Positions 1 to 64,000 of a DNA stretch of 64,000 nt are shown one piece after another (within the stretch, counting starts at the first letter, position 1; the number at the start of each line of letters is the position of its first letter). The DNA is taken from positions 1,226,615 through 1,290,614 of the forward strand of contig OZ242004.1 in NCBI GenBank assembly GCA_965204685.1. Direction: 5' to 3'. The stretch comes from Dehalococcoidia bacterium (GTDB lineage: Bacteria > Chloroflexota > Dehalococcoidia > Lucifugimonadales > UBA3495). The notes below the pieces were generated by a model, which saw only the letters and a list, made by a program, of their open reading frames with translations, did not search any database and had not been told where the DNA came from. A program made the translations under genes and the position numbers.

Positions 1-858
1 GAGCTGGGCATCAACTACTTTGACACCGCTTCCTCCTACGGCGACGGCCAGTCGGAAACCAACCTGGGGCGGGTGTTGCGGGAGTTGTCGGCGGACGTCT
101 ACGTCGGCACCAAGTTCCGCGTCACCACCCACGAGCCGGGGCGCATCCGGGGCAACGTTATCGCCTCGGTTGAAGAGAGCCTGACCCGGTTGCAGCGGGA
201 GCAGGTCGATCTGATCCAGATGCACAACCATGTCGCGTCCGTGGCCTACGGCGGGTCGGTTTCTCCGGAGGAGACGCTGGGCGAGGTGGTGGACGCACTC
301 CGGGACCTGCGCGACCAGGGCAAGGTCAGGTTCTGGGGGATGACCGCCGCGGGCGAGACCGCCGCCCTGCACCGTGTCATCGACTCCGGTGCTCTGAACA
401 CCATCCAGTCGGTGTACAACCTGGTCAACCCCAGCGCCGGCGCCACCGTGCCGCCCGCGTTCGATATGCCCGACTATGGCAACCAGATCCAGCGCGCCGC
501 CGCCAACGGCATGGGCGTCCTGGTGATCCGCGTCCTGGCGGCCGGCGCGCTGAGCGGGGAGTCGACACGACATCCCGTTGCCGTGCCCAGCGTCGCGCCC
601 ATCGGTTCCGGCCGCGACTACGACCAGGACCAGTCGCGGGCGGAGGGTTTTCGGTTCCTGCAACAGGAGGGCTACGCCGGCAGCCTGGTTGAGGCGTCAC
701 TGCGGTTCGCGCTGACCAACCCCGGCGTCAGCAGCGTACTGGTGGGATATTCCAGCATGGAGCACCTGGAGCAGTCCGTCGAGTTCGCCGCCCGGGGGCC
801 GTTGCCCGAGGATGCCATGGCTCGCCTGCCGGAGGTGTGGTCCCGGTTCACCGGCTGA
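1..858 (+). CDS. aldo/keto reductase family oxidoreductase (5' end outside window)
   Basis: Frame 1 is open from base 1 (ELGINYFDTASSYGDGQSE...) and continuous with track ORF 73..858. Composition and length are AKR-like. Confidence 0.85.
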   Translation, partial: ELGINYFDTASSYGDGQSETNLGRVLRELSADVYVGTKFRVTTHEPGRIRGNVIASVEESLTRLQREQVDLIQMHNHVASVAYGGSVSPEETLGEVVDALRDLRDQGKVRFWGMTAAGETAALHRVIDSGALNTIQSVYNLVNPSAGATVPPAFDMPDYGNQIQRAAANGMGVLVIRVLAAGALSGESTRHPVAVPSVAPIGSGRDYDQDQSRAEGFRFLQQEGYAGSLVEASLRFALTNPGVSSVLVGYSSMEHLEQSVEFAARGPLPEDAMARLPEVWSRFTG

Positions 859-872
859 TGCGCCGGCTGGGT

Positions 873-1199
873 TCAGGACAGCGGATCCAATCCCAGCCGA
901 ATCCGACACTGTTCGTACACCGCTTCCAGGAAACCGCCGGCGTAATGCTGATGGCTGAAAGTGATGCCGTGGGCCGAGGCATCCGATTTCGCCGCTTCGT
1001 ACAACTGCACCGCCGCTCCGTTGTCGTACGGGAAGGGCATAGGCCCCATATAGTGCTCGAAGTCGGAAATATCGGCCCAGGCAATCAGTTCGCCCATCTC
1101 CGCGTGGTGCCTCGCCCATTGCTCACCGTCGTTCTTGCCACGCATCAGCGACCAGGCGGGCAGGTTCTCCGGCGGCTTCAAGTCTCCGCCTGACGACAT
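873..1199 (-). CDS. hypothetical protein (108 aa)
   Basis: Balanced W/F/Y/H/D/E-rich composition, unlike the Arg/Pro-rich overlapping artefact ORFs. Starts 2 nt after the stop of the co-directional LLM gene. No family recognised. Confidence 0.45.
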   Translation of the reverse strand: MSSGGDLKPPENLPAWSLMRGKNDGEQWARHHAEMGELIAWADISDFEHYMGPMPFPYDNGAAVQLYEAAKSDASAHGITFSHQHYAGGFLEAVYEQCRIRLGLDPLS

Positions 1200-1201
1200 T
1201 C

Positions 1202-2044
1202 TTACAGAACCTGTTCCGCCAGGCGCTCCAGCTCGCTCAGACCCTCCGCTCCAGCGTCCGGCGGCAGGGCCACCGTGACCCGGTTGGCGCCGGCCTCGCC
1301 GTATCCGGCAATGACCTCCCGGTCCGGCTGGACGTTGGTTACAATGATCTGAATCGTGCTGGGATCCCTGCCGGCGGCCTCGGCCAGTTCGTCCATGGTC
1401 GCGCGACCGGCCCGCACCTGTTCTTCGGTCACCCGCACCGGCATCCAGCCGTCACCCCACGCCACCACGCGCTTGAACACGTTGGCGGCGTAACCTCCGA
1501 GGAGCACCGGCGGATGCGGCTGCTGGACCGGCTTCGGGGAGCATTTGACCGGCGGGAAATCGAAGAAGCGTCCGTGAAACTCCGCTTCTTCTTTGGTCCA
1601 AAGCTCCTTCATTGCCAGGATCGCTTCCCGCGTCTGGCCCCAGCGGTGCTCAAAATCACCGCCCATGATCTCGGTCTCTTCGCGCAGCCAACCCGCGCCG
1701 ATGCCGAACAGGAACCGCCCTCCCGAGAACTTGTCCAGGGTGGCGATCTGCTTGGCTTGCATCAGTGGGTTGTGCTCGGGCACCAGGCTGATGCTGGTGC
1801 CGAGCTTGATGGTGCTGGTGGCCGCGGCCGCCATGGCCAGGGCGATGAGCGGATCGCCAATGTCCGCCATGGAAGCCGGGATCGATCCGTCGGGCGTGCC
1901 ACCGTACCGGGAGGTGGTATGCACAGGAAGGATGGGATGCTCCGGAAGCCAAAACGACTCAAACCCCAGTTCCTCTGCGCGCTTCGCTAATTCTGCCGGG
2001 TCAACCGACTCGCTCGAAGCCCTGGCAGTGACTCCAATATCCAT
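1202..2044 (-). CDS. LLM-class (luciferase-like) F420/flavin-dependent oxidoreductase
   Basis: 280 aa with LLM hallmarks (ELGFESFWLPEH, GRFLFGIGAGW, PKPVQQPHPPVLLGG). Confidence 0.85.
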   Translation of the reverse strand: MDIGVTARASSESVDPAELAKRAEELGFESFWLPEHPILPVHTTSRYGGTPDGSIPASMADIGDPLIALAMAAAATSTIKLGTSISLVPEHNPLMQAKQIATLDKFSGGRFLFGIGAGWLREETEIMGGDFEHRWGQTREAILAMKELWTKEEAEFHGRFFDFPPVKCSPKPVQQPHPPVLLGGYAANVFKRVVAWGDGWMPVRVTEEQVRAGRATMDELAEAAGRDPSTIQIIVTNVQPDREVIAGYGEAGANRVTVALPPDAGAEGLSELERLAEQVL

Positions 2045-2146
2045 TTCGAGACCTCCTCTTGAAAACTTGGCCTGATGTTACCACCGAACGACACCGGATT
2101 CGGATCGTGCCCCGGCGCCATGACGCTTGGTAACAGGCGGTACGCC

Positions 2147-3049
2147 TCAATACTTCCGCAGGGTCGGCGCAGCCACGCCAAGCAACTCCTGCCGCGCAAT
2201 CGACCAGACCCGGGTCAGGGCCTGCTGAACCGCGGCGCAGTCCCGGCCGATCATCTTGACCCCTACGCCGTTGCCGTCGGGCAGCATGGAAGCGCCGGCC
2301 CGAACCTCGAGGCCCGGTTTCAGGTTAGTCCTGACCCGGTCCAGTATCGCGCGGGCGGGCGGGCTTTCACACACGATCAGCAGGGAACCCAGGGTGCGTG
2401 CGGATGCGTCGTCGGCATCCTGCGGGCTCCCGAAGCCCAATATGCCAACCCCCGTGAGGTTGCCCGCTCCCGGGTCCAGGTCGAAGGCTTCCCGGTAGGT
2501 GGGCCGGCCGCTCTGACCTCGAACCGTAACCTGGTTTGAGATCTTCCTGAACCGGAACGACTCCCCCATGGCCACCCTGCCGGGTGTTATCACGTCGCTG
2601 AACAGCAGCGCGCCGCCCGGATCGCAGGCGATGTCAACTTCCTGCTCCAGACTGGCGCCCCGGTAGGGTATCAACGGGTCCGGCAGGTATTCCAGGTACC
2701 CGCCCGGCTCGACGTTGAGGTGCACTCGCTGCTCGGCGACGCCTCCGGTCATCGTGTAGACTTTCGTGGCGCTCTGGGTGGTCACGTGGGCCCTGGCGCC
2801 GTCGCCGATGCTCACCGCGACGCGGTGCCGGTCGTTCTGGAGCAGCCCCCCGGTGGGGTTTGCCAGGAACACGTAGGCTAGGTCGGGCGCGGCCTCGTCC
2901 GGATACAGCGCCTGCTGGACCAGCAGAGGCGGCCGGGTGTGGCAGTGCGTCAGCCGGGTCCGGCCCGCTCTCCGCTCCAGAGCCAGCTCGACGGAACCGT
3001 TTTGGCCGGCCGGCCCGGCTTCAACAGACGGTTCCCGGGCCAACAGCAT
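2147..3049 (-). CDS. ureD: urease accessory protein UreD/UreH
   Basis: UreD-like sequence ([14 protein letters not shown]..., [11 protein letters not shown]) at the end of the ure cluster. Start placed at ATG 3049; the track ORF extends to 3109. Start uncertain. Confidence 0.85.
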
Positions 3050-3644
3050 CGAGGATCCTGTCCAGCACCGCGTCCAGTCCTTCACCCGTGCGGCAGTTGG
3101 TGAACGCATACGGACGCTCTCCCCGAACGATGTTGAGGTCCCGGCGCATCACGTTCAGGTCCGCGCCCACGTAGGGAGCCAGGTCGGTCTTGTTTACCAC
3201 CAGCAGGTCGGTTTGGGTGATGCCCTGTCCGCGCTTGCGGGGTATCTTGTCTCCGGCCGCCACGTCGATCACGTAGATCTGGAAATCGGCCAGCGCCGGG
3301 CTGAAGGTCAGCGTCAGGTTATCGCCGCCGCTTTCGATCAGGACGATATCCGAGTCGGGATATTTCTCGGTCAACTCCTCCACCGCCAGCAGGTTGAGGC
3401 TGGGGTCCTCACGCACCGCCGCGTGGGGGCAGGCTCCCGTGGCGACGCCGCGGATGCGGCCGGTGTCTAGAACTCCCTCCAGGGTCCGCGTGACGTGATC
3501 CGCGTCCTCCCTGGTGAAGATGTCGTTGGTAATGACCACCGGGCGCCGCCCTCGCGCCAGCAGCATAGGCACCAGTTGTTCGACCAGTGTGGTCTTGCCG
3601 GAGCCCACCGGCCCGCCGACGCCAATTCGGGGAACCTTTCTCAT
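3021..3644 (-). CDS. ureG: urease accessory GTPase UreG
   Basis: P-loop [19 protein letters not shown] and NKTDL motifs. Start is ATG 3644 (MRKVPRIGV). The 128-aa N-terminal extension in track ORF 3021..4028 is low-complexity and overlaps the Uma2 gene. Confidence 0.95.
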
Positions 3645-3702
3645 GGTTTCTCTCCACTTTTTGCGGGGTAACCCGGCACGTCCCGGCGCGTTTGCCCGGG
3701 TA

Positions 3703-4440
3703 TCAGCTGTCCCGCAATCGTTGCAGTTCCTCCTCAAGCTCTTGAACCCTGGCTTCGGCTTGGAGGCGTGCTGCACGCTCGGCAAGGCGGCCTTCGCGCT
3801 CGGCAAGGCGCCCCTCCCGCTCGGTGTCAAAGGTGGCGATGTGGTCGCCGGTGTTGGGATCATGCCAGCGCAGGGAACCGTCGGTCCAGAGGAGTTCCAG
3901 GCCGAGGACGGCGCTGTGTCCGCTGAGGTTGCCGTCCGGCAGCTCAATGATCTCGATGGGTTCGTATCTTCCGTCCACCAGCCGGTCGCCGGCCAGGCGG
4001 GAGCCGTGGTACTGTCCGGTTTCGTCAAAACGCCAGTATTCGGCGATACCGAGAGCCGCGTAGGCAGCGCGCTTTTCGCCGGTGTCGGCGCGGCCGGTGG
4101 AGCGGGAAGCGATTTCCAGCACGAAGTCGGGCGGTTTACCCTGTTCGGATATCACGTACCCGTTGTGTTCCTCAAAAGCGATCGGATCGACGTTGAAGGC
4201 TACCAGGAGGTCGGGGTAGAGGACGCCGGTCATGTCGGCTCTTTCTGATGTGGGCACGAGGGTGATGTATCGTTCGGTGGTTACGATGGTAGTCTGTGGG
4301 TTGCCGAGGTGGAGGGCCAGGTGGTGGGCGTGCCCGGTGTCGGTCAACTGTTTGGCGGCGGTCATCTTCTCGTCCGGAGATTTGGGAGGGTCCGGGAGCC
4401 GGAAGGTGGGAGGAGATTTCGGCGATTTGGCGGTGGTCAT
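3703..4440 (-). CDS. Uma2 (DUF820) family putative endonuclease with C-terminal coiled coil
   Basis: Core [36 protein letters not shown] matches the Uma2/restriction-endonuclease-like fold pattern. C-terminus is [23 protein letters not shown]..., encoded by a tandem ~21-nt DNA repeat. Confidence 0.8.
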
Positions 4441-4527
4441 GCTGAAACTCTCCGTGGCGGGTCGGCAAAGCAGTGGGCTATGAAGTGGATTATACCTGCG
4501 CCGGGTTTGACCGTTGCGGCCGCGCCG

Positions 4528-5241
4528 TCAGCTGGCGAACATCCGCACTTCGTCGTGTTCGTGCAGCATGGACGCGATGTCAGTCTGGGGCGCGAAGGAT
4601 GTCATCTCGCGCCAGTCGCGGTGCTGCAAGGCCGTCGTCGCGCCGATCACGGGTTCGTGCAGCGACCGCAGGATATGCTGCGCCTCCGAGTGGGTGACGG
4701 GGAGCAGCCGTTGCGCCGCGCCCAGGACGCCCACGGCAAAGCTGTGACAGAGCATCAGCAGTGTGCTATCCGGGTCGATGCCCGTCGCGCAGGACGCCAC
4801 GCCCAGGGCGACGGCCCCCGTGCCCGGCGTCTCCCGTTCCATTATCGCCCGCCGGAACTTGCTGTGAACGGCGCATCCGGTCGCTCCCGCGAGCAACGGC
4901 GCCGTTTCGTCCAGGATGCGCCGCCCGGCGTGGCAGGAGGCCGCCCGCAGTTCCTCGGGCAGTTTCATCGCGTGCAGGTGCCGGTCGGTGTCAACCAGCG
5001 TTGCCAGGTCGCCGTCCTGCGCAGCGCGGTGGGCATTCAGCAGCGCCACGCCGTCGCACGGCAGGATCGACCAGGTCAGCAGGTTGCGCAAGTACTCCTC
5101 CAGGTCGTCCGCATTGTTGACCCAGCCTCGCGTCACCATTCCTTCCAGACCCTGAGAGTGAGCGTAGGTACCGGACGGGAAGAACGAGTCGGCAAGCTGC
5201 AGTGCGGCGAGGAAGCTGGCGCTGCTGTCCCGGCACGTCAT
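4528..5241 (-). CDS. ureF: urease accessory protein UreF
   Basis: N-terminus LAALQLADSFFPSGTYAHSQGLE is typical of UreF. Lies immediately downstream of ureC. Confidence 0.9.
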   Translation of the reverse strand: MTCRDSSASFLAALQLADSFFPSGTYAHSQGLEGMVTRGWVNNADDLEEYLRNLLTWSILPCDGVALLNAHRAAQDGDLATLVDTDRHLHAMKLPEELRAASCHAGRRILDETAPLLAGATGCAVHSKFRRAIMERETPGTGAVALGVASCATGIDPDSTLLMLCHSFAVGVLGAAQRLLPVTHSEAQHILRSLHEPVIGATTALQHRDWREMTSFAPQTDIASMLHEHDEVRMFAS

Positions 5242-5253
5242 GGTTCACGTCCG

Positions 5254-6972
5254 CTACACCAGAAAGTGCAACTGCGCCAAGCTCAGGCGTTCCGCCGCCG
5301 GCACGGTGGCGATCTCGCCGTCCACGCGCACCGTGTAGGTGTCCGGGTCGACCTCGATCACCGGCATTCCGTCGTTGTGCACCATCTGCCGCTTGGTGAT
5401 GGCGCGGCAATTGCGCACCGGCTCCACTCGCCGGGTCAGCCCCAGGTCGCGGTGAACTCCCGCGTCGTAGGCCGCCTGGGACACGAAGGTCAGCGCCGTA
5501 TTCGCCAACGCCTTGCCCATGTTGCCGAACATGGGGCGATAGAAGGACGGTTCGGCGGTGGGTATGGACCCGTTGGGGTCGCCCATGACCGCCCAGCAGA
5601 TCATCCCGCCTTTGATGATCATCTTGGGCTTCGCGCCGAAGCTTCCCAGCGGCCAAAGCACGATGTCGGCCAGCTTGCCAGGCTCCAGCGACCCCACCAG
5701 GTGCGATATGCCGTGGGTAATGGCCGGGTTGATGGTCAGCTTGGCCAGGTAGCGCAGGACGCGGAAGTTGTCGTGGTCCGGCGAGTCCTCGGGCAGCTTG
5801 CCCTTGAACTGCCGCATCTTGTCGGCAGTCTGGAACAGGCGGGTAAAGTTCTCGCCCACCCGCCCCATCGCCTGCGAGTCCGAGGCGTACATGCTGATGA
5901 CGCCCAGGTCGTGGAGCACATCCTCCGCGGCCATGGTCTCCGGCCGGATGCGGCTCTCGGCAAAGGCCACGTCCTCGGGCACCCGCGGGCTGAGGTGGTG
6001 GCACACCATCAGCATGTCCATGTGCTCGGTGAGCGTGTTGACGGTGTACGGCCGCGTCGGGTTGGTGGATGAGGGCAGCACGTTCGGTTCCGACGCGATG
6101 CGGATGATGTCCGGCGCGTGGCCGCCGCCGGCGCCCTCGGTGTGGTAGGTGTGGATCGCCCGCCCGCCGATGGCGGCGATGGTGTCCTCCACGAACCCCG
6201 CCTCGTTCAGCGTGTCCGTGTGGATCGCCACCGGGATGTCGAACCGGTCGGCCACGGCCAGGCAGCAGTCGATGGCCGCCGGCGTGGTGCCCCAGTCCTC
6301 GTGGAGCTTGAGGCCGCTGGCCCCGGCCGCGATCTGCTCCTCCAGGGGAGCCGGGTCGCTGGCGTTGCCTTTGCCCAGCAGGCCCCAGTTGACCGGCAGC
6401 GGCTCGGCGGCCTCCAGCATCCGCGCGATGTTCCACGGGCCCGGCGTGCAGGTGGTGGCGTTGGTGCCGTCGGCCGGCCCGGTGCCCCCGCCGATCATGG
6501 TGGTGATGCCGTTGGACAGCGCGTGGTACACCTGCTGCGGCGCGATCATGTGGATGTGCGCGTCGACCCCGCCGGGAGTGGCGATCAGGTGCTCGCCGGC
6601 GATAACCTCGGTGCCCGGCCCCACCACCAGGTCGGGATGCACGCCGTCCATGACGTTGGGATTGCCGGACTTGCCCACCGCTACGATGTGCCCGTGGCGC
6701 ACGCCGATATCGGCCTTGATGACTCCCATCATCGGGTCCATGATGATGGTGTTGGTGATGACCAAATCCAGCGCGCCGTTGCGGTTGGTCGTCTCCGACG
6801 CCTGACCCATGCCGTCCCGGGCTGACTTGCCCCCGCCGAAGACCAGTTCGTCGCCGTGGGTGAGCAGGTCGCGCTCGATCTGGCAGACCAGGGACGTGTC
6901 GGCCAGGCGGAACCGGTCTCCCACGGTGGGGCCGTAGAGGTCCACGTATTGCCGGCGGCTGATTCGGGCCAT
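5254..6972 (-). CDS. ureC: urease alpha subunit
   Basis: 572 aa. [26 protein letters not shown]..., HEDWG and MVCHHL motifs. Confidence 0.97.
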
Positions 6973-6976
6973 GTCG

Positions 6977-7381
6977 TTATGCCTCGCTGGTATCTACTGG
7001 GTTCGACGGCTGGTTCAGGAAACCCCGCCTGGAGATTGCTTCGAGGGCCTGGGCGCGCACGACCGGCGAGTCCAGGCTGCCGTCGGTAAGCCCGTTGAGC
7101 CCGCGCACCCGGCGCGAGCCGCCGATGGCCACCAGCGTCACGTCCTTGCGGTCGCCCGGCTCGAAACGCACGGCAGTCCCGGACGGCACGTCCAGCCGCA
7201 TCCCGAAGGCGGCCTCCCGGTCGAACCGCAATGCCCGGTTCACCTCGAAGAAGTGGAAGTGCGAGCCGACCTGTATGGCCCGGTCGCCCGTGTTCCACAC
7301 CGACAGCGTACACGTGGGCCGGCCCGCGTTTATCTCAACCGGTTCGTCAGCGATGATGTAGTGTTCGCTGGGATTGCTCAT
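6977..7381 (-). CDS. ureB: urease beta subunit
   Basis: 134 aa. [19 protein letters not shown] and [17 protein letters not shown] motifs. No obvious Shine-Dalgarno upstream. Confidence 0.95.
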
Positions 7382-7412
7382 AACTGCTTTGACCTGTTTA
7401 TCCGGGGGAGCA

Positions 7413-7517
7413 TCAGAAGCAGGATTTGCCGGATTAGAGGATTATCAGGATTGAATCGGCGGTATCGGGAATACAAAAATCCTGATAATCCCATAATCTT
7501 GTGAATCCTGCTTCTGA
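7413..7517. repeat. nested-palindromic GGATT-rich intergenic element (copy A)
   Basis: Perfect terminal inverted repeat TCAGAAGCAGGATT (7413-7426) / AATCCTGCTTCTGA (7504-7517). Perfect inner inverted repeat ATTATCAGGATT (7441-7452) / AATCCTGATAAT (7478-7489). Confidence 0.9.
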
Positions 7518-7825
7518 CGATTTCCCGTACCAGGGCAATCGCGTCTAAATTGGCCTCCGCAGTGAAGCCGGACCAAACCACAGGCTGTAGCCGCTTTCGA
7601 GGGTCAAAACATACGCCGGTGAGGCTTGTGTTCGCCGCCTTGGAACCCAATCGGATTGAATTGCAGTATCTGGAATACCGCCGACAACAGACAATATCAA
7701 CGCACAGAATGTTTGAGCACGTTGATTATAACGACTACCGCAAGACGCGATTGCCCTGTTTCCCGTACCCGCGGGTTCCGTTTGCTTGCGGTTAGCCTCT
7801 ATGATACCATCCCCGACATTCGGCG

Positions 7826-8428
7826 GTGGCTTGGAGAATAGGGCAATTGAGCGAGATATACCATGCCAGCAACAGGGCGTTAGCCGCGGCAAAGGCTATG
7901 CTGGTGGAGCGTGACAGTGGCGCACCTGTGAACGTTCATGCTCGTGCCGCTGAGTTGAGTCGCGAGTTCGGGGTCTGCGCAAAATACATTCGTACGGTGC
8001 GGACCATGTTGCGGGAGCAATGCCCGCATGAACTGATAATCGAGTTGCGAGAAAAAGCAATCTCTGTTCCCGACGCCAAGCAGTCATTCGAGGACTATAA
8101 GCGCGGCGTCCCGGCGGACTTGCGCGGCATCTGGGTGTTCTATGTGCTCACTCCAGAAGGAGACGAAACCATAGCCAAGGTGGGAATATCCAAACGTGTA
8201 CATGGACGCATTCGCGACCTTGAATTGGGTGCAGGCCCGATGTCACTGCGCGGCTGCTGGAATTTTGGGAGCAACAGGGCTGCGGCCAAAGCGGTTGAAG
8301 ACAAGGTGATTGCGACATTCCCAAAGGCCGAAGGCGGGCGGGAAAGGATAACCAATTGGGATCACATGGCGACGCATAAATTGGCTGTTGCAGGCGGCGG
8401 ACTTTGGATCCCATCAACCACGCTTTAA
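7826..8428 (+). CDS. GIY-YIG-superfamily (T5orf172/MUG113-like) domain protein with N-terminal HTH-like region
   Basis: The C-terminal half (GIWVFYVL..IAKVGIS..RIRDLELG..AAKAVEDKVIATF..GRERI) resembles T5orf172. GTG 7826 is the longest start; the first ATG is 7898. AT-richer than the flanks by eye and antisense to the ure genes. Confidence 0.6.
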   Translation: MAWRIGQLSEIYHASNRALAAAKAMLVERDSGAPVNVHARAAELSREFGVCAKYIRTVRTMLREQCPHELIIELREKAISVPDAKQSFEDYKRGVPADLRGIWVFYVLTPEGDETIAKVGISKRVHGRIRDLELGAGPMSLRGCWNFGSNRAAAKAVEDKVIATFPKAEGGRERITNWDHMATHKLAVAGGGLWIPSTTL

Positions 8429-8456
8429 CCATTTGTAGCCGCGTATGCCCGATGCC

Positions 8457-8759
<303 letters not shown>

Positions 8760-8776
8760 GGTGGGTTGCCTCTGCC

Positions 8777-10114
8777 TTACAGAGTGGAGAGGTAGCGGGA
8801 GACCTCGTAGTCGGTGACCTCCGAGCGGTACTCGTCCCACTCCAGTTTTTTGTTCTCGATCAGGCTGTTGAAAACATGGTCGCCCAGCGCCTCGTAGAGT
8901 AACTCGCTGGTCTCCGCCAGGTTGATCGCCTCGCCCAGGCTGGACGGCAGGGTGCGGATGCCCAGGGACTGGCGACGCTGGGGTGACATCTCCTGCACGT
9001 TGCCCACCACCGGGGCCGGCACCTGGTACTGCTCCTCGATGCCCTTGAGCCCGGCGGCCAGCATCGCGCTGAAGGCCAGGTAGGGGTTGCACGACGGGTC
9101 CGGCGCACGGTACTCGATGCGGATGGACGTTTCCTCCCCCCGCTCGTAGCTGGGCACGCGGATGAGGTCGGAGCGGTTGACGTGGGTCCACGAGACGTAC
9201 ACCGGCGCTTCGTAGCCGGGAATCAGACGCTTGTAGGAGTTGACCCACTGGTTGGTCACCAGCGTTATCTCCGGCGCGTGGGTGATCAGGCCGGCGATGA
9301 ACTGCTTGCCCAGCATCGACAGGTACTGCTCGTCATCAGCGTCGTAGAACCGGTTGTCCTCCCCGGAGAAGAGCGACTGGTGCAGGTGCAATCCCGACCC
9401 GTTGATGCGAGAAATCGGCTTGGGCATGAAGGTGGCGTACACGTTCTGCAATTGGGCCAGTTCTTTGATGACCAGTTTGGCCGTCATCAGGTTGTCGGCC
9501 ATGGTCAGCGCATCGGTGTACTCCAGGTCGATCTCGTGCTGGCTGGGCGCGCCCTCGTGGTGGGAATACTTCACCGGTATGCCCATCTCGGCCAGGTTGA
9601 GCACGGTGTCCCGGCGCAGGTCGGAGGCGGGGTAGCTGGAAAGCTGGTCGAAGTAGCCGTCGTGGTCCAGCAGTTCCGGCGCGCCGGCGCTCTTCAGGTA
9701 GAAGAACTCCAGCTCCGCGCCGACGTTGTAGGTGAAGCCCATTTCCGCCGCCTTGTCCAGGTTCCGCCGGAGTACCTGGCGCGGGTCGCCGGGGAAGGTC
9801 TGCCCCCGTGGCTGGCGGATGTCGCAGAACATCCGGGCCACGGCGTTCTGGCGCGGACGCCACGGCAGCAGCGTGAAGGTGGACGGGTCCGGGTAGGCCC
9901 GCATATCGCTCTCGTGGTGGCGGGCGAACCCGTCGATGGCCGAGCCGTCGAAACCCACACCGCGCTCAAGCGCGTCCTCCAGGTCGTCGGCCGTCACCGC
10001 GAACCCCTTCAGCTTGCCCAGGATGTCGGTGAACCACAGGCGGATGAACTTGACGTCGTTGTCCCGCGCGGTACGCAGTACGAAGTCCCGGGCGGTGGCT
10101 GTCTCAGTTGTCAT
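8777..10114 (-). CDS. glnA: glutamine synthetase (type I)
   Basis: 445 aa. [18 protein letters not shown], the [10 protein letters not shown] region, and [12 protein letters not shown]. Confidence 0.95.
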
Positions 10115-10148
10115 GGCTATTCCTCACGTTCGCGTTTTATGACGGGAC

Positions 10149-10877
10149 CTATACCGCCACGTACTCCCGGACCAGGTTGTGGTCCAGGTCCCTGGCGGCG
10201 CCTTCTAGCACGATGGCTCCCTTTTCCATCACGTAGCAGTAGTCGGCGATGCCCAGGGCGAAGTCCAAAAACTGCTCGACCAGCAATATGGTCGTCTCGT
10301 TCTGCTCCCGCAGCCGGTGCAGCAGTTCCTCAATCTCCTGGACTATGGACGGCTGGATGCCCTCGGTGGGCTCGTCCAGCAGCAGCAGGGACGGCTGACG
10401 CACCAGGGCGCGGGCCAGCGCCAGTTGCTGCTGCTGACCGCCGCTGATGGTGCCGGCGACCTTCTTCGTGTAGGTCTTCAATGCCGGAAACAGGCCGTAC
10501 ATCTTCTCGACGGCTTCCGGACGCCCCTTCTTGCCGGCGAAGGACTCCAGCCCCATCAGCAGGTTCTCGTGCACCGTCAGGTAGGGGAAGATGTGCCGGC
10601 CCTGCGGCACGTAGCCGAACCCTGCCTTGGCCCGCTGGTGCGGCGCCCATCGCGTCATGGCCGACTGCCCGAACTGGATATGGCCGGCGTGCGGGTTCAG
10701 CAGGCCCATGATCGCCTTGAGCAGCGTGGTTTTGCCCACGCCGTTGCGGCCCATGAGGCACACCACCTGCCCTTCCGGTACGTCCAATGCCACGTCGGTC
10801 AGCACCAGGCTCTGCCCGTAGCCTACGGACAGGCCCTTGATGGTCAGGAATGGCTCAGGTTGGCGGAACATGGCCAT
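10149..10877 (-). CDS. urtE: urea ABC transporter ATP-binding protein UrtE
   Basis: ABC ATPase (GRNGVGKTT; ISGGQQQQLALARAL) of the branched-chain (LivF-like) type, last in the urt cluster. Confidence 0.9.
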   Translation of the reverse strand: MAMFRQPEPFLTIKGLSVGYGQSLVLTDVALDVPEGQVVCLMGRNGVGKTTLLKAIMGLLNPHAGHIQFGQSAMTRWAPHQRAKAGFGYVPQGRHIFPYLTVHENLLMGLESFAGKKGRPEAVEKMYGLFPALKTYTKKVAGTISGGQQQQLALARALVRQPSLLLLDEPTEGIQPSIVQEIEELLHRLREQNETTILLVEQFLDFALGIADYCYVMEKGAIVLEGAARDLDHNLVREYVAV

Positions 10878-10896
10878 GATGATCTGTCAGCGATGA

Positions 10897-11769
10897 TCAG
10901 TCTGCGGCGACCGGCGCGGCGTGTTCCGCCTCGCGCCGCCCGTTGAGCCGTCCGGCCTGCGGCCGCTGCGACCGGCTGTTGCCCAGGTACGCCCGGATGA
11001 CCTCCGGGTCCTGCTGCACGTCTTCCATGGTGCCCTCACTGAGCACCTTGCCCAGGTGCAGCACGGTGACCGTCTGCGCGAACTGCCGCACGAAGTCCAT
11101 GTCGTGCTCCACCACCAGCACCGACCGCTCGCCGCCGATGGACTGGAGCAACTCCCCGGTGCGGTCACGCTCGCGGCGGGTCATGCCGGCCACCGGCTCG
11201 TCCAGCAGCAGCAGCTTGGGCTCCTGCACCAGCAGCATGCCGATCTCCAGCCACTGCTTCTCGCCGTGGGATAGCCCGCCGGCGACGTCCTGCGCCCGGC
11301 GCTGGAGGCCAACTTCCTCCAGCGTGCTCATGATCCGGTCGCCATCCCCGCGCCGCAGCTTGCGCAGCAGCCCGGCGATCCGGCTGCGGAACCCCAGGGT
11401 CACCTCAAGGTTCTGGTACACGGTCAGGCTGGAGAAGATGGCCGGCGTCTGGAATTTACGGCCCACTCCCAGCCGCACCAGTTGGTACTCCTGCCGCCGG
11501 CTCAAATCCGTGGTGCCGTCGAAGATGATGCGCCCCTTGCTGGGCTTGGACTTGCCCGTGATCACGTCGATCAGCGTCGTCTTGCCCGCCCCGTTGGGCC
11601 CGATGAGAAAGCGCATCTCCCCGTAGCCGATGGCGAAGTTCAGCTCGTCCAGCACGGTGAAGCCGTCGAAGCTCACCGTCAGGTTCTCCACGGACAGGAT
11701 GGGCTGGCTCAGGTCCGGCGTCGGGCGCGAGCCGTTGCGCGAGGCTGGGTTGTTCGGATTGCCAATCAT
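10897..11769 (-). CDS. urtD: urea ABC transporter ATP-binding protein UrtD
   Basis: ABC ATPase ([22 protein letters not shown]). Start ATG 11769 forms an ATGA overlap with the urtC stop. The track ORF's N-terminal extension is Arg/Ala/Pro-rich. Confidence 0.9.
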
Positions 11770-12908
11770 CGTGTCGCTCCAGGAACCAGGCGGTTGATTG
11801 CCCCGCGAACTTGCTCGCGTGACAGCCACCACGGACGTCGCCAGCCCTCGCCGCGCAGCAGGCCCATGATGCCGGTGGGGAACAGCAGCACCGCCCCGAT
11901 GAACAGCAGGCCCAGGAAGTATTGCCACACCGCCGGGAACGACTCGCTCAGGCCGCTCTTGGCCCCGTTGACGACCACTGCGCCGATCACTGCCCCCAGC
12001 AGCACCCCACGTCCGCCCACGGCCACCCAGATGGCGATCTCAATGGACGGCACGATGCCCATCATAGTGGGCGAGATGATGCCCACCTGCGGCGTGAACA
12101 GCGCGCCGGCCACGCCGGCGATGCCGGCCGACAGCGAGAACACCAGCGTCTTCAGCACGGCGGGGTCGTAGCCGGAGAACCGCACCCGGTTCTCGTCGTC
12201 ACGCATGGCCACCAGCAGCCGGCCCAGCCGCGACGAGATCAGCCACCAGCACAGCAGGTAGGCGGCGGTCAGCGCGGCCACGCTGGCGTAGTACAGGATC
12301 AACTGCATCGACGGCGCGTTCAGCGCGTAGCCGAAAATCGTCGTGTAGTTGGTGATGCCGTTGGTGCCGCCGGTGTACGCCTGCTGGCCGATGAACAGGA
12401 TGCTGACGATCAGCGCCAGCGCCTGGGTGATCAGCGCGAAGTACACGCCGGTGATGCGGCTGCGGAACACCAGGTATCCCAGCGCGCCGGCCAGCACCGC
12501 CGGCACGACAAAGGTCATGGGTATGGCGAACCAGGCGTACTTGAACGGCGCCCAGAAGAAGGGCAGTTCGGTCAAGCCGCTCCAGAACATGAAGTCGGGC
12601 AGCTTGCCGCCGGCCGATTCCAGCTTCAGGTACATGGCCATGGCGTACCCGCCCAGTCCAAAGAACACGCCGTGGCCCAGGCTGAGCATCCCGGCGTAGC
12701 CCCAGATCAGGTTCAGGGACAGCGCCAGCATGGCAAAGGTCAGGAACTTGCCCAGCAGCGCGATCCGGAAGTCAGAAAGCACCGTCGGGGCGACCAGGAG
12801 CACCGCCAGCATGATCGCCGGCGCAATCCACGAGCCGATGCGGTCGTGCACCCGGACCGGCGCGGAGGCGTTGCGCACCACGGTGATGATGGATGACATG
12901 GTCGTCAT
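11766..12908 (-). CDS. urtC: urea ABC transporter permease UrtC
   Basis: 380-aa polytopic LivM-like permease between urtB and urtD. Confidence 0.9.
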
Positions 12909-12914
12909 GGCCCG

Positions 12915-13811
12915 CTACCGTCCCTTGGCCCGCATCAGGCCGGCGGGACGCCATTGCAGGAACAGGATCACCATGGCGAACACCAACACCTTGCCGACCA
13001 CCGCGGTGGTGCCGAACTCCAGCATGGTGTTCAGCATCCCGATGATCAGCGCCGCCAGGATGGTGCCGGGCACCTGCCCCAGCCCGCCCAGGATCACGAC
13101 GATGAAGGCGTCCACCACGTAGAACGTGCCCAGGGACGGCCCGATGGGGCCGATCAGCGTCAGCGCGCACCCGGCGATGCCGGCCAGGCCCGAACCCAGC
13201 GCGAAGGTGAAGCTGTCCACCCGCCGCGTTGATACTCCCAGGCTCGCCGCCATTTCCCGGTTCTGCATCACGCCGCGCATCCGGCGCCCCTCGCTGGAGC
13301 GGTACATGTACCAGTAGAGGCCACCAATGCACGCGGTGACCAGCGCTAGGATGAAGACGCGCTTCACGGGCAATACCAGATCGGTCGTTACCGTGATCGC
13401 GCTGCCCAGCCACGGCGGCGCCACCACCTGCACGTTGGGCGCGCCGAATATCGACCGGGCCAACTGCTGCAGGAACAGGCCCACGCCCCACGTCGCCAGC
13501 AGCGTGTCCAGGGGGCGGCGGTACAGGAAACGGATCAGCGCGTTCTCCACCACGTACCCCGCCGCTCCGGCAATCACGAAGGACGCGGGAATGGCGATCA
13601 GGAACGTGACCCCCGACTGCGGGTCGCCGGTGAAGCTGAGCGCCGCCTGCTGCAATGCGTACGTGGTGTACGCGCCGATCATGATGAACTCGCCGTGGGC
13701 CAGGTTGATGACGTTCATCAACCCGAAGGACAGCGCCAGTCCCAATGCGATCAGCAGCAGGATTGAGCTCAGGCTGAGCCCGTTGAACAGTTGTAGAGCC
13801 CAAACTTCCAT
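12915..13811 (-). CDS. urtB: urea ABC transporter permease UrtB
   Basis: 298-aa LivH-like permease (NLAHGEFIMIGAYT). Confidence 0.9.
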   Translation of the reverse strand: MEVWALQLFNGLSLSSILLLIALGLALSFGLMNVINLAHGEFIMIGAYTTYALQQAALSFTGDPQSGVTFLIAIPASFVIAGAAGYVVENALIRFLYRRPLDTLLATWGVGLFLQQLARSIFGAPNVQVVAPPWLGSAITVTTDLVLPVKRVFILALVTACIGGLYWYMYRSSEGRRMRGVMQNREMAASLGVSTRRVDSFTFALGSGLAGIAGCALTLIGPIGPSLGTFYVVDAFIVVILGGLGQVPGTILAALIIGMLNTMLEFGTTAVVGKVLVFAMVILFLQWRPAGLMRAKGR

Positions 13812-13875
13812 TTCGTGGCCATAAAGGAGTTTGAGGAGGCGGAGGCGCGGACGTCATCCGCGCCTATGGGTTGTT

Positions 13876-13984
13876 GTCAGAAGCAGGATTTTCAGGATTT
13901 CGGATTTCGGGATTGACAGGATTGCGGTCATCCGGTGGCGGAGAAAACCCAATCCTGTCAATCCTTCAATCCGGCTGCTGACAG
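13876..13984. repeat. nested-palindromic GGATT-rich intergenic element (copy B)
   Basis: TGTCAGAAGCAGGATT... ...AATCCGGCTGCTGACA termini. Perfect inner repeat GATTGACAGGATT / AATCCTGTCAATC. Lies between urtA and urtB. Confidence 0.9.
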
Positions 13985-13990
13985 TTGATG

Positions 13991-15295
13991 CTACTGGGCC
14001 AGCTCCCGCAGGCCGGCGGCCCATTCGTAGCTGTCCAGGTAGGGGTCCGGAACCACCGGCGAGCCGGAGTTCCAGATCTCGTCGATCTGCCCGTCGTCGC
14101 GCACCGTGCCGATGCGGACGGTCTTGGACACGTGCTGGTTCTCGTTGTGGATGGTCACCATCCCGCCCGGCGCGGCGAACTGGATGCCCTTGGCGGCTTC
14201 CTTGACCGCGGCCACGTCGGTGGACCCGGCCTTTTCAACGGCGGCCTTCCACAGGTACACGCCGAAGTAACCCGCCTCGATGGGGTCGTCGGTGACGCGG
14301 TTCTCGCCGTACTTGGACTTGAACGCGCTGACGAACTTCACGTTTTCCGGCGTGTCAGTGGTCTGGAAGTAGTTCCACGCCACCAGGTGCCCGGCGATGT
14401 TCTCCGCGCCGATGCCGGTGATCTCTTCCTCGGCCACGCTGACCGAAATCGTGGGCAGTTCCTCGGCAGTGATGCCGGCGTCCTTGAGCTGCTTGAAGAA
14501 GGCCACGTTGGAGTCGCCGTTCAGCGTGTTGAACACCACGTCCGGGTCGGCGGCCTTGATCTTGGTGATGACGGTGCTGTACTCGGTGTGGCCCAGCGGG
14601 GTGTACTCCTCGCCCACGGCCTCGATGCCGGCGGCGGCCAACTGCTTGTTGATGATCAGGTTCGACGTGCGCGGGAACACGTAGTCGGAACCCAGCAGGT
14701 AGAACTTGGTCTTGCCCTCGCCCAGCAGGTACTCGATGGCCGGCACGATCTGCTGGTTGGTGGTCGCGCCCGTGTAGAAGATGTTGGGCGACGTCTCCAG
14801 GCCCTCGTACTGCACCGGATAGAACAGCAGCCCGTTGTTGGCCTCGAAGACCGGCAGCATCGCCTTGCGGCTGGCGCTGGTCCATCCGCCAAAGACCACG
14901 GAAACCTCGTCCTCCTGGAGCAGCTTCCGCGCCTTCTCGGCGAAGGTCGGCCAGTCGGACGCGCCGTCCTCGATGACGATCTCCAACTGCTTGCCCATCA
15001 CGCCGCCGCTGGCGTTGATCTCTTCAATGGCCAGCAGTTCGGCGTCGTGCACCGCGGTCTCGCTGATCGACATCGTGCCGGACAGGGAGTGCAGGATGCC
15101 CACCTTGATGGTGTCGGACTCGGCGGCGGGCGCGCTGGCCGGTTGGGATGCGGCAGCGGGTGCGGCCGTGGCGGCCGGTGCCGGGGGCGGCTCGGAGCCG
15201 CAGGCGGCCAGCATCAGGGGCATGATAACGGCGGCCGCGCCAATGAGCGCGAACCGCAGCAAAGCGGGCAGTTTGGCTAAACCGGTTAGAGACAT
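13991..15295 (-). CDS. urtA: urea ABC transporter substrate-binding lipoprotein UrtA
   Basis: 434 aa. Lipobox LMLAAC-G, then a LivK/amide-urea binding protein-like body. First gene of the urt cluster. Confidence 0.92.
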
Positions 15296-15464
15296 CGTGG
15301 GTGTTTCCTCCTCTGGAGTGGATTCGCCAACGGCAGGTCGCCGGTGTCGATGCCAAATACGCTAGTCCCACGGTGTTACCGGCAAATTGCAACTCTATGA
15401 CCGCGAAGTTGCGTCGGTGTAAACGACGGGTTACGCCGCCCGACGGCGGGAAACGACGCCATCC

Positions 15465-15501
15465 ATACAAACGCGGGCCGGCTCCTGTCGAGCCGGCCCG
15501 C
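15465..15501 (-). terminator. intrinsic terminator candidate downstream of the amidohydrolase gene
   Basis: 12-bp perfect GC-rich stem GCGGGCCGGCTC/GAGCCGGCCCGC (15473-15501) with a 5-nt loop. On the minus strand it is followed by GTTTGTAT. Confidence 0.6.
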
Positions 15502-15547
15502 TCTGCCGCGCGCGTGTAATCCGCGGCGGCCCCCGATGTGTCCCGGC

Positions 15548-16924
15548 TCAGGTGATGGCCGGCGGAATGCTGATGGGGAAAGGCACGTTCGGGTAGCGTT
15601 CCAGCAGCCGGCGCCACGAGGCGTGGCCTACCGCTTCCGCCCGGCGCACCACGTCCTCCTCGTCGATGGTCAGCGCCTTGCCGTCGCGCATGACCCATTG
15701 CCCGTCCACCATCACCGACGTGATGTCAGCCGGCTGCCCATTGTGCACGAAGGCGGATACGGGACGCAGGCTGGGCACCAGGTGGGACCGCAGCAGATCC
15801 ACCACGAACAGGTCGGCCTTCTTGCCCACTTCCAGGCTGCCGGTGATGTCCTGCATCTCCAGGGCTTTGGCTCCCCCGATGGTGGCCCATTCCAGCACGT
15901 CCTCGGGCTGGGGCCAGACCTCGTCGTTGCGGCGCACCCGCTCCAGGAACAAGCCGGCGCGCATCACCTCCACCATGTCCTCGGCCATGTTGTCCGAGCC
16001 CATGCCGATGACGCATCCGGCGGCCTGCAACTCCCGCACCGGCGCGGCCGCGCCCCGGCGGGCGGCTATGGCGGCGTTGTTGGTCACTTTGACACCGGTC
16101 TGGCCCAGCAGCGCGATCTCGGCGGGAGTGACGTACCGGCAGTGGGCGGCCAGCAGGTCCGGCCCCAGGAAGCCGCTGGCGAAAAGATAGTGGGTCGGCG
16201 GCACGCCGCGGACCCGCATGACCGCCTCGATCTCCTCGCGGCTCTGCGACAGGTGGATGGTGTAGCCGACGCCAAGGCGCTCGGCCAGCTCCCGCGTCCG
16301 GCGCAGCAGGTCCGGCGAGCACGTCTCCGGCGCATGGGGCGCCAGGAAGCAGTTGACGCGCCCGTTTTCGCGGCCGTGCCAAGCCTCCACCAGTTCGGCG
16401 CTGCGTTGCAGGCCGGCGTCGGCCCTAGCCTCGTCAAACCGATAGACACCCTCCCGAACCTGGGCCTCGTCCACATCGTTGATGTTCTCCGACAGAACGA
16501 GCCGCAGCCCCGTTGCCGCCAGGTCGGGCGCGTAGCCGGCCACGTTGGACGAGATTTCCAGCAGGCAGGTGACACCGCTGCGGATCGATTCCAGGACGCC
16601 CAGCAGGGCCAGGATCCGGCGCTCCTCGTCGGTCAGCAGTGCCCGCGCCGACACCGGAAAGGTCAGCCGGGTCGGAAAGCCGAAGTCCTCCAGTATCCCC
16701 CGGTCTCCCGTCGCCAGCAGGTGCGTGTGGCAGTTAATCAGCCCGGGGAAGACCGCCTTGCCGCGCCCGTCCACCACCTCGGCGTCGGGATACGCCGGCC
16801 GCACTTCATCCGTAGACCCGATGGCGGTGATCCGGTCCTCCGAGATGGCGATGCCGGCATCATGCAGAACGTCCCGGCCCGCGTTGCCGGTCACGATGGT
16901 TGCGTTGGCGATGACGGTGGTCAT
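15548..16924 (-). CDS. amidohydrolase family protein (TRZ/ATZ / SsnA-like metallo-dependent hydrolase)
   Basis: 458 aa. N-terminal ...GKAVFPGLINCHTHL metal-binding motif. 4-nt overlap with the upstream VOC gene. Confidence 0.85.
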   Translation of the reverse strand: MTTVIANATIVTGNAGRDVLHDAGIAISEDRITAIGSTDEVRPAYPDAEVVDGRGKAVFPGLINCHTHLLATGDRGILEDFGFPTRLTFPVSARALLTDEERRILALLGVLESIRSGVTCLLEISSNVAGYAPDLAATGLRLVLSENINDVDEAQVREGVYRFDEARADAGLQRSAELVEAWHGRENGRVNCFLAPHAPETCSPDLLRRTRELAERLGVGYTIHLSQSREEIEAVMRVRGVPPTHYLFASGFLGPDLLAAHCRYVTPAEIALLGQTGVKVTNNAAIAARRGAAAPVRELQAAGCVIGMGSDNMAEDMVEVMRAGLFLERVRRNDEVWPQPEDVLEWATIGGAKALEMQDITGSLEVGKKADLFVVDLLRSHLVPSLRPVSAFVHNGQPADITSVMVDGQWVMRDGKALTIDEEDVVRRAEAVGHASWRRLLERYPNVPFPISIPPAIT

Positions 16925-17397
16925 ACCGAGGTCGCGTCGGGCGGCGCCGGTCCCCGCTCCAGCAGCTCCAGCCAGTTCCCGTCGGGGTCCTCCATGTAGC
17001 AGCCTTTGCTGGCCGCCGGATACACCGGGTTGGGCCGCGTGGCCGGCGGGCTGACGAACCGCACGCCCCTGGCGCTGAGGTCGGCGTAAAACGCGTCCAG
17101 ATCGTCGACGATGATGCCCAGGTGACTCGCGCCCACCTGGTGGCGTTGGGGCAGCGCGACGGCATCGCCCGCCGGGTTCAGGTACTGGATCAGCTCCACC
17201 GAGTGCCGTTGGTCACCGACGCCCAGGTACACGATGTGTAGCCGCGCGTCGGGATACCCCACGACTTCCGAGATGAAGTCGCCTTCCAGTACCTGGTCGC
17301 GCTCGATGCTGAGGCCCAGCAGGTCGCGGTAAAAGGCCAGCGAGCGCTCCATGTCGCTGACCACGAACCCGGTGTGGTTCATCCATTGGACTTCCAT
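16921..17397 (-). CDS. VOC (glyoxalase/bleomycin-resistance/dioxygenase) family protein
   Basis: 158 aa. HTGFVVSDMERSLAFYRDLLGL and HLGIIVDDLDAFYADL. GGGGAGG RBS upstream of ATG 17397. Confidence 0.85.
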   Translation of the reverse strand: MEVQWMNHTGFVVSDMERSLAFYRDLLGLSIERDQVLEGDFISEVVGYPDARLHIVYLGVGDQRHSVELIQYLNPAGDAVALPQRHQVGASHLGIIVDDLDAFYADLSARGVRFVSPPATRPNPVYPAASKGCYMEDPDGNWLELLERGPAPPDATSV

Positions 17398-17428
17398 TGC
17401 TGTGAACCTCCCCGTGTAGTCAGCCTCG

Positions 17429-18976
17429 CTACCGGCCTTCCTTGATGTAGTCCGATACCTTCTCCCCGATCATGATTGTCGTGGCGTTGGTGTTGGCCCG
17501 GATGCAGTCCGGCATGATCGAGGCGTCGGCCACGCGCAGGCCCTCGATTCCCTTCACCTTCAGGTGCTGGTCCACCACCGCCAGGGGATCCGAGTCCGGC
17601 CCCATCTTGCACGTGCCCGAGATGTGGTGCGACGTGCCGGAGTTCTTGCGCAGCCAGTCGTCCAGCAACTCGTCGGACGCCAGCTCCTCGTCCGTGGGCA
17701 TGATCCGTTCCTCGATCAAGTCGGAGAAGGGAGGCCGCTCGGCCATGCGGACGCCCAGGCGTATCGCCTCCCGCATCCGGCGCAGGTCCTCCGGTTCCTG
17801 GTAGTAGTTGTAGTTCAGGAACGGCTGCACGTGGGGGTCGGTGGATTGCAGGGTCAGCTCACCCTGGCCCAGCGCCAGCTGCAGGCTCGCGCCCATGCCC
17901 AGGTAATTGAGGTCCTCGTCGATGGCCACGTGGGCCGGCCGGTGCTCGCTGGTCATCAGGTTGGGGCTCAGCTGCATGTCGTTGCGCAGGTCGGAGCCTT
18001 CCACCGTGTAGCGCAGTCCTACCTGGATCACCGGCGCCTGCACGTCGGGCTTATCGCCCTTGCCCCGGTACAGCACCGACGCCGCGGGATGGTCGCGCAG
18101 GTTCTTGCCCACGCCCGGGGAGTCGTGCACCACCGGAATGCCCATGCTGTGCAGGTGCTCCGCCGGCCCCACGCCGGACAGCATCAGCAACTGCGGCGAC
18201 GCCACGGCCCCGCTGCTCACGATGATCTCGCCGCCCTCCACCGTGAAGACCTCGCCACCGCTCTCGGCCTCGATTCCGACCGCCCTGTTGCCGTCAAATA
18301 TGATCCGCCGCGCGGTCACGCCGCCCCGGATGGTCAGGTTCAGCCGGTGCCGCGCGATGTCCAGGTAGTTGATGGCCATGCTCATGCGCACGCCGTCGAT
18401 GGTGTTGCGGGCCCGGGGCGAGACGCCCGTGGATTCAGGGTGGTTCTGGTCCTCATCCTGGGGGAAGCCCTCGTCCAGGCAGGCCCGCTCGAAGGCCACG
18501 GCGTGGGGCAGCCACTCGGTGCGGGGAGCGCGACGCACCGGAACCGGCCCGTCGGAGCCGTGGAAGTCGTCGCCGCCGAAGTCCAGGTCGGTTTCCAGCT
18601 TGTTGAAGTAGGGCAGGCACCGGGTGAAACTCCACTCGTCGTTGCCCCACTCGGCCCAGCGGTCGTAGTCCTCGGGAATGCCCCGGAACAGCACCTGTCC
18701 GTTCACCGCGCTGGAGCCGCCGGTGGCCTTGCCCCGGGGGATCGTCAGGTTGTCCTGTTCCTCGGTGATCCGGGCGGTGTAGCCCCAGTTGTGCGGCCCG
18801 TATGCCGACAGCCACACGTTGTTGCCCAGCTTCAGGTCGTCCGGCAGCTGCTCAAAGACCGGATAGTCCGGCCCCGCCTCCAGCAGCAGCACGGACCGCT
18901 CCGGGTCCTCCGACAGCCGGCTGGCGATGGTGCATCCGGCGGAACCTCCGCCCACCACGATATAATCGTACTTCAT
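17429..18976 (-). CDS. GMC family (choline dehydrogenase-like) FAD oxidoreductase
   Basis: 515 aa. YDYIVVGGGSAGCTIASRLSED and a C-terminal GMC signature region (HHISGTCKMG). Confidence 0.92.
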   Translation of the reverse strand: MKYDYIVVGGGSAGCTIASRLSEDPERSVLLLEAGPDYPVFEQLPDDLKLGNNVWLSAYGPHNWGYTARITEEQDNLTIPRGKATGGSSAVNGQVLFRGIPEDYDRWAEWGNDEWSFTRCLPYFNKLETDLDFGGDDFHGSDGPVPVRRAPRTEWLPHAVAFERACLDEGFPQDEDQNHPESTGVSPRARNTIDGVRMSMAINYLDIARHRLNLTIRGGVTARRIIFDGNRAVGIEAESGGEVFTVEGGEIIVSSGAVASPQLLMLSGVGPAEHLHSMGIPVVHDSPGVGKNLRDHPAASVLYRGKGDKPDVQAPVIQVGLRYTVEGSDLRNDMQLSPNLMTSEHRPAHVAIDEDLNYLGMGASLQLALGQGELTLQSTDPHVQPFLNYNYYQEPEDLRRMREAIRLGVRMAERPPFSDLIEERIMPTDEELASDELLDDWLRKNSGTSHHISGTCKMGPDSDPLAVVDQHLKVKGIEGLRVADASIMPDCIRANTNATTIMIGEKVSDYIKEGR

Positions 18977-19280
18977 CCTGTGGCCTCCTGCAGTGGATAA
19001 GATTGCCTTGCAGTTACTCGTCTATGTGTGAGTTGTCGCGATTGAAGCGTAAACCGGCCGGCCGCTCAATCCGTGCGACTGGTTGAGCGCCACGCCGTGG
19101 CCGCAAATCGCCCGTAGCCTATCACCTCGCGCGGATTGTGTCCCGTGTGGGTCATGGGCCAATTGACCGGTAGTGGCGGCTGCTAGAATAAGAATTGACC
19201 GTCCGGTCTTGACCTGCTCGCGATTGACCGATATTTTGCCTCAAATAGCCTCTAGATATAACTCACTGGAGGAACACGAT

Positions 19281-19544
19281 ATGAACCAGTTGACAGTTCG
19301 GGGGTTTGACGACGAACTCAACACCATTATGCGCCGCCTGGCAAATCAGGAGGGGATCTCCCTGAATCAGGCGGCGTTGAGGCTGCTCAGAAAGGGCGCC
19401 GGCCTGACAGACAGCAAGGGGAATCCCAACGCCATAGGCGATTCGTTGGACGACCTCTTCGGCGTGTGGAGCCGGGATGAAGCTGAGAGTTTCGATGCGG
19501 CTCTTGAGGTCTTCGAGACGGTGGACGAGGCAGCGTGGTCATGA
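19281..19544 (+). CDS. type II antitoxin (VapB-like, ribbon-helix-helix type)
   Basis: 87 aa (MNQLTVRGFDDELNTIMRRLA...). GGAGG RBS at 19268-19272. Its stop overlaps the ATG of the PIN gene (ATGA). Confidence 0.75.
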   Translation: MNQLTVRGFDDELNTIMRRLANQEGISLNQAALRLLRKGAGLTDSKGNPNAIGDSLDDLFGVWSRDEAESFDAALEVFETVDEAAWS

Positions 19545-19939
19545 GGATTCTGCTGGATTCCAACGCCTACTCCGCGTTCATGCGCGGCAACCACGAGGTG
19601 AGAGATCTGATACAAGACGCTGAGGGGGCGCTGTTCTCCGCTGTGGTAGTGGGTGAGCTGCTGTACGGCTTCCGGCAGGGGGCGCGTTTCGAGCAAAATC
19701 TAGCGGAACTGCGATCCTTCCTCGAACGTCCCTACGTGTCCTTGGTTCCCGTTGGTCCGGTGACCGCGGATCGGTACTCGCGGATAATGACGGCGCTGAG
19801 GGCGAAAGGGCGGCCCATTCCGACGAACGACGTCTGGATTGCGGCCCACGCAATGGAAACCGGGGCCGACCTGGTTTCCGCCGACGCCCACTTCGAGCAT
19901 GTTGACGGGATTGAGTGGGTCCGCGTGTCGGCAAGTTGA
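19541..19939 (+). CDS. vapC: PIN-domain toxin VapC
   Basis: MRILLDSNAY..., ...TNDVWIAAHA... and a C-terminal D: the acidic residues expected for a PIN domain. Confidence 0.88.
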   Translation: MRILLDSNAYSAFMRGNHEVRDLIQDAEGALFSAVVVGELLYGFRQGARFEQNLAELRSFLERPYVSLVPVGPVTADRYSRIMTALRAKGRPIPTNDVWIAAHAMETGADLVSADAHFEHVDGIEWVRVSAS

Positions 19940-20215
19940 AACCCGAGGACGACAGTGCGAAAGAGGGAGCGTACACTGTCGAGGTAGCCCTCAGCGGCGG
20001 AGTTCGCAGTATCCTTGGCCCCCGCAGTGAATATCCGTTCGTTGCAGTTATTTGTAGACCGCCATGAACATCATTGCCGGTCTCGTTGATGATCGGGTAT
20101 GGGCTGGACAATCCGCCCTTCACCGGGGATTTGGTTATGCCTCAATGGGCAGGTTTGCCAAAATATCCTCGCGGGGAGTATGTTGTAACTTGAACTGATT
20201 AGTGAGACTTGCGAG

Positions 20216-20920
20216 ATGTCTGCCGCACACGCGTTACAAGATGCTGCTGGTTGGCGTCGCCGCCTGGTACTCCCTGCCTACTCAGTCCGAGATGCCGCCA
20301 GGTACGCCGGTATTCCTACCCGCACAGTCGGATACTGGCATCGGGGCGCTCAGAATCGTCCAGCCGCGCTGCCGGGCCGTGCGGCTGGACGTCCGTTGTC
20401 TTACTACGAGCTTATTGAAGTCGCGTTCGTAGCGACGTTCAGGAAACTGGGCCTGTCCCTGCAAAAAATTCGTAAGGCCCGCACCTATGCGGCTCGCGCA
20501 TTGAACTCCGAGTATCCGTTCGCCCAGTACGCATGGAAAACAGAGGGCGTTCATCTGATGCTCGAAATGCGCGAGTTGGAGGAGGATGCGGAGGTCGGTA
20601 AGCTGGTGGCTGCCGACCTTGATGGGCAGGTAGGCTGGGAGGAAGTGGTCGCGGAACGCTTTGAACAGTTCGATTATCAGCATGATATCGCCCTGGTTTG
20701 GCATCTACTAAACCGGAACATCCCCGTTTCCATTGACCCTCGGGTCTCATTTGGTGTGCCCGCTGTTCATGGTGTCCCTACCTGGATATTGAAAGGTCGC
20801 TGGGACGCAGGTGAAACTGTTCAAAACATTCAAGCCGACTATGGCCTGGCTGGAGACGACGTGCTTCACGGGCTGAGGTTCGAAGGGGTTCGTGACAATG
20901 AGTTGGCGGCGGCGAGTTGA
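20216..20920 (+). CDS. DUF433-domain protein with N-terminal MerR-like HTH (putative antitoxin)
   Basis: N-terminus YSVRDAARYAGIPTRTVGYW (HTH). C-terminus IDPRVSFGVPAVHGVPTWILKGRWDAGETVQNIQADYGL (DUF433-like). Confidence 0.7.
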   Translation: MSAAHALQDAAGWRRRLVLPAYSVRDAARYAGIPTRTVGYWHRGAQNRPAALPGRAAGRPLSYYELIEVAFVATFRKLGLSLQKIRKARTYAARALNSEYPFAQYAWKTEGVHLMLEMRELEEDAEVGKLVAADLDGQVGWEEVVAERFEQFDYQHDIALVWHLLNRNIPVSIDPRVSFGVPAVHGVPTWILKGRWDAGETVQNIQADYGLAGDDVLHGLRFEGVRDNELAAAS

Positions 20921-21352
20921 ATGACTGCCGCGGGTCTTATCCCACCCTCTGACAGTGATGATCCGGTATTCTTCTTCGATAGGGATGTCGGTATTTTTCT
21001 CCCCCAGCGGTTGCGAGAGCTGGGTCTGCCCACGCGCGTGGAGATCCATCAAGAGCACTTCGCCCAAGCAGCCGAAGATGATCTGTGGATGGCTGAAGTA
21101 GGCAGCCGGGGATGGATTGTAATTGGACACGACCGTCATCACCACACACGTCCCTTGGAGAGGCAGGCTATTCAGGATTACGGCATAGGCTGTTTCTATC
21201 TGTGGGGAGGTGACCGGCCCGGCCATGAAAAGATGCGGTGCTTTCTGAGCGCCTACGACAGGATGATCGAAGCTGTCGCGACCACGCCGCGCCCCTTCGT
21301 ATATCGGGTTCTGAGAAACGGCGGTCTCAGGAAAGTGGACCTGGAAGCTTAG
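20921..21352 (+). CDS. DUF5615/Mut7-C-like PIN-related protein (putative toxin partner of DUF433)
   Basis: Starts immediately after the DUF433 gene stop. The pattern FFFDRDVG..LPQRLRELG..V..H..HF......D..W......GW.VI.HD resembles DUF5615. Confidence 0.6.
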   Translation: MTAAGLIPPSDSDDPVFFFDRDVGIFLPQRLRELGLPTRVEIHQEHFAQAAEDDLWMAEVGSRGWIVIGHDRHHHTRPLERQAIQDYGIGCFYLWGGDRPGHEKMRCFLSAYDRMIEAVATTPRPFVYRVLRNGGLRKVDLEA

Positions 21353-21374
21353 GCTCCCGCGAAGTCACTGCAAC

Positions 21375-21449
21375 TGGTGGAGGCTACGGGATTCGAACCC
21401 GTGACCCCCTGCTTGCAAAGCAGGTGCTCTCCCACTGAGCTAAGCCCCC
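21375..21449 (-). tRNA. tRNA-Ala (anticodon UGC), CCA encoded
   Basis: The reverse complement reads GGGGGCTTAGCTCAGTGGGAGAGCACCTGCTTTGCAAGCAGGGGGTCACGGGTTCGAATCCCGTAGCCTCCACCA. It forms a cloverleaf with the G3:U70 Ala identity pair, anticodon loop UU-UGC-AA and a TTCGAAT T-loop. Confidence 0.95.
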
Positions 21450-21533
21450 ACGCCGAGCCCCTATGGACCGGCGGCGGCCGCGTTGACCGCCCTTCCATAC
21501 TACCACCAGCCTGCGTCGGCCGGCCATGCGCGA

Positions 21534-22565
21534 TCACAGGTCGATGATCAGCACCCACATCGGCTCCCGGCCGATGTCGTACACCTCCAGCGGTTCCAGT
21601 TCCCCGCTGTCCTGGTTCACCCGGTAGGACGCCAGCCGGCCCGTATCCAGGCCCGAGGCGTACAGGTAGTTGCCCGTGGTGTCCAGACTAAACGCGCGCG
21701 GCACTGCCTCCGTCGCCACCCGCCCGATGGCGGTCAGGCTGCCGTCGTCCCCGTCCACCGCGAAGCCGGCCACGCTGTTGTGCCCCCGGTTTGGCGCGTA
21801 CAGGAACCGACCCGACGGCGTGATCTGGATCTGCGAGCAGGTGTTGCGCTCGGTGAAATCCTCCGGCAGCGTCGGCACCGTCTGGAATGGCGACAGCGTG
21901 CCCGTGTCCGCGTCGAACCGGTACGCCGTGACGCTGCATCCCTGCTCGTTGGACGAGTACACCACGTCGAGGTTGGGGTTGAAGCAGACGTGCCGCGGCC
22001 CCTCCGGCGACGTGGGGTTGGCCCGGTCCGGCGTGTTGGGGGTCAGTCGGCCCGTTGACTCGTCGAACCGGAACTGGAAGATGGCGTTGGGCCCGGTCTG
22101 TGACCCCTCGGCGATGTGTGGCACGAAGGCGTAGCGGTTGGACGCGTCGGTCTGGATGTAGTGCGCCCCGATGCCGGTCTCCCGCCACTCGATGGGCGTC
22201 GGGTCCAGCCTGCCGTCGTCGCCGAAGCCGTGCACGCCCACCCGCGCCTGGTAGTAGTAGGCCGACAGCAGAAAATTGCCCGTGCGGTCCACCGAGATAT
22301 GCACCGGGTTCCCGCCCAGGTTGATGTCGTTGATCCGCGCCAGGTCGCCGCTGCCGCCGTCAATGCTGAAGGACGTCAGACCGTACTCTCCGGCCCGGCG
22401 CCGCCCCACGAACAGAAAGCGTTTCTCCGGATCCGTCGCCAGCGGCGCCGGCATCCCCGCCAATGGAAACTCCACCCGCTCCGTCAGCCCGCCCGTAGCC
22501 GGATCCAGGTCGTACCGAGCGATGACGTCGTCCCCTTGCAGCGATACGTATAGATAGGTAGCCAT
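21534..22565 (-). CDS. lactonase, 7-bladed beta-propeller family (6-phosphogluconolactonase-like)
   Basis: 343 aa. MATYLYVS..., repeated blade motifs, and ...HVCFNPN.... Confidence 0.85.
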   Translation of the reverse strand: MATYLYVSLQGDDVIARYDLDPATGGLTERVEFPLAGMPAPLATDPEKRFLFVGRRRAGEYGLTSFSIDGGSGDLARINDINLGGNPVHISVDRTGNFLLSAYYYQARVGVHGFGDDGRLDPTPIEWRETGIGAHYIQTDASNRYAFVPHIAEGSQTGPNAIFQFRFDESTGRLTPNTPDRANPTSPEGPRHVCFNPNLDVVYSSNEQGCSVTAYRFDADTGTLSPFQTVPTLPEDFTERNTCSQIQITPSGRFLYAPNRGHNSVAGFAVDGDDGSLTAIGRVATEAVPRAFSLDTTGNYLYASGLDTGRLASYRVNQDSGELEPLEVYDIGREPMWVLIIDL

Positions 22566-22577
22566 GTGACACCTCCG

Positions 22578-23753
22578 CTATTCCATCACCCGCGCGTCCG
22601 GCAGCCCCAGCAGGAACTGCCCGTGGTTCTCGTACGCCGTGTCGCTCACCATCTGGTGCTGGGCCGCCGCGTTGATGTCCCGCAGGCACTGCTGCAGGAT
22701 GTTGGGCGTGAACAGCGCCTCGCCGCCGCCGTAGCGGAAGGCTTGGGCCGTCACGTCCGCGGCCACGTCGGTGGTGTAGGTGGCGCAACTGCGCATCTGT
22801 GCTTGCAAGGGCGGCGGTGGAGTCTGGCCCGCGCATACCGACCGCCACGCCTCTTCCAGTATCTCCACGTTGAGGGAACGCGCCGCGCGCAGCCGCAGGT
22901 CGCACTCGCCCAGCGCCCGCTGGAACGTCGCCCGGTTCGCCAGCAGGTTTACCGAATTGTACCCGCGCGTCTTGGACGCCGCCGCCTCGGTCACGGCGTC
23001 CAGTGCCCGCCGCGCCACGCCCAGGGCGAAGGCCGAGTGCTCGTTGGTCACAAAGGCCGGCCGGCCCAGGCGGTACAACGCGCCGCCCCGGAGCGGCTCG
23101 GTCAGCGTCGAGTCCCACGCGAACCCGTTGGGCACGAAGAGGTCCTCCACCGAAAAGTCGCAGCTTCCGGTGCCGCGCAGGCCCATGACCTGCCAGTTGT
23201 CATGCACCTTCACCTTGTGCTTGGGCATCGCCATCCGCACCTGCCGCGGATAGCCGTCGAGATCGCCGGTCACCCGCGCGCCGGCGGAGACCCAATCCGC
23301 GTGCATAATACCGCTGCCGAACCTCCAGTGCCCGTTGACCCGGTAGCCACCTTCCACCGGCGTCGCGGTCGCGGAAGGCGCGGCCGCTCCCGCCGTCTTG
23401 GGCGGCCGTCCGCCCACGAAAATCTCCTCGATTGATTCGTCCGGCAGGAACGCGGCCAGGCTGCCCACGCTGGCCGCTCCGATCATCAGGCACCAGCCCG
23501 AGGCCGGATCGATGCAGCTCACCGCCTCTAGCACGTCCAGCTGCGTCACCACGTCGGCCTCGGCGCCGCCCAGCACGTGGGGCATCTTGAGACGCAACAA
23601 CCCCGACTCGTAAAGCGCATCCACCGATGCCGGCGCCAGCGTGCCAATCTGCTCCGACTCCTCCGCCCCCGCCTCCAGCGTAGCCCGCACGCTCTCCACC
23701 GCGTCCATCAGGATGCGATGCTTCTCCTTTCGATCAAAAGGAAACCCGTTCAT
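22578..23753 (-). CDS. acyl-CoA dehydrogenase family protein (type-2; possibly a flavin-dependent monooxygenase component)
   Basis: 391 aa with ACAD middle and C-terminal domain patterns (GGYRVNGHWRFGSG; WQVMGLRGTGS). Confidence 0.85.
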   Translation of the reverse strand: MNGFPFDRKEKHRILMDAVESVRATLEAGAEESEQIGTLAPASVDALYESGLLRLKMPHVLGGAEADVVTQLDVLEAVSCIDPASGWCLMIGAASVGSLAAFLPDESIEEIFVGGRPPKTAGAAAPSATATPVEGGYRVNGHWRFGSGIMHADWVSAGARVTGDLDGYPRQVRMAMPKHKVKVHDNWQVMGLRGTGSCDFSVEDLFVPNGFAWDSTLTEPLRGGALYRLGRPAFVTNEHSAFALGVARRALDAVTEAAASKTRGYNSVNLLANRATFQRALGECDLRLRAARSLNVEILEEAWRSVCAGQTPPPPLQAQMRSCATYTTDVAADVTAQAFRYGGGEALFTPNILQQCLRDINAAAQHQMVSDTAYENHGQFLLGLPDARVME

Positions 23754-23765
23754 GGCGTCTCCGCG

Positions 23766-24683
23766 CTATTCATCCACCTTGGGAAACACGTCCTGCACCA
23801 GCGCGTCCATGGTGTCCAGCAGTTGTTGCAGGTTGCCGCAGTCGTGGCAGTTGATCTGGAATTCGTCTAGGCCCGCCTCCTGCCGGTATCGGTTGATGTC
23901 CGACACGATCTGCTCGGTGGTGCCGTAACCCGTCGGCCGGTCACCGTCCGACACGGAATGCCCCGAGATGCTGCTGATGTTCACCCGGAAGCTCATCCGC
24001 ACTCGTGGGGGCTCGTCCCGCCCGATCTCGGCGGACACGTCATTCAGGTACTGCCAGTTGCTCACCAGGGTCGGCAGCGGCGAGGGCGTCGGCTGCCAGA
24101 CCTGCGCGAACCGCGCCGCCCGCCGCAGCGAGGCGTGGCTGGAGCCGCCAATCCAGATGGGCGGGTGCGGCTGCTGCACCGGCTTGGGGCTGGTGTACAG
24201 CCCGTCGAAGGAGAAGAACCGCCCGCTGAATGACACCGGGTCGGGTTCCCAGCACGCCTTCCACAGGCGCAGGTACTCGTTGGTCCGCGCCCCCCGTTCC
24301 CGATGCGGCACGTCCAGCGCGGCGTACTCGGTCTCGTTCCAGCCCGAGCCCACGCCCACGATGGCCCGCCCGTTGGACATCTGGTCCAGCGTGGCGATCA
24401 TCTTGGCCGTCACCACCGGATTGCGGTACGGCATGATCAGCACCGATGTCCCCAGCCTGATCTTCGACGTGCGCGACGCCACGTAGGCCAGCGACATCAG
24501 CGGGTCGTACACTTGCCGCCACGGTTCGCTCCGCGCTCCGTCGTCCACGATCACGTGGTCGTTGACGAACACCGCGTCAAACTCCAGTTCCTCCGCCTTC
24601 ACCGCCGTATCCAGGATGCCCTGCGCCGACGCCTCAAACCCCAGGTAATCCGCGTTGGGCAACCGGAAAGAGTACTTGACCAT
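23766..24683 (-). CDS. LLM-class F420/flavin-dependent oxidoreductase
   Basis: 305 aa. FDAVFVNDH, GRAIVGVGSGW and PKPVQQPHPPIWIGG. Confidence 0.85.
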   Translation of the reverse strand: MVKYSFRLPNADYLGFEASAQGILDTAVKAEELEFDAVFVNDHVIVDDGARSEPWRQVYDPLMSLAYVASRTSKIRLGTSVLIMPYRNPVVTAKMIATLDQMSNGRAIVGVGSGWNETEYAALDVPHRERGARTNEYLRLWKACWEPDPVSFSGRFFSFDGLYTSPKPVQQPHPPIWIGGSSHASLRRAARFAQVWQPTPSPLPTLVSNWQYLNDVSAEIGRDEPPRVRMSFRVNISSISGHSVSDGDRPTGYGTTEQIVSDINRYRQEAGLDEFQINCHDCGNLQQLLDTMDALVQDVFPKVDE

Positions 24684-24804
24684 TCGATACCGCCTTGTCT
24701 TCGTGGTCTTGTGTAGGTGTCATCATATTGGCAACACCAAGTTGAAACAAGGGTGAGCATCCGGGATAATCAGGCTACGAAACCGCGCTACATGGAGGCT
24801 CCCG

Positions 24805-25692
24805 ATGTCAAAGTTCCGTATCGTGCCCCACGGCCGGCTCCAGGAATGGGTTGCCGAGGAAAAGGGCTATTTCGCCGATGAGGGCCTCGACTACGAGTTC
24901 GTCGCGTCCGACCGGCCCAGCGCATCGCTCAATCCCTCGGTCGACTCCGCCGAGGACGCGCCCATGGAGATCAAGCGGGGCGCCTTCGAGTCCATGGAGG
25001 CCGGCCGCGCCTGCGAGATCAGTTCCGCCTGCCACTGGGCGGTGGGTATGGCCGCCAGCGCCGCCCACGGCCGCATGTGGGGCCACGCCTACTCTGTCAC
25101 CCCCAGCGGCATCTGGGTCGCCCCCGAGTCTCCGTTGCAGACGCCGGAGGACCTGGCCGGCGTGGAGGTCGCCGTCGGCTGGCATTCGGGCAGCCACTTC
25201 TCCGCCCTCCAGGCCCTGGAGAGCATCCTGCCCCGGGACCAGATCAGCCTCCAGTTCGTCGGCGGCCCGCGGGACCGGATGCAGTTGGCCCTCGACCGCC
25301 GGGTGCCGGCGGCCAACGTCTTCGGCGCTCCGGGTTACGTGCTGGAGCAGCAGGGCTTCCGCAAGCTGGTGGATACCAGTTTCATGATCGGCTTCCTCAT
25401 CAACGGCGATGCCACCGACGATCAACTCTGGGCCTACTTCAACGCCCTGCAGCGCGCCCAGCGCGAGATCGACGCCGCCAAGGAGCGCTACCAGCACTAC
25501 TTCCTGAACGAACTGCCCCAGCGCTACCACCCGCTGTTCGACCACCGCCGCGCCGGCATCGGCGAGCGCCTGGTATTCGAGCCCTACACCAAGGAGATGT
25601 TCGACCGCACCCACCGCTGGATGCTGGACTGGGAAATCTTCCCCCAGGACCAGGTCGGGAGTGTAACCTACGAACAGGCCGTGGCTGTGTAG
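24805..25692 (+). CDS. NMT1/THI5-like (periplasmic-binding-protein fold) protein without signal peptide
   Basis: 295 aa. N-terminus FRIVPHGRLQEWVAEEKGYFADEGLDYEF is typical of SsuA/NMT1-like proteins. Function unclear. Confidence 0.55.
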   Translation: MSKFRIVPHGRLQEWVAEEKGYFADEGLDYEFVASDRPSASLNPSVDSAEDAPMEIKRGAFESMEAGRACEISSACHWAVGMAASAAHGRMWGHAYSVTPSGIWVAPESPLQTPEDLAGVEVAVGWHSGSHFSALQALESILPRDQISLQFVGGPRDRMQLALDRRVPAANVFGAPGYVLEQQGFRKLVDTSFMIGFLINGDATDDQLWAYFNALQRAQREIDAAKERYQHYFLNELPQRYHPLFDHRRAGIGERLVFEPYTKEMFDRTHRWMLDWEIFPQDQVGSVTYEQAVAV

Positions 25693-25715
25693 CCGTCAGC
25701 TACGCACGTAACCCC

Positions 25716-25757
25716 AAAAGAGCGGGGGCGCAACAGCGGCGCCTCCGCTCTTTTGTT
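25716..25757 (+). terminator. intrinsic (bidirectional-type) terminator
   Basis: AAAAGAGCGGGGGCGC / GCGCCTCCGCTCTTTT stem (one G:U pair) with a 7-nt loop, followed by TTTTGTT. Lies 24 nt after the stop at 25692. Confidence 0.7.
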
Positions 25758-25857
25758 ACCTCGCTGTTGCAACTGGCAACCTGGCGCCGGGCGCGGCCCG
25801 TGGTATATTCCGGTACGCCCAGGCGCCGGTTGCTGCGGAATCGAGGAGGTCACACTG

Positions 25858-26892
25858 ATGGTCGACAAGGAACAGGACTGGGAATACGGCCTGCGCACCG
25901 AGGGGCACGGCGCCGAAGTCGGCGGCCGCGAGCCGGCAGTGATCGGCGAGAACGGCTTCCACTACCGGGTGTCGGGAGAGAACTGGGGCCGTCTCCCGGA
26001 TGGGTGCGTGTACAAGGAGGGAACTTCGGTTGCCGTCGACGCCAATGATCAGGTCTACGTGTTCAATCGTGGCACCATCCCGACGATCGTGTTTGACACC
26101 GATGGCAACGTCCTGCGCACTTGGGGCGAGGGAGTATTCGCCAACCCCCACGGTGTAACCATCGCTCCGGACAACACCGTCTTCTGCGTGGACAACGGTG
26201 ACAGCACCGTGCGCCAGTTCACGCCGGACGGCAAGCTGTTGATGACGCTGGGCACCCCACACCGGCCGAGCCCCAGGATGAGCGGCGAGCCATTTTCCGT
26301 TCCGGCTCACGTGGCCTTCGACCGGCGCACCGGAGAATTCTACGTGGCCGACGGCTATTCCAACGCGAGAGTGCACAAGTACACGCCCGACGGCAGGCTC
26401 CTCTTTTCATGGGGAGAGTCGGGGACCGGCGACGGCCAGTTCAACATCGTCCACAACGTAATCGTGGATAACGACGGCTGGGTGTACGTCGCCGACCGGG
26501 AGAACCACCGCATCCAGGTCTTCAGCGCCGACGGCAAATATGAGACCCAGTGGGGCAACCTCTCCCGTGCCGCCGCAATCTGCATCGACGACCGTTCCGG
26601 CGAGGAGCTGATCTACATCGGCGAGTACTTCTGTGGCATCGGTACCAACGACATCGGCACCGATCTGGGTCCTCGAGTGACGGTCATGAACACCCAGGGC
26701 AAGGTCCTGGCCCGCGTCGGCCGCGAGAGCTACGGCGACCAGTCGGGCCGCTTCTATTCGCCCCACGGCATCGCCATCGACTCCAGGGGCGACCTGTACG
26801 TGGCCGAGGTGTCCTGGACCGATTACGGCCGGCATATGGACCCGCCCCGCGAGCTTCGCTCGATGCAGAAGTTGGTCAGGGTTCCGGACTAA
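25858..26892 (+). CDS. NHL-repeat beta-propeller protein (peptidyl-alpha-hydroxyglycine lyase-like)
   Basis: Repeated NHL-type blades (PHGVTIAPDNTVFCVD, FYVADGYSNARVHKY, VYVADRENHRIQVF, LYVAEVS). ATG 25858 is preceded by a GAGGAGG RBS. Confidence 0.8.
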   Translation: MVDKEQDWEYGLRTEGHGAEVGGREPAVIGENGFHYRVSGENWGRLPDGCVYKEGTSVAVDANDQVYVFNRGTIPTIVFDTDGNVLRTWGEGVFANPHGVTIAPDNTVFCVDNGDSTVRQFTPDGKLLMTLGTPHRPSPRMSGEPFSVPAHVAFDRRTGEFYVADGYSNARVHKYTPDGRLLFSWGESGTGDGQFNIVHNVIVDNDGWVYVADRENHRIQVFSADGKYETQWGNLSRAAAICIDDRSGEELIYIGEYFCGIGTNDIGTDLGPRVTVMNTQGKVLARVGRESYGDQSGRFYSPHGIAIDSRGDLYVAEVSWTDYGRHMDPPRELRSMQKLVRVPD

Positions 26893-26900
26893 AGGCGACG

Positions 26901-28055
26901 TTACTCGGGTATTCCCAGCGCTTTCCTTACCGCCGCGCCGATGGGCGTCAGCGGGCTCTCTTCCGGCGGGCCGTGGGGCACCATGCGGTTGTGGTGGATG
27001 GCAACCGCCAGCCTGTGCTGCGGATCAGCCCAGCCCACCGAGCCTCCGGCGCCATTGTGTCCAAAGGCCAGCGAGCTATTGCCCATGGCGCCCATGCCGG
27101 GGCTGCCGGCAAAGTGAAAGCCGCCGATGGTGCCGTGATGCGGCCGTCCGTGCACCGGATCGTAATCGCTGGGCGGGCGGGGAACGTGAAACGTCCGCAC
27201 CCGTTCCTCGGAAAGCAGGCGCACGCCGTCCAACTCGCCACCGTTGGCCAGCATAGCCCAGAACCGCGCCTGGCTGCGCGCCGTCATGATCCCCTGGGCT
27301 CCGGGGATGCAGGCCTGGCGCACGTCCGAACGCCCGAACACCTCCTGGGTGGTTCCCACCTCCGGCGGAGTGGCCCGGAACCGGAGGGAGTCGGGAGGCA
27401 GACCAGGTGCGCCGGGACCGAGCGGCGGCACGTTGGTAAGCTTGGCCACGCGGGGCTCGACCTCGGGCGGGATACCGGCCCACAGGTCGGTGATGTCCAG
27501 CGGCTGGCAGATCTCTTCCTGGATAAACTGGCCAAAGGGCCGGTGCTTGGGATCGGTGCGGCGCACCACCTCGCCCACCACCCAGCCGAAGGTATAGGCC
27601 ATGTACCCACTGCGGGTGCCCGGCTCGAAGAGCGGGTGCATCTCCGCCAGCTGGCCCACCATCCAGTCCCAGTCGCACATCAGCTCCGGCGTAATTCCCA
27701 CCGGCATCAGGGGCACGCCGATGCGGTGGGTCAGCGCATCGAACACCGTGCCCTTATCCTTGCCGTATTTTCCGAACTCCGGCCAGTACTTCGCCACCGG
27801 CTGGTAGTAGTCCACCAGTCCTCGCTCAGCCTGGATGTGGAGCGCGGTCGCGGTCACCGCCTTGATGTTGGAAAACACCGGGAACAGGGTGTCTCCGTCC
27901 ACTTCCCGGCCGGTGGTCTCGTCGGCCAGACCGCCCCACTGGTCGACCACCAGTTCGCCGTCCAGGTAGGCGGCAACCTGCACCCCGATTTCCCCGCGCT
28001 CTCCTATAGCGACATCGATGGCGTCCTGTACGATGCTGTGCGAATTTGCGACCAT
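26901..28055 (-). CDS. serine hydrolase, beta-lactamase/esterase (class C-like) family
   Basis: 384 aa. S-x-x-K motif (FSNIKAVTA) near the N-terminus and beta-lactamase-family length. Confidence 0.85.
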   Translation of the reverse strand: MVANSHSIVQDAIDVAIGERGEIGVQVAAYLDGELVVDQWGGLADETTGREVDGDTLFPVFSNIKAVTATALHIQAERGLVDYYQPVAKYWPEFGKYGKDKGTVFDALTHRIGVPLMPVGITPELMCDWDWMVGQLAEMHPLFEPGTRSGYMAYTFGWVVGEVVRRTDPKHRPFGQFIQEEICQPLDITDLWAGIPPEVEPRVAKLTNVPPLGPGAPGLPPDSLRFRATPPEVGTTQEVFGRSDVRQACIPGAQGIMTARSQARFWAMLANGGELDGVRLLSEERVRTFHVPRPPSDYDPVHGRPHHGTIGGFHFAGSPGMGAMGNSSLAFGHNGAGGSVGWADPQHRLAVAIHHNRMVPHGPPEESPLTPIGAAVRKALGIPE

Positions 28056-28253
28056 GGCGACACCTCGCTGTCATGACTAAGATGAAAGAACCTGCCCGGT
28101 CCTCGGATGTTTGTAACACCAGTCCGGGTTGGCGGGCAAGACACGCTGGGCGCGCGAATAACGCTCGCCCAGCGATATGTCCCGGCCAGGTCGACACGGG
28201 AACCGGGTAGAGCGCATAATGCGCCCACATGCCAATCATTTGAGGAGTTGAAC

Positions 28254-28808
28254 ATGTCGGCGAAAGTTACGGGCCTCGGTCATATCGGCTTCTACGTTCA
28301 TGACCTCGAACTCATGATGGACTTCTACGAGAATTTCATGGGAATGCAGCGGACCAAGGTCGGCCCGCTGGGCGCCTTTTTCAGCGCGGATCCGGAAAGC
28401 TGCGATCACGAAATCGCCCTGATCAACGGACGGCCTTCGCTGGATGATCCGCATTGGATTCAGCAGATTTCGATGCGTGTGGAATCCCTGGATGATTTGC
28501 GCGATTTCAAGCGGCGCATCCACGAACGCGGATACCCGTTGGACCGCATCGTCAGCCACGCCAGCGCCATCGGTTGCTACTTCCGAGACCCGGAGAACAA
28601 CCCCACCGAGGTGTTCTGGCTGACCGGGTACACCTCGTGGGCGCAGGTGGGCATCCCCATCGACATTGACCAGTCCGACGACGCGGTCATGGCGGATGTG
28701 CTGCGGTCCTACGAGGCGGTCAAGAACGTGCCGATGGGCACGCCCGCCGGCCCGGAAACGGTGGACGCCATTCGCGGCCTGACCGAAGCCGCGGTCGTCA
28801 GCCGGTAG
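28254..28808 (+). CDS. VOC family protein (glyoxalase/extradiol dioxygenase-like)
   Basis: MSAKVTGLGHIGFYVHDLELMMDFYENFMGM... ATG 28254 is preceded by a GAGGAG RBS. The track ORF's 49-aa extension is unlikely. Confidence 0.8.
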   Translation: MSAKVTGLGHIGFYVHDLELMMDFYENFMGMQRTKVGPLGAFFSADPESCDHEIALINGRPSLDDPHWIQQISMRVESLDDLRDFKRRIHERGYPLDRIVSHASAIGCYFRDPENNPTEVFWLTGYTSWAQVGIPIDIDQSDDAVMADVLRSYEAVKNVPMGTPAGPETVDAIRGLTEAAVVSR

Positions 28809-28848
28809 GGATAGCACAGCCGGCGGGTAGAGCCCGGGGGAGGCCACC

Positions 28849-29604
28849 ATGCTGAAAGCAGAACGTGACAACGCCATAACCCGGCTCGGTGACCAGGACC
28901 GGGGAATGTTCCGGCGCGTCGTCGACGCAATGAAGGATGCCAGGGCGTACAGCCCCAACGGCCCAACCGACGCAGGACAAGTGACCGCCCGTCAGGTCAT
29001 GGAAAACTGGGCTGAGCCACTGTCCGGGGACGTCAAGTTGGCCGTGGAAGCGGTCGTGGCGCGGGACGAGATGGGCCCGCACGTGGGAAAGGTTGCCCCG
29101 GCCTTCGACCTCAAACGGTTGGGTTCTGACGAGCGGGTCCGCCTGTCCGATTTTCACGGCCGACGACCGGTGGCCCTGGCTTTCGGCAGCTACACTTGAC
29201 CGCCCTTCCGCGCTCAGTCGGAGCGCATGACCCAGATCTACCACCGCTACAAGGACTCGGTGGAGTTCTTTGTCGTCTACGTCCAGGAGGCCCACCCTAC
29301 CGACGGGTGGCAGACGGACAGCAACGTGGCGGAAGGGATACTGTTCCGCCAGCACCAGAGCTATCAGGAACGGGAATCGGTTGCCCAATCGTGCAGCATC
29401 GACCTGCACATCGGCCTACCCATCATCATCGAGGAAATGGACAACGCCATCGACGAAGCATGCGGCGCGGCGCCGGAACGCCTGTACCTGGTGGACGTCG
29501 ACGGCAACGTGGCCTACCACGGAGGCGCCGGCCCCCATTTCTTCGACCTGGACGAATGGGAGCAGGCCATCGAATCCTGTGTCGCAGCAGTAGTGACGCG
29601 ATAG
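28849..29604 (+). CDS. iodothyronine-deiodinase-like thioredoxin-fold selenoprotein (in-frame TGA = Sec at 29197-29199)
   Basis: Track ORFs 28849..29199 and 29227..29604 share one frame, separated only by a TGA. Read-through gives ...PVALAFGSYT-U-PPFRAQSERMTQIYHRYKDSVEFFVVYVQEAHPTDGW.... This places U at the deiodinase FGSxT-U-PPF active-site position. A SECIS-like hairpin follows. Confidence 0.7.
29210..29226 (+). promoter_or_regulatory. bacterial SECIS-like hairpin
   Basis: GCGCUC-AGUCG-GAGCGC: a perfect 6-bp stem beginning 10 nt after the TGA, with G at position 2 of the apical loop followed by U. Confidence 0.5.
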
Positions 29605-29609
29605 ATTGC

Positions 29610-29637
29610 GGGGCAACGTTCCTTGCGCCGTTGCCCC
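29610..29637. terminator. GC-rich hairpin between convergent genes (terminator candidate without U-tract)
   Basis: GGGGCAACG / CGTTGCCCC: a perfect 9-bp stem with a 10-nt loop, between the selenoprotein gene stop (29604) and the ggt stop (29662). Confidence 0.35.
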
Positions 29638-29661
29638 TGGCCCAGGTTTGCGTGTGGGCGA

Positions 29662-31422
29662 TCAGAAGCCCACGGCGTAGGCCTCGCACCTGGGATCAGC
29701 GCCACCTTGCAGCACTCCAGTCTCGGGGTTGCGCGTAATGACGCAATACAGGGCCGAGCCTTCCCACCATTCCGGGTATTGCTCTATCGTGTGGCCCTTT
29801 TGGCGCAGGCCGTCGACCACTTCGTCGGAGATGCGGCCCTCCAGGCGCAACATTCCCGGATCGTACCGCGACGCCCAGTTGGAGCTGGGGAAGTTGTAGC
29901 TGTAGAAGCGTGGTTCCTCCACGGCCTCCTGGGGATCCCGGCCAAACTCCAGCACGTTGAGCAGCAGTTGCAGCGTGCCCTGCGGGATGTGGTCGCCGCC
30001 ATGGGCGCCCAATGCCATGACCGACTCTCCATCCCGCAGCACCAACGCCGGCGCCGGGGTGAGCCGGGGACGCTTGCCGCCGACCACCGACGCCGGATGG
30101 TCTTCGTTCAGCTTGGACTGGGTGCCGCGCAGGGAGAAAGCGAGGCCGGTTCCGGGGATGATCGGCCCGCCGTTCTTGGTGCCCTCGCTGGGTGTGCAGG
30201 AAAAGATGTTGCCATCCCGATCGATTACGGCAAAGTACGATGTCCCGCCGCCGCTGACGCCGGCAGTGCCAACCGGTGTCGCGGCATCCCGGGGTGACTG
30301 TGGAGCGCCGTCGACGGTCGCTTTCCCTTTTCGCGGGTCTCCCGCCGGCGGCGTACCCGGCCATGCCAGGTCCGGGTCGATCAGCGTGCGGCGCTTGGTC
30401 AGGTATTCTTCGGCGAACATTTCCTTGAGCGGAACGTCCACGAAGTCGGGATCACCCACGTACCGCTCCCGGTCGGCGAAGGCCAGGTTCAACGCCTGGC
30501 TCACCGTGTGAATGTACTGGGTGGAGTTGTGGCCCATGGACGCCAGGTCGAACCCCTCCAGTATCTTGAGTGCCTGGGGGAAGGTCGGCCCCTGGCCCCA
30601 CGGCCCGGTGCTGTAGACGTCATAGCCCTTGTAGTTGACCGTCACCGGCGGCCCCACCTGGACGTGATAGGCGGCCAGGTCTTCTTCGGTGAGCAGGCCG
30701 CCCATCTCCTGGTTGAAGGCGACAATCTTGTGGGCCAACTCGCCGGTGTAGATATAGTCCCGGGCCGCCTTCATTGCCGCTTCCCGTCCCTTGCTCGCGT
30801 TGGACGCCTCGATGTCGGCGAGCTTGGACAGACTGGCGGCCAGGTCCTTCTGGTAGAACATCTCGCCCTGCTTGGGGGCGCGGCCGCCGGGCAGGTAGAT
30901 CTCGGCGGTCGACGGGTAGGCGTTGTACTGGTCGTAGGCCGTCTTGAACCGGCCGGCCAAGTAGCGGAACATGGGGAAACCGTTGCCGGCCAGGTCTATG
31001 GCCGCGCTGGCCACCTGTCCGAAGGTCATCGTGCCAAACTTCGAGAGTGACGTAATCCACGAATCGGCGGCGGCCGGCGTCAGGGACGACAACACGCCGG
31101 GCGGCATCCTGCCCCCGTGGTGCTTGTGGAAGTAATCAACGGACGCTGCCCTGGGCCAGACCCCGAGACCGTCAACGGTGACGACTTCCTTCCGGTCGGC
31201 CAGGTAGATGACGGTGGGCGCAACGCCCAGGAAGCTGCAATCGTCGACATGCACCACGTTCAGCGCCAGGCCAACGGCCACGCCGGCGTCGATGGCATTG
31301 CCGCCCCGTTTCAGCACTTCCAGGCCGGCCATGGCCGCGCTGGGGTGGCTGGCGGCAACCATTCCGTTGACCCCCTGCATCAGTGGGCGGTAACTGGTCA
31401 TCGTGGTCCCTTTGACTGGCAT
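29662..31422 (-). CDS. ggt: gamma-glutamyltransferase
   Basis: GGT family (...GGGTSYFAVIDRDGNIFSCTPS..., with the autoprocessing Thr region). Start ATG 31422 is preceded by GGAGG at 7-nt spacing. The longer track start 31512 overlaps the upstream gene. Confidence 0.9.
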   Translation of the reverse strand: MPVKGTTMTSYRPLMQGVNGMVAASHPSAAMAGLEVLKRGGNAIDAGVAVGLALNVVHVDDCSFLGVAPTVIYLADRKEVVTVDGLGVWPRAASVDYFHKHHGGRMPPGVLSSLTPAAADSWITSLSKFGTMTFGQVASAAIDLAGNGFPMFRYLAGRFKTAYDQYNAYPSTAEIYLPGGRAPKQGEMFYQKDLAASLSKLADIEASNASKGREAAMKAARDYIYTGELAHKIVAFNQEMGGLLTEEDLAAYHVQVGPPVTVNYKGYDVYSTGPWGQGPTFPQALKILEGFDLASMGHNSTQYIHTVSQALNLAFADRERYVGDPDFVDVPLKEMFAEEYLTKRRTLIDPDLAWPGTPPAGDPRKGKATVDGAPQSPRDAATPVGTAGVSGGGTSYFAVIDRDGNIFSCTPSEGTKNGGPIIPGTGLAFSLRGTQSKLNEDHPASVVGGKRPRLTPAPALVLRDGESVMALGAHGGDHIPQGTLQLLLNVLEFGRDPQEAVEEPRFYSYNFPSSNWASRYDPGMLRLEGRISDEVVDGLRQKGHTIEQYPEWWEGSALYCVITRNPETGVLQGGADPRCEAYAVGF

Positions 31423-31474
31423 GGTTGGGCCTCCGTGTTTGGGGTATTTGTTTCTCGGTTGGGGCAGGTAGATT

Positions 31475-32266
31475 TTAGACGGCTTCTTCTCTGGCGGCTT
31501 TGGCTCGCTCAATCAGGAACTGGGCGTCGGTGACGGTCTTTTCCAAGTAGTCCGGCTGGTCGGTCAGACGCGGTTGCCGTCGTGATCGGTAGCCGCGTCG
31601 CCCAGCATACTCCGCGTAGATGTCGGGGGCTATGGACAAGCGGAAGTTCTGCATTTCGGGGTGGAAGTGGCGAAGCGTGCCCAGCAGGTCCGCCATGCTG
31701 TGGTTGTAGCCATAGGGAATCTTTCGGGCTTCCAACAGGGCTTTCAATCCGCACTCCAGCGCAAAGTGGGCCTGCTGCCCGATTGGAAAATCCGGCTGGT
31801 CGTTGCTTGCCAGCGACTGGAAGGCGGACAGGTGCGCTTCTGCCCTTTCGATGAGTATTTCGTAGTTCTCCCAGTCGTAGGAGGATTCGGTATCCTCGTC
31901 TTCGTATTCTGACGAGCCGTACTGGTTCGGATCCCGGGGCATGATTATTCCGTCCTTTACGGCTTGGGTCTCGACGCTGTTGACGTAGCGGCGGTTGTAC
32001 CGGAACTCATCGATGGTTCTCCACACCAGTTCCACCGGCACTTCCCGTCCGTAGGTCTCCCAGGCGACCCGGGCGGCGGCGGCGGCGGCGGCCTTTTGGA
32101 TGGCGTCGTCAGGTTCGGTGGCCTGCACCAGCATGACGTCGATATCCGACAGCAGTTCCTCGTGGTCACCCCGAGCGCGGGAGCCGAAGAGGATGACGAG
32201 TTCGGGCTGCTCGCGTTGCTGCACTGCTTTCGCTATATGCAGCGCTTTGGGGTCGTGACGTTGCAT
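31475..32266 (-). CDS. fused minimal nucleotidyltransferase (MNT) - HEPN domain protein
   Basis: N-terminus LFGSRARGD..LSDIDV (pol-beta NTase motif). C-terminus ...ALECGLKALLEARKIPYGYNHSMADLL... (HEPN-like). Contains a (CGG)6 tract encoding AAAAAAA. Confidence 0.75.
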   Translation of the reverse strand: MQRHDPKALHIAKAVQQREQPELVILFGSRARGDHEELLSDIDVMLVQATEPDDAIQKAAAAAAARVAWETYGREVPVELVWRTIDEFRYNRRYVNSVETQAVKDGIIMPRDPNQYGSSEYEDEDTESSYDWENYEILIERAEAHLSAFQSLASNDQPDFPIGQQAHFALECGLKALLEARKIPYGYNHSMADLLGTLRHFHPEMQNFRLSIAPDIYAEYAGRRGYRSRRQPRLTDQPDYLEKTVTDAQFLIERAKAAREEAV

Positions 32267-32419
32267 CTGATTCGTATCCCGTCGGTGTTCTCAGTCTAGC
32301 TTGGCGCCGGTCCGGTGGTTGATGGGGATTTTGCTGAACTGGTAACGGTGTTTGGGTCAGATTTCTCCGGGCGTAGTATAGTCCCTAATCGTGGTCAAGA
32401 AGAAACCGGAGGTTACATC

Positions 32420-33925
32420 ATGGCGGTAAGGCAACCCACTGTTGAAGAGATTTTCCGCATCGCCGACGCCTACAACCTGAACCCCTCGCCGGCCGACGTC
32501 GAGTCCTATATCGAGCTGAGCCAGCCCATCCTGGACTCCTACGCCCGGTTGGACCAGCTCACCGCGCCCAACCTGCCGGTCAAGTACCCGCGCTCTCCGG
32601 GCGCGAGACCCCAGCCGGATGACAACCCGCTGGGCGCCTGGTACTGGCGCTGCGACATCACCGGTCCCCAGGGCGGGCTGCTCTCCGGCAAGAGCGTTGC
32701 CATCAAGGACAACGTCTGCGTGGCCGGCGTTCCCATGATGAACGGCACCAGCGTCCTCGAAGGCTACGTCCCCGACGTGGACGCCACCATCGTTACGCGC
32801 ATCCTGGACGCCGGCGGGTCCATCCGGGGCAAGGCGGTCTGCGAGAGCCTGTGTTTCTCCGGCGGCAGCCATACTTCGGACACCGGGCCGGTGCGCAACC
32901 CCCATGACCCTGCGCGCACGGCCGGCGGCTCATCCAGCGGCAGCGCAGCGCTGGTCGCGGCCGGCGAGGTGGACATGGCCATCGGCGGCGACCAGGGCGG
33001 GTCCATCCGGATACCCGCCAGTTGGTGCGGCATATATGGCCTCAAGCCTACCTACGGGCTGGTGCCGTACACCGGGGTCTTCCCCATCGAGCTGACCCTG
33101 GACCACACGGGGCCCATGGCCCGCACCACCGCCGACGTGGCCTTGATGCTGGAAGCCATCGCCGGACCCGACGGCCTGGACCCCAGGCAGAGCGCCGGTC
33201 TGGTCGGCCAGGGCTACACTCAGGCGTTGACCGGCGACGTATCCGGTCTCCGCATTGGCATCGTGCAAGAGGGTTTTGGCCTGCCTGAGTCTGAGGCGGA
33301 CGTGGATGCGGCGGTGGAAAACGCGGCGCGTTCGTTCGAGAGCATGGGCGCTCAGGTGGGCGCCGTTTCCATACCCTGGCACCGGGACGGCATCCACGTC
33401 TGGCGGGCCATCGCCGTGGAGGGCGCCACGATGCTGATGGTGGCCGGCAACAGCATGGGCACCAACTGGAAGGGTCACTACACCACCGGATTGCTGGACG
33501 TGTACGCCCGCGGCTGGCAGACCCGGGCCGACGACCTCTCGGAGACCACCAAGCTGGTGGTGCTCATGGGACAGTACATGCAGGACCGGTACCAGGGCCG
33601 CTACTACGCCAAAGCCCAGAACCTGGCCCGGACGCTCACCGCCGCCTACGACCAGGCGCTCAACGAGTATGACCTGCTGGTGATGCCCACCCTGCCCATG
33701 AAGGCCACGGTCATTCCGCCGGCGGATTGCAGCCGCCAGGAGTACACCGACCGGGCGCTGGAGATGATCCCCAACACCTGCCCCTTCGACGTGACCGGAC
33801 ATCCGGCGATTTCGGTGCCCTGCGGAACATCCGACGGCCTGCCCATCGGCATGATGCTCGTGGGTCGCACGGGCGACGATGCGATGGTCCTGCGCGCCGC
33901 CGACGCCTATGATCGCAGCAATTAG
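32420..33925 (+). CDS. amidase (amidase-signature family)
   Basis: AS signature GGSSSGSAALVAAGEVDMAIGGDQGGSIRIPASWCG. ATG 32420 is preceded by a GGAGG RBS. Confidence 0.9.
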   Translation: MAVRQPTVEEIFRIADAYNLNPSPADVESYIELSQPILDSYARLDQLTAPNLPVKYPRSPGARPQPDDNPLGAWYWRCDITGPQGGLLSGKSVAIKDNVCVAGVPMMNGTSVLEGYVPDVDATIVTRILDAGGSIRGKAVCESLCFSGGSHTSDTGPVRNPHDPARTAGGSSSGSAALVAAGEVDMAIGGDQGGSIRIPASWCGIYGLKPTYGLVPYTGVFPIELTLDHTGPMARTTADVALMLEAIAGPDGLDPRQSAGLVGQGYTQALTGDVSGLRIGIVQEGFGLPESEADVDAAVENAARSFESMGAQVGAVSIPWHRDGIHVWRAIAVEGATMLMVAGNSMGTNWKGHYTTGLLDVYARGWQTRADDLSETTKLVVLMGQYMQDRYQGRYYAKAQNLARTLTAAYDQALNEYDLLVMPTLPMKATVIPPADCSRQEYTDRALEMIPNTCPFDVTGHPAISVPCGTSDGLPIGMMLVGRTGDDAMVLRAADAYDRSN

Positions 33926-33948
33926 CCCGTGACCAACCGGAGGCCAAG

Positions 33949-34782
33949 ATGATAGTAGTAACCGGAGCGGCCGGCAGGCTGGGCCGCCGGGTCGTGCAAC
34001 TGCTGGTGGATCAGGGCCGGGAAGTTCGGGCGACCGACCGGGTGCCGGCCGATGAGCTGCCCGCTGAGTTCGTACGCTGCGAACTGTCGGATGCGGCGGG
34101 TGTGATGGATCTGCTCAGGGGCGCGGACGCTGTCGTGCACATGGGCGCGATCCCCGGTCCGCAGCGAGCCGACCCGAGGGTAATTTTCGAGAACAACGTG
34201 GCTGGCGACTTCAACGTCATGATGGCGGCGGCGGAGTTGGGGCTGCGCCGCGTGGTGTTCTCGTCCAGCGCTTTCGGCATGGGGTGGGCCCACGACGGCA
34301 ACGCTTTCGTCCCGCTCTACCTGCCCCTGGACGAAGAGCATCCCATGATGCCTTTCGAACCCTACGGCTTGACCAAGCAGGTGGGCGAGGACATCGGCCG
34401 GATGATCGCCCGCAACTCGGATACCACCGTGGTCAGCCTCCGTTTCACCAACGTCGCGCTTCCCGAAGTGCAGGCCGAGTTCCCCTGGCCGGCTCCAACG
34501 CCGGAAAACCCGCTGACGCTGGTGATGTGGGCCTACGCGGACGCCAGGGACGTGGCCGAGGCCCACGTGCTGGCGCTGGATGCGCAGATCAAAGAGTACG
34601 AGGCGTTCATGCTCGCTCAACCATCCAGCCGGTTTGCGGAGCCCACCATCGACCTCATCAAGCAGAACTTCGGCGACCGGGTGGAGATACGCGACGGGCT
34701 CGAAGGTACCGCCAGCGTCATCAGCACGGCAAAGGCGCAGCGAATGCTGGGTTGGACACCGCGCCACGACTGGAGGCAATGA
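33949..34782 (+). CDS. NAD-dependent epimerase/dehydratase (extended SDR) family protein
   Basis: MIVVTGAAGRLGRRVV Rossmann motif. 277 aa. Confidence 0.85.
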   Translation: MIVVTGAAGRLGRRVVQLLVDQGREVRATDRVPADELPAEFVRCELSDAAGVMDLLRGADAVVHMGAIPGPQRADPRVIFENNVAGDFNVMMAAAELGLRRVVFSSSAFGMGWAHDGNAFVPLYLPLDEEHPMMPFEPYGLTKQVGEDIGRMIARNSDTTVVSLRFTNVALPEVQAEFPWPAPTPENPLTLVMWAYADARDVAEAHVLALDAQIKEYEAFMLAQPSSRFAEPTIDLIKQNFGDRVEIRDGLEGTASVISTAKAQRMLGWTPRHDWRQ

Positions 34783-34817
34783 ACGGCGTCTGCTCATGCG
34801 ACCCGGTTTCGTAAACC

Positions 34818-34927
34818 GTCAGAAACAGGATTTACAGGATTTTATGATTTGGCAGGATTGGGAACTCTCCATCACGGAACGGTTCCAATCCTGATAATCC
34901 CTGAATCTTGAAAATCCTGCTTCTGAC
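34818..34927. repeat. nested-palindromic GGATT-rich intergenic element (copy C)
   Basis: GTCAGAAACAGGATT ... AATCCTGCTTCTGAC termini, with CAGGATT repeated at ~9-nt spacing. The core GGAACTCTCCATCACGGAACGGTTCC is the reverse complement of the core of copy D. Confidence 0.9.
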
Positions 34928-34936
34928 AAAAGCCGA

Positions 34937-36361
34937 TCACTCCAGGTTGGGCCACACGCCCCGGCTGGGCGATACGCCCTCGTAGGCGTTGGCGATGCGG
35001 AACAGGTTGCCCTCCTCCCATGGGCGGCCGATGAACTGGAGACCGATGGGCAGGCCGAGATCGCTGAAGCCGCAGGGCACCGTGATCGCCGGGAACCCCG
35101 TGGCGTTCATGGGGTTGGTGTTGCGCGAAACGTGGCCGGAGCCGGGTCCGCGCACCTTCTGCCGGCGACCCTCCGCCTCCAGCGTGTCGGCGTCGATGCG
35201 GGGGGCCGGCAGCGGCGTGGTCGGCGTGATGAGGAAGTCCACATCCTGGAGAACGCGGGCGTGCTCCTCCTTGATGATCCGCTGGACCTTCATCGCCTTG
35301 GAGTAGTCGCGGCCCAGCACGAACTGGCCGGCTAGGGTGCGGTAGAGAGTGTCGGGGCCGTAGTCCTCGCGGTTGGAGGTGATGTAGGGCTCGTGGGTGA
35401 CGACGCTGTCGGCCATGCTGGAGAAACGCAGGGCCCCCGCGTACTGCATGCTGGGCACGCTGACCTCACGGGTTTCAACACCCAACTCTTCCAGGGCGGC
35501 GATGGCGCGGCGCACGGCGGCTTCCACCTCGGGATCGAGGTGGTCGTAGTAATAGTTGGAGGGGATTCCCATGGTCAGGCCGCTGATCCCGCGCTCCATG
35601 ATCAGGGCGTAGTCGTCCACCGGAACCGGAACCGTGCTGGGATCCAGCGGGTCGTAGCCGGCGATGGCCTGCAGGACCAGGGCGCTGTCGCGCACCGAGC
35701 GGGTCATGGGCCCGATATGGTCGCCGTTGAAGCTGGTGACCAGCAGGCCGCGTTGGCTGACCCGGCCGAAAGTCTGCTTGAGCCCAACGACGCCGCAGAA
35801 GGCGCCGGGCAGGCGCACCGAGCCGCCCAGGTCGGTTCCCAAGGAGGCGAAGGTGACGCCGGCGGCCACATTGGCGCCGCCGCCTCCGCTGGAACCGCCG
35901 GGGATGTGGTCGACGTTCCAGGGGTTGTGCACCGCCCCGTAGTGGGGGTTGTTGGAGGTGGCGCCGGCGGCGAACTCCTCCAGGTTTTCCTTGCCGATGA
36001 TGATGGCGCCGGCGGCCTTGCAGCGGCGGACGACCTCGGCGTCTTCGTCGGGCACGTGATCGCGCAGTACCTTAGTGCCCAAGGTGGTATTGATGCCGCC
36101 GGTGGCGATGTTGTCCTTGATGCCGATGGGGATGCCGTGGAGCGGGCCCAGGTACTCGCCCCGGGACAGGGATTCCTCGGCCGCTTCGGCTTGTGCCAGC
36201 GCCTGCTCACGCATGATGGTGATGAAGGAGTTGAGCGTGGGCTGGCGGCGCTCGGCTTCGTCCAGGGCGGCTTCGGTGAGCTCTACGGGCGATACCTCCC
36301 GGGCCTGGATCAGCGGGGCGATTTCGGAAATGGTCAGCTTGAGCAGTTCGGAATCAGGCAT
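34937..36361 (-). CDS. amidase (GatA/AtzE-like amidase-signature enzyme)
   Basis: GIPIGIKDNI and GGSSGGGGANVAAGVTFASLGTDLGGSVRLPGAFCG. ATG 36361 is preceded by GGAGGGG and has an 8-nt overlap with the upstream small ORF. Confidence 0.9.
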   Translation of the reverse strand: MPDSELLKLTISEIAPLIQAREVSPVELTEAALDEAERRQPTLNSFITIMREQALAQAEAAEESLSRGEYLGPLHGIPIGIKDNIATGGINTTLGTKVLRDHVPDEDAEVVRRCKAAGAIIIGKENLEEFAAGATSNNPHYGAVHNPWNVDHIPGGSSGGGGANVAAGVTFASLGTDLGGSVRLPGAFCGVVGLKQTFGRVSQRGLLVTSFNGDHIGPMTRSVRDSALVLQAIAGYDPLDPSTVPVPVDDYALIMERGISGLTMGIPSNYYYDHLDPEVEAAVRRAIAALEELGVETREVSVPSMQYAGALRFSSMADSVVTHEPYITSNREDYGPDTLYRTLAGQFVLGRDYSKAMKVQRIIKEEHARVLQDVDFLITPTTPLPAPRIDADTLEAEGRRQKVRGPGSGHVSRNTNPMNATGFPAITVPCGFSDLGLPIGLQFIGRPWEEGNLFRIANAYEGVSPSRGVWPNLE

Positions 36362-36554
36362 CGGTTTCCCCTCCATCGGCTGGCCGCAGCAGGCGCGCGG
36401 ACATGACGTCGGACAGGTCCAGATCGCGCAGGTTCTGCAATTCGGTCAGGTAGTTCTCCAGTTCGGGTTTGACGAGTTTCAACTCGTCGTCGGACAGCTC
36501 GAACCCGCCGTATTCGGCGATTATTCGCTTCATGGTTTCGTCGGAAATCGGCAT
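36354..36554 (-). CDS. small GatC/AtzG-like protein (66 aa), putative amidase partner subunit
   Basis: MPISDETMKRIIAEYGGFELSDDELKLVKPELENYLTELQNLRDLDLSDV resembles the GatC layout. AGGAGG RBS 8 nt upstream of ATG 36554. Translationally coupled to the amidase. Confidence 0.55.
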   Translation of the reverse strand: MPISDETMKRIIAEYGGFELSDDELKLVKPELENYLTELQNLRDLDLSDVMSARLLRPADGGETDA

Positions 36555-36689
36555 TCGCCACACCTCCTGCATGGTCGAGGTTAGGCGCGAGTGTACATAG
36601 CGCGCCGTGTGTAGGCAAGAAAATGATCCGGGTACCGGAAGCAGCCCCGGCTTGGTGGTACATGGCCCCCGGGGCGGGCGCGTTTCAGA

Positions 36690-36719
36690 TTGCCGCTCGG
36701 ATTTGGCCTGTGCTATACT
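36690..36719 (+). promoter_or_regulatory. candidate sigma70-type promoter for rpsB
   Basis: TTGCCG (36690-36695), 18-nt spacer, TATACT (36714-36719). Pattern match only. Confidence 0.3.
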
Positions 36720-36763
36720 CACGCTCGATCTCGCGCCAGACCCAGGAGAGAGGCACAAAGCTT

Positions 36764-37639
36764 ATGGTACAAGCCCCGGAACGCCCAGCGGAGAGTGCGA
36801 TGAACGCGGCTCCCGCCCTGGAACCGATCACGATGAAGTCCCTGCTGGAGGCCGGCGTCCACTTCGGCCACCAGACCAGGCGGTGGAACCCGCGCATGCG
36901 ACGCTACATCTTCACGCAGCGCAACGGGATCCACATCATCGATCTGCAGCAGACGATGGGGCTGATCAACGATGCGTACCGGGCCATGGTGGAACTGTCC
37001 GCCAGCGGCGGCAAGGTGCTGTTCGTCGGCACCAAGAAACAGGCCCAGGATGTCATCGCCTCGGAAGCCGAGCGCACCGGCCAGTGGTACGTGAACCAAC
37101 GCTGGCTGGGCGGCACGCTGACCAATTTCCAGACCATCAAGGGTCGTATCGACCACATGAAGCGTCTCCAGGAACAGCGGGACACCGGCTACCTGGCGCG
37201 GCTGCCGAAAAAAGAAACGGTGCGGCTGACGCACACCCTGGACAAGCTGGAGAAGTACTTCACCGGCCTGCGCAACATGGACCGGCTGCCTTCCGCCCTG
37301 TTCGTGATCGACATCGGCAAAGAGGATATCTGCATCGCCGAGGCGCGCCGGCTCAACATCCCCATCTTCGCTATCGTTGATACCGACTGCGATCCCGGCC
37401 AGGTCACCCACGCGGTGCCCGGCAACGACGACGCGGTCCGGTCCATCCGGCTGATTACGGGCCGAATGGCCTCGGCCATCGAAGAAGGCCAGGCGCAGCG
37501 GGAAGCTCTGCAAATGGCGCAGGCCGAAGCGTCGGAAACCGAAGGGGAAGACGGCGACGAGGACGTCCGGCCTTTCAGCAATACCGTGACGCTGGAAGAG
37601 CTGGGGCAGATGATGTCCTCGCGTCCGCTGGAGCCGTAG
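36764..37639 (+). CDS. rpsB: 30S ribosomal protein S2
   Basis: LLEAGVHFGHQTRRWNPRM and the rest of the sequence are canonical S2. The start is uncertain: ATG 36764 was chosen and internal Met codons are possible. Confidence 0.95.
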   Translation: MVQAPERPAESAMNAAPALEPITMKSLLEAGVHFGHQTRRWNPRMRRYIFTQRNGIHIIDLQQTMGLINDAYRAMVELSASGGKVLFVGTKKQAQDVIASEAERTGQWYVNQRWLGGTLTNFQTIKGRIDHMKRLQEQRDTGYLARLPKKETVRLTHTLDKLEKYFTGLRNMDRLPSALFVIDIGKEDICIAEARRLNIPIFAIVDTDCDPGQVTHAVPGNDDAVRSIRLITGRMASAIEEGQAQREALQMAQAEASETEGEDGDEDVRPFSNTVTLEELGQMMSSRPLEP

Positions 37640-37692
37640 GCGGCTAATCCTGACCAACCGCCCGACAGCATCAACCACAGGAGGCTCAAAAG

Positions 37693-38199
37693 TTGCCTGC
37701 AGTAACCGTTGAACTGATCAAAAGCCTGCGCGAACAGACCGGCGCCGGCATCAGTGATTGCAAGCAAGCTCTGGAGGACAACGGCGGAAACCTGGAGCAG
37801 GCCATGGCGGCCCTCCGCCAGAAGGGTTTTGAGCAGGCCGCCAAACGGGCCGACCGCGAAACTTCGCAAGGGCTGGTCGAGGCCTACATCCACACCGGCG
37901 GCCGGGTCGGAGCGATGGTGCAGTTGGGCTGCGAGACCGACTTCGTGGCGCGCACTGAGGGCTTCCGCACGCTGGCGCACGACATCGCCATGCAGGTGGC
38001 GGCAATGTCCCCGGTGTATTTGAGCGAAGAGGACATGGACGAAGGGGACGACCGTCCCGCCGCCCAGGTTTGCCTGATGCAACAGCCGTTCATCAAGGAC
38101 GGGTCCCGGACTCTCGCCGACCTGGTGCGTGAAACGGCGGCGCAAACCGGCGAAAACGTCCGCGTGGTCGGCTTCCGCCGGCTGGCGCTGGGAGAATAA
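37693..38199 (+). CDS. tsf: elongation factor Ts (short form)
   Basis: LIKSLREQTGAGISDCKQALEDNGGNLEQAMAALRQKG (UBA-like N-terminus). TTG start with an AGGAGG RBS. 168 aa. Confidence 0.92.
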   Translation: MPAVTVELIKSLREQTGAGISDCKQALEDNGGNLEQAMAALRQKGFEQAAKRADRETSQGLVEAYIHTGGRVGAMVQLGCETDFVARTEGFRTLAHDIAMQVAAMSPVYLSEEDMDEGDDRPAAQVCLMQQPFIKDGSRTLADLVRETAAQTGENVRVVGFRRLALGE

Positions 38200-38251
38200 C
38201 GATACAAACGAAAACGGCATCCCTCCCAGGTTGATGCTGCGCCGGTATTGA

Positions 38252-39013
<762 letters not shown>

Positions 39014-39061
39014 AATCAGGAATCGCCAGCTAATCACGCTCAGCCGAAAAGGAGGGACCAA

Positions 39062-39667
39062 ATGCCGGATCGCAACAACAGGGGCAACAACAGCGATCAG
39101 GATGGGCCGACCATCGAGGCCGTGCTGGCCGAAGCGGAGCGCAAAATGGGGCAATCGATTGAAGCGATGCGCCGCGACATCAGCACGCTCCGTACGGGCC
39201 GGGCAACGCCGGCGCTCATCGAAGACCTGTCGGTGGACTACTATGGTTCGCCCACCCCTCTGAAACAGATTGCTTCCATATCGGCTCCCGACGCCCGCGC
39301 CATCATGGTGCAGCCCTGGGACCGCCAGGCCCTGCGCGACATCGAGCGCAGCCTGACCCAGTCCGAAATGGGGTTCAATCCGTCGAACGACGGCAACGTG
39401 ATCACCGTGCCCATCCCGCCGCTGACCCAGGAACGTCGCCAGGAGATGGTGCGCCTGCTGAAGCGCAAGGCGGAGGACAGCAAGGTGGCGGTACGCAACG
39501 TGCGGCGTGAAGGGGTGGACTCCCTGCGCAAAATGGAGCGGGACAAGTCGATTTCCCAGGATGAAAACCGGCGCAGCCAGGACTCGTTGCAAAAGACCAC
39601 CGACGCTCATATCAAGGCAATCGACGAGGTCTCGGCGACGAAGGAAGCGGAAATCATGGAGGTGTAG
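39062..39667 (+). CDS. frr: ribosome recycling factor
   Basis: LRTGRATPALIEDLSVDYYGSPTPLKQIASISAPDAR is canonical. It has a ~17-aa N-terminal extension. Confidence 0.95.
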   Translation: MPDRNNRGNNSDQDGPTIEAVLAEAERKMGQSIEAMRRDISTLRTGRATPALIEDLSVDYYGSPTPLKQIASISAPDARAIMVQPWDRQALRDIERSLTQSEMGFNPSNDGNVITVPIPPLTQERRQEMVRLLKRKAEDSKVAVRNVRREGVDSLRKMERDKSISQDENRRSQDSLQKTTDAHIKAIDEVSATKEAEIMEV

Positions 39668-39808
39668 CCCGCGCTCCAATTTCCTGGCGCACGCGTTAGC
39701 GCGTACCGGCAACACCGCTGGACGCCCGCCGTATCCGGGGCCTCGTCCTGAAGAGATCCGATAGGCGGGCGAACGTTTGCCCGCGCTCCACTGTCCAAGT
39801 CTCTGTTC

Positions 39809-40591
39809 ATGTCGATTAACTCAGACCCTTTCAACATAGACCGCCTCCCGCCAGTCACCGTCGCTGATGCCGGAAACGATCCGGTTCCCGGCCATGTGGC
39901 AATCATCATGGACGGCAACGGACGCTGGGCGGAGCGCCAGGGCCTACCGCGCCAAGCGGGTCACCAGCGCGGGGTGAGCAATATCCGGCGGATCGTCGAG
40001 TTGCTGGCGCAACGCGGCGTCCGTGTGGTTACGCTCTATGCCTTTTCGACGGAAAACTGGCGGCGGCCCACCGATGAAGTGGACAGCCTGATGGCGATCC
40101 TGGCGGAACAGATCGAGCCGCAAACCCGGGAGCTGCACAAAGCGGGGGTAAAGTTGGTCCATCTCGGTGACATTAGCCCGTTGGACCCCGCGCTCCAGGA
40201 ATCGATACGACAGGCGCAGGCCGTCACCAAGCACAACGACGGCATCACGGTCAACATCGCTTTCAATTACGGCGGCCGGGACGAGATCCTGCAGGCGGTG
40301 CGGCGGATGCTGTCCGACGGAGTGGTTCCCGAGGATGTGGACGAGACGCTGTTCAGCCGATACCTCTACACCGACGGCTGCCCGGATCCGGACTTGATAA
40401 TTCGCACCGGCGGCGAGCAAAGGCTCAGCAATTTCCTCATCTGGCAGGCGGCCTACAGCGAGTATTACCACACGCCGGCGCTCTGGCCGGATCTGGATGC
40501 GGACGAATTGGACCGCGCGCTGAGCGCTTACGGTCAAAGGCAGAGGCGTTTCGGCTCCCTGGATACCCAGGACCAAACCCCCGGAGCGTAA
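39809..40591 (+). CDS. uppS: isoprenyl transferase / undecaprenyl diphosphate synthase
   Basis: [22 protein letters not shown] and [20 protein letters not shown]. Confidence 0.95.
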
Positions 40592-40596
40592 AGCGG

Positions 40597-41634
40597 GTGC
40601 TGCTCCACCGGGTTCTGAGTGCCCTGGTGGGCGTGCCGGTGGTGTTGGTATGCATCTGGTTCGGCCCGCCTTGGATTACCCTCCTGGCGGCGGTCGCCGC
40701 AGTTATCGGCGTCAGGGAAGCGTACCGGCTGTATCCCGGCCGGGAGAGGGTATCCGAGAGCGACGATGACAGCGGCGACACGCCACTGCCGTTGCTGTTG
40801 GGCGGGACGTGGGCGGTGGCCCTGGTTCTGGCCGGCGAGCTGGCGGTGCGGCCGGAGGATTTCGGGTGGGCGGCGCTGGGCATCTGCATCGCCGGCGTGG
40901 TTGTGTCCGGTCTGTGGATGATTGCAGCCTGGCACGGACAGCGGACATTGGCCGCGGCGAGTTATCTGGTGCTTTCGCCCGTTTACATCGGAGGAGCGTT
41001 GGCGGCAGCGGCCGCGCTTCGGGGCATAGACGGGCTGCCCAGCCTGTGGCGGACGGAAGTTGAAGAACCGGCGCCGCCTTTGTCGGTTCCTCCAATCGTC
41101 GAAGATGACGGTCTTGGTGAAGCGTTCGAGTCGGTTTACCAAGTCCCGGCCGACGACGGGGGAGCCTGGTTGCTGCCGGACATAATCGGTTCCGATTTCG
41201 CCCGGGAGTTGACCGTCCTCACGGAAACCGGGTGCTGGTGGCTCCTTCTGGCGATCCTCACCGTGTACGCGGCGGACACCGGGGCCTACGCCGTGGGGCG
41301 GCTCATCGGCCGGCATCGCCTGGCGCCCGGCATCAGTCCGGGGAAAACCTGGGAGGGAACGGCCGGGGGGATGCTGTTCGCGGTTATCGCCGCGGTTGTG
41401 CTGGGCGCGCTGTTTCCGCTGCGACTGGAGATTTGGCACTTGGCGGTAATCGGTGTTATTTTAGGCTTCGTATCGCCCATAGGCGATCTGGTCGAATCCA
41501 AAATCAAACGGTTGGCTGGCGCCAAGGACTCCGGCAACCTGTTTCCCGGCCACGGCGGGATGTTGGATCGGTTGGACAGCCTTCTTCCGTCCCTAATCGC
41601 GGTGTACGTCCTGGCCGCCGTGAGTACCCCTTAA
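40597..41634 (+). CDS. cdsA: phosphatidate cytidylyltransferase
   Basis: C-terminal signature SKIKRLAGAKDSGNLFPGHGGMLDRLDS. GTG start. Longer than is usual for CdsA. Confidence 0.85.
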   Translation: MLLHRVLSALVGVPVVLVCIWFGPPWITLLAAVAAVIGVREAYRLYPGRERVSESDDDSGDTPLPLLLGGTWAVALVLAGELAVRPEDFGWAALGICIAGVVVSGLWMIAAWHGQRTLAAASYLVLSPVYIGGALAAAAALRGIDGLPSLWRTEVEEPAPPLSVPPIVEDDGLGEAFESVYQVPADDGGAWLLPDIIGSDFARELTVLTETGCWWLLLAILTVYAADTGAYAVGRLIGRHRLAPGISPGKTWEGTAGGMLFAVIAAVVLGALFPLRLEIWHLAVIGVILGFVSPIGDLVESKIKRLAGAKDSGNLFPGHGGMLDRLDSLLPSLIAVYVLAAVSTP

Positions 41635-41654
41635 ATCGACCCGGAAGCGAACAC

Positions 41655-42782
41655 ATGCGGCGCATCGTCATTCTCGGCTCCACCGGCTCAATCGGCCGAC
41701 AAACGCTGGACATCGTGCGGGCGTTCCCCGACGAGTTTCAGGTGGTGGGACTGGCCGCCGGAAACAACACCGCCTTGCTCCTGGAACAGGTGGCCGAGTT
41801 CGCTCCCGATTACATCTGGTGCTCCAACCCGCCGGACGACCCGCCCGACGGGACAAAAATGCTGCCCATGGCGGAAATGGCGTCGCTGCCCGAGGTGGAC
41901 CAGGTCATGGTCGCGTTGATGGGAGCCGTTGGCCTGACGCCGACGCTGAGCGCCCTGCGCGCGGGGAAGCAGGTCGCGCTGTCCAACAAGGAACCCATCG
42001 TCATGGCGGGTCAGGTCCTCAAGGAGGCGGAAGCCGCCTACGGCGGGGTGATTCTGCCCGTGGACAGCGAGCCCAGCGCCATCTGGCAGTGCCTGCAGGG
42101 GGAAGACAACCACATCCGGCGCCTGATGATCACCGCCAGCGGCGGCCCGTTCCGGCGCACGCCGCTGGACGAACTGGACACGGTCACCCCCGAGCAGGCG
42201 CTCCGGCATCCGACCTGGCGCATGGGCGACAAGATCACCATCGACTCGGCCACGCTGATGAACAAGGCTTTCGAGGTGATTGAATCCCATTGGCTCTTTA
42301 CCGTGCCCTGGGAAGACATCGCCGTGGTGGTGCATCCCCAGAGCACCATACACTCCATGGTCGAGTTCGACGACGGGTCGGTGAAGGCGCAGTTGGGGCC
42401 GCCCAGCATGCGTCTCCCCATACAGTACGCTCTCTTTCACCCCAGGCGCTTTGCCAACGACGAGATACCCCGCCTGGACATTGGCGCCCCCTGGTCCCTG
42501 GACTTCGAGCCGCTGGAGCCGAAACGCTTCCCTTGCTTTGACCTGGCGGTGTCCGCCGGCAGGACGGGCGGAACCATGCCCGCGGTGCTCAGCGCTGCGG
42601 ATGAAGTGGCGGTGCAGGCTTTCCTTGCCGGGAGCATCCGCTATACCGACATCTACCGCCTGGTCGAGCGCGTCCTCGGCGAGCACGTATCGCAGCCGTC
42701 GCCCGACCTGGATGCTATAGTAGAGGCAGACCGCTGGGCCAACCTGCGCGCTGCCGAGATCGTGAGCAGCGGGATGAATTAA
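41655..42782 (+). CDS. dxr: 1-deoxy-D-xylulose 5-phosphate reductoisomerase
   Basis: MRRIVILGSTGSIGRQTLDIV... is canonical Dxr. The track ORF 41232.. N-terminal extension overlaps cdsA and is Arg/Gly-rich. Confidence 0.95.
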   Translation: MRRIVILGSTGSIGRQTLDIVRAFPDEFQVVGLAAGNNTALLLEQVAEFAPDYIWCSNPPDDPPDGTKMLPMAEMASLPEVDQVMVALMGAVGLTPTLSALRAGKQVALSNKEPIVMAGQVLKEAEAAYGGVILPVDSEPSAIWQCLQGEDNHIRRLMITASGGPFRRTPLDELDTVTPEQALRHPTWRMGDKITIDSATLMNKAFEVIESHWLFTVPWEDIAVVVHPQSTIHSMVEFDDGSVKAQLGPPSMRLPIQYALFHPRRFANDEIPRLDIGAPWSLDFEPLEPKRFPCFDLAVSAGRTGGTMPAVLSAADEVAVQAFLAGSIRYTDIYRLVERVLGEHVSQPSPDLDAIVEADRWANLRAAEIVSSGMN

Positions 42783-42803
42783 CCGGCCACGCGGGCCAGA
42801 GTT

Positions 42804-44201
42804 ATGGACACGTGGATAATCGCGGTGGCGTCGTTCGTGCCGATGCTGCTGCTTCTGGTGGTGGTGCACGAACTGGGGCACTTCTGGTCGGCCCGGGCTT
42901 TTGGGATCAAGGTGCTGGAATTTGGCGTCGGCTACCCGCCCCGGGCCTTCGGACTCTACACCGGCCGCACCGAGACGCTGCTGCTCCCCACCACGGTTTG
43001 CCTCAACGGAGTGATGGGCTCCATTCGCCCGGGCCAGGTGATTCGCGTGCTGTCCGGCGAAAACGACGACGGGCAGTTGGTCGCGCGTTACATTGAGCTG
43101 CGAGAACCGGGTCGAGCCGGGGGAATCCTCGGCTCCCTGGCCGGATTGGCGGGATTCGGACGCCGGCCCCAGGATGCGGAACTTGGAACGCAGTCCGCCC
43201 GCAGGCGATTGGACGACGTACAGACTGATGAGTTCCTCCGCCATGAGGGCCGCGTTCGAGAGGTGTTGCCCGACCGCGTCGTTCTGGCCGATATGATTTA
43301 CTCCGTCAACTGGCTCCCGTTGGGCGGGTTCGTCAGGCTGTCGGGGGAGAACAACCCCGCCGCGCCCGGAAGCCTGGCGCGGAGAGGCCTGGGCCAGAGG
43401 GCCATCGTGCTGGCGGCCGGGTCGGCCATGAACGCGCTGTTCCCGATTGTGGCGTTCGCCATCATGTTCATGGTTCCGCACACGGAGATGGTCGGCGGGT
43501 CGGCGGAGATCACGTCGGTTGCGCCGAATTCACCGGCGGAAGCCGCGGGCCTGCTGCCCGGCGACCGCGTGGTGCAAGTGGGTGACCAGCCGCCGGGGAC
43601 GCCGCAGGAATTGCCCCGGGAGGTTCGCCTGGCGGCCGGCGCCGAGATGACCTGGGTGATCGAACGAGGCGGGCAGCAGCGGGTGGCCCAGGTCACGCCG
43701 CGAGTGGACCCGCCGCCGGGCCAGGGCGCGGTCGGGATCACTTTCTCCATAGTTGACCAGCAGGAGGTCCGCCGCATCGAACCCCCCTGGACTGCGGCAC
43801 GCCTGGGGGTCACCAGCACCTGGGACATGCTGACCCTGATGGGCAGGGAGATCCGCGGCTGGTTCGGCGGAGGACGGGGGCCGGAGCTGAGCGGACCCAT
43901 CGGCATCGCCCAGATCACCGGCGAGGTGACCCGTCAGGGCGGGCTCCAGGGCTGGATGCTGGTGGCAATCCTGTTGAGCATCAACCTGGCGGTGCTCAAT
44001 ATACTGCCCATCCCCATGCTGGACGGCGGGCGTCTGCTGTTCGTGTTCATCGAATGGGTACGTGGGGGCAAACGGGTGCCGTCAGACAAAGAGGGGCTGG
44101 TCCACCTGATCGGATTTGTGGCCCTGCTGGCGCTGGTCATCGCCATCTCGGCGAACGACATCATGCGGCTGGTGCGCGGAATTTCCCCTTTGGGCGGATG
44201 A
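42804..44201 (+). CDS. rseP: RIP metalloprotease RseP (site-2 protease, M50)
   Basis: HELGHF zinc motif, a PDZ-like middle region and a C-terminal NxxPxxxLDGG motif (NILPIPMLDGG). Confidence 0.9.
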   Translation: MDTWIIAVASFVPMLLLLVVVHELGHFWSARAFGIKVLEFGVGYPPRAFGLYTGRTETLLLPTTVCLNGVMGSIRPGQVIRVLSGENDDGQLVARYIELREPGRAGGILGSLAGLAGFGRRPQDAELGTQSARRRLDDVQTDEFLRHEGRVREVLPDRVVLADMIYSVNWLPLGGFVRLSGENNPAAPGSLARRGLGQRAIVLAAGSAMNALFPIVAFAIMFMVPHTEMVGGSAEITSVAPNSPAEAAGLLPGDRVVQVGDQPPGTPQELPREVRLAAGAEMTWVIERGGQQRVAQVTPRVDPPPGQGAVGITFSIVDQQEVRRIEPPWTAARLGVTSTWDMLTLMGREIRGWFGGGRGPELSGPIGIAQITGEVTRQGGLQGWMLVAILLSINLAVLNILPIPMLDGGRLLFVFIEWVRGGKRVPSDKEGLVHLIGFVALLALVIAISANDIMRLVRGISPLGG

Positions 44202-44266
44202 CCCGGATAGAGCTGCCACAGGCGACTCTGGTAGCGTTCCGTTTTAGATGGTTTGGTTGCCAATCC

Positions 44267-44329
44267 GTCACTCCGGCGAAAGCCGGAGTCCAGAAAGCGC
44301 TACTGGATTCCGGCTTTCGCCGGAATGAC
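44267..44329. repeat. 63-nt cruciform palindrome of the 'IPAFAGMT'-type repeat
   Basis: GTCACTCCGGCGAAAGCCGGAGTCCAG (44267-44293) is inverted against CTGGATTCCGGCTTTCGCCGGAATGAC (44303-44329). Each arm holds its own CCGGC-GAAA-GCCGG hairpin. Lies between the convergent rseP and DLH genes. Confidence 0.85.
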
Positions 44330-44448
44330 GAGAAAGTTGGATCGACTAAATTGCAACGCTACCGGCGGCTCTCCGGGTATTGACTGGGCAGAGTATGGCC
44401 CCCGCGCCAGCGACGCGGGGGCCGTAGAACCCGAGGGTATGGTTGCGC

Positions 44449-45237
44449 TTACTTCAGGTGCTCGTTGAAGAAGGCGAGGGTGCGGGCTTGGGCGTCTTCC
44501 GCGGCGGCCTGATTGTAGCTGTCGCGGTCGTCGCAGTTGAAGCCGTGGCCGGCGCCGGGATACATCTTGAAGTCGTAGGACTTGCCGGCCGCATCCAGCG
44601 CCGCTTCGATCTGCGAGACGTCGGCGGGGGTCGGATTGCCGTCGGTTTCACCGAAGTTGCCCATCAGCGGGATGCTGATGCGCGCGGTGCCGTCAATGGG
44701 GGTCACGCCGTCGCTGTAGGGCGCGAGAATGGCGCCGCCGTAGTAGCAAACGCCGGCGGACAGACCGTCGCAGGAACTGGCAGCCAGATAGACCACGCGC
44801 CCGCCCATGCAGTAACCGACGATTCCGATTTTCTGGCCGCGCGTGCGCGGGTAGGTGCGCTGCAGGTAGTCGACGGTGGCGTTGATGTCGGCAATGATGC
44901 CCTGGCCGCTCAGGGCGGGCATGTAGGTGTTGATGGCGGCGTCGAAGTCGTCAGGAGTGTAGCCCAGCATCGGGTTGGGGTTGCGCTCGTTGCGGTGGAA
45001 CAAGGCCGGCGCCACGGCGACGTAACCCGCAGCGGCGAAGCCGTCGGCCACCCGCTGGATGTGCTGGTTCACCCCGAAAGCTTCCTGCACGACGATGATG
45101 GCCGGCAGGCTGGTGCCAGCGCTGGGGGCCGGGAAGCTGACGTAGGCGGCCATGTCGCCGGCCTCGGCGATATTGGCTCCGGACTCGCGGTCTTCCTCGG
45201 GGTCGGGCATTCGGATGTTTTCCCAGAACGACGGCAT
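44449..45237 (-). CDS. dienelactone hydrolase family protein
   Basis: 262 aa starting at MPSFWEN (ATG 45237, GGAGGAGG RBS). Nucleophile region GIVGYCMGG. The 521-aa track ORF is a read-through artefact. Confidence 0.88.
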   Translation of the reverse strand: MPSFWENIRMPDPEEDRESGANIAEAGDMAAYVSFPAPSAGTSLPAIIVVQEAFGVNQHIQRVADGFAAAGYVAVAPALFHRNERNPNPMLGYTPDDFDAAINTYMPALSGQGIIADINATVDYLQRTYPRTRGQKIGIVGYCMGGRVVYLAASSCDGLSAGVCYYGGAILAPYSDGVTPIDGTARISIPLMGNFGETDGNPTPADVSQIEAALDAAGKSYDFKMYPGAGHGFNCDDRDSYNQAAAEDAQARTLAFFNEHLK

Positions 45238-45452
45238 AGTATTTCCTCCTCCATTGGTTGCGCGAACTACAATGATACGGCGGCTCAGCGGGGGCAGAAC
45301 ACGCTCGTCCGCGAGCGGTATCTTTCGTGCGCCGGAATTGTAACAAAGGATTGCGGGCCAAACAAGCAGGTTGCCGCCGGGCGGATACGGCGCAGGCTCG
45401 TGTTGAGCGCCCGGCTGGCCGGCCTTCAGGCCCTGCCGGGCGGCCCAACTGA

Positions 45453-46736
45453 TCAGGCCGTGTGGCGTCGGCGACCGATGGCATCCGCTATCCACATGGC
45501 GCATACGGAGGCCACGGTCAGGAACGCGGACAGGATGAACGCCTGCACGTAATCGCCCTGCAGATCGAACATCAGGCCGGCTATGATCGGTCCCAGAAAA
45601 ATAGCTGCTCCCCGGCCCATCTCGACGAACCCCATCACGGTGCCCAGCGTCTCGCTGGGAAATATGTCCGCCGCCTTCGCGCCGATGATCAGGCCGCTGA
45701 TGCCGTCGGTTAGCCCCGCCAGGGCGACGTAAATGGCCAGGGGCCAGAAGCTCCGGCCGTCGCCCAGCCAAAGCACCAGTAGTACGGCTCCGGCCGCAAC
45801 GCTCATCCCGACGGTGTAGACCGACTCGCGCCCCCAGCGGTCGGTGGCCAGTCCTACCAGGGGTCGAGCGAACACGCTCACCAGACCCACGGCGCCCAGG
45901 GTGTTCGCCGCGGTTTGTACGCTGTAACCGGCTAATACGAAGAAGGTGACCAGGTGGACCCGTATCATCTGCGTCCCGGTGGAGCCGAAGACGCGGGTCA
46001 GGACCAGCAGCCACATCGCCGGGTCGCGGACTGCGTTTCCCAGGGTCGGCGTTGCCCCGCTCTCGGTCCGGTCAGAACGGGCTCCCGAAGTTAGCGAACC
46101 GGGTTGGGGCCGGGATGCGGCTGCTGTCGCCGGCGGAACCGGCGCAGTTTCCGGCGGACGGCGCTGCAACAGACCGTTGGGCACCGCGATCAACACGGCG
46201 AAAATCACGCCGTAAATGCGGTAGGCCCACCGCCATCCCAACGCGGTTGTCAGGGCTCCGGCCAGCGGAGCAAAGACCGCCTGGCCGATGGGGTTGCCGC
46301 TGTCCGCCAGTCCCAGCATACGACCGCGCGTTTGCGGAAACCAGGGGGCGACGGTGGCGGTCATCGAAAACGACGAAATGGCCGTGTGGCCGATCCCGGC
46401 AAACACGCTGTACAGGATGAACATCTGCCACAGGTCGGTGGTGTAGCTGGACGCAATCCAGCCGAAGAGGATGAATAGTCCTGCCACCGGGAAGAGGATC
46501 CGCGCGCCCCATCGGTCCAGCAGGATGCCCAGCAGCGGCGCGCTGATGGCGCCGATGAGACCAGCCAGGGAAAATACCGCCGAGGTGTAAGTTGCGCTGC
46601 GACCGAAAGCGTCTTTCAGCGCGTTGAAGTAGACGGCCTCGCTGTTCTTGGTGCCGCCCTCAACGGTGAGGTTGCCCAGCGACAGGACGAATATCACCCA
46701 GCCGTAATGCAGGCGGGCGCGGGCCGCGTTCAGCAC
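45453..46736 (-). CDS. MFS transporter
   Basis: 427 aa, about 12 predicted hydrophobic helices, MFS loop motif (LDRWGAR). Confidence 0.85.
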   Translation of the reverse strand: MLNAARARLHYGWVIFVLSLGNLTVEGGTKNSEAVYFNALKDAFGRSATYTSAVFSLAGLIGAISAPLLGILLDRWGARILFPVAGLFILFGWIASSYTTDLWQMFILYSVFAGIGHTAISSFSMTATVAPWFPQTRGRMLGLADSGNPIGQAVFAPLAGALTTALGWRWAYRIYGVIFAVLIAVPNGLLQRRPPETAPVPPATAAASRPQPGSLTSGARSDRTESGATPTLGNAVRDPAMWLLVLTRVFGSTGTQMIRVHLVTFFVLAGYSVQTAANTLGAVGLVSVFARPLVGLATDRWGRESVYTVGMSVAAGAVLLVLWLGDGRSFWPLAIYVALAGLTDGISGLIIGAKAADIFPSETLGTVMGFVEMGRGAAIFLGPIIAGLMFDLQGDYVQAFILSAFLTVASVCAMWIADAIGRRRHTA

Positions 46737-46834
46737 GAGCTTGCCTAGAGTCCGAACCTGCGGGTGTCACGGCCGACGGGCGCAAAAGCCGATTGGAGCA
46801 TCGCGCGATTATACACGGCGGCCGCGCTAATCTT

Positions 46835-46905
46835 ACATTGATGCACAGGATGGACAGGATTTGATTGATTATCGCCAGCATCCTATTCATCCTGGCCATC
46901 GATGT
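46835..46905. repeat. CAGGAT-rich palindromic intergenic element (variant family, copy E)
   Basis: ACATTGATGCACAGGATGGACAGGAT... is inverted against ...ATCCTATTCATCCTGGCCATCGATGT. Arms match at roughly 80% by hand alignment. Confidence 0.75.
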
Positions 46906-46932
46906 AAAAGACAAAATGGTTGCGCGTGAAGG

Positions 46933-48201
46933 TCAGCCCCCGGTGGCGGACGGAGCCGGCTCGGGCAAGGCCGCCGTTCGGCTGGAGAGGCCGTGTTTCA
47001 TGATCAGGCCGGCGCCGCACAACGACAAGGATGCGAAGCTCACCACAATCAGCGACAGCCTCAGGTCTCCCGTCAACTCCTGGATAATGCCGGCGATCAG
47101 CGGCCCCAGCGCGATACCCGCAGAACTGCTCATCTGGATGAAGGCCAGGCTCACGGCGATCTCGCGCGGGCGTATTCCGGGCAGGTTGAAGGGCACCGAA
47201 TAGAGAACGGGCCAAAAGCCCCAGGCTATCCCATTGACGATAGTGAGCGCCAATAACACCGGCAGCGACCCGGTGAGGGTCATGGCCGCAAAGGTGACGG
47301 CCATCACCGCGCCGGTTCCCAGCAAGACGGTCCGTCCTTGATCCGAGACCATGACCAGCCAACCGAAGCCCAACCCGCAAACGCCGCCCACGAAGATGCC
47401 CACCGCCAATATGCCTCCAGACCAGATCAGGGACATCTGGTAGGTGTCCAGCATCAGGGTGGGATAGAAGCTGAGGAATCCGGACCACGACATGGTGGCC
47501 CCGACGAACCCGAGGCCGCCGATCCACAGGTCGCGGTAACGCAGCGCGCCCTTGAGAACATTCACGTCCTGGGAGCCCAGGCGTTGCCGGTATTCGGCGG
47601 TGACCCTTTCTCGCCCGAATACGAGCCAGAGTATCGTCAACACGCCGAAAAGACCGACGAACCAGAGAAGGGTTGCCCGCCAGTCGTCACCCAGGGCGAC
47701 GAGAATAAACGGCGCGCCGGCCACTCCCCCGCCCACCACCAGGCCGAACATGGCGTTGGAGATGCTGTTCACCAGCACCACCTGCCGCTGTGGGAACCAT
47801 TGCTGGGTCAGCAGCGCCCGCGCCGGTTGCCGGGCGATCACGCTCACGCCGAAGGCCACCCGACCCAACAGCAGTAACACGAAGCCGGGGGAAAGGGACT
47901 GGGCCAGCAGAAACAGCGTTCCCAGCGCCAGGGTGATCGAGGTGAGTATCCTCGGGGAAAAACGGGAAGCCCACCAGCCGATGGGAATGGCCAGCACCAG
48001 GTTTCCCCAATATGCGGAGGAACCCAGCATTCCCTGTTGGAAAGGCGACAGCCTGAGCTCGGCGCTGATTGCCGGCAGCAGGATGCCGATGGTGGACATG
48101 ATCATGAAGCCGGCCACGCTTGCGGTGAGCCAGATGCCCATGACCACCCAGCGGTAGGCCGGGAACTCCTGGGGCGAATTTCCGGTGGCGGTGGTGCTCA
48201 T
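46933..48201 (-). CDS. MFS transporter
   Basis: Polytopic MFS-like protein. Start placed at ATG 48201 (MSTTATGN...) to avoid overlap with the lhgO 3' end. Confidence 0.85.
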   Translation of the reverse strand: MSTTATGNSPQEFPAYRWVVMGIWLTASVAGFMIMSTIGILLPAISAELRLSPFQQGMLGSSAYWGNLVLAIPIGWWASRFSPRILTSITLALGTLFLLAQSLSPGFVLLLLGRVAFGVSVIARQPARALLTQQWFPQRQVVLVNSISNAMFGLVVGGGVAGAPFILVALGDDWRATLLWFVGLFGVLTILWLVFGRERVTAEYRQRLGSQDVNVLKGALRYRDLWIGGLGFVGATMSWSGFLSFYPTLMLDTYQMSLIWSGGILAVGIFVGGVCGLGFGWLVMVSDQGRTVLLGTGAVMAVTFAAMTLTGSLPVLLALTIVNGIAWGFWPVLYSVPFNLPGIRPREIAVSLAFIQMSSSAGIALGPLIAGIIQELTGDLRLSLIVVSFASLSLCGAGLIMKHGLSSRTAALPEPAPSATGG

Positions 48202-48256
48202 CTGGTCAGGATAGAAGTGTCCGCCGCTGGCTGCCCTGGGTCCGTCGGCAGCGCGT

Positions 48257-49510
48257 TCAGGCGGTTGCCAGGCTGAAGTCCTCAACCGCCATGTCCGTCA
48301 GATATTCCCCGATGGCCAGCGACGAGGTCGCGCCCGGCGACGGCGCGTTCAGCACGTGGAGCGCCCGCCGTCCCCGCAGGATATGGAAGTCGTCCAGGAT
48401 CGCCCCCGACGTGGATACGGCCTGCGCGCGCACGCCGCTGCCGCCCGGCTCCAGGTGCTCGGCGCGGATTTCGGGGATCAGCTTCTTGAGATCGTTGACG
48501 AACACGGACTTGCTGTAGGACCGGTGCATTTCCTGCATGCCCGTCTTCCAGTGTCGCGCCGTCATCTTCCAGAACCCGGGGAAGGTCAGCGCGCCGGCCG
48601 TCTCTCCGACGCTGATGTTGCTCTTGCGGTAGCCCTCCCGCGCCCACGCCAGCACCGCGTTGGGGCCGGCCTCCACGTAGCCGTGGATGTTCCGCGTGTA
48701 GTGCACGCCCAGGAAGGGGAACCGCGGATCGGGCACCGGATAGATGAGCCCTTTCACCAGGTCTTCGCTGGCCGGCGTCAGCTTGTAGTACTCCCCGCGG
48801 AAGGGAATGATGCGCACGTCGGTCTCCTCGCCCATCATCCGCGCCAGCTTGTCCGCGTACAGGCCGCCGCAGTTGATGACGTGTCGCGCCTGGACGGCGC
48901 CCCGCTGCGTCTCCAGGGCAGTGCCGGAGCCGGTTTGCCGGGACCGGATCACCGCCGCGCCGGTGAAGATGTCGCCCCCCGCGGACTGGAACTTGCCGGC
49001 GTAGGCGTTGGCCACCCGCACGTAATCGACGATGCCGGTGTGCGGAGCCCACAGCGCCCGGACGCCAGTGGTGTGGGGCTCGATCTCCTGCAATCGCTCA
49101 GGGCCTACCATCTCGAGGTCGGGGACGCCGTTGGCGACGCCGCGCTCGTACAGGTCGTCCAGGCGTCCCAATTCGCTCTCGTGGGTGGCGACGATCACCT
49201 TGCCGCACGGATCGTACTCGATCTCGTTTTCGTCGCAGAACCGGATCAGCCGGTCCTTGCCGCCCACGCAGAACCGCGACTTCCACGAGCCGGGCCGGTA
49301 GTAGATGCCGGAGTGAATGACGCCGCTGTTGTGACCCGTCTGGTGCTGGGCCAACTGCTCCTCTTTCTCGATCACCGCCACCTTCAGGTCCGGCGAACGT
49401 TCCAGCAACTGCATGGCCGTGGACAACCCGATGATGCCGCCGCCCACGATGGCCACGTCGTACTGCCGCTCTTCCACCGAGTTGGAACTACTGTTGTTTG
49501 ATGTGGTCAT
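48257..49510 (-). CDS. lhgO: L-2-hydroxyglutarate oxidase-like FAD-dependent oxidoreductase
   Basis: YDVAIVGGGIIGLSTA... and QTGHNSGVIHSGIYYRPGS, typical of LhgO. Confidence 0.88.
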   Translation of the reverse strand: MTTSNNSSSNSVEERQYDVAIVGGGIIGLSTAMQLLERSPDLKVAVIEKEEQLAQHQTGHNSGVIHSGIYYRPGSWKSRFCVGGKDRLIRFCDENEIEYDPCGKVIVATHESELGRLDDLYERGVANGVPDLEMVGPERLQEIEPHTTGVRALWAPHTGIVDYVRVANAYAGKFQSAGGDIFTGAAVIRSRQTGSGTALETQRGAVQARHVINCGGLYADKLARMMGEETDVRIIPFRGEYYKLTPASEDLVKGLIYPVPDPRFPFLGVHYTRNIHGYVEAGPNAVLAWAREGYRKSNISVGETAGALTFPGFWKMTARHWKTGMQEMHRSYSKSVFVNDLKKLIPEIRAEHLEPGGSGVRAQAVSTSGAILDDFHILRGRRALHVLNAPSPGATSSLAIGEYLTDMAVEDFSLATA

Positions 49511-49569
49511 TACTGATGCTCCGTACCCGGTGGTGGGGTCGTTTTCTGGAATGGCGACCGTGAAGATCG

Positions 49570-50319
49570 TCAGGTTGTAGTCGAAACGACCTCAAATGCT
49601 GATTGTCTCTTTTCGTCCGTTCGCTCAGACACCGCCTCCACAACGGTCAACGCAACGCCATCCGCGGCGTTTACATGATCCCATATCACGTTGGCGGGGC
49701 TCGGCGGGGCTACAGGCTCGCCACGTGCTGCCAATTCTTCCAGGTGCAGCGCCAGGGCTTTCCGTGCCGCCTCGCATGCTTCCTCAAGGGTGCCGCCGGC
49801 CGTGATGCAGCCGGGGAGGTCCGGGAAACTGACGATAAAACTGTCATTGGGGTTTTGGATCAGCAGTGCAGCATAAGTCTTTCCTGCGCTGGTGTCGGGT
49901 ACAGGTTTGAGCGAGACGGCGGACTGGGGCGGCTCCTCCGGAGACTCGTACAAATTATGCAATTCTTCTTCCGTAAGGGGAGTACCGTAGATCTCCTGGT
50001 ATTCGTCCGAGGCCAGGAATGCTTCCAGCTCCGCCTGCGCTTCCTCCTCGGTACGTTCCGGCAGCGCTTCCACCACGATTAGAGCGATGGCGTAGCCGGC
50101 ATCTTCGTGGGCCAACGCTGCATCCGGGGAGCAGGGTAGAGGAATGTGCTCCCCATCGGCGGCCATTCCTTCCAAGTGAAGCGCAAGCGCCTCACGCGCC
50201 ATCTCGCGGGCTTCTTCAAAAGTATCGCCCCCGGACGTGCAGCCAAGGAAATCGGGGAACGTCACCCCGAAACTGCTGTCCGGATCTTTGTGTATGAAGG
50301 CCAGGTAGGTTCGTTCCAT
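49570..50319 (-). CDS. hicB: HicB-family antitoxin with two tandem HicB N-terminal domains
   Basis: Two homologous halves: YLAFIHKDPDSSFGVTFPDFLGCTSGGDTFEEAREMAREALALHLEG and YAALLIQNPNDSFIVSFPDLPGCITAGGTLEEACEAARKALALHLEE. No recognisable DNA-binding tail. Confidence 0.8.
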   Translation of the reverse strand: MERTYLAFIHKDPDSSFGVTFPDFLGCTSGGDTFEEAREMAREALALHLEGMAADGEHIPLPCSPDAALAHEDAGYAIALIVVEALPERTEEEAQAELEAFLASDEYQEIYGTPLTEEELHNLYESPEEPPQSAVSLKPVPDTSAGKTYAALLIQNPNDSFIVSFPDLPGCITAGGTLEEACEAARKALALHLEELAARGEPVAPPSPANVIWDHVNAADGVALTVVEAVSERTDEKRQSAFEVVSTTT

Positions 50320-50321
50320 CG

Positions 50322-50522
50322 CTACCTCCTTTGCCGTCGCAGCCTCACGCCAGACTGCTTTTCAATGTTCAGCAAGGTTCCTATTGGGACGTCCTGCTGC
50401 GGATGAGTTACTGTGGTGGTGCCTGGTTTATCGGGATGTTTCATTTGATGATGGGAGCCAACGATACGATGCACGTACCATCCCTCTGCCCTCAATAGTC
50501 GCATGACCTCTCGACTGTGCAT
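50322..50522 (-). CDS. hicA: HicA-family mRNA interferase toxin
   Basis: REVMRLLRAEGWYVHRIVGSHHQMKHPDKPGTTTVTHPQQDVPIGTLLNIEKQSG is a canonical HicA pattern. Start ATG 50522 (alternative 50504). Stop is 2 nt before hicB. Confidence 0.8.
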   Translation of the reverse strand: MHSREVMRLLRAEGWYVHRIVGSHHQMKHPDKPGTTTVTHPQQDVPIGTLLNIEKQSGVRLRRQRR

Positions 50523-50596
50523 TGGCGCATTATACACCGCGACCCTTCCGTACCTGCGTTGCGCCATCGGGCGGCCGTCGGTATCCTTGCCTTGCC

Positions 50597-51901
50597 ATGA
50601 ATCGCACAGAACCAGACTCCATTCAACGAATTGCCGAGTTCGCCGCCGGCGTCGCTCAAGCGGACATCCCCTTGCCGCCTACCGTGGCCGAGTTGTGCCG
50701 CGAGATGATGCTCAACGCCGCCGGCGCCGCCCTGGCCGGCGCGGCGCATCCCGCCGGCGTTGCGCTGGCGCGTGTTGTACGGGAGATGGGCGGCAACGGT
50801 CGCAGCACCATCATCGGCATGGGCATGCGTACCTCGCCCGTATACGCCTCGCTGGTGAACGGCACCCTGGTGCGGCTACTGGACTACGACGACAACACCG
50901 TCGAGGCCGGAGCGCACGTCACCGCGGCCGTGTTTCCGCCGGTAATGGCGTTGGGCGAGATGCACGGATACTCCGGGCGGGACGTGCTTTCGGCGTTCGC
51001 CGCGGGATGCGAGGTGGCCGCACGCTTCAGCACGGTTGATGCGACGCGCGGTTCGGCTGGCGCGATGGGGGCAGCGGTGGCATCGTCCATGCTGCTCGGG
51101 TTGGACGCCGCCGGCCTGGCCAGCGCGGTAGGGCTGGCGGTTCACGCCGGGAACGGCGGCAGGGAGTACGGTTCCGCCGGCGCGGCCGCCATGTCGCAAG
51201 GCAGAGCAGCCATGCAGGGCGTAATTGCCGCATTGAGCGCTGAGGCCGGAATTGATGGGACGTGCTCCAGCCCGACGTTTGGAACGGCGGATTTCGCCGA
51301 TCTTGGCGTCCGCTGGCGTCTTGAGGACCCGGGGGTCACCATCCGCCTGTATCCCTGCCATCCGGCGAGCCACAGCGTGATTGACGCTATCCTCGGCCTC
51401 GCCCAGTTGCACCGATTTGAGCCGTCCGACGTCTCTTCCGTACACATCGGAGTGACTGCCGGAACCACCGAACAACTGCCGCACGTCCTGCCCGCCGACG
51501 GTTGGCAGGCCCGCCGTTCAATCGGGTTCATCGCCGCTGCGACCCTGTGCCACGGGGCGCCGCTGATCAATTTCTTCTCAGAGCCGGCGGTCCGGGACGA
51601 GGGCGTCCGGGCCATGATGGAGTGCATATCCATCGAGGCCACTCTGCCGGCATCGCCGCTGGCCCTCAATCCGGCCGAGTTGGCGATTACCCTCAACGAC
51701 GGCCGCGCGTTGCGCCATCGTATCGACCACCCCCGGGGTTCACCGGCCATGCCCCTGGACGCCGAGGAACTGGACGCGAAATTCCTCTATTGCACCCGCT
51801 ATATCCTGCCGGCCGACCACATTGACGAAGCGGTCAGCAGTTTCCGCGGCATCCTCGAAATCGAAAACGTGACCGGAATGGCATCCGTACTTGGAGGTTA
51901 G
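50597..51901 (+). CDS. MmgE/PrpD (2-methylcitrate dehydratase) family protein
   Basis: 434 aa from ATG 50597. The N-terminal pattern IAEFAAGV...IP and LLDYDD is typical of MmgE/PrpD. Confidence 0.88.
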   Translation: MNRTEPDSIQRIAEFAAGVAQADIPLPPTVAELCREMMLNAAGAALAGAAHPAGVALARVVREMGGNGRSTIIGMGMRTSPVYASLVNGTLVRLLDYDDNTVEAGAHVTAAVFPPVMALGEMHGYSGRDVLSAFAAGCEVAARFSTVDATRGSAGAMGAAVASSMLLGLDAAGLASAVGLAVHAGNGGREYGSAGAAAMSQGRAAMQGVIAALSAEAGIDGTCSSPTFGTADFADLGVRWRLEDPGVTIRLYPCHPASHSVIDAILGLAQLHRFEPSDVSSVHIGVTAGTTEQLPHVLPADGWQARRSIGFIAAATLCHGAPLINFFSEPAVRDEGVRAMMECISIEATLPASPLALNPAELAITLNDGRALRHRIDHPRGSPAMPLDAEELDAKFLYCTRYILPADHIDEAVSSFRGILEIENVTGMASVLGG

Positions 51902-51906
51902 AAACC

Positions 51907-52875
51907 ATGAAAGGCATACGCGCCTACGAAGTTGGCGGACCCGACGTGCTGAAATATGAGGATATGCCCGAACCCACCGCCGGACCGGGCGAAGCAATCG
52001 TTGCCATCCGCAACATTGGCGTCAACTACACCGACGTCTCCAGCCGCAAGGGTACCAACCCGCCGGCGGCTTTCCCCTGGACGCCCGGCCGCGAGGCCTC
52101 GGGCGAGGTGATTGCCGTGGGTGACGGTGTGACGGAGGTCAGCGTGGGCGACCGGGTTGCCTACGCCATGCACACCGGGTCCTACTCCGAGCAACAGGCC
52201 GTACCCGCCTGGCTGCTGGTTCGCATCCCTGACGACATGGACTTCGAGACCGGCGCGGCCACCCTGCTCCAGTGTATGACCGCCCACTTCCTGGTCAACG
52301 ACATCGCGTCGCTGCAGGCCGGCCAGAGCGCGCTGGTGCACGCCGGCGCCGGTGGGATGGGCCTGCTGCTCATCCAGATGCTGAAGCGCATGGGCCTCCA
52401 CGTGTACACGACGGTATCCACTGACGAGAAGGCGGCGATGGCCCGCGGCGCGGGCGCCGATGACGTCATCCTGTACACCCAGCAGGACTTCGAGGAAGAA
52501 GTCCGCCGGATGACCGACGGCCAGGGCGTCAAGATCATCTACGACGCCGTGGGCGCAACGACCTTTGAGAAGGGCCTGCGCGTCCTGGGTCGGCGGGGCT
52601 GCATGGCGCTGTACGGGCAGGCCGGCGGCCCGGTGGGAGCGGTGGACTCGGGGATGCTGCGCAACGGCTCGCTGTTCCTCACCCGCCCTACCCTGGGAGA
52701 CTACACCGCCACGCGCGAAGAGCTGCTGCAGCGCGCGGAGGAATGCCTGGATTGGGTACAGTCGGGCGAGGTCAAGCTGAACGTCAGCCTGAACCTGCCG
52801 CTGTCGGACGCCGCCGAGGCCCACCGCCGCCTGGAGGGGAGGGAGACTACAGGGAAGATACTGCTGACGCCGTGA
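51907..52875 (+). CDS. NADPH:quinone oxidoreductase (zinc-type ADH/MDR family)
   Basis: MKGIRAYEVGGPDVLKYEDMPEP..., GREASGEVIAVG and AGAGGMGLLLIQ. Confidence 0.9.
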   Translation: MKGIRAYEVGGPDVLKYEDMPEPTAGPGEAIVAIRNIGVNYTDVSSRKGTNPPAAFPWTPGREASGEVIAVGDGVTEVSVGDRVAYAMHTGSYSEQQAVPAWLLVRIPDDMDFETGAATLLQCMTAHFLVNDIASLQAGQSALVHAGAGGMGLLLIQMLKRMGLHVYTTVSTDEKAAMARGAGADDVILYTQQDFEEEVRRMTDGQGVKIIYDAVGATTFEKGLRVLGRRGCMALYGQAGGPVGAVDSGMLRNGSLFLTRPTLGDYTATREELLQRAEECLDWVQSGEVKLNVSLNLPLSDAAEAHRRLEGRETTGKILLTP

Positions 52876-52933
52876 TATGCTCGCTATATCCAGTCTGTCG
52901 CATCCTGCCGCGGGCCGATCCAAGGGAGGGAAA

Positions 52934-53251
52934 ATGACTGAGCCCGCCAAACCTCAACGGATTTACTACACCTGCACTACCGCAGAGTTCAAAGAGCAGT
53001 GCCTCGAAATCATCGCGGAACTTGTTGAGTGCGACGGAGAGGTGATCATCTTCGACGGAGATGAGCCTGTAGTTCAAATTACCCGATACCAGGAAGTACA
53101 CGACCCTCTCCGAGGTTCGCTCAAGGGTCGTGTGCAGATTCACGGCGACATCGTATCCCCGCTGCCACCGGAATGGTACGCCTTGCGCACCGACCAGGAT
53201 GAGGAGTGGTACGGTCCATATACTGGCCAAGATGAGGAGCGCCCTGCTTGA
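52934..53251 (+). CDS. Phd/YefM-type antitoxin
   Basis: 105 aa. GGGAGGG RBS. The C-terminal ...LKGRVQIHGDIVSPLPPEW is typical of PIN-partner antitoxins. 4-nt overlap with the PIN gene. Confidence 0.7.
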   Translation: MTEPAKPQRIYYTCTTAEFKEQCLEIIAELVECDGEVIIFDGDEPVVQITRYQEVHDPLRGSLKGRVQIHGDIVSPLPPEWYALRTDQDEEWYGPYTGQDEERPA

Positions 53252-53646
53252 TACTGCCGGACACTTACACCCTGATTTGGTATATGGAAGCTAACTCCAG
53301 GCTGGGTAAGGAAGCAAGCGCCAGAATCGAAAGAGCCAAACGACGAGGCGATGCCGCTTTCTCCGCCATCTCCGTCTGGGAAGTAGCCCTGCTGCTGTCC
53401 AAAAACCGCCTCACGTTAGACGTCACCGCCATCCAGTGGCGTCAAAGCCTCCTCGCCGCCGGACTCATTGAAATCCCGGTTGACGGCGCAATTGCCGCCC
53501 GCTCCGTCGCCTTGACCGATTTCCACGACGACCCCGCCGACCGCATCATCATCGCCACCGCCCAGGAGGGACACCAACTGATCACTGGCGATCGTCACAT
53601 CCTGGACTGGACCGGCCGACTCAACCGGTTCCCGGCTCGCCGCTAA
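53248..53646 (+). CDS. vapC: PIN-domain toxin (VapC family)
   Basis: ILPDTYTLIWYM..., SVWEVALL and DPADRIIIATA...ITGDRHI: PIN acidic residues. TTG start. Confidence 0.85.
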   Translation: MILPDTYTLIWYMEANSRLGKEASARIERAKRRGDAAFSAISVWEVALLLSKNRLTLDVTAIQWRQSLLAAGLIEIPVDGAIAARSVALTDFHDDPADRIIIATAQEGHQLITGDRHILDWTGRLNRFPARR

Positions 53647-54540
53647 ATGGAGCCAATATCAATGCTCAACACGGTCGTCCATACCGGGGATCTCACGCCA
53701 CCGATCCAATCTTTGGAAGATTACTTCCGCAAAGGCGGAGTTTCCATCATTCAAGCCGCCTTCGCGCATTCGTACTTTGTTCACCCGGACGAAGTGCGGG
53801 CAAAGACGCCCTATTTCCCAGACCGTGCCCGATACAGTCGCCGACACTACCCAGGGCTTGATAAGGGGCAGCAAACCGTGTGGCCGGGCGATGGGCGGGA
53901 AATTCGTCTGGACGACAACCAGTACGCTCAGAATGCTTGGGCTCAGTACACCGGGCGTAACATTGAGCGGCGTACCGGCTACAGCTTACGCCACATCTGG
54001 GGAAATACACATAATCCGGATGCGTTCACGGCCGGCTGGAATTTCTGCTATATGCCCTTTTGGGCTGGTATGTTGACAGAAGACCAGAATCCGCACCCGG
54101 AACTACAATTGGCCATCTGTCAAGCTTCGTGGGAACTTTACTTTCGAGACTACCCTGTCTGTCAACCGCCGAACTTCGTTGAAAACCCGGGCATGGACTT
54201 GGATACCACGCTACGCGGGCAACCGCTGCTGATTCTGGCACGGGTAGCACCAGCAAACCCGAAGCGCACCAGACGAACTACAGGGCAAGATGCAATACTT
54301 CCCATCACTCTCGAACCATCGTCCCCAGAAACTTTCAAAGACGCCTTGCTACGCACCAAACAAGCGTGGATAGTGGTGACGTATTTGGATGGCAGTGAAA
54401 AAGTACGTCTCTGGAATGCCGAGCGGATTTCACCATCATCCAAAATAATGGGCAACCTCAGAAGCCGGCCTGAATTCCGAGCCGGCGCATGGCAACGAAA
54501 TGGCATCGTCAGCGTGCTGGTGAGCATAGAAAAGCCATAG
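53647..54540 (+). CDS. hypothetical protein (297 aa), no family recognised
   Basis: Its ATG directly abuts the vapC TAA stop. Clearly AT-richer than the genome background by eye. Realistic amino-acid composition. There is a weak HNH-like 'RHIWGNTHNP...WNF' segment, not reliable enough for a call. Confidence 0.6.
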   Translation: MEPISMLNTVVHTGDLTPPIQSLEDYFRKGGVSIIQAAFAHSYFVHPDEVRAKTPYFPDRARYSRRHYPGLDKGQQTVWPGDGREIRLDDNQYAQNAWAQYTGRNIERRTGYSLRHIWGNTHNPDAFTAGWNFCYMPFWAGMLTEDQNPHPELQLAICQASWELYFRDYPVCQPPNFVENPGMDLDTTLRGQPLLILARVAPANPKRTRRTTGQDAILPITLEPSSPETFKDALLRTKQAWIVVTYLDGSEKVRLWNAERISPSSKIMGNLRSRPEFRAGAWQRNGIVSVLVSIEKP

Positions 54541-54562
54541 GCCCGACTGCACCGCATGGACG

Positions 54563-54591
54563 TTGACGCCCCCAACCGCCCGCCATACAAT
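54563..54591 (+). promoter_or_regulatory. sigma70-type promoter candidate for the trpE leader
   Basis: TTGACG (54563-54568), 17-nt spacer, TACAAT (54586-54591), about 35 nt upstream of T-box Stem I. Confidence 0.55.
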
Positions 54592-54626
54592 TGATCCCGC
54601 AAATCCGAATACCCACAAGCCGTGAA

Positions 54627-54858
54627 GGGGGTTAGTACGCGTCCAGCGAGGCCCAGAGAGCCGGAGTAGCTGTGAACCGGCGCCAGGCGCAGACGTTGAA
54701 TGGACCCCGGAGCCGCCCGTTGAAAGGCTGCAACCTGACCCGGTTGCGGGGCCGAGTAGGACGGGCCGCATGGGCCGCGTTATCCGCCCGCCGAACACCG
54801 TACGCAGGGTGGCATCGCGGCCTACAGGCTCGTCCCGCAGGGGACGGGCTTTTCTTTT
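54627..54858 (+). promoter_or_regulatory. T-box riboswitch leader, Trp (UGG) specifier, with terminator
   Basis: Stem I has the S-turn AGUA (54634-54637) / GAA (54698-54700), specifier UGG (54701-54703) plus A, and distal AGAGAG / GUGAACCGG motifs. T-box sequence GGGTGGCATCGCGG lies at 54807-54820. Terminator AGGCTCGTCCC-GCAG-GGGACGGGCT plus TTTCTTTT lies at 54826-54858. Confidence 0.8.
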
Positions 54859-54892
54859 GCCGCTGCCGCCCAACACAGTTGGAAATCATCAC

Positions 54893-56353
54893 ATGAGCAA
54901 CTACTATCCCAGCCTCGATCAGGTCCGCGCCCTAGCCGGACAGGGCAACCTGTGCCCCATATACCGGACCATCAACGCCGACCTGGAAACTCCCGTATCG
55001 GCCTATCTGAAGGTGGCGCGTCCACCCTACTCTTTCCTGCTGGAATCGGTGGCCGGCGGCGAGCGCATCGGCCGCTACAGTTTCATCGGCACCGAGCCCT
55101 ACGACGTGTTCAGCACCGGTGACGACCAGCCCTCGGGCACGGTGGACCCGCTGACCCTGGTGCAGCGTGAAATGGACACCTTCCGGCTGGTTCCCGTGGA
55201 GGGTCTGCCGCCGTTCCACGGGGGAGGCGTCGGCTATGTCGCCTACGACGCCGTGCACTACTTCGAGCCGCGCGTGCCCATGCCTGAGGCCGACCCCCAG
55301 GGTCTGCCCGAATCGGTCTTCATGTTCACCGACACGCTGCTGGTGTTCGACCATCTGCGCCACGATATCAAGGTGGTGAGCCACGCCCGGCTGGACGGCG
55401 GCGACGTTGCCGAGGCCTACGCCGCGGCCACCGCCAAGATCGAGCGAATGGTCGACCGGCTCTCCCGGCCGCTGGAAATCCCGCCGGAACTGCTGGCGAC
55501 ACCCGCGCTCCCGTCCGGCGGAGAGACCCAGTCAAACTTCACTGTGCCGGAATACGAAGCTGTCATCGAGAAGTGCATTGAGTACATCTACGCCGGCGAC
55601 GTCATACAGGTGGTGAACTCCCAGCGGTTCAGCCGTCACACCGACGCCCACCCCTTCCAGGTATACCGGGCCCTGCGGGGCAGCAACCCGTCGCCGTATA
55701 TGTACTACCTTGACCTCAACGGGTTCCAGATCGTCGGCGCCGCCATCGAGACCGTGGCCACGGTTCACGACGGCACCGTCTCCACCCATCCCATCGCCGG
55801 CACGCGCCCGCGCGGCCAGACGCCAGCCGAGGACCTGGCCCTGGAAGAAGAGCTGAAGGGCAGCGAGAAGCAGCGGGCCGAACACATCATGCTCCTCGAC
55901 CTGGGACGCAACGACATCGGCCGCGTGAGCGTGCCGGGCACCGTCAGCGTCACACAATACATGGACGTGGAGCGGTTCTCCCACGTCATGCATCTGGTGT
56001 CCCACGTGGAAGGGCAGCTCAAGCCCGAGATGACCCCCTACGACGCCCTGCGCGCCTGCTTCCCTGCCGGCACCGTCTCCGGCGCGCCCAAGATACGCGC
56101 CATGGAGATTATCGCCGAGGTGGAGCAGGAGCGGCGCGGACCCTACGGCGGCGCGGTGGCCTACTTCAGCTACAACGGCAACATGGACACCGCCCTGGTC
56201 CTGCGCACCGGCATCTTCAAGGACGGCGTCATGTACGTCCAGGCCGGCGGCGGCGTGGTCGCCGACAGCGTGGCCGAGGATGAGTACATGGAGACCCGGC
56301 ACAAGTCGGGCGCCATGATGCGCGCCATTGACGTTGCCGAGGGCGCCGCGTAA
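54893..56353 (+). CDS. trpE: anthranilate synthase component I
   Basis: 486 aa. LCPIYRTINADLETPVSAY, LLESVAGGERIGRYSFIG and the C-terminal chorismate-binding motifs (GAPKIRAMEII, RGPYGGAV). The Trp T-box upstream supports TrpE over PabB. Confidence 0.93.
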   Translation: MSNYYPSLDQVRALAGQGNLCPIYRTINADLETPVSAYLKVARPPYSFLLESVAGGERIGRYSFIGTEPYDVFSTGDDQPSGTVDPLTLVQREMDTFRLVPVEGLPPFHGGGVGYVAYDAVHYFEPRVPMPEADPQGLPESVFMFTDTLLVFDHLRHDIKVVSHARLDGGDVAEAYAAATAKIERMVDRLSRPLEIPPELLATPALPSGGETQSNFTVPEYEAVIEKCIEYIYAGDVIQVVNSQRFSRHTDAHPFQVYRALRGSNPSPYMYYLDLNGFQIVGAAIETVATVHDGTVSTHPIAGTRPRGQTPAEDLALEEELKGSEKQRAEHIMLLDLGRNDIGRVSVPGTVSVTQYMDVERFSHVMHLVSHVEGQLKPEMTPYDALRACFPAGTVSGAPKIRAMEIIAEVEQERRGPYGGAVAYFSYNGNMDTALVLRTGIFKDGVMYVQAGGGVVADSVAEDEYMETRHKSGAMMRAIDVAEGAA

Positions 56354-56404
56354 CCGCTATTGCGCTCGCTCGACAGTGAACCTGACGAGAATCATAATCC
56401 GTCA

Positions 56405-56770
56405 ATGCAATTTGTGGTTCGATTTCATCCGGACTTCGAACCCGAATTCGATGCGTTGTCTGAAGCCGTTCGGGAGGCGTTTTTGCAGAGAGCGCGATTG
56501 TTGCAATCACAAGGACCGTTGTTGGGACGTCCCAATGTGGATAACCTGCAACTGTCCAAGTATCCCAGAATGAAAGAACTGCGGTTCAACGCTGATGGGG
56601 GCGTGTGGAGAGTGGCTTTCACCTTTGACGCCAACAGGGATGCGATTTTCCTGGCGGATGGTGATAAGTTCGGTTTCGGTAAGCGGAGTTTCTACCGTCG
56701 GTTGGTGGAGAAGGCGGATCAACGATACGCCCAACACGCCGCGCGCCTGCATCGAGAAGGAGCCGGGTAG
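56405..56770 (+). CDS. RelE/ParE-superfamily toxin, Gp49/HigB-like
   Basis: MQFVVRFHPDFEPEFDAL..., LRFNADGGVWRVAFTFDANRDAIFLADGDK and FYRRLVEKADQRYAQH are typical of Gp49-type toxins. Confidence 0.78.
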   Translation: MQFVVRFHPDFEPEFDALSEAVREAFLQRARLLQSQGPLLGRPNVDNLQLSKYPRMKELRFNADGGVWRVAFTFDANRDAIFLADGDKFGFGKRSFYRRLVEKADQRYAQHAARLHREGAG

Positions 56771-56771
56771 T

Positions 56772-57047
56772 ATGACTGCGTTGGACCGGAAGATTGCCGG
56801 TTTGCCCGCGGAAAGCCGGGAAAGGGCGCTGCAAGGCTCCGACGCGCTGTTTGCGGCCGAGACGTGCAATCAGCGCGGTTTGCGCCGCCTGCGGGATGGC
56901 CCGTACCGTCAAGCAATTGCAGATTTCAGCGAAGCTCAGAGATTGCACGCCCATTTCTACCACAACGATATGTCTCCAGAGTTACTGAGCATCGCCGTCG
57001 CGCAAACTCATGGCCTCATCAACCGCCTCCTCCCGCTTACCGCCTGA
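56772..57047 (+). CDS. hypothetical 91-aa protein; apparent chimera (antitoxin-like N-terminus + C-terminus paralogous to ORF 57570..57923)
   Basis: Sits in the antitoxin position, 1 nt after the toxin stop. There is no HTH domain. The last ~45 aa (RLHAHFYHNDMSPE...THGLINRLLPLTA) parallel RLHVHIYLNNMTDV...TRALINRLLPLAA. Confidence 0.5.
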   Translation: MTALDRKIAGLPAESRERALQGSDALFAAETCNQRGLRRLRDGPYRQAIADFSEAQRLHAHFYHNDMSPELLSIAVAQTHGLINRLLPLTA

Positions 57048-57204
57048 CCCCGTGATGGAGTGACGTGTAAGCGGTTGCCTACCGGAGGCTGGTTCTCCTA
57101 CACGCCGCTTGCGCCCTGAACCGAAGGGAGGTGTGGGGTTGCCCGAGACCTTTGTCCGGGCCGGCTATAATGATTAGTACCTTATCGGGACGTGGAGATT
57201 GGCC

Positions 57205-57573
57205 ATGCTGTCCCCGGAGCAAATCCAGGAAGTCCGGAATAAAGTCTGGCTTGCCGACCAGGCCATGGCCCAGCGCGACCATGAATTGTTCTGCAAACGC
57301 ATCTGGGAAGCCACTGCTCACGCCATCAAGTGCGTTGCCCGAAAACGCGGCTGGCCTTGTCAGACTTTTGACGAGATTTACGCCGCCGGCCGGCGGATTG
57401 CCAAAGCCCATCCTGAACAGCGTGGTTTCATGTCCGCGTTGGGCTGCGCCGACCTGGCCCGAACCAATGGGATGGGGCTCGCTATACCCGCCCAGGATGT
57501 GGAAGAGGACTGGGACATCTCTACCGGGTTCATTGATCGTATGTTGGGTTTCTCAGTGCGCGACGTGTCATGA
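57205..57573 (+). CDS. hypothetical helical protein (122 aa), PaREP1/HEPN-like four-helix-bundle pattern (tentative)
   Basis: GGAG RBS 7 nt upstream of ATG 57205, with TATAAT at 57166-57171. The pattern ...IWEATAHAIKCVARKRGW...IAKAH... parallels the next ORF. ATGA overlap with it. Confidence 0.55.
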   Translation: MLSPEQIQEVRNKVWLADQAMAQRDHELFCKRIWEATAHAIKCVARKRGWPCQTFDEIYAAGRRIAKAHPEQRGFMSALGCADLARTNGMGLAIPAQDVEEDWDISTGFIDRMLGFSVRDVS

Positions 57574-57923
57574 CATCGACAGAGCGGCTCCGTACATCCA
57601 CTGAATTGTCTTTGCTCGCCGAGCAGCACTTTGTCAATGGCGACGATATGGCAGGAGCCGAATTGCTCTGGGGCGCATTGTCGCAGGTCATCATCGCCAT
57701 AGCCATGCGGCGCGGACAACGGTATCAGGAACATCAACATCGTCGCCACGTGATGCGCCAAATAATCGCCGAGATTGACGACCCGGTAATTGTTGAAGAC
57801 TACAAAGATGCGAACCGGCTCCACGTCCATATTTACCTGAACAATATGACGGATGTTCAAGTTCGAGACGCGGCTGATACCACCCGCGCCCTCATCAACC
57901 GCCTCCTCCCTCTTGCCGCCTGA
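57570..57923 (+). CDS. hypothetical helical protein (117 aa), paralog of the preceding ORF
   Basis: ...AELLWGALSQVIIAIAMRRGQRYQEHQH...ANRLHVHIYLNNMT...ALINRLLPLAA. Contains an R-x5-H stretch. Family assignment is tentative. Confidence 0.55.
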   Translation: MTSTERLRTSTELSLLAEQHFVNGDDMAGAELLWGALSQVIIAIAMRRGQRYQEHQHRRHVMRQIIAEIDDPVIVEDYKDANRLHVHIYLNNMTDVQVRDAADTTRALINRLLPLAA

Positions 57924-57927
57924 CGTT

Positions 57928-58617
57928 ATGACCGCCGCACGGACTGCCGGACTGCTGCTTTTGCTTGCTGCCGTAGCCACGGCGGTGTCGGTGTTGACCC
58001 GGCTCACCAGCAGCATGGAGCCGCTCGAGGGGGCGCCCGTCCAATTCACCATCATCCTGAGCACCGGCGTGTACGCCATCGCCGGCGCTGCCCGGATACT
58101 CGCCGGCCTGGGCCTGCTGGCGGCGGCGGTATTTCTGCGGCGGACAACGTCGGCTTGGTATCGAGGGGCGGACGCAGCCAGCCTGCTGCTGGGAGCATCG
58201 GGGGCGGTCACCGCAGTATCCGGCGCGTGTATGCTGGCATTGGCGATGGAGATCCCCCAGGCAGTCAGCGGCGGAACCGGCCCTATCGTCGCTCCGATTG
58301 TCTGGGAAATACCGGGCTGGGTCGAGCCAATAGACGCCGCCCGCTGGATCACCGGCAAGATCGGCTTCACCCTGGCTGGGTTGGGCCTGATTGCCCTGGC
58401 GCCGGTGCAGTGGCGCATCGGCGGCCTGCTCAGAGTCTCTGCCGTCGCCGACGTGATTATCGGCGTCGCCATGCTGTTCATCTGGGTGGACGCCGCCACC
58501 GTGATGCACCGCGTATCGGGCATCGCTTTCCTGGTCTGGCTCATCGTCAGCGGCGTGTGGCTGATTGCCGGACTGCTCAAAACCCCGGAGGGAGAAACCC
58601 AACATGGCAACCCGTGA
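57928..58617 (+). CDS. integral membrane protein (229 aa, ~6 hydrophobic helices), unknown function
   Basis: Strongly hydrophobic Ala/Gly/Leu-rich helices. ATG 57928 lies 4 nt after the upstream stop. No SD seen. Confidence 0.6.
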   Translation: MTAARTAGLLLLLAAVATAVSVLTRLTSSMEPLEGAPVQFTIILSTGVYAIAGAARILAGLGLLAAAVFLRRTTSAWYRGADAASLLLGASGAVTAVSGACMLALAMEIPQAVSGGTGPIVAPIVWEIPGWVEPIDAARWITGKIGFTLAGLGLIALAPVQWRIGGLLRVSAVADVIIGVAMLFIWVDAATVMHRVSGIAFLVWLIVSGVWLIAGLLKTPEGETQHGNP

Positions 58618-59101
58618 CGAAAACCTCGCCACCGTCCGCCGCATCCGTGAGGAGTTGACCGGCCTGCTGGACGGCATGGATTACTGCCTGGACTGGAAGG
58701 ACGGCGCCGGATCCGATGCTGATCCATGGTGCGCCCGGGAGGTCCTGTACCACCTGGTTGATACTCCGGAGGGCGGCATTGGCAGCGTCATCGCCGGCGT
58801 GCTGAGCGGCAGCCTTGAAGAGGTCACCATCCTGCCTGACATCAGCAACATCACGCCGGAGCGCCTGGCCTCCGACATTGGCGATGCCCTGGCCGGCCCC
58901 CTGGCCATCCTGCAAACCGCCGAGGACGCCATTGCCAACGCAGACGATGGCGACTTTGAGGGACGAACCGCCCTGGCCCACCTGCCACACCGCGGCATCC
59001 ACGAGCAACGCACGGCGCAATCGTTCATCGACGGCCTGGAACGACACTGGGGCGAGCACCTGAACCAAATCCGCGCCATCCGCGAAGCGCTTGGGATGTG
59101 A
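58604..59101 (+). CDS. DinB-like (four-helix-bundle, DinB_2-type) protein
   Basis: 165 aa. GGAGGGAG RBS. W..REVLYHLVDTPEG near the N-terminus and ...HWGEHLNQIRAIREAL at the C-terminus, typical of DinB-fold His residues. Confidence 0.65.
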   Translation: MATRDENLATVRRIREELTGLLDGMDYCLDWKDGAGSDADPWCAREVLYHLVDTPEGGIGSVIAGVLSGSLEEVTILPDISNITPERLASDIGDALAGPLAILQTAEDAIANADDGDFEGRTALAHLPHRGIHEQRTAQSFIDGLERHWGEHLNQIRAIREALGM

Positions 59102-59185
59102 TCGCTCAGCAACCTGTTTGACACCCACGAAACCGCCCGGTTATATTTCGCCTACTTTCGTTCTCAAAAAGGGAGGAAACCAACT

Positions 59186-60037
59186 ATGACGACTCAGAGG
59201 GGCAGAATTCGGTTTGACGCGGGCAACGTGGCTTTCGTCGTGCAGCATGAGCTGTGGGACGGCAACATCCAGGACCATTCCGACCAGGGCGTGGTCATTC
59301 TGGTTGAAGTGGGCGGCGAGACTGCCCTGCGCTTCAACTGCTTCGACATCGAGAAGAGCTACGTTTACGCGCCGGACGGCGAGAACATCAACTACCGTAT
59401 GGACCACACCGTCGACGGCAACCCCATCGGCTGGTCGGTCAAGACCATGCGCAGCAACCTGGCCGCCATGCTGACCCGGGCCGGCCATGCCGCCGCCGCC
59501 GGCGCGCTGGATATGAACGCCGTCAACGCGGCACTGGACGAAGTGGACGCCACCGCCCGGGTCAAGTTCGCCGCCGAGCGCAACACCGTCAAACACAACC
59601 GCGGCACCGACATCATCGAAGCCGGCAACATCCGATTCGGCCTGGAGATGCGCCGGCAGGCCTCCGGCGACGGCGGGCTGGCCATCCACGTGCTCAGCGA
59701 CCTCGCCGGCAACACGGGCCGCGTGTTCACGGAAGAGACCGAGCTGCTGGCCTTCGACTGCTTCCGCGACGAGCCGCACTACCACTACGGCCCGCGCAAC
59801 AAGAACCACCGGATCTTCTGGGACAAGACCCTGGTCCCCGACCCGCTGGGCTGGTGCCTGGACCAGTTCAAGACGGGCAAGCTCAAGGCCATGCTGGAGC
59901 GGGCCGGCTACCCCGGCGTCGCTGCTGACCTGGACGAGGACCTCCTCGCCTCGGTGATCCCCCAGGTGGAATCCCGTGGCCGCGAGATGGAAGCCGGTGG
60001 CATCCCCGCCGAGGTCACGCCCAACCTGGTGCAGTAA
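59186..60037 (+). CDS. hypothetical protein with internal two-fold domain duplication
   Basis: Halves align: IRFDAGN...ALRFNCFDIEKSYVYAP...NPIGWSVKTMRSNLAAMLTRAG versus IRFGLEM...LLAFDCFRDEPHYHYGP...DPLGWCLDQFKTGKLKAMLERAG. GGGAGG RBS. Confidence 0.65.
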   Translation: MTTQRGRIRFDAGNVAFVVQHELWDGNIQDHSDQGVVILVEVGGETALRFNCFDIEKSYVYAPDGENINYRMDHTVDGNPIGWSVKTMRSNLAAMLTRAGHAAAAGALDMNAVNAALDEVDATARVKFAAERNTVKHNRGTDIIEAGNIRFGLEMRRQASGDGGLAIHVLSDLAGNTGRVFTEETELLAFDCFRDEPHYHYGPRNKNHRIFWDKTLVPDPLGWCLDQFKTGKLKAMLERAGYPGVAADLDEDLLASVIPQVESRGREMEAGGIPAEVTPNLVQ

Positions 60038-60074
60038 TCCAACAGCGCCAGGCGAGCCAGCCGAGTCCTATGCC

Positions 60075-60104
60075 ACCGCCGCCGGAGTGTCGACCGGCGG
60101 CGGT
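60075..60104 (+). terminator. GC-rich hairpin (terminator candidate, no U-tract)
   Basis: ACCGCCGCCGG / CCGGCGGCGGT: a perfect 11-bp stem with an 8-nt loop, 38 nt after the stop at 60037. Confidence 0.4.
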
Positions 60105-60212
60105 AACACTAACGGAACTTCCCGGTCGTCGCTGCAACAGGCATCTTCCTCCGGGATTGGGGCTTGTGCCGGGTAAGTCTGAATTAGGGCGTTACAATCC
60201 TGGGGGTCATCG

Positions 60213-60665
60213 GTGACATTCGAGGAAGTAGTAAAATATCTGGAAGCGGCCGCCTACATCGCCATCGTACTGGCCGTTCTGGGAGTTCCGCAAATGCTGT
60301 CGAGCTATTTTGACATACGAGACCGTCGCGGCGCGCGGGAGGAAACGGAACGCGTCCGCCAAGCAGAGCGGGAAGAGGCGGAACGCGTTCGCCAGGTGGA
60401 GCGGGAAGAGGCGGAACGCGCTCGCCAAGCAGAGCGGGAGGAAACGGAACGCGTTCGCCTGGCGGAGCGAGCGGAGGCCGAGCGCCGGCATACGGAGATG
60501 ATGACTGCTCTCTTCGCCATCATTGACCGAACCAATAACGGGCGCCGCGACATACCGGCCCGGGACGAGGACGTCAATACGGAGATATTGCGCCGCCTGT
60601 CCGTCATCGAGTCCGCGCTGGGAATTGCGACGGAGCCTGGTGATGACGACGAGCGCGTGGCCTGA
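60213..60665 (+). CDS. N-terminally membrane-anchored coiled-coil protein with 11-aa tandem repeats
   Basis: GTG start. One hydrophobic helix (AAAYIAIVLAVLGV), then REE(T/A)ERVRQ(A/V)E x4. Confidence 0.55.
   Translation: MTFEEVVKYLEAAAYIAIVLAVLGVPQMLSSYFDIRDRRGAREETERVRQAEREEAERVRQVEREEAERARQAEREETERVRLAERAEAERRHTEMMTALFAIIDRTNNGRRDIPARDEDVNTEILRRLSVIESALGIATEPGDDDERVA
60336..60488 (+). repeat. 33-bp in-frame tandem repeat (4 full units plus a partial one)
   Basis: Units start at 60336, 60369, 60402 and 60435 (CGGGA[G/A]GA[A/G][A/G]CGGAACGCG[T/C]NCGCC...GAG), followed by a degenerate partial unit. Confidence 0.9.
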
Positions 60666-61119
60666 CGTGACGGGTCGCCAGAACATCACCGTCAAACTGA
60701 TCGAAACGCCCGCCGAGCTCGAGGGCGCGTTCAGCCTGCGCATCCGCGTCTTCGTGGGCGAGCAGGGCGTCCCCGCTGACATCGAGCTGGACGAATTTGA
60801 TACCGCCGACGACACCGTCCACGCCGTGGCCCTGCATGACGGGGTCATCATCGGCACCGGCCGGCTCCTGCCGGACGTGGACGGCAAGGGGCCGCACATC
60901 GGGCGCATGGCGGTGGAACAGGACAGACGGCGCGCCGGCGTCGGCGGGTTGGTGCTGACCTTCCTGGAGGATCAGGGCCGCGCCCGGGGCTTCCGGCAGA
61001 TCACCCTCCACGCCCAGGAGTATGTCAAGTCCTTCTACGCCGGCCACGGCTACCGGGAGGTCGGCGACATCTTTGAGGAAGCCGGCATCCCCCACCGGGA
61101 AATGGTCAAGGAACTATAG
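60643..61119 (+). CDS. GNAT family N-acetyltransferase
   Basis: IGRMAVEQDRRRAGVGGLVLTFLE (acetyl-CoA binding motif A: R/Q-x-x-G-x-G/A). 158 aa. Confidence 0.88.
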   Translation: MTTSAWPDVTGRQNITVKLIETPAELEGAFSLRIRVFVGEQGVPADIELDEFDTADDTVHAVALHDGVIIGTGRLLPDVDGKGPHIGRMAVEQDRRRAGVGGLVLTFLEDQGRARGFRQITLHAQEYVKSFYAGHGYREVGDIFEEAGIPHREMVKEL

Positions 61120-61139
61120 CAACCGGAGAGGCATCACGC

Positions 61140-61652
61140 ATGGGAATTCTCACCGATGACATGAAGCGAGCCCTGACGGAACAGCGGCTCATTTTCGTAG
61201 CCACCGTCTGCCCGGATGGTACGCCGAACCTGTCGCCCAAGGCCACCACCATGATCTGGGACGACGATCACATCCTGTTCACGGATCTGGCTTCACCGGG
61301 CACCATGTACAACCTGGAGCACAACCCATCCATCGAGATCAACGTCGTGGACCAGTTCGCGCGCAAGGGCTACCGCTTCAAGGGCACTGTGGCCGTTCAC
61401 TCCGGCGACGAGCTGGAGGCGACGGTGAAGGAGCGGATGCGCAACGGCCCGTCCAACGTGACGAGCCTGGCCGACAGCGTGCGCGCCGTGGTCCTCATTC
61501 GCGTGGAACAGGCCCTGCCGCTGGTGTCCCCCGGCTACTGGGGTGGCGCCACCGAGGCTGACACCCGCCGCAACTGGGAAGAATACTGGGGGAACATCAA
61601 CGCCGGCTGGCACGAACGCCACGCCGAGCCGGTATCGTCCCAGCCGGCGTAG
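61140..61652 (+). CDS. pyridoxamine 5'-phosphate oxidase-like FMN-binding split-barrel protein
   Basis: ...LIFVATVCPDGTPNLSPK...YRFKGT... is typical of the PNPOx-like family. Confidence 0.82.
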   Translation: MGILTDDMKRALTEQRLIFVATVCPDGTPNLSPKATTMIWDDDHILFTDLASPGTMYNLEHNPSIEINVVDQFARKGYRFKGTVAVHSGDELEATVKERMRNGPSNVTSLADSVRAVVLIRVEQALPLVSPGYWGGATEADTRRNWEEYWGNINAGWHERHAEPVSSQPA

Positions 61653-61690
61653 GGGCGAATAATGATCCGCCCCCGCCGTGTGGCTGAGGG

Positions 61691-62002
61691 TTAGGCTACC
61701 GCCGCTGCCTCCACGCCGTCCATAACGCGCACTTCCATCTTGGCGATGTGGCTGGTGGGCCGGTCGCCCAGGGCCGTGCGCTCCGGCGACGCGAAGTAGG
61801 CCGCCTCCTTCTCCGCAATCTGGTCCGCGCTGTCGAACCGGCGCACCCAGATGAACTCGGTGCGGTCGGCGTTCACGTAGCTGGAGACCACCGGGATGCC
61901 CAGGCGGTCGTGCAGCGGCCGGATGTGCTCGTTGAACAGGCCGAGCCAGGAGTCCATCATGCCGCGGTTGATGGTGTAGATGCGCAACTGGTAGGTAGCC
62001 AT
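61691..62002 (-). CDS. NIPSNAP family protein
   Basis: MATYQLRIYTINRGMMDSWLGLFNEHIRPL.... Confidence 0.82.
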   Translation of the reverse strand: MATYQLRIYTINRGMMDSWLGLFNEHIRPLHDRLGIPVVSSYVNADRTEFIWVRRFDSADQIAEKEAAYFASPERTALGDRPTSHIAKMEVRVMDGVEAAAVA

Positions 62003-62042
62003 TGGTCAAACTCCATGGGTCATTGTGCCGGAAATTTAATCC

Positions 62043-62131
62043 TTTTACCGGGATGCACAGGATACAGGAGATAGACAGGATGATTTGTTGTTATCCCGTT
62101 CATCCGGCTCATCCTGTGCATCCCGGTAAAA
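62043..62131. repeat. CAGGAT-rich palindromic intergenic element (variant family, copy F)
   Basis: Perfect 21-bp terminal inverted repeat TTTTACCGGGATGCACAGGAT (62043-62063) / ATCCTGTGCATCCCGGTAAAA (62111-62131). Confidence 0.9.
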
Positions 62132-62139
62132 CTATACGG

Positions 62140-63225
62140 TCAGGCAACTTGGTACTGGGCGATGGCGTCCTGGCTGAAGGACAGCCCCAGCCCCGGCCGG
62201 TCGGGCACCACCAGGTCCCCGTCCACGATGTCCGGCGTCTCGTCGAACAGCCGCAGTGACCACGGCATGTACTCCACCGTCAGCCCGTTGGGAATGGCCG
62301 AGATCGTGTGCACCTGCACTTCCGGTATCAGGTGGGACACCACCGGCAAGTTGAAGGCCTCCGCCATGCCGGCGATCTTGCGGAAGGGCGTGATACCACC
62401 GGCCCGCAGCAGGTCCACCATCACGATGTCGATGCTCCGGTGCTCCACCATGTGGCGGAAGGGCCGGATGCCGTAGACGTACTCGCCGGCGGCGATGGGC
62501 GTGGTCAGCGCGTCGGCGACCCGGGCCAGCCCCTGGTAGTCGTCCCGGGCCACCACGTCCTCCAGCCAGAAGAGGTGGTACTCCTCAACCATGCTGCCGA
62601 TCTGGATGGCCTGATTCACGTTCCAAAGCTGGTTGATGTCGCACATCAGGTCGATGTCGGGGCCGATGGCGTCCCGCAGGGTGCGGATGCGGGCCACCTC
62701 GCGGGCGGCCGTGGGCTCTGCGCCCATCTGCGTCTTCATCTGGTGGAACCCCTGCTCCACCAGCCGGGGGCCGGCCTCGGACAGGTACTCCAGGCCCATG
62801 GGCCGCATCAGCGCGCCACTGGCGTAGGTGGGCGCCCGGTCCCGGTAGCCGCCCATGAGGCCGCAAACGGTCTGGTCCAGCGCCTTGCCCTTGATGTCCC
62901 ACACCGCCATGTCGATGGGCGCCAGACCCAGCGAGAGGATGCCTTCCGGCCCGGCGGACGAGCAGGCGTCCATCAGCTTACCCCACACGGCCTCGGGGTT
63001 CATCGGGTCTTCACCTACTGCCAGTTCCACCAGGTCGTCCACGGCTCGCCGCAGCGCATGAACCAGCGGGCCGCCGAAAAAGGTGAGGCCGATGCCGGTG
63101 ATGCCCTCGTCGGTGTGGAGTTCCAGCGTGACGAACTCGCGGGTGCCCGGTTGATCGATGCCCACCACCAGCGGGTTGTCCGCCGGTGTCTGCAGAACGC
63201 GCGTGGTGCCGCCGGTGATTCTCAT
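62140..63225 (-). CDS. mandelate racemase/muconate lactonizing enzyme (enolase superfamily) protein
   Basis: ...HTDEGITGIG..., IDMAVWDIKGK and the metal-ligand region (DINQLW, EDV). Start ATG 63225 (MRITGG) has a GGAG RBS; the track start is 63261. Confidence 0.88.
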   Translation of the reverse strand: MRITGGTTRVLQTPADNPLVVGIDQPGTREFVTLELHTDEGITGIGLTFFGGPLVHALRRAVDDLVELAVGEDPMNPEAVWGKLMDACSSAGPEGILSLGLAPIDMAVWDIKGKALDQTVCGLMGGYRDRAPTYASGALMRPMGLEYLSEAGPRLVEQGFHQMKTQMGAEPTAAREVARIRTLRDAIGPDIDLMCDINQLWNVNQAIQIGSMVEEYHLFWLEDVVARDDYQGLARVADALTTPIAAGEYVYGIRPFRHMVEHRSIDIVMVDLLRAGGITPFRKIAGMAEAFNLPVVSHLIPEVQVHTISAIPNGLTVEYMPWSLRLFDETPDIVDGDLVVPDRPGLGLSFSQDAIAQYQVA

Positions 63226-63331
63226 AAGGGTTAACTCCGTGCTTGGTATGGCGTAAGGCAATGTAGCACGCGCCTACAACACCGGCAACACGGATACGTA
63301 CTGATGCGTACTCGGTTTGCGGCGGGGAAAT

Positions 63332-63441
63332 GTCAGAATCAGGATTTTCAAGATTTGGGGATTATCAGGATTGGAACCGTTCCGTGATGGATCTCTCTCA
63401 ATCCTGTCAAATCATAAAATCCCGCAAATCCTGATTCTGAC
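63332..63441. repeat. nested-palindromic GGATT-rich intergenic element (copy D, inverted relative to copy C)
   Basis: Perfect 15-bp termini GTCAGAATCAGGATT / AATCCTGATTCTGAC. The core GGAACCGTTCCGTGATGGA matches the reverse complement of the copy C core. Confidence 0.9.
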
Positions 63442-63553
63442 GATTCGTGCAAGTGGGAACCCCCCGAGCAGTGAGCCAGTTTGACGCCCGCCCCCGGCCG
63501 GCGTAGCATTACTTTTATCCAACCTGCTGTTTCCAGATACCCGGGAGGCGCTG

Positions 63554-64000
63554 ATGACGACTGTACCGAACAATACCGACGAAATCCGCCAGGCCGTCCA
63601 GGACCACTACGGTCAGCGCGCCTTGCGGGTGATCCAGCTGACCGATGTCACGCCCCAGGGCGAGGGATGCGGCGCCGAGAACTGCGGCCATGGGACCTGC
63701 GGCGCCGACGACTGCGGGCACGACACCGCGGCTTGCGGTTGCGGCGATACGACCGCCGTCGCCTGTTGCGGCCCCGCCGACACCGAGCGCGCCATGGCCC
63801 TGTACAACGAGGCCCAACTCCAGGGTCTGCCCGTGGAGGCGATGGCCGCCTCTGCCGGCTGCGGCAACCCCACCGCCCTGGCCGACCTGCGTCCCGGCGA
63901 AACGGTGCTCGATCTGGGTTCCGGCGGAGGCATCGACTGCTTCATCGCCGCCGAGCAGGTGGGCGAGTCGGGACGGGTCTTCGGGCTGGACATGACCCCC
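63554..64000 (+). CDS. arsM: arsenite S-adenosylmethionine methyltransferase-like protein (3' end outside window)
   Basis: Hand translation from ATG 63554 (GGGAGG RBS) gives [20 protein letters not shown]...[39 protein letters not shown]...VFGLDMTP. It is not in the ORF track because it is open at the window end. Confidence 0.82.

Follow-up and report, generated by a model that had tools for sequence, protein, structure and literature searches.

What separates ureA from ureB in this dehalococcoidial genome, and how did it come to lie there? The two urease genes are 1,075 bp apart (7382-8456), and within the window, by which we mean the whole 64-kb stretch of DNA that was analyzed, both are intact. 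The coordinates and distance given by the first-pass annotation agree with the Pfam matches and open reading frame positions, and its description of the gap as AT-richer is borne out by a GC content of 0.539 (54%) versus 0.643 (64%) for the window. The gap is not an assembly artefact. Every junction in it is tiled by contigs assembled independently from the short reads of two source-sample runs (X1 and X2), in which contigs reach 134 kb and which both behave as DNA. The spacer holds three unrelated selfish elements: a hairpin repeat, a miniature transposon (MITE) and a gene cassette. The earlier reading of a single insertion was right that the DNA is foreign, selfish and lineage-specific, but it overlooked the MITE. 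The gap does not represent one insertion. Its elements are unrelated, the MITE being of ISAs1 type, and the hairpin is able to occupy the spacer alone. Nor is the host operon that of an essential pathway, as had been stated, since urease is not one. The locus contains the following features, in order along the forward strand.

6977-7381, minus strand: ureB, urease beta subunit, intact, 134 aa (Pfam Urease_beta, 4.2e-44)
7382-7402, minus strand: ureB leader, 21 nt, reading GGATAAACAGGTCAAAGCAGTT before the ATG in the operon sense, without a Shine-Dalgarno site
7403-7527, no strand assigned: GGATT-rich imperfect palindrome, REP/MITE-like, ~125 bp, with 50-nt arms (7403-7452 and 7478-7527) that are 80% complementary
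7521-7530, no strand assigned: left copy of the target-site duplication, 10 bp, TTTCCCGTAC, overlapping the outer base of the hairpin stem
7531-7758, no strand assigned: MITE, a non-autonomous transposon of ISAs1 type, 228 bp, with perfect 16-bp terminal inverted repeats CAGGGCAATCGCGTCT (100% complementary)
7759-7768, no strand assigned: right copy of the target-site duplication, 10 bp, TTTCCCGTAC, an exact direct repeat immediately outside the terminal inverted repeats
~7770-8430, plus strand: gene cassette, single copy, ~0.66 kb with approximate ends, consisting of promoter and ORF193, antisense to the urease operon
7782-7810, plus strand: putative ORF193 promoter, with -35 TTGCTT (7782-7787), a 17-nt spacer and extended -10 TGaTACCAT (7802-7810)
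7833-7838, plus strand: ORF193 ribosome-binding site, GGAGAA
7847-8428, plus strand: ORF193, 193 aa, TTG start, single copy, identical to database protein P0001
ORF193 residues ~1-90 and ~95-190: N-terminal five-helix domain and C-terminal T5orf172/GIY-YIG-like domain
8429-8456, no strand assigned: remnant spacer, 28 nt from the ORF193 stop to the ureA stop (convergent genes)
8457-8759, minus strand: ureA, urease gamma subunit, intact, 100 aa (Pfam Urease_gamma, 5.5e-46, model fully covered; NCBIfam PRK13241, 3e-49)

Comparison of the ureA-ureB junction among relatives indicates a lineage-specific insertion. In three sister Dehalococcoidia genomes assembled from metagenomes, the order glnA-ureA-ureB-ureC-ureF-ureG is kept and only ~22-49 bp lie between ureA and ureB. 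Their ureA is 89-92% and their UreC 88-91% identical to the window, and the position of the ureB start codon is conserved. In sponge metagenomes, flanks that are 96-97% identical are separated by 17 nt, which include an AAGGA ribosome-binding site. This empty-site allele joins 7381 to 8464 via 24 nt, reading ureA ...CCCATCGTCTAA TCACAACAAGGACGAGC ATG... ureB, and occurs in run X6 (depth 89; flanks 96-97% identical to the window), in X3 and in an RNA contig of X13 (~90%). A minor X6 strain, a ~90% relative, carries a hairpin-only allele that joins 7521 to 8456. The 26 nt that link its hairpin to ureA are ~73% identical to the remnant spacer of the window. The filled allele was found in X1, X2 and the window only, and the metatranscriptomes contain only empty-site relatives. 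The cassette is thus present or absent at a single site between collinear close relatives with flanks that are 90-97% identical. Because the empty-site strains are ~4-10% divergent, this is not a polymorphism within one population. The flanks are 96-97% identical beside the junction and 92-95% identical further out, with no co-conversion signature or interpretable tract. The statement that urease structural genes are normally contiguous holds for the close relatives, but the split is not unprecedented, as gaps of >500 bp occur in 8 of the 71 sampled loci. As a separate observation, ureF and ureG are likewise separated by a second insertion, a Uma2 gene.

The palindrome next to ureB, originally delimited as 7413-7517 and placed 32 nt from the gene, is real but longer, and its outer end is only 21 nt from the ureB ATG. 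Its RNA fold has a free energy of -64.5 kcal/mol (z = -9.4), its ends are conserved and compensatory changes are seen at 4 pairs. The window contains 10 occurrences of the core motif versus 0.09 expected, grouped into four elements, of which another lies between urtA and urtB. One to two copies are present in L001, a locus with an ORF193 homologue, and the read depth of the hairpin is about 4,000 versus 26-95. As an imperfect palindrome with many intergenic copies, it has the character of a REP-like intercistronic repeat. Hairpins of this kind are transcribed within mRNAs in metatranscriptomes, and the lack of a U-tract means that this one is not an intrinsic terminator. A role in mRNA stability might be imagined by analogy only. 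An Rfam search of 6900-8900 (E <= 1) returned miRNA-precursor matches on the palindrome only, which are spurious.

The second element is bounded precisely by its target-site duplication. A second copy that is 89% identical ends exactly at 7531 and 7758, and read depth across the MITE is 240-475 versus 26 for the flanks (9-18 times). An identical terminal repeat bounds 138-bp MITEs in L089 (10-bp duplication) and L126 (8-9 bp), and in L169 the same 16-bp repeat adjoins a transposase gene with DDE_Tnp_1_assoc and DDE_Tnp_1 domains. This domain pair and CAGGG ends are what we take to define the ISAs1 family in ISfinder. The element has the properties of an ISAs1-family MITE, in that it shares CAGGG-end repeats with an autonomous element, has a duplication in the 8-10-bp range, is non-coding (no open reading frame with a Pfam match) and exists in multiple copies. 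Its partner transposase was not located within the 64-kb window. A metagenome scan with the 16-mer terminal repeat recovered the terminal-repeat family but mostly chance matches and no copy of the 228-bp MITE. A retron or structured RNA was also considered for the 16-bp inverted repeat at 7531/7743, but a MITE was preferred in view of the target duplication, read depth and shared terminal repeats.

The third element carries the plus-strand gene that had been noticed antisense to the operon. The open reading frame listing gives 7826-8428 with a GTG start, and both the aligned homologues and the gene call in the database place the start at TTG 7847, for a length of 193 aa. Similarity to homologous loci is confined to 7774-8413, that is, to promoter and coding region. 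Upstream, the 59%-identical homologues (L001, L002 and L004) share only the block 7774-7846, and similarity ends at 7774. From its sequence, the motif at 7782-7810 could function as a promoter. A consensus scan for promoters and terminators reported no promoter on either strand, 7782-7810 included, and one weak terminator-like site upstream of this putative promoter. No terminator is found between ORF193 and ureA, where the plus-strand fold has z = -0.26. The GC3 of ORF193 is 0.61 versus 0.82-0.93 for ureA, ureB and ureC.

The C-terminal half of ORF193 was previously likened to a T5orf172/GIY-YIG superfamily domain. Fold and motif residues uphold this view, but the Pfam T5orf172 (PF10544) match scores 15.4 bits (E = 0.027), below the gathering cut-off of 20. 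Six of 12 family members match T5orf172 weakly (best E = 0.0018, none reaching the gathering score), two of the 12 match MUG113, and a profile search against the PDB finds BH0048 at E = 0.045. A full-length structure model (pLDDT 77, built on a 4-sequence alignment) places strands at 97-103, 110-115 and 132-139 and helices at 118-128 and 144-157 in this half, giving the three-stranded sheet with flanking helices of a GIY-YIG-like alpha/beta fold. Foldseek comparison with BFVD gives 13 matches at E <= 1e-3 with probability 1.0. The named ones are almost all viral T5orf172, Bro or GIY-YIG proteins. Among them are T5 Orf172 and Bro proteins, an ICP1 ORF, proteins with CapR homology and one labeled 'Hef-like homing endonuclease'. 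The top structural neighbors in the PDB are Slx1, HIGLE, BH0048 and UvrC (probability 0.75-0.97, E 0.1-4). Across 17 sequences Y99, K111 and G113 do not vary, most members retain R121, and E151 and GG-x-E166 are nearly invariant in the family. In an alignment with BH0048, these motif residues fall on its YVY, YTG, RR and E positions. A T5orf172/GIY-YIG-like C-terminal half is supported at the level of fold. The N-terminal domain, earlier called HTH-like, has no Pfam or PDB sequence match. Its five-helix model (pLDDT 86) only weakly suggests such an assignment, as the best neighbors, KorB (E = 1.8) and Mu transposase I-beta (E = 2.9), are non-significant at E of about 2-4.

Relatives of ORF193 are rare, with only about 20 sequences among 5.8-15 billion proteins. 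The protein has no usable match in PHROGs, NCBIfam or PADLOC, and tblastn finds nothing among 50,697 phage records or among plasmids. Family members have 52-56% GC versus 58-64% for every host locus examined, and dN/dS values of 0.28-0.33 at unsaturated dS indicate that the family is under purifying selection. The gene occurs once per genome and in six contexts: ureA|ureB, MFS|MFS, Aminotran_4|SGL, after CoA-transferase genes, and two of island or circular type, namely a circular 47.7-kb contig with ParA, integrase and McrBC and an island with IS66, GIY_YIG_3 and PDDEXK genes. Contexts differ only among distant homologues (<= 59% identity), and close homologues share their site, which is stable in two clades (MFS|MFS and Aminotran_4|SGL, three genomes each). 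Two candidates were discarded: L004 is not a third context for close homologues but the MFS|MFS locus plus an extra DUF433 module, and P0012, recovered by the profile search, is an FF-domain repeat protein.

We consider it probable, if by no means assured, that three independent selfish elements accumulated in the ureA-ureB spacer, with the cassette being a homing-endonuclease-like gene that arrived by recombination and the MITE coming later. The ~125-bp GGATT hairpin, a member of a family that resides in intercistronic spacers, would have settled beside ureB. The ~0.66-kb single-gene cassette would then have entered on the ureA side of the hairpin, in antisense orientation to the operon. This cassette may represent a horizontally acquired selfish gene, and the most likely route would be nuclease-assisted or illegitimate recombination beside a highly conserved target. 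Its product would combine a small helical, probably DNA-binding N-terminal domain with a T5orf172-type GIY-YIG-like nuclease domain, an architecture of free-standing homing endonucleases in phages. T5orf172 proteins have been described as a GIY-YIG subfamily that serves phages as homing endonucleases and is inserted close to essential genes (PMC10448857). A homing endonuclease is a plausible reading of ORF193, in which nuclease activity, DNA binding, homing and use of the promoter are all putative. Finally, the MITE would have transposed into the 15 nt that precede the ORF193 promoter, duplicating TTTCCCGTAC.

ORF193 might instead be a resident DNA-binding protein or nuclease that is useful or neutral to its host, for example in regulation, repair or defence, or as a domesticated endonuclease comparable to PLE CapR. 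In this case, ordinary horizontal transfer and illegitimate recombination would have landed it here by chance, and hairpin and MITE would be bystanders. Synteny is stable and dN/dS is about 0.3 in the MFS|MFS clade and in the Aminotran_4|SGL clade, and a resident gene fits this combination of stable synteny and purifying selection as well as or better than active homing does. The single copy per genome, the homologues in islands with McrBC, PDDEXK and GIY_YIG_3 genes, and the documented regulators among domesticated T5orf172 proteins (PMC10448857) point the same way. However, no PADLOC defence model matches ORF193, no partner gene is conserved across contexts, and the conserved unit is only a promoter and gene of low GC that lies in a different place in each lineage. 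Its antisense position inside an operon is also hard to rationalize as a host function, and overall we regard a resident gene as somewhat unlikely.

It is very improbable that ORF193 mobilizes the GGATT hairpins in a RAYT-like relationship. Hairpins do lie on the promoter side of the gene both in the window (7403-7527) and in L001 (7690-7768), and among about 210 loci these two, each with a family member, are the only ones with hairpins. Yet L002 and L004, which are orthologous to L001, have the gene without a hairpin, the distance between hairpin and promoter is unequal (about 16 nt versus about 160 nt), and other family contexts (L086, L088 and L209-L213) have no hairpins. Moreover, X3, X6 and X11-X16 have hairpin depths of 80-1,700 and zero depth for ORF193 at >= 85% identity. 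The least probable explanations are that the 1.1-kb spacer is ancestral and was deleted in relatives or that it is an assembly chimera, the latter being opposed by independent contigs of two runs that span all junctions. The 28 nt after the ORF193 stop loosely resemble both the spacer of the hairpin-only allele and sequence downstream of the gene in L004, so the hairpin-only allele might conceivably have arisen by deletion. Against an ancestral spacer, ureA and ureB are contiguous with a proper ribosome-binding site in three sisters, all outgroups and the dominant strains of other sponges, the composition of the gap is foreign, and the MITE target duplication is intact.

In the operon, ureB lies downstream of all three elements. 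No Shine-Dalgarno-like site exists within 12 nt of its ATG, as first noted. In sister genomes it is preceded by GGAGG or GGAG, and empty-site alleles read TCACAACAAGGACGAGC before the ATG with AAGGA or AGGGA 5 nt upstream of ureB. The contrast with neighboring genes was overstated, because weak sites also precede urtE, ureF and urtB, which belong to the same cluster. On the minus strand, a consensus scan of the gap finds nothing convincing as a promoter for ureB. The MITE contains a perfect TATAAT on that strand (7730-7725), without a -35 element. Transcription of ureB-ureC-ureF may start at the glnA/ureA promoter and read through 1.1 kb of antisense and hairpin DNA.

In its simplest terms, the locus is instructive, though as an example of mobile DNA gathering in an operon spacer it is fairly ordinary. 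The series from empty to hairpin-only to hairpin plus cassette and MITE suggests stepwise colonization with intermediates preserved in natural populations. The operon appears tolerant, with its urease genes intact even though ureB has no ribosome-binding site and is separated from ureA by 1.1 kb, a -64 kcal/mol hairpin and a putative convergent promoter. Urea use is thought to be important for sponge symbionts, and a strain-specific change in urease expression could matter ecologically, although this is speculative. A bolder proposal, which we hold to be doubtful, is that ORF193 represents a new and very rare (~20 of ~15 billion proteins) family of chromosomal free-standing homing endonucleases with an HTH-like targeting domain and a T5orf172-type nuclease. 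Such a family would move as a minimal 0.66-kb promoter-gene unit, and its targets would be conserved metabolic operons in uncultured Chloroflexota-like bacteria, of which at least one lives in association with a sponge. If this is true, the unit would impose convergent antisense transcription on the glnA-ureABC operon. The alleles supply a ready target for asking whether a T5orf172-type nuclease homes in a bacterial chromosome rather than in a phage.

Each part of the locus has counterparts in known systems. The MITE shares CAGGG terminal repeats, a 10-bp duplication, lack of coding capacity and multiple copies with ISAs1 insertion sequences and their MITE derivatives, although its internal 196 bp are unrelated to other MITEs with identical terminal repeats (L089, L126 and L141). 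The GGATT hairpin resembles the REP/BIME repeats of enterobacteria (for example, malE-malF) and bacterial hairpin MITEs in being a high-copy imperfect palindrome of ~100-125 bp, and like REP/BIME it sits between genes of one operon (urtA|urtB and ureA|ureB). It differs in belonging to an unrelated sequence family with tandem GGATT motifs and TCAGAAnCAGGATT ends, and no RAYT or other mobilizing enzyme was identified for it in the 64 kb of genome. Split ureA and ureB genes are likewise 0.6-0.9 kb apart in rhizobia (L032, L042, L043, L048 and L080). The rhizobial gaps that were checked hold co-directional accessory genes (HupE/UreJ nickel transporter and DUF1272) conserved across genera, whereas the gap content here is antisense, mobile and strain-specific.

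The cassette invites comparison with phage T5orf172 homing genes (ICP1, T5-like phages and Plateaulakeviruses; PMC10448857) and T4 seg. Unlike these, ORF193 lies on the chromosome of an uncultured Chloroflexota bacterium associated with sponges and is absent from the phage records searched. It scores below the Pfam threshold, its family is stably syntenic in two clades, and its cleavage and homing are putative. Its N terminus is an all-helical bundle, whereas phage T5orf172 homing endonucleases typically use Zn-finger DNA-binding domains of the CapR type (PMC10448857) or DUF723. What ORF193 shares with the phage genes is its form as one small gene that has a promoter to itself and lies between conserved genes, two domains with the nuclease domain terminal, a T5orf172-like fold with conserved Tyr, Lys-x-Gly, Arg and Glu residues, presence or absence in close relatives, and a GC content below that of the host.

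The urea-utilisation cluster on the minus strand of the window (urtA-E, glnA, ureA, ureB, ureC, ureF, ureG and ureD) is interrupted between ureA and ureB, which lie 1,075 bp apart (gap 7382-8456) as the first-pass annotation had reported. The gap is indeed AT-richer, with a GC content of 0.54 compared with 0.64 for the window and a GC3 of 0.61 in its plus-strand ORF (ORF193) compared with 0.82-0.93 in ureA, ureB and ureC. This ORF is real, and homologue alignment and the database gene call both place its start at the TTG at 7847, giving 193 aa. The palindrome also exists but is larger than first described. The principal features are as follows.

8777-10114, minus strand: glnA, glutamine synthetase gene, 17 nt upstream of ureA and downstream of the urt urea transporter genes
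8457-8759, minus strand: ureA, intact
about 7770-8430, plus strand: single-gene cassette, promoter block plus ORF193
7833-7838, plus strand: candidate ORF193 ribosome-binding site, GGAGAA
7782-7810, plus strand: candidate ORF193 promoter, TTGCTT, 17 nt, TGnTAnnAT
7531-7758: MITE (non-autonomous transposon), 228 bp, perfect 16-bp terminal inverted repeats (CAGGGCAATCGCGTCT)
7403-7527: hairpin repeat, arms 7403-7452 and 7478-7527, -64.5 kcal/mol, z = -9.4
6977-7381, minus strand: ureB, intact
5254-6972, minus strand: ureC
4528-5241, minus strand: ureF
about 3021-3644, minus strand: ureG

The closest UreC proteins (88-91% identity) belong to three complete 'Dehalococcoidia bacterium' MAG chromosomes, and all three of these sister genomes keep the order glnA-ureA-ureB-ureC-ureF-ureG, space ureA and ureB about 22-49 bp apart and have GGAGG or GGAG ahead of ureB. 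The window sequence occurs in runs from sponge metagenomes and in those of one coded host ('organism A'). In the dominant strain of sponge run X6 (depth 89), a strain of run X3 and an RNA contig of run X13, a direct junction of 24 nt links 7381 to 8464. Read along the operon, this empty allele is ureA ...CCC ATC GTC TAA - TCACAACAAGGACGAGC - ATG ureB; its 17-nt spacer carries AAGGA (or AGGGA) 5 nt before the ureB start, and the sequence on either side matches the window at 96-97% identity in X6 and at about 90% in X13. Run X6 also contains a minor strain, about 90% identical, with a hairpin-only allele in which 26 nt join 7521 to 8456. In two source-sample runs, independent contigs tile the filled allele, which is therefore not an assembly artefact. 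Together, the sister genomes and the three alleles show that the insertion is real and strain-specific and that intermediate alleles are preserved, which makes both the homing hypothesis and the tolerance of the operon directly testable. Gaps longer than 500 bp separate ureA and ureB in 8 of 71 sampled loci, so the split arrangement is not unique to the window. One locus, from Paenibacillus plantiphilus (L014 5658-6672), has a gap of ~1 kb without a convincing ORF.

The core motif of the hairpin occurs 10 times in the window compared with 0.09 expected and forms four elements, three of them outside the gap.

~13877-13983: hairpin copy in the urtA-urtB spacer (urtA stop 13991, urtB start 13811)
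~34819-34928: hairpin copy between two same-strand ORFs
~63334-63443: hairpin copy

Members of the family share their ends (TCAGAAnCAGGATT ... AATCCTGnTTCTGA) and carry GGATT motifs in tandem along the arms; the loop varies, and compensatory changes occur at four stem positions. Read depth over the hairpin is about 4,000 compared with 26-95 in its flanks, and metatranscriptome contigs are rich in hairpin sequence. A U-tract is absent from all copies in the window. The spot behind the binding-protein gene of an ABC-transporter operon, which the urtA-urtB copy occupies, is the classic position of REP elements. In their behaviour the hairpins resemble the REP-type intercistronic repeats that operons tolerate.

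An exact direct repeat of 10 bp, TTTCCCGTAC, lies on either side of the MITE. Over exactly the MITE interval, reads are 9-18 times as deep as in the flanks, and source-sample runs X1 and X2 contain a second copy (89% identical) whose limits coincide with 7531 and 7758. That the duplication is intact and the terminal repeats are perfect indicates that the insertion is recent. In metagenome loci L089 and L126, this terminal repeat delimits unrelated 138-bp MITEs with duplications of 9-10 bp, and in L169 (1298-1313) it lies directly at the end of a DDE_Tnp_1_assoc + DDE_Tnp_1 transposase gene. This domain pair, with CAGGG ends and 8-10-bp duplications, we take to be the ISAs1 family of ISfinder. 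The exact 16-bp repeat recurs with different interiors in MITEs of 138-317 bp from unrelated metagenomes (L089 3291-3428, L126 5876-6012, L141 749-1065). CGTAC precedes it in three one-ended matches (L169, L189 and the window) and may reflect a target preference.

The MITE lies 15 nt upstream of the ORF193 -35 element. Likeness to the homologous loci L001, L002 and L004 sets in sharply at 7774 and is confined to the ORF and a block of ~75 nt ahead of it; in that block we infer an extended -10 promoter and a ribosome-binding site. The ORF193 and ureA stops are 28 nt apart, with no terminator-like fold between them.

ORF193 belongs to a sparse family. A search of 5.8 billion clustered proteins found three homologues at 59% identity, an exhaustive search with a profile against 1.84 billion representatives gave ten matches, and the family profile added a handful, for a total of about 20 sequences, none named. 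The C-terminal half had been called T5orf172/GIY-YIG-like; its Pfam T5orf172 score (15.4 bits) falls below the cut-off of 20, with weak matches in 6 of 12 relatives, but fold and motif residues uphold the assignment. The AlphaFold model (pLDDT 77) has five helices in its N-terminal domain and a unit of beta-beta-alpha-beta-alpha topology at the C-terminus. Foldseek gave 13 matches to viral predicted structures (E <= 1e-3, probability 1.0), and of those with names, which include an ICP1 ORF, nearly all are T5 Orf172-domain, Bro, CapR-homology, GIY-YIG or 'Hef-like homing endonuclease' proteins. The best PDB neighbours are the GIY-YIG nucleases Slx1, HIGLE, BH0048 and UvrC, with high probabilities and non-significant E-values; the family profile matches BH0048 at E = 0.045 with the motifs in register. 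Y99, K111-x-G113, R121, E151 and GG-x-E166 are conserved across the family. We conclude from model and alignment that the C-terminal domain is T5orf172-type and GIY-YIG-like with its putative active-site residues intact, and catalysis is predicted. The N-terminal domain modeled alone (pLDDT 86) comes closest, without significance, to DNA-binding domains from KorB and Mu transposase, which leaves the original 'HTH-like' label no more than a reasonable guess. T5orf172 proteins have been described as a GIY-YIG subfamily that makes up the most frequent homing endonuclease genes in phages, among them ICP1-like and T5-like ones, where they usually lie beside essential genes and carry a DNA-binding domain at the other protein terminus (PMC10448857).

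Genes of this family have a GC content of 52-56% compared with 58-64% for host loci, below every host locus compared, and they occur in six different contexts.

ureA-ureB: window only
between two convergent MFS genes: L001, L002, L004
between an aminotransferase gene and an SGL gene: L210, L211, L213
after CoA-transferase genes: L209
circular 47.7-kb contig with ParA, integrase, transposases and McrBC: L086, L087
IS66/GIY_YIG_3/PDDEXK island: L088

The gap had been read as one homing-endonuclease-like or selfish insertion. It consists of three elements rather than one. A homing endonuclease is the best mechanistic fit to the architecture and the allele polymorphism, and the low GC content, the six contexts and the restriction of the conserved unit to promoter and ORF argue for mobility. 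Against active homing, the gene is syntenic within two clades whose genomes are ~15% apart in DNA, it is under purifying selection (dN/dS 0.28-0.33 at dS 0.3-0.4) and single copy, no close homologues were found at differing sites, and flank comparison reveals no conversion tract beside the ureA-ureB insertion. The homing endonuclease still has a serious rival: a DNA-binding nuclease, resident or domesticated, that arrived by ordinary horizontal transfer. A RAYT-like role, in which ORF193 would move the GGATT hairpins, is unlikely, since many hairpin-rich samples have zero reads over the ORF and orthologous loci have the ORF without hairpins.

At the MFS-ORF-MFS loci the cassette is bracketed by direct repeats of ~100-120 bp that are 88-91% identical (L002 5315-5436 and 6868-6982; L004 968-1067 and 2457-2557). 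These are duplicated 3' ends of the adjacent MFS genes, with a different neighbour duplicated in each genome, and L004 has an additional DUF433 two-gene module, which suggests a repeatedly rearranged site. L001 and L213, from the same metagenome sample (ERZ21830300), carry members of different subfamilies (P0003 and P0015) in different contexts.

In the X13 empty-site relative (~90%), glnA-ureA-ureB-ureC lie on one 3.4-kb metatranscriptome contig, which is consistent with co-transcription, with DNA carry-over possible; together with the position of glnA between the urt genes and ureA, it suggests a urea-uptake/hydrolysis/assimilation operon. A transcript from the glnA/ureA promoter of the window strain would cross 582 nt antisense to ORF193, the candidate convergent promoter of that ORF, the MITE and the hairpin. 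A terminator scan and folding found no recognisable intrinsic terminator on either strand between ureA and ureB, so read-through into ureB is plausible; no convincing new minus-strand promoter for ureB was found in the gap. The AAGGA of the empty allele is missing from the ureB leader. No Shine-Dalgarno lies near the ureB ATG, as first noted, but the contrast is softer than claimed because urtE, ureF and urtB are weak too. A 90-codon minus-strand ORF (7378-7650) starts at a TTG inside the MITE, runs through the hairpin and ends in a TGA overlapping the ureB ATG (ATGA); it may permit coupled re-initiation that offsets the missing Shine-Dalgarno, or it may equally be a chance ORF. That all urease genes are intact argues for either continued function or recent insertion.

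On the operon strand between ureF and ureG lies a gene for a Uma2-family putative endonuclease (3703-4440, minus strand, 245 aa, Pfam 2.3e-15) that also matches the PADLOC candidate PDC-S03 (4.6e-12). The ureF-ureG spacing is ~20-100 bp in the three sister genomes, and by this comparison the Uma2 gene is a second lineage-specific insertion in the urease operon.

The ureA-ureB insertion is thus confirmed as an observation, and its interpretation is partly supported. The split ureA and ureB of the rhizobia checked represent a different situation, with co-directional HupE/UreJ and DUF1272 genes in the gap. What the gap in the window contains is new and unannotated, but it belongs to known kinds of selfish DNA (a nuclease gene of T5orf172 type, a MITE of ISAs1 type and a REP-like hairpin) rather than to a new kind of system.

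Follow-up and report, generated by a model that had tools for sequence, protein, structure and literature searches.

Between the genes for the binding protein and the permease of a urea transporter, a Dehalococcoidia bacterium carries a palindrome of 107 nt, one of four similar elements in the stretch of 64,000 nucleotides that was analysed (hereafter, the window). Where do such elements come from, how are they spread, and does the copy in the urt operon act on the transcript in which it lies? The original prediction, made from the sequence of the window, described a family of four nested palindromes, and all four were confirmed in their places with small shifts at the edges. Copy A (7412-7518, 107 nt) is a naked GGATT hairpin in the ureB-ureA spacer, where it is part of a 1.08-kb pile-up of insertions. 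Copy B (13876-13982, 107 nt), likewise a naked GGATT hairpin, has five GATT units on the left and three AATC units on the right; its start had been placed exactly, and its end is at 13982 instead of the predicted 13984, the right terminus being degenerate. Copy C (34818-34927, 110 nt) is a GGATT hairpin with two minus-strand neighbours, an amidase gene and a 291-aa ORF, and the hairpin of copy D (63332-63441) lies between an unassigned ORF and the gene for an enolase-superfamily dehydratase. All four copies are in spacers of co-directional minus-strand genes.

The 15-nt terminal motif that the copies were said to share was borne out: it has nine matches in the window with up to three mismatches (1.03 expected; none of 100 shuffles reached nine), one of which (13750-13764) is outside the four copies. 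An nhmmer profile of 88 arms, all from other genomes with the window arms left out, found the eight window arms at E values of 1e-15 to 9e-6 and no further match in the window at E <= 1, and the window has exactly four copies, that is, eight arms. As predicted, the arms are built of tandem GGATT units, with three to five GATT cores at a spacing of 7 to 10 nt in inverted orientation, and the two arms abut a loop of 24-30 nt to make a palindrome of 107-110 bp. The G+C content of the elements is about 42-51%, against 64% for the window. Each copy folds as a long hairpin, as had been proposed, and does so on either strand (-53 to -66 kcal/mol, z-scores of -5.8 to -9.7); there was no strand bias in the folding, the transcribed strand being no better than the other. 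Copies C and D are 89% complementary over 115 nt, and thus represent the same element in the opposite orientations that were claimed for them. The window copies share their terminal inverted repeats, small size and lack of an ORF with classical MITEs, and no Rfam family matched any of them at gathering scores. One of the spurious ORFs attributed to the elements, 13831..14205, is present in the ORF list.

The arms are homologous across bacterial phyla and not private to the source genome. In a one-genome-per-species collection, at least 117 stretches carry the exact arm pattern, a sequence of 45-50 bp that starts with (A/T)T(T/C)GTC(A/T)GAA-CAGGATT and continues with three to five GGATT units; the pattern was found in at least eight phyla. 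Among the matches listed were 50 loci in 28 Chloroflexota assemblies (mostly sponge-type Dehalococcoidia), 32 loci in 23 Bacteroidota assemblies, 21 loci in 18 Poribacteria assemblies and five Cyanobacteriota loci, the others being from Gammaproteobacteria (Thiotrichaceae), Desulfobacterota, a Planctomycetaceae MAG (Planctomycetota) and a Chlorobiaceae MAG (Chlorobiota). Nearly all of the matches listed are preceded by (T)TGTC(T/A)GAA. The arm sequence was not found in any paper of the literature searched.

The element is high-copy in sponge metagenomes. In four of these, the depth of copy C, taken as summed contig depth, was 10 to 60 times that of its flanks, and many contigs diverge at exactly 34818 and 34927, leaving loose ends that fix the limits of the repeat unit. 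Furthermore, presence or absence of the element varies between related genomes. At ureB-ureA, the places that correspond to 7381 and 8464 are separated by only 24 nt in relatives (runs X4 and X6); the window has 1.08 kb there, including copy A. In the loci L005 and L014 the GGATT hairpin is swapped for CGTC-type repeats or a gene-bearing insert, and L101 has GGATT elements where the window has a second palindrome family (62043-62131). Genuine CGTC-type repeats are found in L010 and L014 as elements in their own right.

Which gene accompanies the arms was surveyed by clustering the ORFs within 3.5 kb of 91 solo arms, together with small ORFs beside any arm. The sole recurrent ORF family next to the arms listed was GxxExxY, a protein of about 125 aa carried beside arms in a Bacteroidetes MAG, an Ilyomonas MAG, Microcystis and a Thiotrichaceae MAG. 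Identity among these proteins is 70-75% across three phyla, and they match TIGR04256 ('GxxExxY') and PF13366 (PDDEXK_3). No transposase recurred within 3.5 kb of the 91 solo arms, beside any arm, or between paired arms. A nine-member cluster of neighbouring ORFs was rejected as spurious ORFs that read through the repeat, and distant arm pairs were rejected as autonomous copies, the genes between them (a nitronate monooxygenase gene in L010, an unassigned ORF in L109) not being cargo.

The association was evident in 80 metagenomic loci that encode the GxxExxY subfamily. Close to the gene, within 350 nt, the density of unit arrays is 16 times that of the more distant sequence. A profile of 96 arms from loci of the Dehalococcoidia group, eight of them from the window, gave 189 matches (E <= 0.01) in 70 of the 80 loci (88%) and none in shuffled copies. 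In 45 loci (56%), an arm in plus orientation lies upstream and one in minus orientation downstream of the gene, each within 150 nt. The arms of the 17 bracketed loci that were read out are 436-658 nt apart, and both start with (A/T)TTGTCTGAATCAG(G/A)ATT; a GAATT-unit variant of the arm exists beside the GGATT one. The full cassette, of about 450-550 bp, consists of the gene for a GxxExxY/PDDEXK_3 nuclease of about 125 aa between two inverted arms of 45-50 bp. In a plasmid collection there was a single GxxExxY match, in Persicobacter, where an AATCC array is arranged differently.

In 50 sequences, neither D69, E79 and K81 nor the residues that make up the GxxExxY motif vary, a pattern that fits the active site of a PD-(D/E)XK nuclease. 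The closest folds to the AlphaFold (AF2) model of the protein (pLDDT 93.3) are Cas4 SSO0001 and nucleases of the RecB/lambda-exonuclease type, the resemblance being modest (E 3e-4, TM about 0.55), and a sequence search of the PDB gave no relative. We know of no activity for any GxxExxY protein, nor, to our knowledge, is a PD-(D/E)XK nuclease alone known to carry out transposition. In the only classification that was found, PF13366 is entered as 'unknown' and is credited with multiple transfers between divisions (PMC3424549). A GxxExxY inverted-repeat cassette family was not found in the literature searched, in which 'GxxExxY' is named only in passing; as mobile DNA, the nuclease cassette is apparently undescribed.

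The window elements have the ends of the cassette family, (A/T)T(T/C)GTC(A/T)GAA followed by CAG(G/A)ATT, and the same unit grammar, and have only a loop of 24-30 nt in place of the gene. They are thus probably ORF-less miniature forms of the nuclease cassette, derivatives of its family and not full members of it. No GxxExxY gene was found by tblastn in the window, in about 60 Chloroflexota loci or in 21 Poribacteria loci (about 0.7 Mb); the homology of the arms is the single thread that would connect the source genome with GxxExxY.

In many Dehalococcoidia copies, including copy D of the window, the hairpin is enclosed by an outer inverted repeat, CTCAYGCGTACCCRGTTT, of a carrier MITE. The carrier has 18-bp terminal inverted repeats, and the composites are uniform at 166-168 bp; the same outer ends also enclose unrelated interiors, with a length of 136-137 bp. 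In relatives the carrier makes 9-bp duplications (for example, AGGCGGCGG in L096 and CGCGCGAAT in L003). Furthermore, a filled site can be compared with an empty one. The window has the empty target site CTCCGCTATTC at 22573-22583, in a 12-nt spacer between two minus-strand genes, and the locus L080, which is 88.8% identical to the window at 21372-23550, has a composite inserted there with CTCCGCTATTC repeated on both sides. Through the duplicated sequence, the upstream gene regains its stop codon, and the downstream gene its GGAG ribosome site.

Copy D had been described as the hairpin at 63332-63441, which is present; it is truly a composite of 168 bp (63301-63468), with the extra outer inverted repeat at 63301-63331 and 63442-63468. 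The ends of this composite are degenerate, as if worn, and no duplication is left at its flanks. Copy C has only the left outer arm of the carrier (34793-34817, CTCATGCGACCCGGTTTCGTAAACC), the right one being missing, and the CAT of this arm is the predicted ATG of the ORF 33922..34797. Neither copy A nor copy B has outer arms, both being naked hairpins. Empty sites for copies C and D were not found among the relatives; in L101, the sequence beyond the shared gene departs into a 16S rRNA gene. In sponge metagenomes, most contigs that leave the hairpin run on into the outer arm, and thus the composite is the commonest form there. The GGATT hairpin of copy D, and partly that of copy C, is therefore cargo in an ordinary MITE and not the MITE's own end. 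Carried inside an element with 18-bp terminal inverted repeats and 9-bp target-site duplications, the hairpin can spread without an enzyme of its own. The original prediction had held that copies flanked by duplications and associated with a transposase would be ordinary MITEs, and this situation did arise for copy D, and partly for copy C, as cargo of a kind of MITE that makes 9-bp duplications. IS4-family DDE_Tnp_1 genes occur in related genomes, and a parent IS with the same ends was not found among the at least 117 arm loci and the 80 GxxExxY loci.

At the ends of the hairpins and cassettes themselves, no direct repeats above shuffled controls were found in 31 hairpins or in 33 gene-bearing cassettes. 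The flanks tend to AATT on both sides; the deviations from AATT are uncorrelated between the two sides of a copy, which points away from a duplication and towards either longer ends or a preferred target sequence. The absence of a duplication argues against a staggered-cut DDE mechanism. Thus, the claim that no target-site duplication is visible holds for the hairpin boundaries and does not extend to the composites, around which relatives show 9-bp duplications; the accompanying claim, that no transposase is visible, was upheld, as no DDE transposase lies beside the elements. The elements are wedged in short spacers between co-directional genes.

Copy B occupies such a spacer in the urt operon. 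It lies between the stop codon of urtA (13991..15295, minus strand; TIGR03407, 596 bits, 1.7e-179), encoding the substrate-binding protein of the urea ABC transporter, and the start of urtB (12915..13811, minus strand; TIGR03409, 387 bits, 4.7e-116), encoding the permease, and is transcribed on the minus strand; the profile matches on either side establish the predicted position. The junction has a second, GC-rich stem-loop at 13844..13864 (minus strand, GGCGCGGACGTCATCCGCGCC), which is the shortened counterpart of a 12-19-bp stem next to urtB that is conserved in all relatives. Loci L118-L124, with UrtA 95-97% identical to that of the window, have the orthologous copy B insertion with the same loop. 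In L125, L126, L208 and L209 (UrtA 90-94% identical in those read), copy B is absent, and mutually unrelated GC-rich stem-loops are present there. The window UrtA itself has no exact match on record. No promoter-like or terminator-like site was found at the junction, and the element is without a terminator tail.

Transcripts of the operon were sought in eight metatranscriptome runs (X25-X32), as assembled contigs only, from strains 90-97% identical to the window. RNA contigs run through copy B in X28, X26 and X32, and contigs from urtA reach 65 nt into it in X29 and X31; copy B is thus co-transcribed within the urt operon. The urtA signal was stronger than that of urtB in six of the eight runs, with no drop in X27 and X32. 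The depth of urtA was 2-4 times that of urtB in X25, X26 and X28, by contig depth, a flat and weak measure, and more than 3-10 times in X29-X31, again by contig depth, with contigs that break at repeats. Such a step would be expected of an intercistronic barrier or of a processing site, and an RNA role of the element is plausible. Copy B has the attributes of an intercistronic hairpin, namely a stable stem-loop, the position between binding protein and permease, co-transcription and no terminator tail. However, the flatness of contig depth, the contig breaks at repeats, the second hairpin and the lack of strand bias in folding weaken this role, and the opposite orientations of copies C and D within same-strand operons count against it. 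Since the native GC hairpin is still at the junction, copy B is not needed to explain the drop. The original prediction of an mRNA stabilisation like that of malE-malF thus gained from the position, the co-transcription and the excess of urtA over urtB in six of eight runs; the stabilising effect itself did not gain, in view of the flat depth, the second hairpin and the absence of a strand bias. By analogy with Correia elements and rRNA intervening sequences, the stem of about 45 bp would be a natural substrate of RNase III.

Taken as a whole, we consider the four elements to be non-coding miniature copies of a widespread selfish element with a GxxExxY nuclease, and assign a probability of about 0.7 to this reading. 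The small nuclease would recognise the unit arrays, probably on an extruded hairpin or on single-stranded DNA, and would cut near the GTC(A/T)GAA ends, in analogy to RAYT with REP and Ssn with NTS. Copies without the gene would be moved in trans, or they may be relics. When transcribed, the element would form a stem of about 45 bp, and copy B, if it acts at all, would most likely be a structure for intercistronic processing or 3' protection, to the advantage of urtA over urtBC. A further-reaching version can be put forward tentatively, as a conjecture that we would not call probable. According to this version, the GGATT/GAATT cassettes would be an undescribed class of mobile element whose sole protein, a minimal Cas4-like GxxExxY nuclease, reads unit arrays on the extruded hairpin and brings about intergenic insertion without duplication; the window palindromes would be non-autonomous members that hitch-hike in MITEs in sponge symbionts, and their RNA stems would uncouple cistrons, as at urtA-urtB.

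The elements could instead be ordinary MITEs, whose GGATT arms are the multi-site ends of an unseen IS with a DDE transposase that moves the hairpins in trans. Sub-terminal iterated motifs are carried by the ends of IS21, Tn7 and Mu-type elements, and long terminal inverted repeats with such motifs are what the arms are; a true MITE, of the kind with 9-bp duplications, does enclose copy D and many relatives, and IS4-family DDE_Tnp_1 genes are present in related genomes. Nevertheless, the boundaries of 31 hairpins and 33 cassettes lack a duplication, no transposase recurs near the 91 solo arms (3.5 kb), beside arms or between paired arms, and the gene that does lie between arms is that of the 125-aa nuclease, so that we regard this origin as quite unlikely. 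A REP/REPIN-like repeat moved by a RAYT transposase of the IS200 type (Y1) is very unlikely, although the elements are palindromic, intergenic, free of duplications and mostly between co-directional genes, and although the YGTC(A/T) at their ends resembles the CGTC/TGTC tag by which one REP super-family is marked (PMC3733652). They have 107-110 nt, paired ends and sub-repeats, whereas REPs have 20-40 nt (PMC3733652); genuine CGTC-type repeats occur separately in related loci, and the bracketed gene encodes a PD-(D/E)XK protein and not a Y1 enzyme.

Another possibility, which we also judge unlikely, is a host regulatory element that is kept for its RNA hairpin, as a stabilising or processing structure of the transcript, or for a DNA array that binds a regulator. 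The location of all four copies in spacers of minus-strand operons could be so explained, as could the retention of the urt copy at 95-97% UrtA identity, its replacement of the unrelated stem-loops seen at 90-94%, its co-transcription, and the stronger urtA signal in six of eight RNA runs. However, the same arms stand beside unrelated genes in at least eight phyla, neighbouring genomes have different elements at the same spacers, either orientation occurs, folding is without strand bias, the copy number is high, and the junction still has its native GC hairpin. Readings of the CAGGATT units as CsrA-type sites, DnaA boxes, Fur boxes or regulator arrays were dropped because the arms bracket a nuclease gene and adjoin unrelated genes.

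The reading as miniature copies of a nuclease element connects an anonymous palindrome from a sponge symbiont with an element that spans phyla and has a candidate enzyme. For PF13366/TIGR04256, a very large family, it provides a testable proposal, namely a nuclease that is specific for a sequence or a structure and has a defined DNA substrate. The spurious ORFs, split operons and contig breaks that recur as a nuisance in the annotation of Dehalococcoidia and Poribacteria MAGs are explained as well. The window newly contributes three things: the form that lacks the gene, which abounds in sponge Dehalococcoidia and Poribacteria with no nuclease gene linked to it; the nesting of this form in a MITE that makes 9-bp duplications; and transcript evidence from an operon junction. 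The composites are a natural example of nested mobile elements, and the urtA-urtB junction is one at which unrelated hairpins replace one another.

The position of copy B can be compared with that of the REP/BIME hairpin between malE and malF of Escherichia coli, the effect of which Newbury et al. (1987) reportedly showed by deletion analysis. In both cases a stable stem-loop follows the binding-protein gene and precedes a permease gene of an ABC transporter operon, and the upstream message is the more abundant. The evidence for mal comes from deletion analysis and that for urt from weak contig depth; moreover, the urt stem of about 45 bp would have the length of an RNase III substrate and would not act only as a block to exonucleases. 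Some intervening sequences of 23S rRNA genes bear an ORF, a small selfish one in the loop of the stem. They resemble the present elements in that a long stem of inverted repeats, transcribed in host RNA, holds such an ORF, or none, in its loop, whereas the elements here are in the spacers of protein operons, any excision from RNA being hypothetical for them.

Among bacterial MITEs, Chunjie of Geobacter uraniireducens and the Correia elements of Neisseria are inserted in operons, and Correia elements are co-transcribed and cut by RNase III (PMC10969869). The carrier family with copy D, with its 18-bp terminal inverted repeats, 9-bp duplications and length of 166-168 bp, agrees with classical MITEs, and the insertion in L080, in a 12-nt operon spacer with the operon left undisturbed, is similar to that of Chunjie (PMC10969869). 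The GGATT hairpin differs from classical MITEs in having no duplication and no known DDE parent, and in being cargo in a MITE.

REPs are defined as imperfect palindromes of 20-40 nt in which the stem has 5-13 bp and the GTAG or CGTC tag is unpaired (PMC3733652), and the window elements fall outside this definition. The original prediction that they are REP/BIME-like rather than MITEs is therefore apt for their behaviour, as dispersed palindromes without duplicated ends and without a DDE neighbour, and not for their membership, in view of the length of 105-110 nt, the sub-repeats, and a PD-(D/E)XK gene where a RAYT would be expected. As with REP/REPIN and RAYT, dispersed extragenic palindromes without target duplication are transcribed and are found chiefly between co-directional or convergent genes, and the presumed mobilising enzyme is encoded by a small gene that has the same repeats on its flanks. 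Unlike them, the arms have 45-50 bp with three to five GGATT units behind GTC(A/T)GAA, in place of 20-40-nt hairpins with a GTAG or CGTC tag, and the enzyme would be a minimal PD-(D/E)XK nuclease in place of an HUH/Y1 transposase.

The arrangement of repeat, small single-domain nuclease gene and repeat is shared with NTS/dRS3 (SRM) and Ssn (PMC11893778). Of the Ssn GIY-YIG genes, 42% are flanked by repeats on both sides and 71% by at least one (PMC11893778), and the association is of comparable strength for GxxExxY (56% and 88%). A massive expansion of gene-less repeats, a wide phyletic spread and an HGTCW-like start are also common to both. The nuclease fold differs, Ssn being single-strand GIY-YIG nucleases, and the long arrays here stand against single hairpins of 20-50 nt; of the Ssn motif (HGTCWY, a stem of 8-9 bp, a loop of 4-5 nt, a CCA-like tail and a cd10448 GIY-YIG neighbour), only the HGTCW start is found in the window elements (PMC11893778, PMC3733652). 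By analogy, the duplication-free ends would fit a relationship of the type of REP-RAYT or NTS-Ssn, with an enzymology deduced from those systems (PMC3733652, PMC11893778). If this is true, the GxxExxY nuclease would represent a third enzymatic route to the expansion of REP-like repeats, beside RAYT and Ssn.

A related Dehalococcoidia genome (locus L080) and the window present the filled and the empty state of one site. In the former, a composite element of 162 bp, that is, a GGATT hairpin inside the carrier MITE, lies at 6859-7020 in a spacer of 12 nt that separates a flavin monooxygenase-like gene from a 6-phosphogluconolactonase-like gene, whereas the corresponding site of the window (22573-22583) is empty. 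In the filled site, the duplicated sequence remakes the stop codon of the flavin monooxygenase-like gene as well as the ribosome site of the 6-phosphogluconolactonase-like gene. Three relatives (L208 1-509, L213 1-453 and L215 1-619) have genes for IS4-family (DDE_Tnp_1) transposases a short way upstream of urtA, and these are candidate movers of the carrier MITE with its 9-bp duplications. In the window, an ORF without a family match (33922..34797) takes its predicted ATG (34795-34797) from the carrier MITE, at the CTCATG end; the start of this ORF was either mis-called or created by the insertion of the MITE.

Copy B, at the urtA-urtB junction, has asymmetric arms in the window (5 units vs 3). 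In both DNA and RNA contigs, relatives lack 7 nt at window position 13895 and are longer by 9 nt, corresponding to one AATCC unit, after 13967/13975; therefore, the number of units in the arms varies by whole repeats. The arms are also arranged in head-to-tail arrays in other genomes (L029 2619-3015, L055 4024-4403 and L073 4278-4449): a Cytophagales MAG has eight units of 52 nt, and a Dehalococcoidia MAG has units of 139-174 nt, each composed of an arm and a GC-rich segment.

In one Dehalococcoidia genome, a 130-aa ORF for a retropepsin-like aspartyl protease (PF13650) is located between GGATT arms (L001 2636-3224), and a paralogue adjoins it. The Dolichospermum plasmid pAfl69, which has six arm matches, carries an element of roughly 340 bp with such arms (L127 6001-6340), placed directly against the start codon of a DEAD/DEAH helicase gene of 1,791 aa (CAT|TGTCTGAATCAGG).

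The Rfam match to 5_ureB_sRNA (62 bits, window 6524-6819) falls within the urease gene region and probably represents conserved urease coding sequence rather than a small RNA. Four 33-nt tandem repeats are present at 60335-60499, in a region open on both strands (ORFs 60213..60665 on the plus and 60207..60908 on the minus strand).

A second palindrome family, built of CAGGAT(G/A) units and with ends unlike those of the GGATT elements, is present at 62043-62131 of the window, and in an 88%-identical genome the same spacer holds one and a half GGATT elements (L101 221-365). The CGTC-type REP hairpins (CGTCATTCCCGCGAA(A/G)GCGGGAATCCAG) observed in related Dehalococcoidia genomes (L010, about 4300-4340; L014, about 3400-3600) are a repeat family distinct from the GGATT elements, and are of the type recognised by the Ssn nucleases.

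Follow-up and report, generated by a model that had tools for sequence, protein, structure and literature searches.

At positions 28849–29604 of the window (the whole 64-kb stretch of DNA analysed here) lie two open reading frames, 28849..29199 and 29227..29604, which share a common frame and have a single TGA (29197–29199) between them. Translation from ATG 28849 proceeds to a TAG at 29602–29604 with this TGA as the sole in-frame stop, and reading through it yields the peptide ...RRPVALAFGSYT-U-PPFRAQSERM.... A preliminary interpretation made from the DNA letters (hereafter the sequence-only reading) had described two same-frame ORFs split only by this TGA and a ribosome-binding motif upstream of the first ATG, and direct inspection agrees on both points: the Shine-Dalgarno-like GGGGGAGG ends 5 nt before ATG 28849. 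The encoded N-terminus, MLKAERD, is common to the homologs P0043, P0053, and P0001. The further statement that the second half has no ribosome-binding site of its own holds only in part, as a GGAG is present 3 nt before ATG 29227. This GGAG, however, is part of the 3' arm of a hairpin, and the ATG is an Ile codon (ATC, ATT, or ATA) in 12 of 71 orthologs. A VOC/glyoxalase-superfamily gene on the same strand ends 40 nt upstream of the start codon and may be co-transcribed with the gene described here. The features of the locus are compiled in Table 1.

Table 1. Features of the deiodinase-like locus, in window coordinates.
Feature	Position	Strand	Basis or remarks
VOC/glyoxalase-superfamily neighbour, upstream	28107..28808	+	Pfam PF00903, E=2.5e-10
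Shine-Dalgarno-like GGGGGAGG	28836..28843	+	5 nt 5' of ATG 28849; read from the sequence
Complete CDS of the predicted deiodinase-like selenoprotein	28849..29604	+	251 residues, predicted Sec = residue 117, TAG stop 29602–29604
N-terminal extension, ~71 residues	28849..29061	+	Outside the catalytic domain; Pfam/PDB matches start at residues 72–78
Thioredoxin-fold deiodinase-type catalytic domain, residues 72–242	29062..29574	+	Pfam T4_deiodinase match
Predicted Sec codon UGA, residue 117, motif FGSYT-U-PPF	29197..29199	+	TGA in 72 related genes, TGT/TGC in 3
10-nt spacer CCGCCCTTCC from UGA to hairpin; codes Pro-Pro-Phe	29200..29209	+	Alignment A1 columns 10–19
Putative bacterial SECIS-type hairpin, 6-bp stem GCGCUC/GAGCGC, loop AGUCG	29210..29226	+	Pairing, covariation, bSECIS constraints

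The joined 251-residue product, in which Cys was substituted at the TGA for the profile and structure-database comparisons, matches Pfam T4_deiodinase (PF00837) over residues 72–242 (E=7e-33, 114.3 bits versus a cutoff of 27, profile positions 68–234 of 237). Further matches are to the catalytic domains of mouse Dio3 (PDB 4TR3, E=5e-26) and of Dio2 (9H48, E=1.1e-19), and the sequence match to 4TR3 settles the fold. In these two alignments, the TGA aligns with the catalytic Sec position of the Dio enzymes, which is a Cys in the crystallised constructs. Eleven positions are conserved in at least 95% of 74 family members (S114, T116, U117, P118, P119, F120, Y144, E147, H149, H169, and C182), and Cys205 of the window protein is a Tyr in 95% of the family. 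A proton relay consisting of Ser167, Thr169, Tyr197, Glu200, His202, and His219 has been proposed for Dio3 (PMC11592359), and in the 4TR3 alignment the counterparts of these residues in the window protein are S114, T116, Y144, E147, H149, and H169. As judged by inspection of the sequence, the first ~71 residues are charged and contain neither a hydrophobic stretch nor a membrane anchor. Among the Chloroflexota orthologs, the N-half, extension included, has a median identity of 52%.

Two other profile matches were considered. The NCBIfam model NF038285 ("deiodinase family protein", a hypothetical equivalog) is matched only at profile positions 173–340 of 347 with 189.9 bits, below its cutoff of 250; the N-terminal region of the window protein differs and is shorter. 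Peroxiredoxins (AhpC/TSA, PF00578) share with the window protein the superfold and a nucleophilic Cys/Sec at the N-terminus of helix 1, but the match to their profile is marginal (32.5 bits versus a cutoff of 26) and overlaps the far stronger deiodinase match (114 bits). The peroxiredoxin motif Pxxx(T/S)xxC is also not matched, as Ser114 occupies position −3 but position −7 is Leu110 instead of Pro.

The protein shares with the vertebrate enzymes Dio1–3 (4TR3, 4TR4, 9H48) the fold, the FGS-x-T-U-PPF motif, the Y-x-x-E-A-H-P-x-D-G-W loop, and a downstream His. In contrast to these enzymes, its putative SECIS lies inside the coding region and not in the 3'-UTR, and the N-terminal membrane anchor is absent. 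A search for the thyronine-binding features of the animal enzymes found neither this anchor nor Arg275 of Dio3, part of the proposed substrate clamp, which corresponds to Ala227 (in GGAGP); Cys168 of Dio3 corresponds to Tyr115, and Cys239 has no counterpart. Thyroid hormone is probably not the substrate.

An ortholog scan of one genome per GTDB species yielded 75 loci, almost all from Dehalococcoidia, SAR202, or other Chloroflexota MAGs, together with two from Entotheonella and one from Opitutia. Four of these (L070, L072, L074, and L075), in which the motif was not matched, were left out of the codon count; all scanned loci with the motif have TGA except the Opitutia locus L071 (TGC). With extra loci added and the window gene counted, the tally comes to 72 TGA, two TGT (L076 and L077), and one TGC (L071). 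The TGA genes stem from genomes of separate GTDB species and are 52–90% identical to the window gene. The sequence-only reading had placed the TGA at the Sec/Cys residue of the deiodinase motif FGSxT-U/C-PPF and had suggested an alignment with Cys- and Sec-containing homologs as a check. In this alignment, the TGA stands opposite the Cys of L071 and of the full-length homologs P0001, P0013, and P0015, which read FGSYTCPPF and are single polypeptides, as well as opposite the Dio3 site, and it recurs in 72 orthologs down to 52% identity, which bears out the placement. Many of the database homologs are split at the same point: the N-halves P0041, P0043, and P0053 end at FGSYT, and C-halves of ~138 residues start just beyond it. 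P0017 from JGI has a Trp at the site, yet its DNA has TGA, so this protein must have been translated with another code.

None of the genes has TAA or TAG as the internal stop, and their terminal stops are TAG (41), TAA (22), and TGA (11). In pairwise comparisons with the window gene, dN/dS is ~0.1–0.17 on both sides of the TGA (45 codons before, 120 after); both halves are under purifying selection. In one close relative, the Sec-encoding half is deleted, so the gene is dispensable in some lineages. Members of the clade keep the full deiodinase-type active site, and many are sponge-associated (Aplysina aerophoba SAR202 bins, Entotheonella).

Of the 60 window ORFs, 22 end in TGA, and the window has no further in-frame TGA that looks coding, from which we conclude that the genetic code is standard. 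The only additional same-frame TGA junctions, at 59099 and 4528, considered as further selenoprotein candidates in the window, are ordinary gene boundaries.

A perfect hairpin, formed by GCGCTC (29210–29215) and GAGCGC (29221–29226) around the loop AGTCG, starts 10 nt past the TGA. The apical loop begins 16 nt past the TGA, with G and U at positions 2 and 3; in most orthologs, the stem has 7 bp and the loop is a G[U/G]N triloop. A published bSECIS model specifies a loop of 3–9 nt, a stem of 4–16 bp, a UGA–loop distance of 16–37 nt, an MFE of <= −7.5 kcal/mol, and a G in the first two loop positions with the pattern N1-G-[G/U]-N-N2 (PMC13188914). The hairpin lies within all of these limits (stem 6–7 bp, loop 3–5 nt, G then U/G), with the spacing of 16 nt at the lower limit, and its energy is −9.4 kcal/mol alone and −10.9 kcal/mol in 48 nt. 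Nevertheless, dinucleotide shuffles of the 64-nt region fold at least as well (z=+0.63), and in the window, which has 64% GC, 10.6% of all 1666 TGA trinucleotides precede a hairpin that passes the same SECIS constraints. By itself, the hairpin, a short one with a stability that is nothing unusual at this G+C content, is weak evidence. The sequence-only reading had argued that a random nonsense mutation would hardly hit the redox codon and also be followed by such a hairpin. This stands for the codon, where TGA at the exact position in 72 of 75 genes is far beyond chance, but not for the hairpin taken alone.

Because the thermodynamics are no better than those of shuffled sequences, we relied on comparative evidence for the hairpin. 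Alignment A1, which comprises 71 TGA-form sequences and is free of gaps, shows a spacer of constant length and a stem at columns 20–26 and 30–36. Of the stem cells, 89.3% are paired, versus 15–56% when the 3' partner is slid by one to three columns. Compensatory changes occur at four of the seven pairs, including C-G to U-A at columns 21/35 in six sequences, U-A to C-G at columns 24/32 in nine, and G-C to U-A at columns 22/34 in L003, the last of these through two non-synonymous changes that compensate each other. In several compensations, one arm changes synonymously and the other alters the encoded residue (e.g. CGC becomes CGT in the 5' arm and Arg is replaced by His (CAC) in the 3' arm), and the covariation score was reached by none of 500 shuffles. 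Resampling synonymous codons from family usage gives an expectation of 3.54 pairs, versus 6.26 of seven pairs formed. The codon choice is also skewed within the stem: Glu codon 8 is GAG in 56 genes and GAA in none, compared with a ratio of 53:47 across the family; at Arg codon 4, 71 of 72 genes use CGC or CGT, even though CGG, at 41%, is the Arg codon that these genes use most; and neither GCG nor GCA occurs at Ala codon 5. A perfect 7-bp stem with two of the compensatory pairs is also present in L078, a distant TGA form (46% identity); the Cys forms L071 and L076 do not have the hairpin.

The conservation is not uniform, as a C.A mismatch is found at pair 24/32 in 19 of the 71 orthologs and the closing A-U pair is absent in 22. 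Part of the conservation of the 5' arm is protein-driven, because this arm overlaps the conserved FRAQ peptide, and RNAalifold recovered four of the seven pairs from a 54-column alignment (−1.66 kcal/mol). Still, the covariation, the codon skew, and the absence from Cys forms indicate that the hairpin is maintained by selection on the RNA and not on the protein alone. The sequence-only reading had judged the hairpin at 29210–29226 to fit bacterial SECIS elements in spacing and loop, which is confirmed by the model constraints and strengthened by the compensatory changes and the constraint on synonymous sites.

Searches of the 64-kb window with ARAGORN and Rfam did not find tRNA-Sec, the only tRNA present being tRNA-Ala, and tblastn with E. 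coli SelA, SelB, and SelD did not find selA, selB, or selD in the window. None of these four genes was detected in ~1.4 Mb of flanks of related loci either. Weak SelA matches beside the gene in six loci are DgaE-family PLP ammonia-lyases (TIGR01437), and a SelD match in L026 is, judged by reading its sequence, a ThiL-like protein of the AIR-synthase family. Two loci with TGA orthologs, L020 and L031, are contigs of the SAR202 bins bin87 (MPNC) and bin22 (MPMM) from the sponge Aplysina aerophoba. For these bins, three and two copies of SelA, respectively, and one copy each of SelB and SelD have been reported as COGs (Slaby et al. 2017, Table S4), and the same study found SelA and SelB together in most symbiont bins.

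Based on these comparisons, the region 28849–29604 is very probably one gene, coding for a thioredoxin-fold enzyme from the iodothyronine-deiodinase family, with a selenocysteine encoded by the in-frame TGA as the catalytic residue. A probable selenoprotein split into two ORFs was also what the sequence-only reading had proposed, and this proposal is upheld by the PF00837 match of the joined protein and the conservation of both TGA and hairpin. During translation, UGA 29197–29199 would be decoded by Sec-tRNA(Sec), which SelB, predicted to dock on the hairpin inside the CDS, would deliver. Release factor would compete at the same UGA, and termination would leave a 116-residue fragment. The finished enzyme would carry the active site S114-x-T116-U117-P-P-F together with the proposed relay of Y144, E147, H149, and H169, and would most likely be a reductase or oxidoreductase working through its selenol and regenerated by thiols. 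The invariant Cys182, located 65 residues after U117, is a candidate for the resolving thiol.

Gene callers give two proteins for this region, and public collections store both separately. It is nevertheless extremely unlikely that these represent two genes, the second polypeptide being re-initiated at ATG 29227 with the help of the GGAG 3 nt before it: the halves are always in the same frame without any spacing, the break falls inside the FGSxT-U-PPF motif and the thioredoxin fold, and the internal stop is TGA in 72 of 72 genes, whereas the real stops are mostly TAG or TAA. Moreover, the homologs with Cys are single polypeptides, and 12 orthologs have an Ile codon in place of ATG 29227. Homologs with the halves as genuinely separate genes, which would have spoken against the sequence-only reading, were not encountered. 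The same TGA in 72 independently assembled genomes with 52–90% protein identity, and purifying selection on both of its sides, leave hardly any room for a pseudogene or an error, i.e. for a TGA that arose from TGC or TGT in a Cys protein by nonsense mutation or by faulty sequencing or assembly. Only one base separates TGA from either Cys codon, and in the close relative mentioned above a deletion has indeed removed half of the gene, but the agreement between independent assemblies of ~70 species excludes the assembly error against which the sequence-only reading had cautioned. Taken together, codon conservation, dN/dS, stop usage, and the ORFs ending in TGA lead us to exclude nonsense mutation, assembly error, two genes, and a genome-wide reassignment of the codon.

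A full-length but selenium-free protein would result if the UGA were read through or recoded locally without Sec, whether a near-cognate tRNA for Trp, Cys, or Arg decoded it or the codon had been reassigned within the lineage. Termination is leaky at a UGA that precedes a C, which counts in favour of such read-through, as do the Sec machinery not seen in the window and the rendering of P0017 by JGI with Trp at the site. We consider this explanation very unlikely, since both animal and marine bacterial members of the family are selenoproteins and the codon coincides with the family's catalytic Sec/Cys position, and since Trp or Arg at this position would ruin the active site. Simple read-through also does not need a conserved, co-varying hairpin at SECIS spacing, and SelA, SelB, and SelD are reported for two of the ortholog-bearing genomes. 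A reassignment is further opposed by the use of TGA as the stop of 22 of the 60 window ORFs and the lack of another coding-like in-frame TGA. Decoding as selenocysteine thus remains the preferred explanation.

The window gene is a further member of an already catalogued bacterial selenoprotein family. A study of the Sargasso Sea metagenome (Zhang, Fomenko and Gladyshev 2005, PMC1088965) described bacterial deiodinase-like selenoproteins together with their Cys homologs and bacterial SECIS elements, and the deiodinase-like protein is listed among prokaryotic selenoproteins (PMC9312934, PMC13188914). EF-hand fusions of the family are known (PMC9402790) and are also present among the homologs found here (P0020 and P0046). 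The window gene has in common with the published bacterial family (PMC1088965) the PF00837 domain, a UGA at the catalytic position, the existence of Cys homologs, a small SECIS directly downstream with a G in the apical loop, and a marine microbial origin. It differs in that its clade has a conserved, soluble N-terminal extension of ~71 residues and is almost entirely restricted to Dehalococcoidia, SAR202, and other Chloroflexota. The redox motif deviates as well: the examples given in reviews are UxxC by description, whereas the window protein has U-P-P-F without a Cys at +3 and has C182 instead. Like the E. coli fdhF-type and consensus bSECIS elements, the hairpin is situated immediately 3' of the UGA and within the ORF; it differs in being very short, in its spacing at the lower limit, and in having no bulged U, and its binding by SelB is predicted.

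The neighbourhood of the gene varies by subclade, and no universally conserved operon partner was found among the compared loci. Adjacency to the VOC gene is limited to the window and only 10–11 close relatives, and in ~14 loci a dienelactone hydrolase takes the upstream place. In ~15 other loci, the upstream genes encode a cysteine-dioxygenase-type cupin, a four-domain rhodanese, a small cupin, and a sulfite-oxidase-type molybdoenzyme, and these sulfur-type loci continue downstream with Ham1, a MoxR-type AAA ATPase, and a CoxE-type VWA protein. Neighbours of the aromatic-catabolism type, namely the VOC/extradiol-dioxygenase-like gene and, in another subclade, the dienelactone hydrolase, would loosely fit a dehalogenase, whereas the position of the third subclade amid sulfur-oxidation genes points instead to thiol or sulfur redox chemistry.

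With respect to the substrate, we regard it as unlikely, if conceivable, that the enzyme of this clade is a selenium-dependent reductive dehalogenase of natural halogenated phenolics, such as bromotyrosine-derived sponge metabolites and marine organohalogens. If true, it would represent a cofactor-free counterpart of the corrinoid reductive dehalogenases of Dehalococcoidia. Our literature search found no study tying bacterial deiodinase-like proteins to SAR202, Dehalococcoidia, or dehalogenation in sponges.

The immediate value of the finding lies in correct annotation, as gene callers routinely split this family. In public collections, the window gene and dozens of its orthologs are represented by two unrelated "hypothetical" fragments or by a protein with a spurious Trp at the Sec position. 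This misannotation hides a selenoprotein that would be conserved across SAR202/Dehalococcoidia, and the extent to which this abundant marine and sponge-associated lineage uses selenium is consequently underestimated. The 72 predicted Sec forms with their compact, co-varying 17-nt SECIS also offer a clean training example for models of bacterial SECIS elements. Finally, the SAR202/Dehalococcoidia clade would be a good place for testing the biochemical role of the bacterial deiodinase-like proteins.

The Thr codon immediately 5' of the Sec-UGA of the deiodinase-like selenoprotein gene (window 29194-29196; columns 4-6 of A1, the ungapped alignment of TGA-form sequences around the Sec codon) is ACT in 62 of 72 orthologs, while ACT accounts for only 20% of the Thr codons of the selenoprotein orthologs. 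This preference suggests a constraint acting on the sequence context 5' of the recoded UGA, for which the hairpin does not account. Further downstream, residue 205 (window 29461-29463) is a Cys (TGC) within DEACGAAPERLY in the window protein and a Tyr in at least 95% of the 74 family members (DEAYGAAPERLY), and the Cys could reflect either a substitution specific to this lineage or an error.

Beginning 6 nt past the selenoprotein stop codon, a perfect inverted repeat separates the gene from that for a gamma-glutamyltranspeptidase, which is convergent with it (29662-31512, minus strand). The repeat was not called in the terminator scan because it lacks a T-run. Elsewhere in the window, an Rfam match to the Helicobacter 5' ureB sRNA (6524-6819, plus strand; 62 bits) is antisense to the 5' portion of the urease alpha-subunit gene in a urease operon on the minus strand (3021-7381), and most likely represents conserved urease coding sequence instead of an sRNA.

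Coordinates of the inverted repeat and of the urease operon genes in the window
Feature	Window position	Strand	Description
Perfect 9-bp inverted repeat	29610-29637		arms GGGGCAACG / CGTTGCCCC, 10 nt apart
ureB	6977-7381	-	urease operon
ureC	5254-6972	-	urease operon
ureF	4528-5241	-	urease operon
ureG-like gene	3021-4028	-	urease operon

The surroundings of the gene differ among its relatives. In the L025-L036 group, which comprises about 15 orthologous loci (for example L031:8366-13289 and L033:5986-6570), the selenoprotein gene is embedded in a same-strand block, preceded by genes for a cysteine-dioxygenase-type cupin, a four-domain rhodanese, a small cupin, and a sulfite-oxidase-type molybdoenzyme, and followed by those for Ham1, a MoxR-type AAA ATPase, and a CoxE-type VWA protein. 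This arrangement may connect the selenoprotein gene with sulfur oxidation. Six relatives encode a SelA-related PLP enzyme of 380 residues directly 3' of the selenoprotein gene, at locus L012 (L012:10937-12079, minus strand) and similarly at L007, L009, L013, L022, and L066; this gene is missing from the window at the corresponding downstream position. The enzyme is a member of the DgaE family, scoring 225 bits against TIGR01437, which is below the model's cutoff of 385.3 bits, and a role as Sec synthase was rejected, as it scored only 47 bits against TIGR00474.

A close relative with approximately 90% nucleotide identity is present in two separate ENA assemblies (L081:3001-3657 and L082:2942-3598; window 28627-29279 is the corresponding region). 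In it, a deletion of approximately 650 bp at a short stretch of similarity joins the upstream VOC/glyoxalase-superfamily gene in frame with the part of the deiodinase-like gene that encodes the C-terminal half, as seen in proteins P0004 and P0011. Both the TGA and the SECIS are gone, and the selenoprotein has therefore been lost in this relative, although synteny with the beta-lactamase-like, gamma-glutamyltranspeptidase, and amidase genes is retained.

TGA-form orthologs also occur in two Entotheonella sponge-symbiont genomes (L041 and L063; Entotheonellaceae / Entotheonella TSY1), encoding proteins 57-63% identical to those of the Chloroflexota and sharing the same hairpin, a distribution that horizontal transfer among sponge symbionts would fit. 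Finally, a Trp is reported at the Sec position of the ortholog P0017, a JGI gene call, where the DNA codon is TGA (L078:946-948), indicating that this contig was translated with a code reading TGA as Trp. Such a translation constitutes a further route to mis-annotation of the deiodinase-like family.

Follow-up and report, generated by a model that had tools for sequence, protein, structure and literature searches.

In a Dehalococcoidia genome associated with sponges, a three-gene patch of low G+C content that lies between qor and the trpE leader is best read as two independent accessory units: a Phd/VapC toxin–antitoxin (TA) pair, and a single-gene cassette whose product, here called X, would be a mobile, stand-alone conflict protein of nuclease type. 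We give this reading a probability of roughly 0.6. The composite patch appears to occupy an insertion hot-spot, and its parts, in coordinates of the 64-kb window (the whole stretch of DNA that was analysed, 64,000 nucleotides), are as follows.

52925–52931, + strand: RBS-like GGGAGGG of the antitoxin gene, read from the sequence.
52934–53251, + strand: antitoxin gene (105 aa), an ORF for a divergent Phd/YefM-like protein with an acidic C-terminal tail.
53248–53646, + strand: VapC-type PIN toxin gene (132 aa, TTG start), Pfam PF01850.
53644–54560, + strand: X cassette, approximate extent, given by what the X-less alleles of close relatives lack.
53649–53652, + strand: GGAG Shine–Dalgarno site of X, 9 nt before ATG 53662, kept in syntenic relatives.
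53662–54540, + strand: gene X from its probable start ATG (292 aa), the N termini of homologues aligning to Met6.
53662–54243, + strand: N-domain of X, predicted catalytic (residues 6–199; 47-sequence alignment and AF2 model).
54295–54537, + strand: C-terminal module of X, a promiscuous domain (residues 217–297, LPITLEP...GNLRSRPEFR...W).
54563–54591, + strand: promoter-like site of the trpE leader (TTGACG, 17 nt, TACAAT), the right-hand edge of the insertion slot, outside the module.

The ORF listing of the window shows three tightly packed ORFs, all on the + strand. As the sequence-only reading had described, the TTG start of the PIN gene overlaps the antitoxin stop by 4 nt (cTTGAt), and a 297-aa ORF (53647–54540) opens with an ATG that abuts the PIN TAA. 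The true start of X is, however, probably the ATG at 53662, 15 nt past the PIN stop, because nearly all X homologues begin at the residue matching Met6, and because all syntenic relatives keep the GGAG site and the downstream ATG and do not keep the upstream one (PIN–X junctions compared at L001, L003, L019, L023 and L024). The trpE-leader site is the sole promoter-like site between 52700 and 54950, and on its own strand X is flanked by neither a promoter-like nor a terminator-like site. Given the 15-nt spacer, the Shine–Dalgarno site and the lack of a promoter-like site, X is probably co-transcribed with the TA pair in this genome. Tight packing, the short spacer, a conserved Shine–Dalgarno site and the lack of a separate promoter or terminator would also suit a single three-component system, proposed earlier from the sequence, in which X might serve as a sensor or second effector under TA control; on the distribution of the genes in other genomes, we regard such a system as very improbable.

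The first unit has the features expected of a conventional type II TA operon, pairing a divergent Phd/YefM-like antitoxin with a VapC-type PIN RNase. The identity proposed for the toxin is confirmed by its match to Pfam PF01850 (E = 2.8e-10; 41.3 bits against a cut-off of 23.6; profile positions 1–114 of 120), and the acidic residues D5, E45, D98 and D115 are readable in its translation. The antitoxin had been called phd-type: it has no direct Pfam match, but the label is supported indirectly, since a profile of the antitoxin and six syntenic relatives reaches dozens of PF02604 (PhdYeFM, ‘prevent-host-death’) proteins, with E values from 1e-18 to 1e-12. An hhalign comparison of the antitoxin with one PF02604 antitoxin was negative, and a profile search of the PDB returned noise only. 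The pair is kept in six relatives, with the antitoxin immediately upstream of the PIN gene, while the long acidic C-terminal tail is found in the closest relatives only. In VapBC systems the antitoxin neutralizes the toxin, and together they form a complex that represses the promoter of the operon; by analogy the first unit would be expected to work in the same way. The window also holds three other TA-like islets, namely HicAB, Gp49 and PaREP1.

In base composition the module has a G+C of 0.559 and a GC3 of 0.60, compared with G+C values of 0.672 and 0.661 for qor and trpE and GC3 values of 0.86–0.87; its G+C is the lowest of all sliding 1607-nt windows in the 64 kb, where the median is 0.65. 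The GC profile thus agrees with the earlier remark that the module is lower in G+C than its flanks. The companion suggestion, that the three genes had been acquired as one unit, is not supported by the alleles of the locus itself, which occurs in three states: TA pair with X, X only and TA pair only. Of the 79 genome loci, 6 have this TA pair upstream of X, and there is one remnant besides; every such case lies at the syntenic qor–trpE locus in related Dehalococcoidia. At L002, by contrast with these, an intact X directly follows qor without the TA pair (gene calls in the relatives are crude ORF picks). The third state appears in RNA-run contigs ~95% identical to the window, which derive from an X-less relative and may include DNA: they read qor, antitoxin and PIN, then the trpE leader, skipping X. 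The X-less joint connects 53610 to 54561 in the metatranscriptome contigs and 53636 to 54579 in metagenome contigs; the letters between these joints encode a homologous PIN C terminus, and the PIN stop of the X-less alleles falls inside the trpE −35 box.

Alleles with and without X co-exist in the same metagenomes: the DNA runs X4 and X5 contain both, the X-less form at depth 22–26 and the X-bearing form at depth ~10.5, in Logan contigs that prove the presence of a form rather than its abundance. At L019, moreover, qor, trpE, antitoxin and PIN are 92–98% identical to the window, while X is only 74% identical over its N-domain and ends in a different C-terminal domain; X is therefore, on these sequence identities, exchanged independently of the TA pair. 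Six related genomes preserve the arrangement, which could be taken as a sign of a three-component system, but the six cases count as one event, because all belong to one syntenic lineage. Chance adjacency, too, is easy in this window, because it holds the three other TA-like islets.

The check for co-occurrence in other genomes likewise went against the three-component proposal. At ~70 non-syntenic X loci, which span at least five phyla and lie in MAGs that are mostly sponge-associated, no such pair is present; the contexts are unrelated and mostly housekeeping, and PIN genes make up 5 of 151 immediate neighbour ORFs, so that X homologues mostly do not sit beside TA genes, in substance the outcome that the sequence-only reading had itself named as speaking against its proposal. 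The proposal draws some support from the observation that PIN genes are slightly commoner there than in a distal control (at most 1 of 150 ORFs), and from two further, independent arrangements in which PIN genes of other types adjoin X, upstream of it at L060/L066 and downstream at L005. As PIN, Gp49 and PaREP1 genes are all somewhat commoner next to X than in the distal control, and given these two extra arrangements, there may be a loose functional or selective link between X and TA genes. Among the 25 commonest families of the 151 neighbour ORFs there is no methyltransferase, as expected of a solitary nuclease without a cognate methyltransferase. X points the same way as its upstream gene in 48 of 66 cases, about the usual bacterial background, and for that reason we do not count this as an argument for a cassette mechanism.

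X belongs to a large two-domain family that every annotation library used has missed. The sequence-only reading had described it as a two-domain protein of no recognizable family, and indeed it matches nothing in Pfam, NCBIfam, PADLOC or PHROGs (in PADLOC, none of the three proteins of the module has a match at E <= 0.1). Yet homologues number 665 at E <= 1e-3 in a word-indexed search of clusters at 90% identity, and 503 in a 50%-representative library. A tree of the N-domain requires nine phylum changes and contains well-supported mixed clades; four MAGs carry two X copies, and at least 11 of the 79 copies are frameshifted or contain stops. On these sequence relationships, X has clearly passed from one phylum to another among sponge symbionts, and we propose horizontal spread between unrelated bacteria living in the same sponge hosts.

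The protein divides into an N-domain of ~195 aa and a C-module of ~80 aa, and the domain partners of both, as identified by sequence matches, are typical of conflict systems. The same C-module ends proteins whose N-terminal part is HNH, HSDR_N, HEPN_Swt1, SLFN_AlbA_2 or Pkinase, and one of these, an HNH protein, sits directly behind BrxC/D-like and SNF2 genes. The N-domain, for its part, is fused in two relatives (P0132 and P0135) to Mrr_N, at the position that the nuclease occupies in Mrr proteins; X of the window itself carries no Mrr_N. The C-module is modelled with a pLDDT above 85 in the full-length AF2 prediction, and has no PDB or Pfam match and no known reader domain; its one candidate PDB relative, 2ldm (an uncharacterized protein of 81 aa), was set aside as too weak at E = 1. 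We suggest that this interchangeable module acts as a targeting or sensing domain.

We then asked what the N-domain might do. In an alignment of 47 sequences, reaching down to 25% identity, its invariant residues are H116 (53992–53994), W118, T128, N132 (54040–54042) and P137, with D90, N91, E145 (54079–54081) and Q147 near-invariant and the residue preceding the invariant His not conserved. Structure prediction gave a confident AF2 model (mean pLDDT 95, pTM 0.89) in which the invariant His (H116) ends strand 107–111 and the Asn (N132) precedes strand 128–132 (model numbering), with helices after, so that the two residues sit on a predicted β-β-α unit. The earlier description of the RHIWG...GWN stretch as HNH-like has held up to this extent: it contains the only invariant His and Asn of the family, on that predicted unit. 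The predicted fold of the domain is both confident and new: Foldseek searches of the PDB and BFVD gave no significant neighbour (best E 1.2 and 0.2, respectively; TM <= 0.25), the best sub-threshold matches being mostly HNH proteins, among them colicin E7, ScoMcrA and phage HNH or homing endonucleases. A first AF2 model, built from 39 close homologues, had a pLDDT of 40–60 across the conserved motif and was discarded for the N-domain; Foldseek hits of the full-length model were also rejected, since most of them were insignificant β-grasp/superantigen matches that involved the C-module.

These features lead us to propose that the N-domain is a metal-dependent nuclease with an HNH-like β-β-α core, in which H116 would be the general base and N132 the structural Asn, and the metal would be bound by E145/Q147 or D90/N91. 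It is quite unlikely, in our estimate, that X is instead a DNA-binding regulator, or an enzyme of some other chemistry, that merely varies between strains. Such a protein would account for the absence of any significant sequence or structure match between X and HNH or any other nuclease: no HNH model in Pfam, NCBIfam or PHROGs matches X, the full-family sequence profile returned only noise from the PDB, where the N-domain fold has no neighbour, and an hhalign comparison of the family with the HNH protein P0200 aligned the shared C-module alone. The canonical HNH metal ligands, moreover, are not evident. It would leave unexplained, however, why a His and an Asn on a β-β-α unit should be among the few residues that never vary, why sub-threshold matches in two independent libraries are consistently HNH, and why the partners (Mrr_N, and a C-module common to HNH, HSDR_N and HEPN proteins) are those of conflict-system effectors.

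If X is a nuclease, it could also be a free-standing endonuclease of homing type, purely selfish, that cuts the X-less allele close to where X itself is inserted and is copied in by repair, its exchangeable C-terminal domains setting the target. Much at the locus fits this picture: co-existing strains differ precisely in whether X stands between the conserved genes, X is one gene without a promoter of its own and far more diverged than its flanks, its C-terminal domain has been swapped within the syntenic clade, some genomes hold several copies and pseudogenes are frequent, and HNH homing endonucleases head the sub-threshold matches to viral structures. Even so, we consider homing unlikely. 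Since the C-module also occurs joined to HEPN RNase, kinase and Schlafen-type domains, it is more readily seen as a sensor or regulator than as a reader of DNA target sites, and the Mrr_N fusions speak for restriction-type enzymes. The insertion contexts, moreover, are many and unrelated; around X, a search for direct or inverted repeats and for attC-like or IS-like ends gave only short matches at chance level, with no recognizable target; and we saw no association of X with phages, introns or inteins.

We therefore return to two separate units. The second would be an independent, promoter-less single-gene cassette encoding X that landed behind the TA operon, and because of this landing position transcripts that start at the TA promoter (or that of qor) most likely read through into X. 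X itself would act alone. More tentatively, and well short of even odds, we suggest a wider reading: that X founds a new single-gene conflict or defence family of nuclease type whose catalytic fold, HNH-like in its β-β-α core only, has no solved relative, that its new promiscuous C-module, for sensing or targeting, also arms HNH, PD-(D/E)xK, HEPN, Schlafen and kinase effectors, that the promoter-less cassette has spread across at least five phyla of sponge microbiomes, and that in this genome X depends on the autoregulated TA promoter, so that TA activation also switches X on.

Sponge symbiont communities are described as having dense defence and TA repertoires (PMC5649159, PMC5099237). Were X shown to be a nuclease with a role in defence, it would add a catalytic family and an accessory module to prokaryotic immunity and offer a concrete marker with which to follow gene flow in sponge holobionts. 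Had the three genes formed one system, its defence architecture would have been new; the evidence is against it.

Set beside known systems, the three-gene patch resembles tripartite TA or TA-linked defence systems (for example toxin–antitoxin–chaperone modules and the TA-like defence operons in PADLOC) in that a third, co-oriented gene follows a TA pair without a gap. It departs from them in that this third gene is conserved with the pair at one syntenic locus only, none of the three proteins matches PADLOC, and either unit occurs alone. The TA pair shares with VapBC type II modules that have Phd/YefM antitoxins the 4-nt gene overlap, the acidic quartet of the PIN domain and its place in a low-G+C accessory islet; it is otherwise ordinary, unlike them only in an antitoxin too divergent for a direct PF02604 match and in the long acidic tail restricted to its closest relatives.

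For X alone, two comparisons are closer. Free-standing HNH homing endonucleases of phages (for example the T4 Mob family) are likewise single small genes between conserved genes, present or absent among close relatives, and they combine a nuclease-like core with a variable second domain; the structural resemblance of X to these enzymes is weak. By contrast, X is chromosomal, occurs in several bacterial phyla outside any phage context, and carries a C-module common to RNase and kinase proteins. Solitary type IV (modification-dependent) restriction enzymes, among them Mrr, McrA and ScoMcrA, differ from X in that its N-domain matches no Mrr_cat or HNH model and it has no recognizable SRA, SBD or PUA-type reader. 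Like them, however, X joins a nuclease-like domain to an exchangeable domain in one polypeptide and has no evident methyltransferase partner; some of its relatives carry the Mrr_N winged helix, and the HNH domain of ScoMcrA is among the best, though insignificant, structural matches of its N-domain. By analogy, then, X would stand nearest to a solitary nuclease of type IV restriction-like or defence kind with selfish behaviour.

Between qor and trpE lie three co-oriented genes, packed as tightly as the sequence-only reading had described; the third is here called X.

52934-53251, + strand: antitoxin gene, a 105-aa ORF (ORF list)
53248-53646, + strand: PIN gene, a 132-aa ORF with a TTG start and a 4-nt overlap with the antitoxin stop
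53647-54540, + strand: gene X, a 297-aa ORF whose ATG immediately follows the PIN TAA

X probably starts at ATG 53662, 15 nt past the PIN stop, because alignments place the N-termini of its homologues at Met6 of the 297-aa ORF and because the PIN–X junctions of syntenic relatives conserve the GGAG together with this later ATG, and not the earlier one. The reported dip in G+C is confirmed (module G+C 0.559, GC3 0.60; qor and trpE G+C 0.67 and 0.66, GC3 0.86-0.87), and in a sliding comparison the module is the lowest-G+C 1607-nt stretch of the whole 64-kb window. Within 52700-54950 the sole promoter-like site is that of trpE and no + strand terminator was found after X, so that X transcription in this genome is probably driven from upstream. 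No more than a few kb from the module, Pfam identifies three additional lower-G+C, TA-like islets (49570-50567, 56360-56770 and 57570-57923): HicA with a double-HicB protein, a Gp49/HigB-like gene and a PaREP1-family gene. Small accessory inserts are thus interspersed with housekeeping genes throughout this region.

The toxin–antitoxin (TA) pair itself is conventional. The PIN product matches Pfam PF01850 (E 2.8e-10) and its acidic residues D5, E45, D98 and D115 are visible in the sequence, bearing out its identification as a PIN toxin. The phd-type label for the 105-aa antitoxin stands indirectly: a direct Pfam match is absent, but a profile of the antitoxin and six relatives retrieves dozens of PF02604 'prevent-host-death' proteins (E 1e-18 to 1e-12), and the antitoxin is probably Phd/YefM-like. 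The pair is best read as an ordinary Phd/VapC TA operon.

With one genome per species scanned, X turned up at 79 loci, nearly all in MAGs; these belong to Chloroflexota, Alpha- and Gammaproteobacteria, Actinomycetota, Binatota and Acidobacteriota, and the names or sources of many identify them as sponge symbionts. Homologues of the window's antitoxin and PIN genes occur upstream of X at six loci and as one remnant, always with qor upstream and trpE downstream; these loci are therefore a single position shared by the chromosomes of related Dehalococcoidia, and count as one evolutionary event. At this site the TA pair and X occur together (the window and six loci), X occurs alone (locus L002, where it is intact and directly follows qor), and the TA pair occurs alone, in metatranscriptome contigs ~95% identical to the window that run from qor, antitoxin and PIN to the trpE leader, skipping X. 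Two DNA metagenomes contain both alleles, the X-less joint at depth 22-26 and X-bearing contigs at ~10.5. In the X-less alleles the PIN frame ends in a homologous C-terminus and its TGA falls within the -35 element (TTGACG) of the promoter for the trpE leader; X is thus a clean indel of ~0.9 kb, bounded by the PIN stop on one side and by this promoter on the other. At L019, identity to the window is 92-98% for qor, trpE, antitoxin and PIN but just 74% for X over its N-domain; this X also carries the other type of C-terminal domain, and has thus been exchanged independently of the TA pair. The TA pair and X are very probably separable units, and the proposed acquisition as one block is not supported. 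Nor is the headline proposal of an undescribed three-component system: across the 79 loci, X co-occurs with this pair only at the one syntenic site, which also has X-only and TA-only alleles, and a true three-gene system of antitoxin, PIN and X is now unlikely.

In the X-less alleles of close relatives (window 53600-53646 and 54540-54591) the TA operon abuts the trpE T-box leader with neither spacer nor terminator, and in either allele transcription from the TA operon may run on into the leader. The qor–trpE hot-spot has been rearranged repeatedly, as in a syntenic relative (L014:5158-5994) whose qor-to-X slot is occupied by a RuvX-like gene and two pieces of PIN genes, one a truncated fragment and the other a window-type remnant, and whose X is frameshifted.

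Outside this locus, X neighbours are chiefly housekeeping enzymes, with a few defence or mobile genes (Uma2, BrxL, ResIII/UvrD helicases, transposases); no methyltransferase appears among the 25 commonest neighbour families. PIN genes make up 2 of 68 upstream and 3 of 83 downstream ORFs, and PIN is absent from the families seen twice or more among 150 control ORFs >3 kb away from X; TA genes may be mildly enriched beside X. Since these PINs differ in type and lie on either side of X (upstream at L060 and L066, downstream at L005), the proximity looks like shared insertion hot-spots, not a conserved operon.

X matches nothing in Pfam, NCBIfam, PADLOC or PHROGs, in keeping with the earlier failure to recognise a family, yet it is no orphan: a word-indexed search finds 665 homologues at E <= 1e-3 and an exhaustive search of 50% representatives finds 503, all those with a source name being labelled 'hypothetical protein'. 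X is an undescribed protein family. Alignments bear out the separate small C-terminal domain: the N-domain (residues about 6-199) is strongly conserved, and a linker joins it to a C-terminal part that exists in two or more unrelated versions. The version in the window, the C-module (LPITLEP...YxDG...GNLRSRPEFR...W), ends many proteins with other N-termini, among them HNH, HSDR_N, HEPN_Swt1, SLFN_AlbA_2 and Ser/Thr kinase domains, the remainder mostly lacking any Pfam match. Its only PDB sequence hint is an insignificant one (2ldm, an 81-aa 'uncharacterized protein', E = 1), aligned over the YxVxYxDG hairpin. The X N-domain in turn follows an Mrr_N winged helix in two homologues (P0132, P0135), and in Acidimicrobiia sponge symbionts (L059, L061, L063, L067, L068; for example L059:5470-6564) it lacks the C-module and bears a ~150-aa N-terminal extension faintly resembling phage-integrase SAM-like (core-binding) domains; at L060 and L066 a separate 139-aa PIN gene occupies the place of this extension. 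At another locus (L082:6001-6954) an HNH protein ending in the C-module lies 38 nt past an SNF2/ResIII helicase gene, itself preceded by two BrxC/BrxD-like ATPase genes (the genes ahead of the HNH gene span 1408-5963). The 13-kb stretch also contains a PhdYeFM/PIN pair, a tyrosine integrase and a Mu-type transposase; the region looks like a defence island using the C-module within a multi-gene system.

A first model of X, from close homologues, was poor precisely across the conserved motif; a 47-sequence alignment reaching down to 25% identity gave an N-domain model with mean pLDDT 95 and pTM 0.89. Foldseek found no significant structural neighbour for it in PDB or BFVD, and the fold as a whole appears new. 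The non-significant matches at the top of both lists are nevertheless mostly HNH nucleases: colicin E7, ScoMcrA, HNH Cascade and many phage HNH/homing endonucleases. Only H116, W118, T128, N132 and P137 are invariant in the alignment; in the model H116 closes one β-strand and N132 precedes the next, followed by helices, the predicted layout being that of a ββα-Me site. Thus the suspected HNH-like stretch gains a matching layout and HNH-dominated top hits, but no significant structural match, and sequence-profile tests for a nuclease link were negative. Taking layout, sub-threshold matches and domain partners together, we infer that the N-domain is a nuclease, at about an even chance, with a non-nuclease function as the rival reading.

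On a maximum-likelihood tree, the N-domain sequences require 9 phylum changes (minimum 4), with well-supported mixed pairs (Gammaproteobacteria with Binatota, Alpha- with Gammaproteobacteria), and within the syntenic clade C-terminal types switch between sister sequences. Four MAGs carry two X copies at different sites (L008/L012, L011/L013, L021/L074, L038/L065). At least 11 of the 79 copies are interrupted by a frameshift, a stop or an insertion (300-600 bp in L073 and L074), although some of these defects may be assembly errors. A search for repeats flanking X found none. Other family members are present in the RNA libraries of four metatranscriptome runs (X25-X28), where contigs at most 2.7 kb long align solely to the best-conserved part of X (53909-53941, 54024-54077), at <90% identity; either expression or carried-over DNA could account for them. 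A homing-type selfish endonuclease would fit the precise indel polymorphism of X, but is disfavoured by the pairing of the C-module with HEPN, kinase and Schlafen domains in other proteins.

We therefore favour, at a probability of roughly 0.6, a reading in which two units of the patch would share one hot-spot: an ordinary Phd/VapC operon and, independent of it, a cassette consisting of X alone, X being a stand-alone nuclease-type conflict gene with a putative HNH-like catalytic N-domain and an exchangeable targeting or sensing C-module. Restriction-modification, TA and other defence genes are reported to be overrepresented in the genomes of sponge symbionts (PMC5649159, PMC5099237), a setting that fits both the TA pair and X. 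X stands out for the size of its family, its confidently modelled and apparently new fold, its promiscuous C-module and its spread across phyla within one habitat. In function it would most resemble a selfishly behaving, solitary nuclease of type IV restriction or of defence, and X plausibly works as such known solitary nucleases do.
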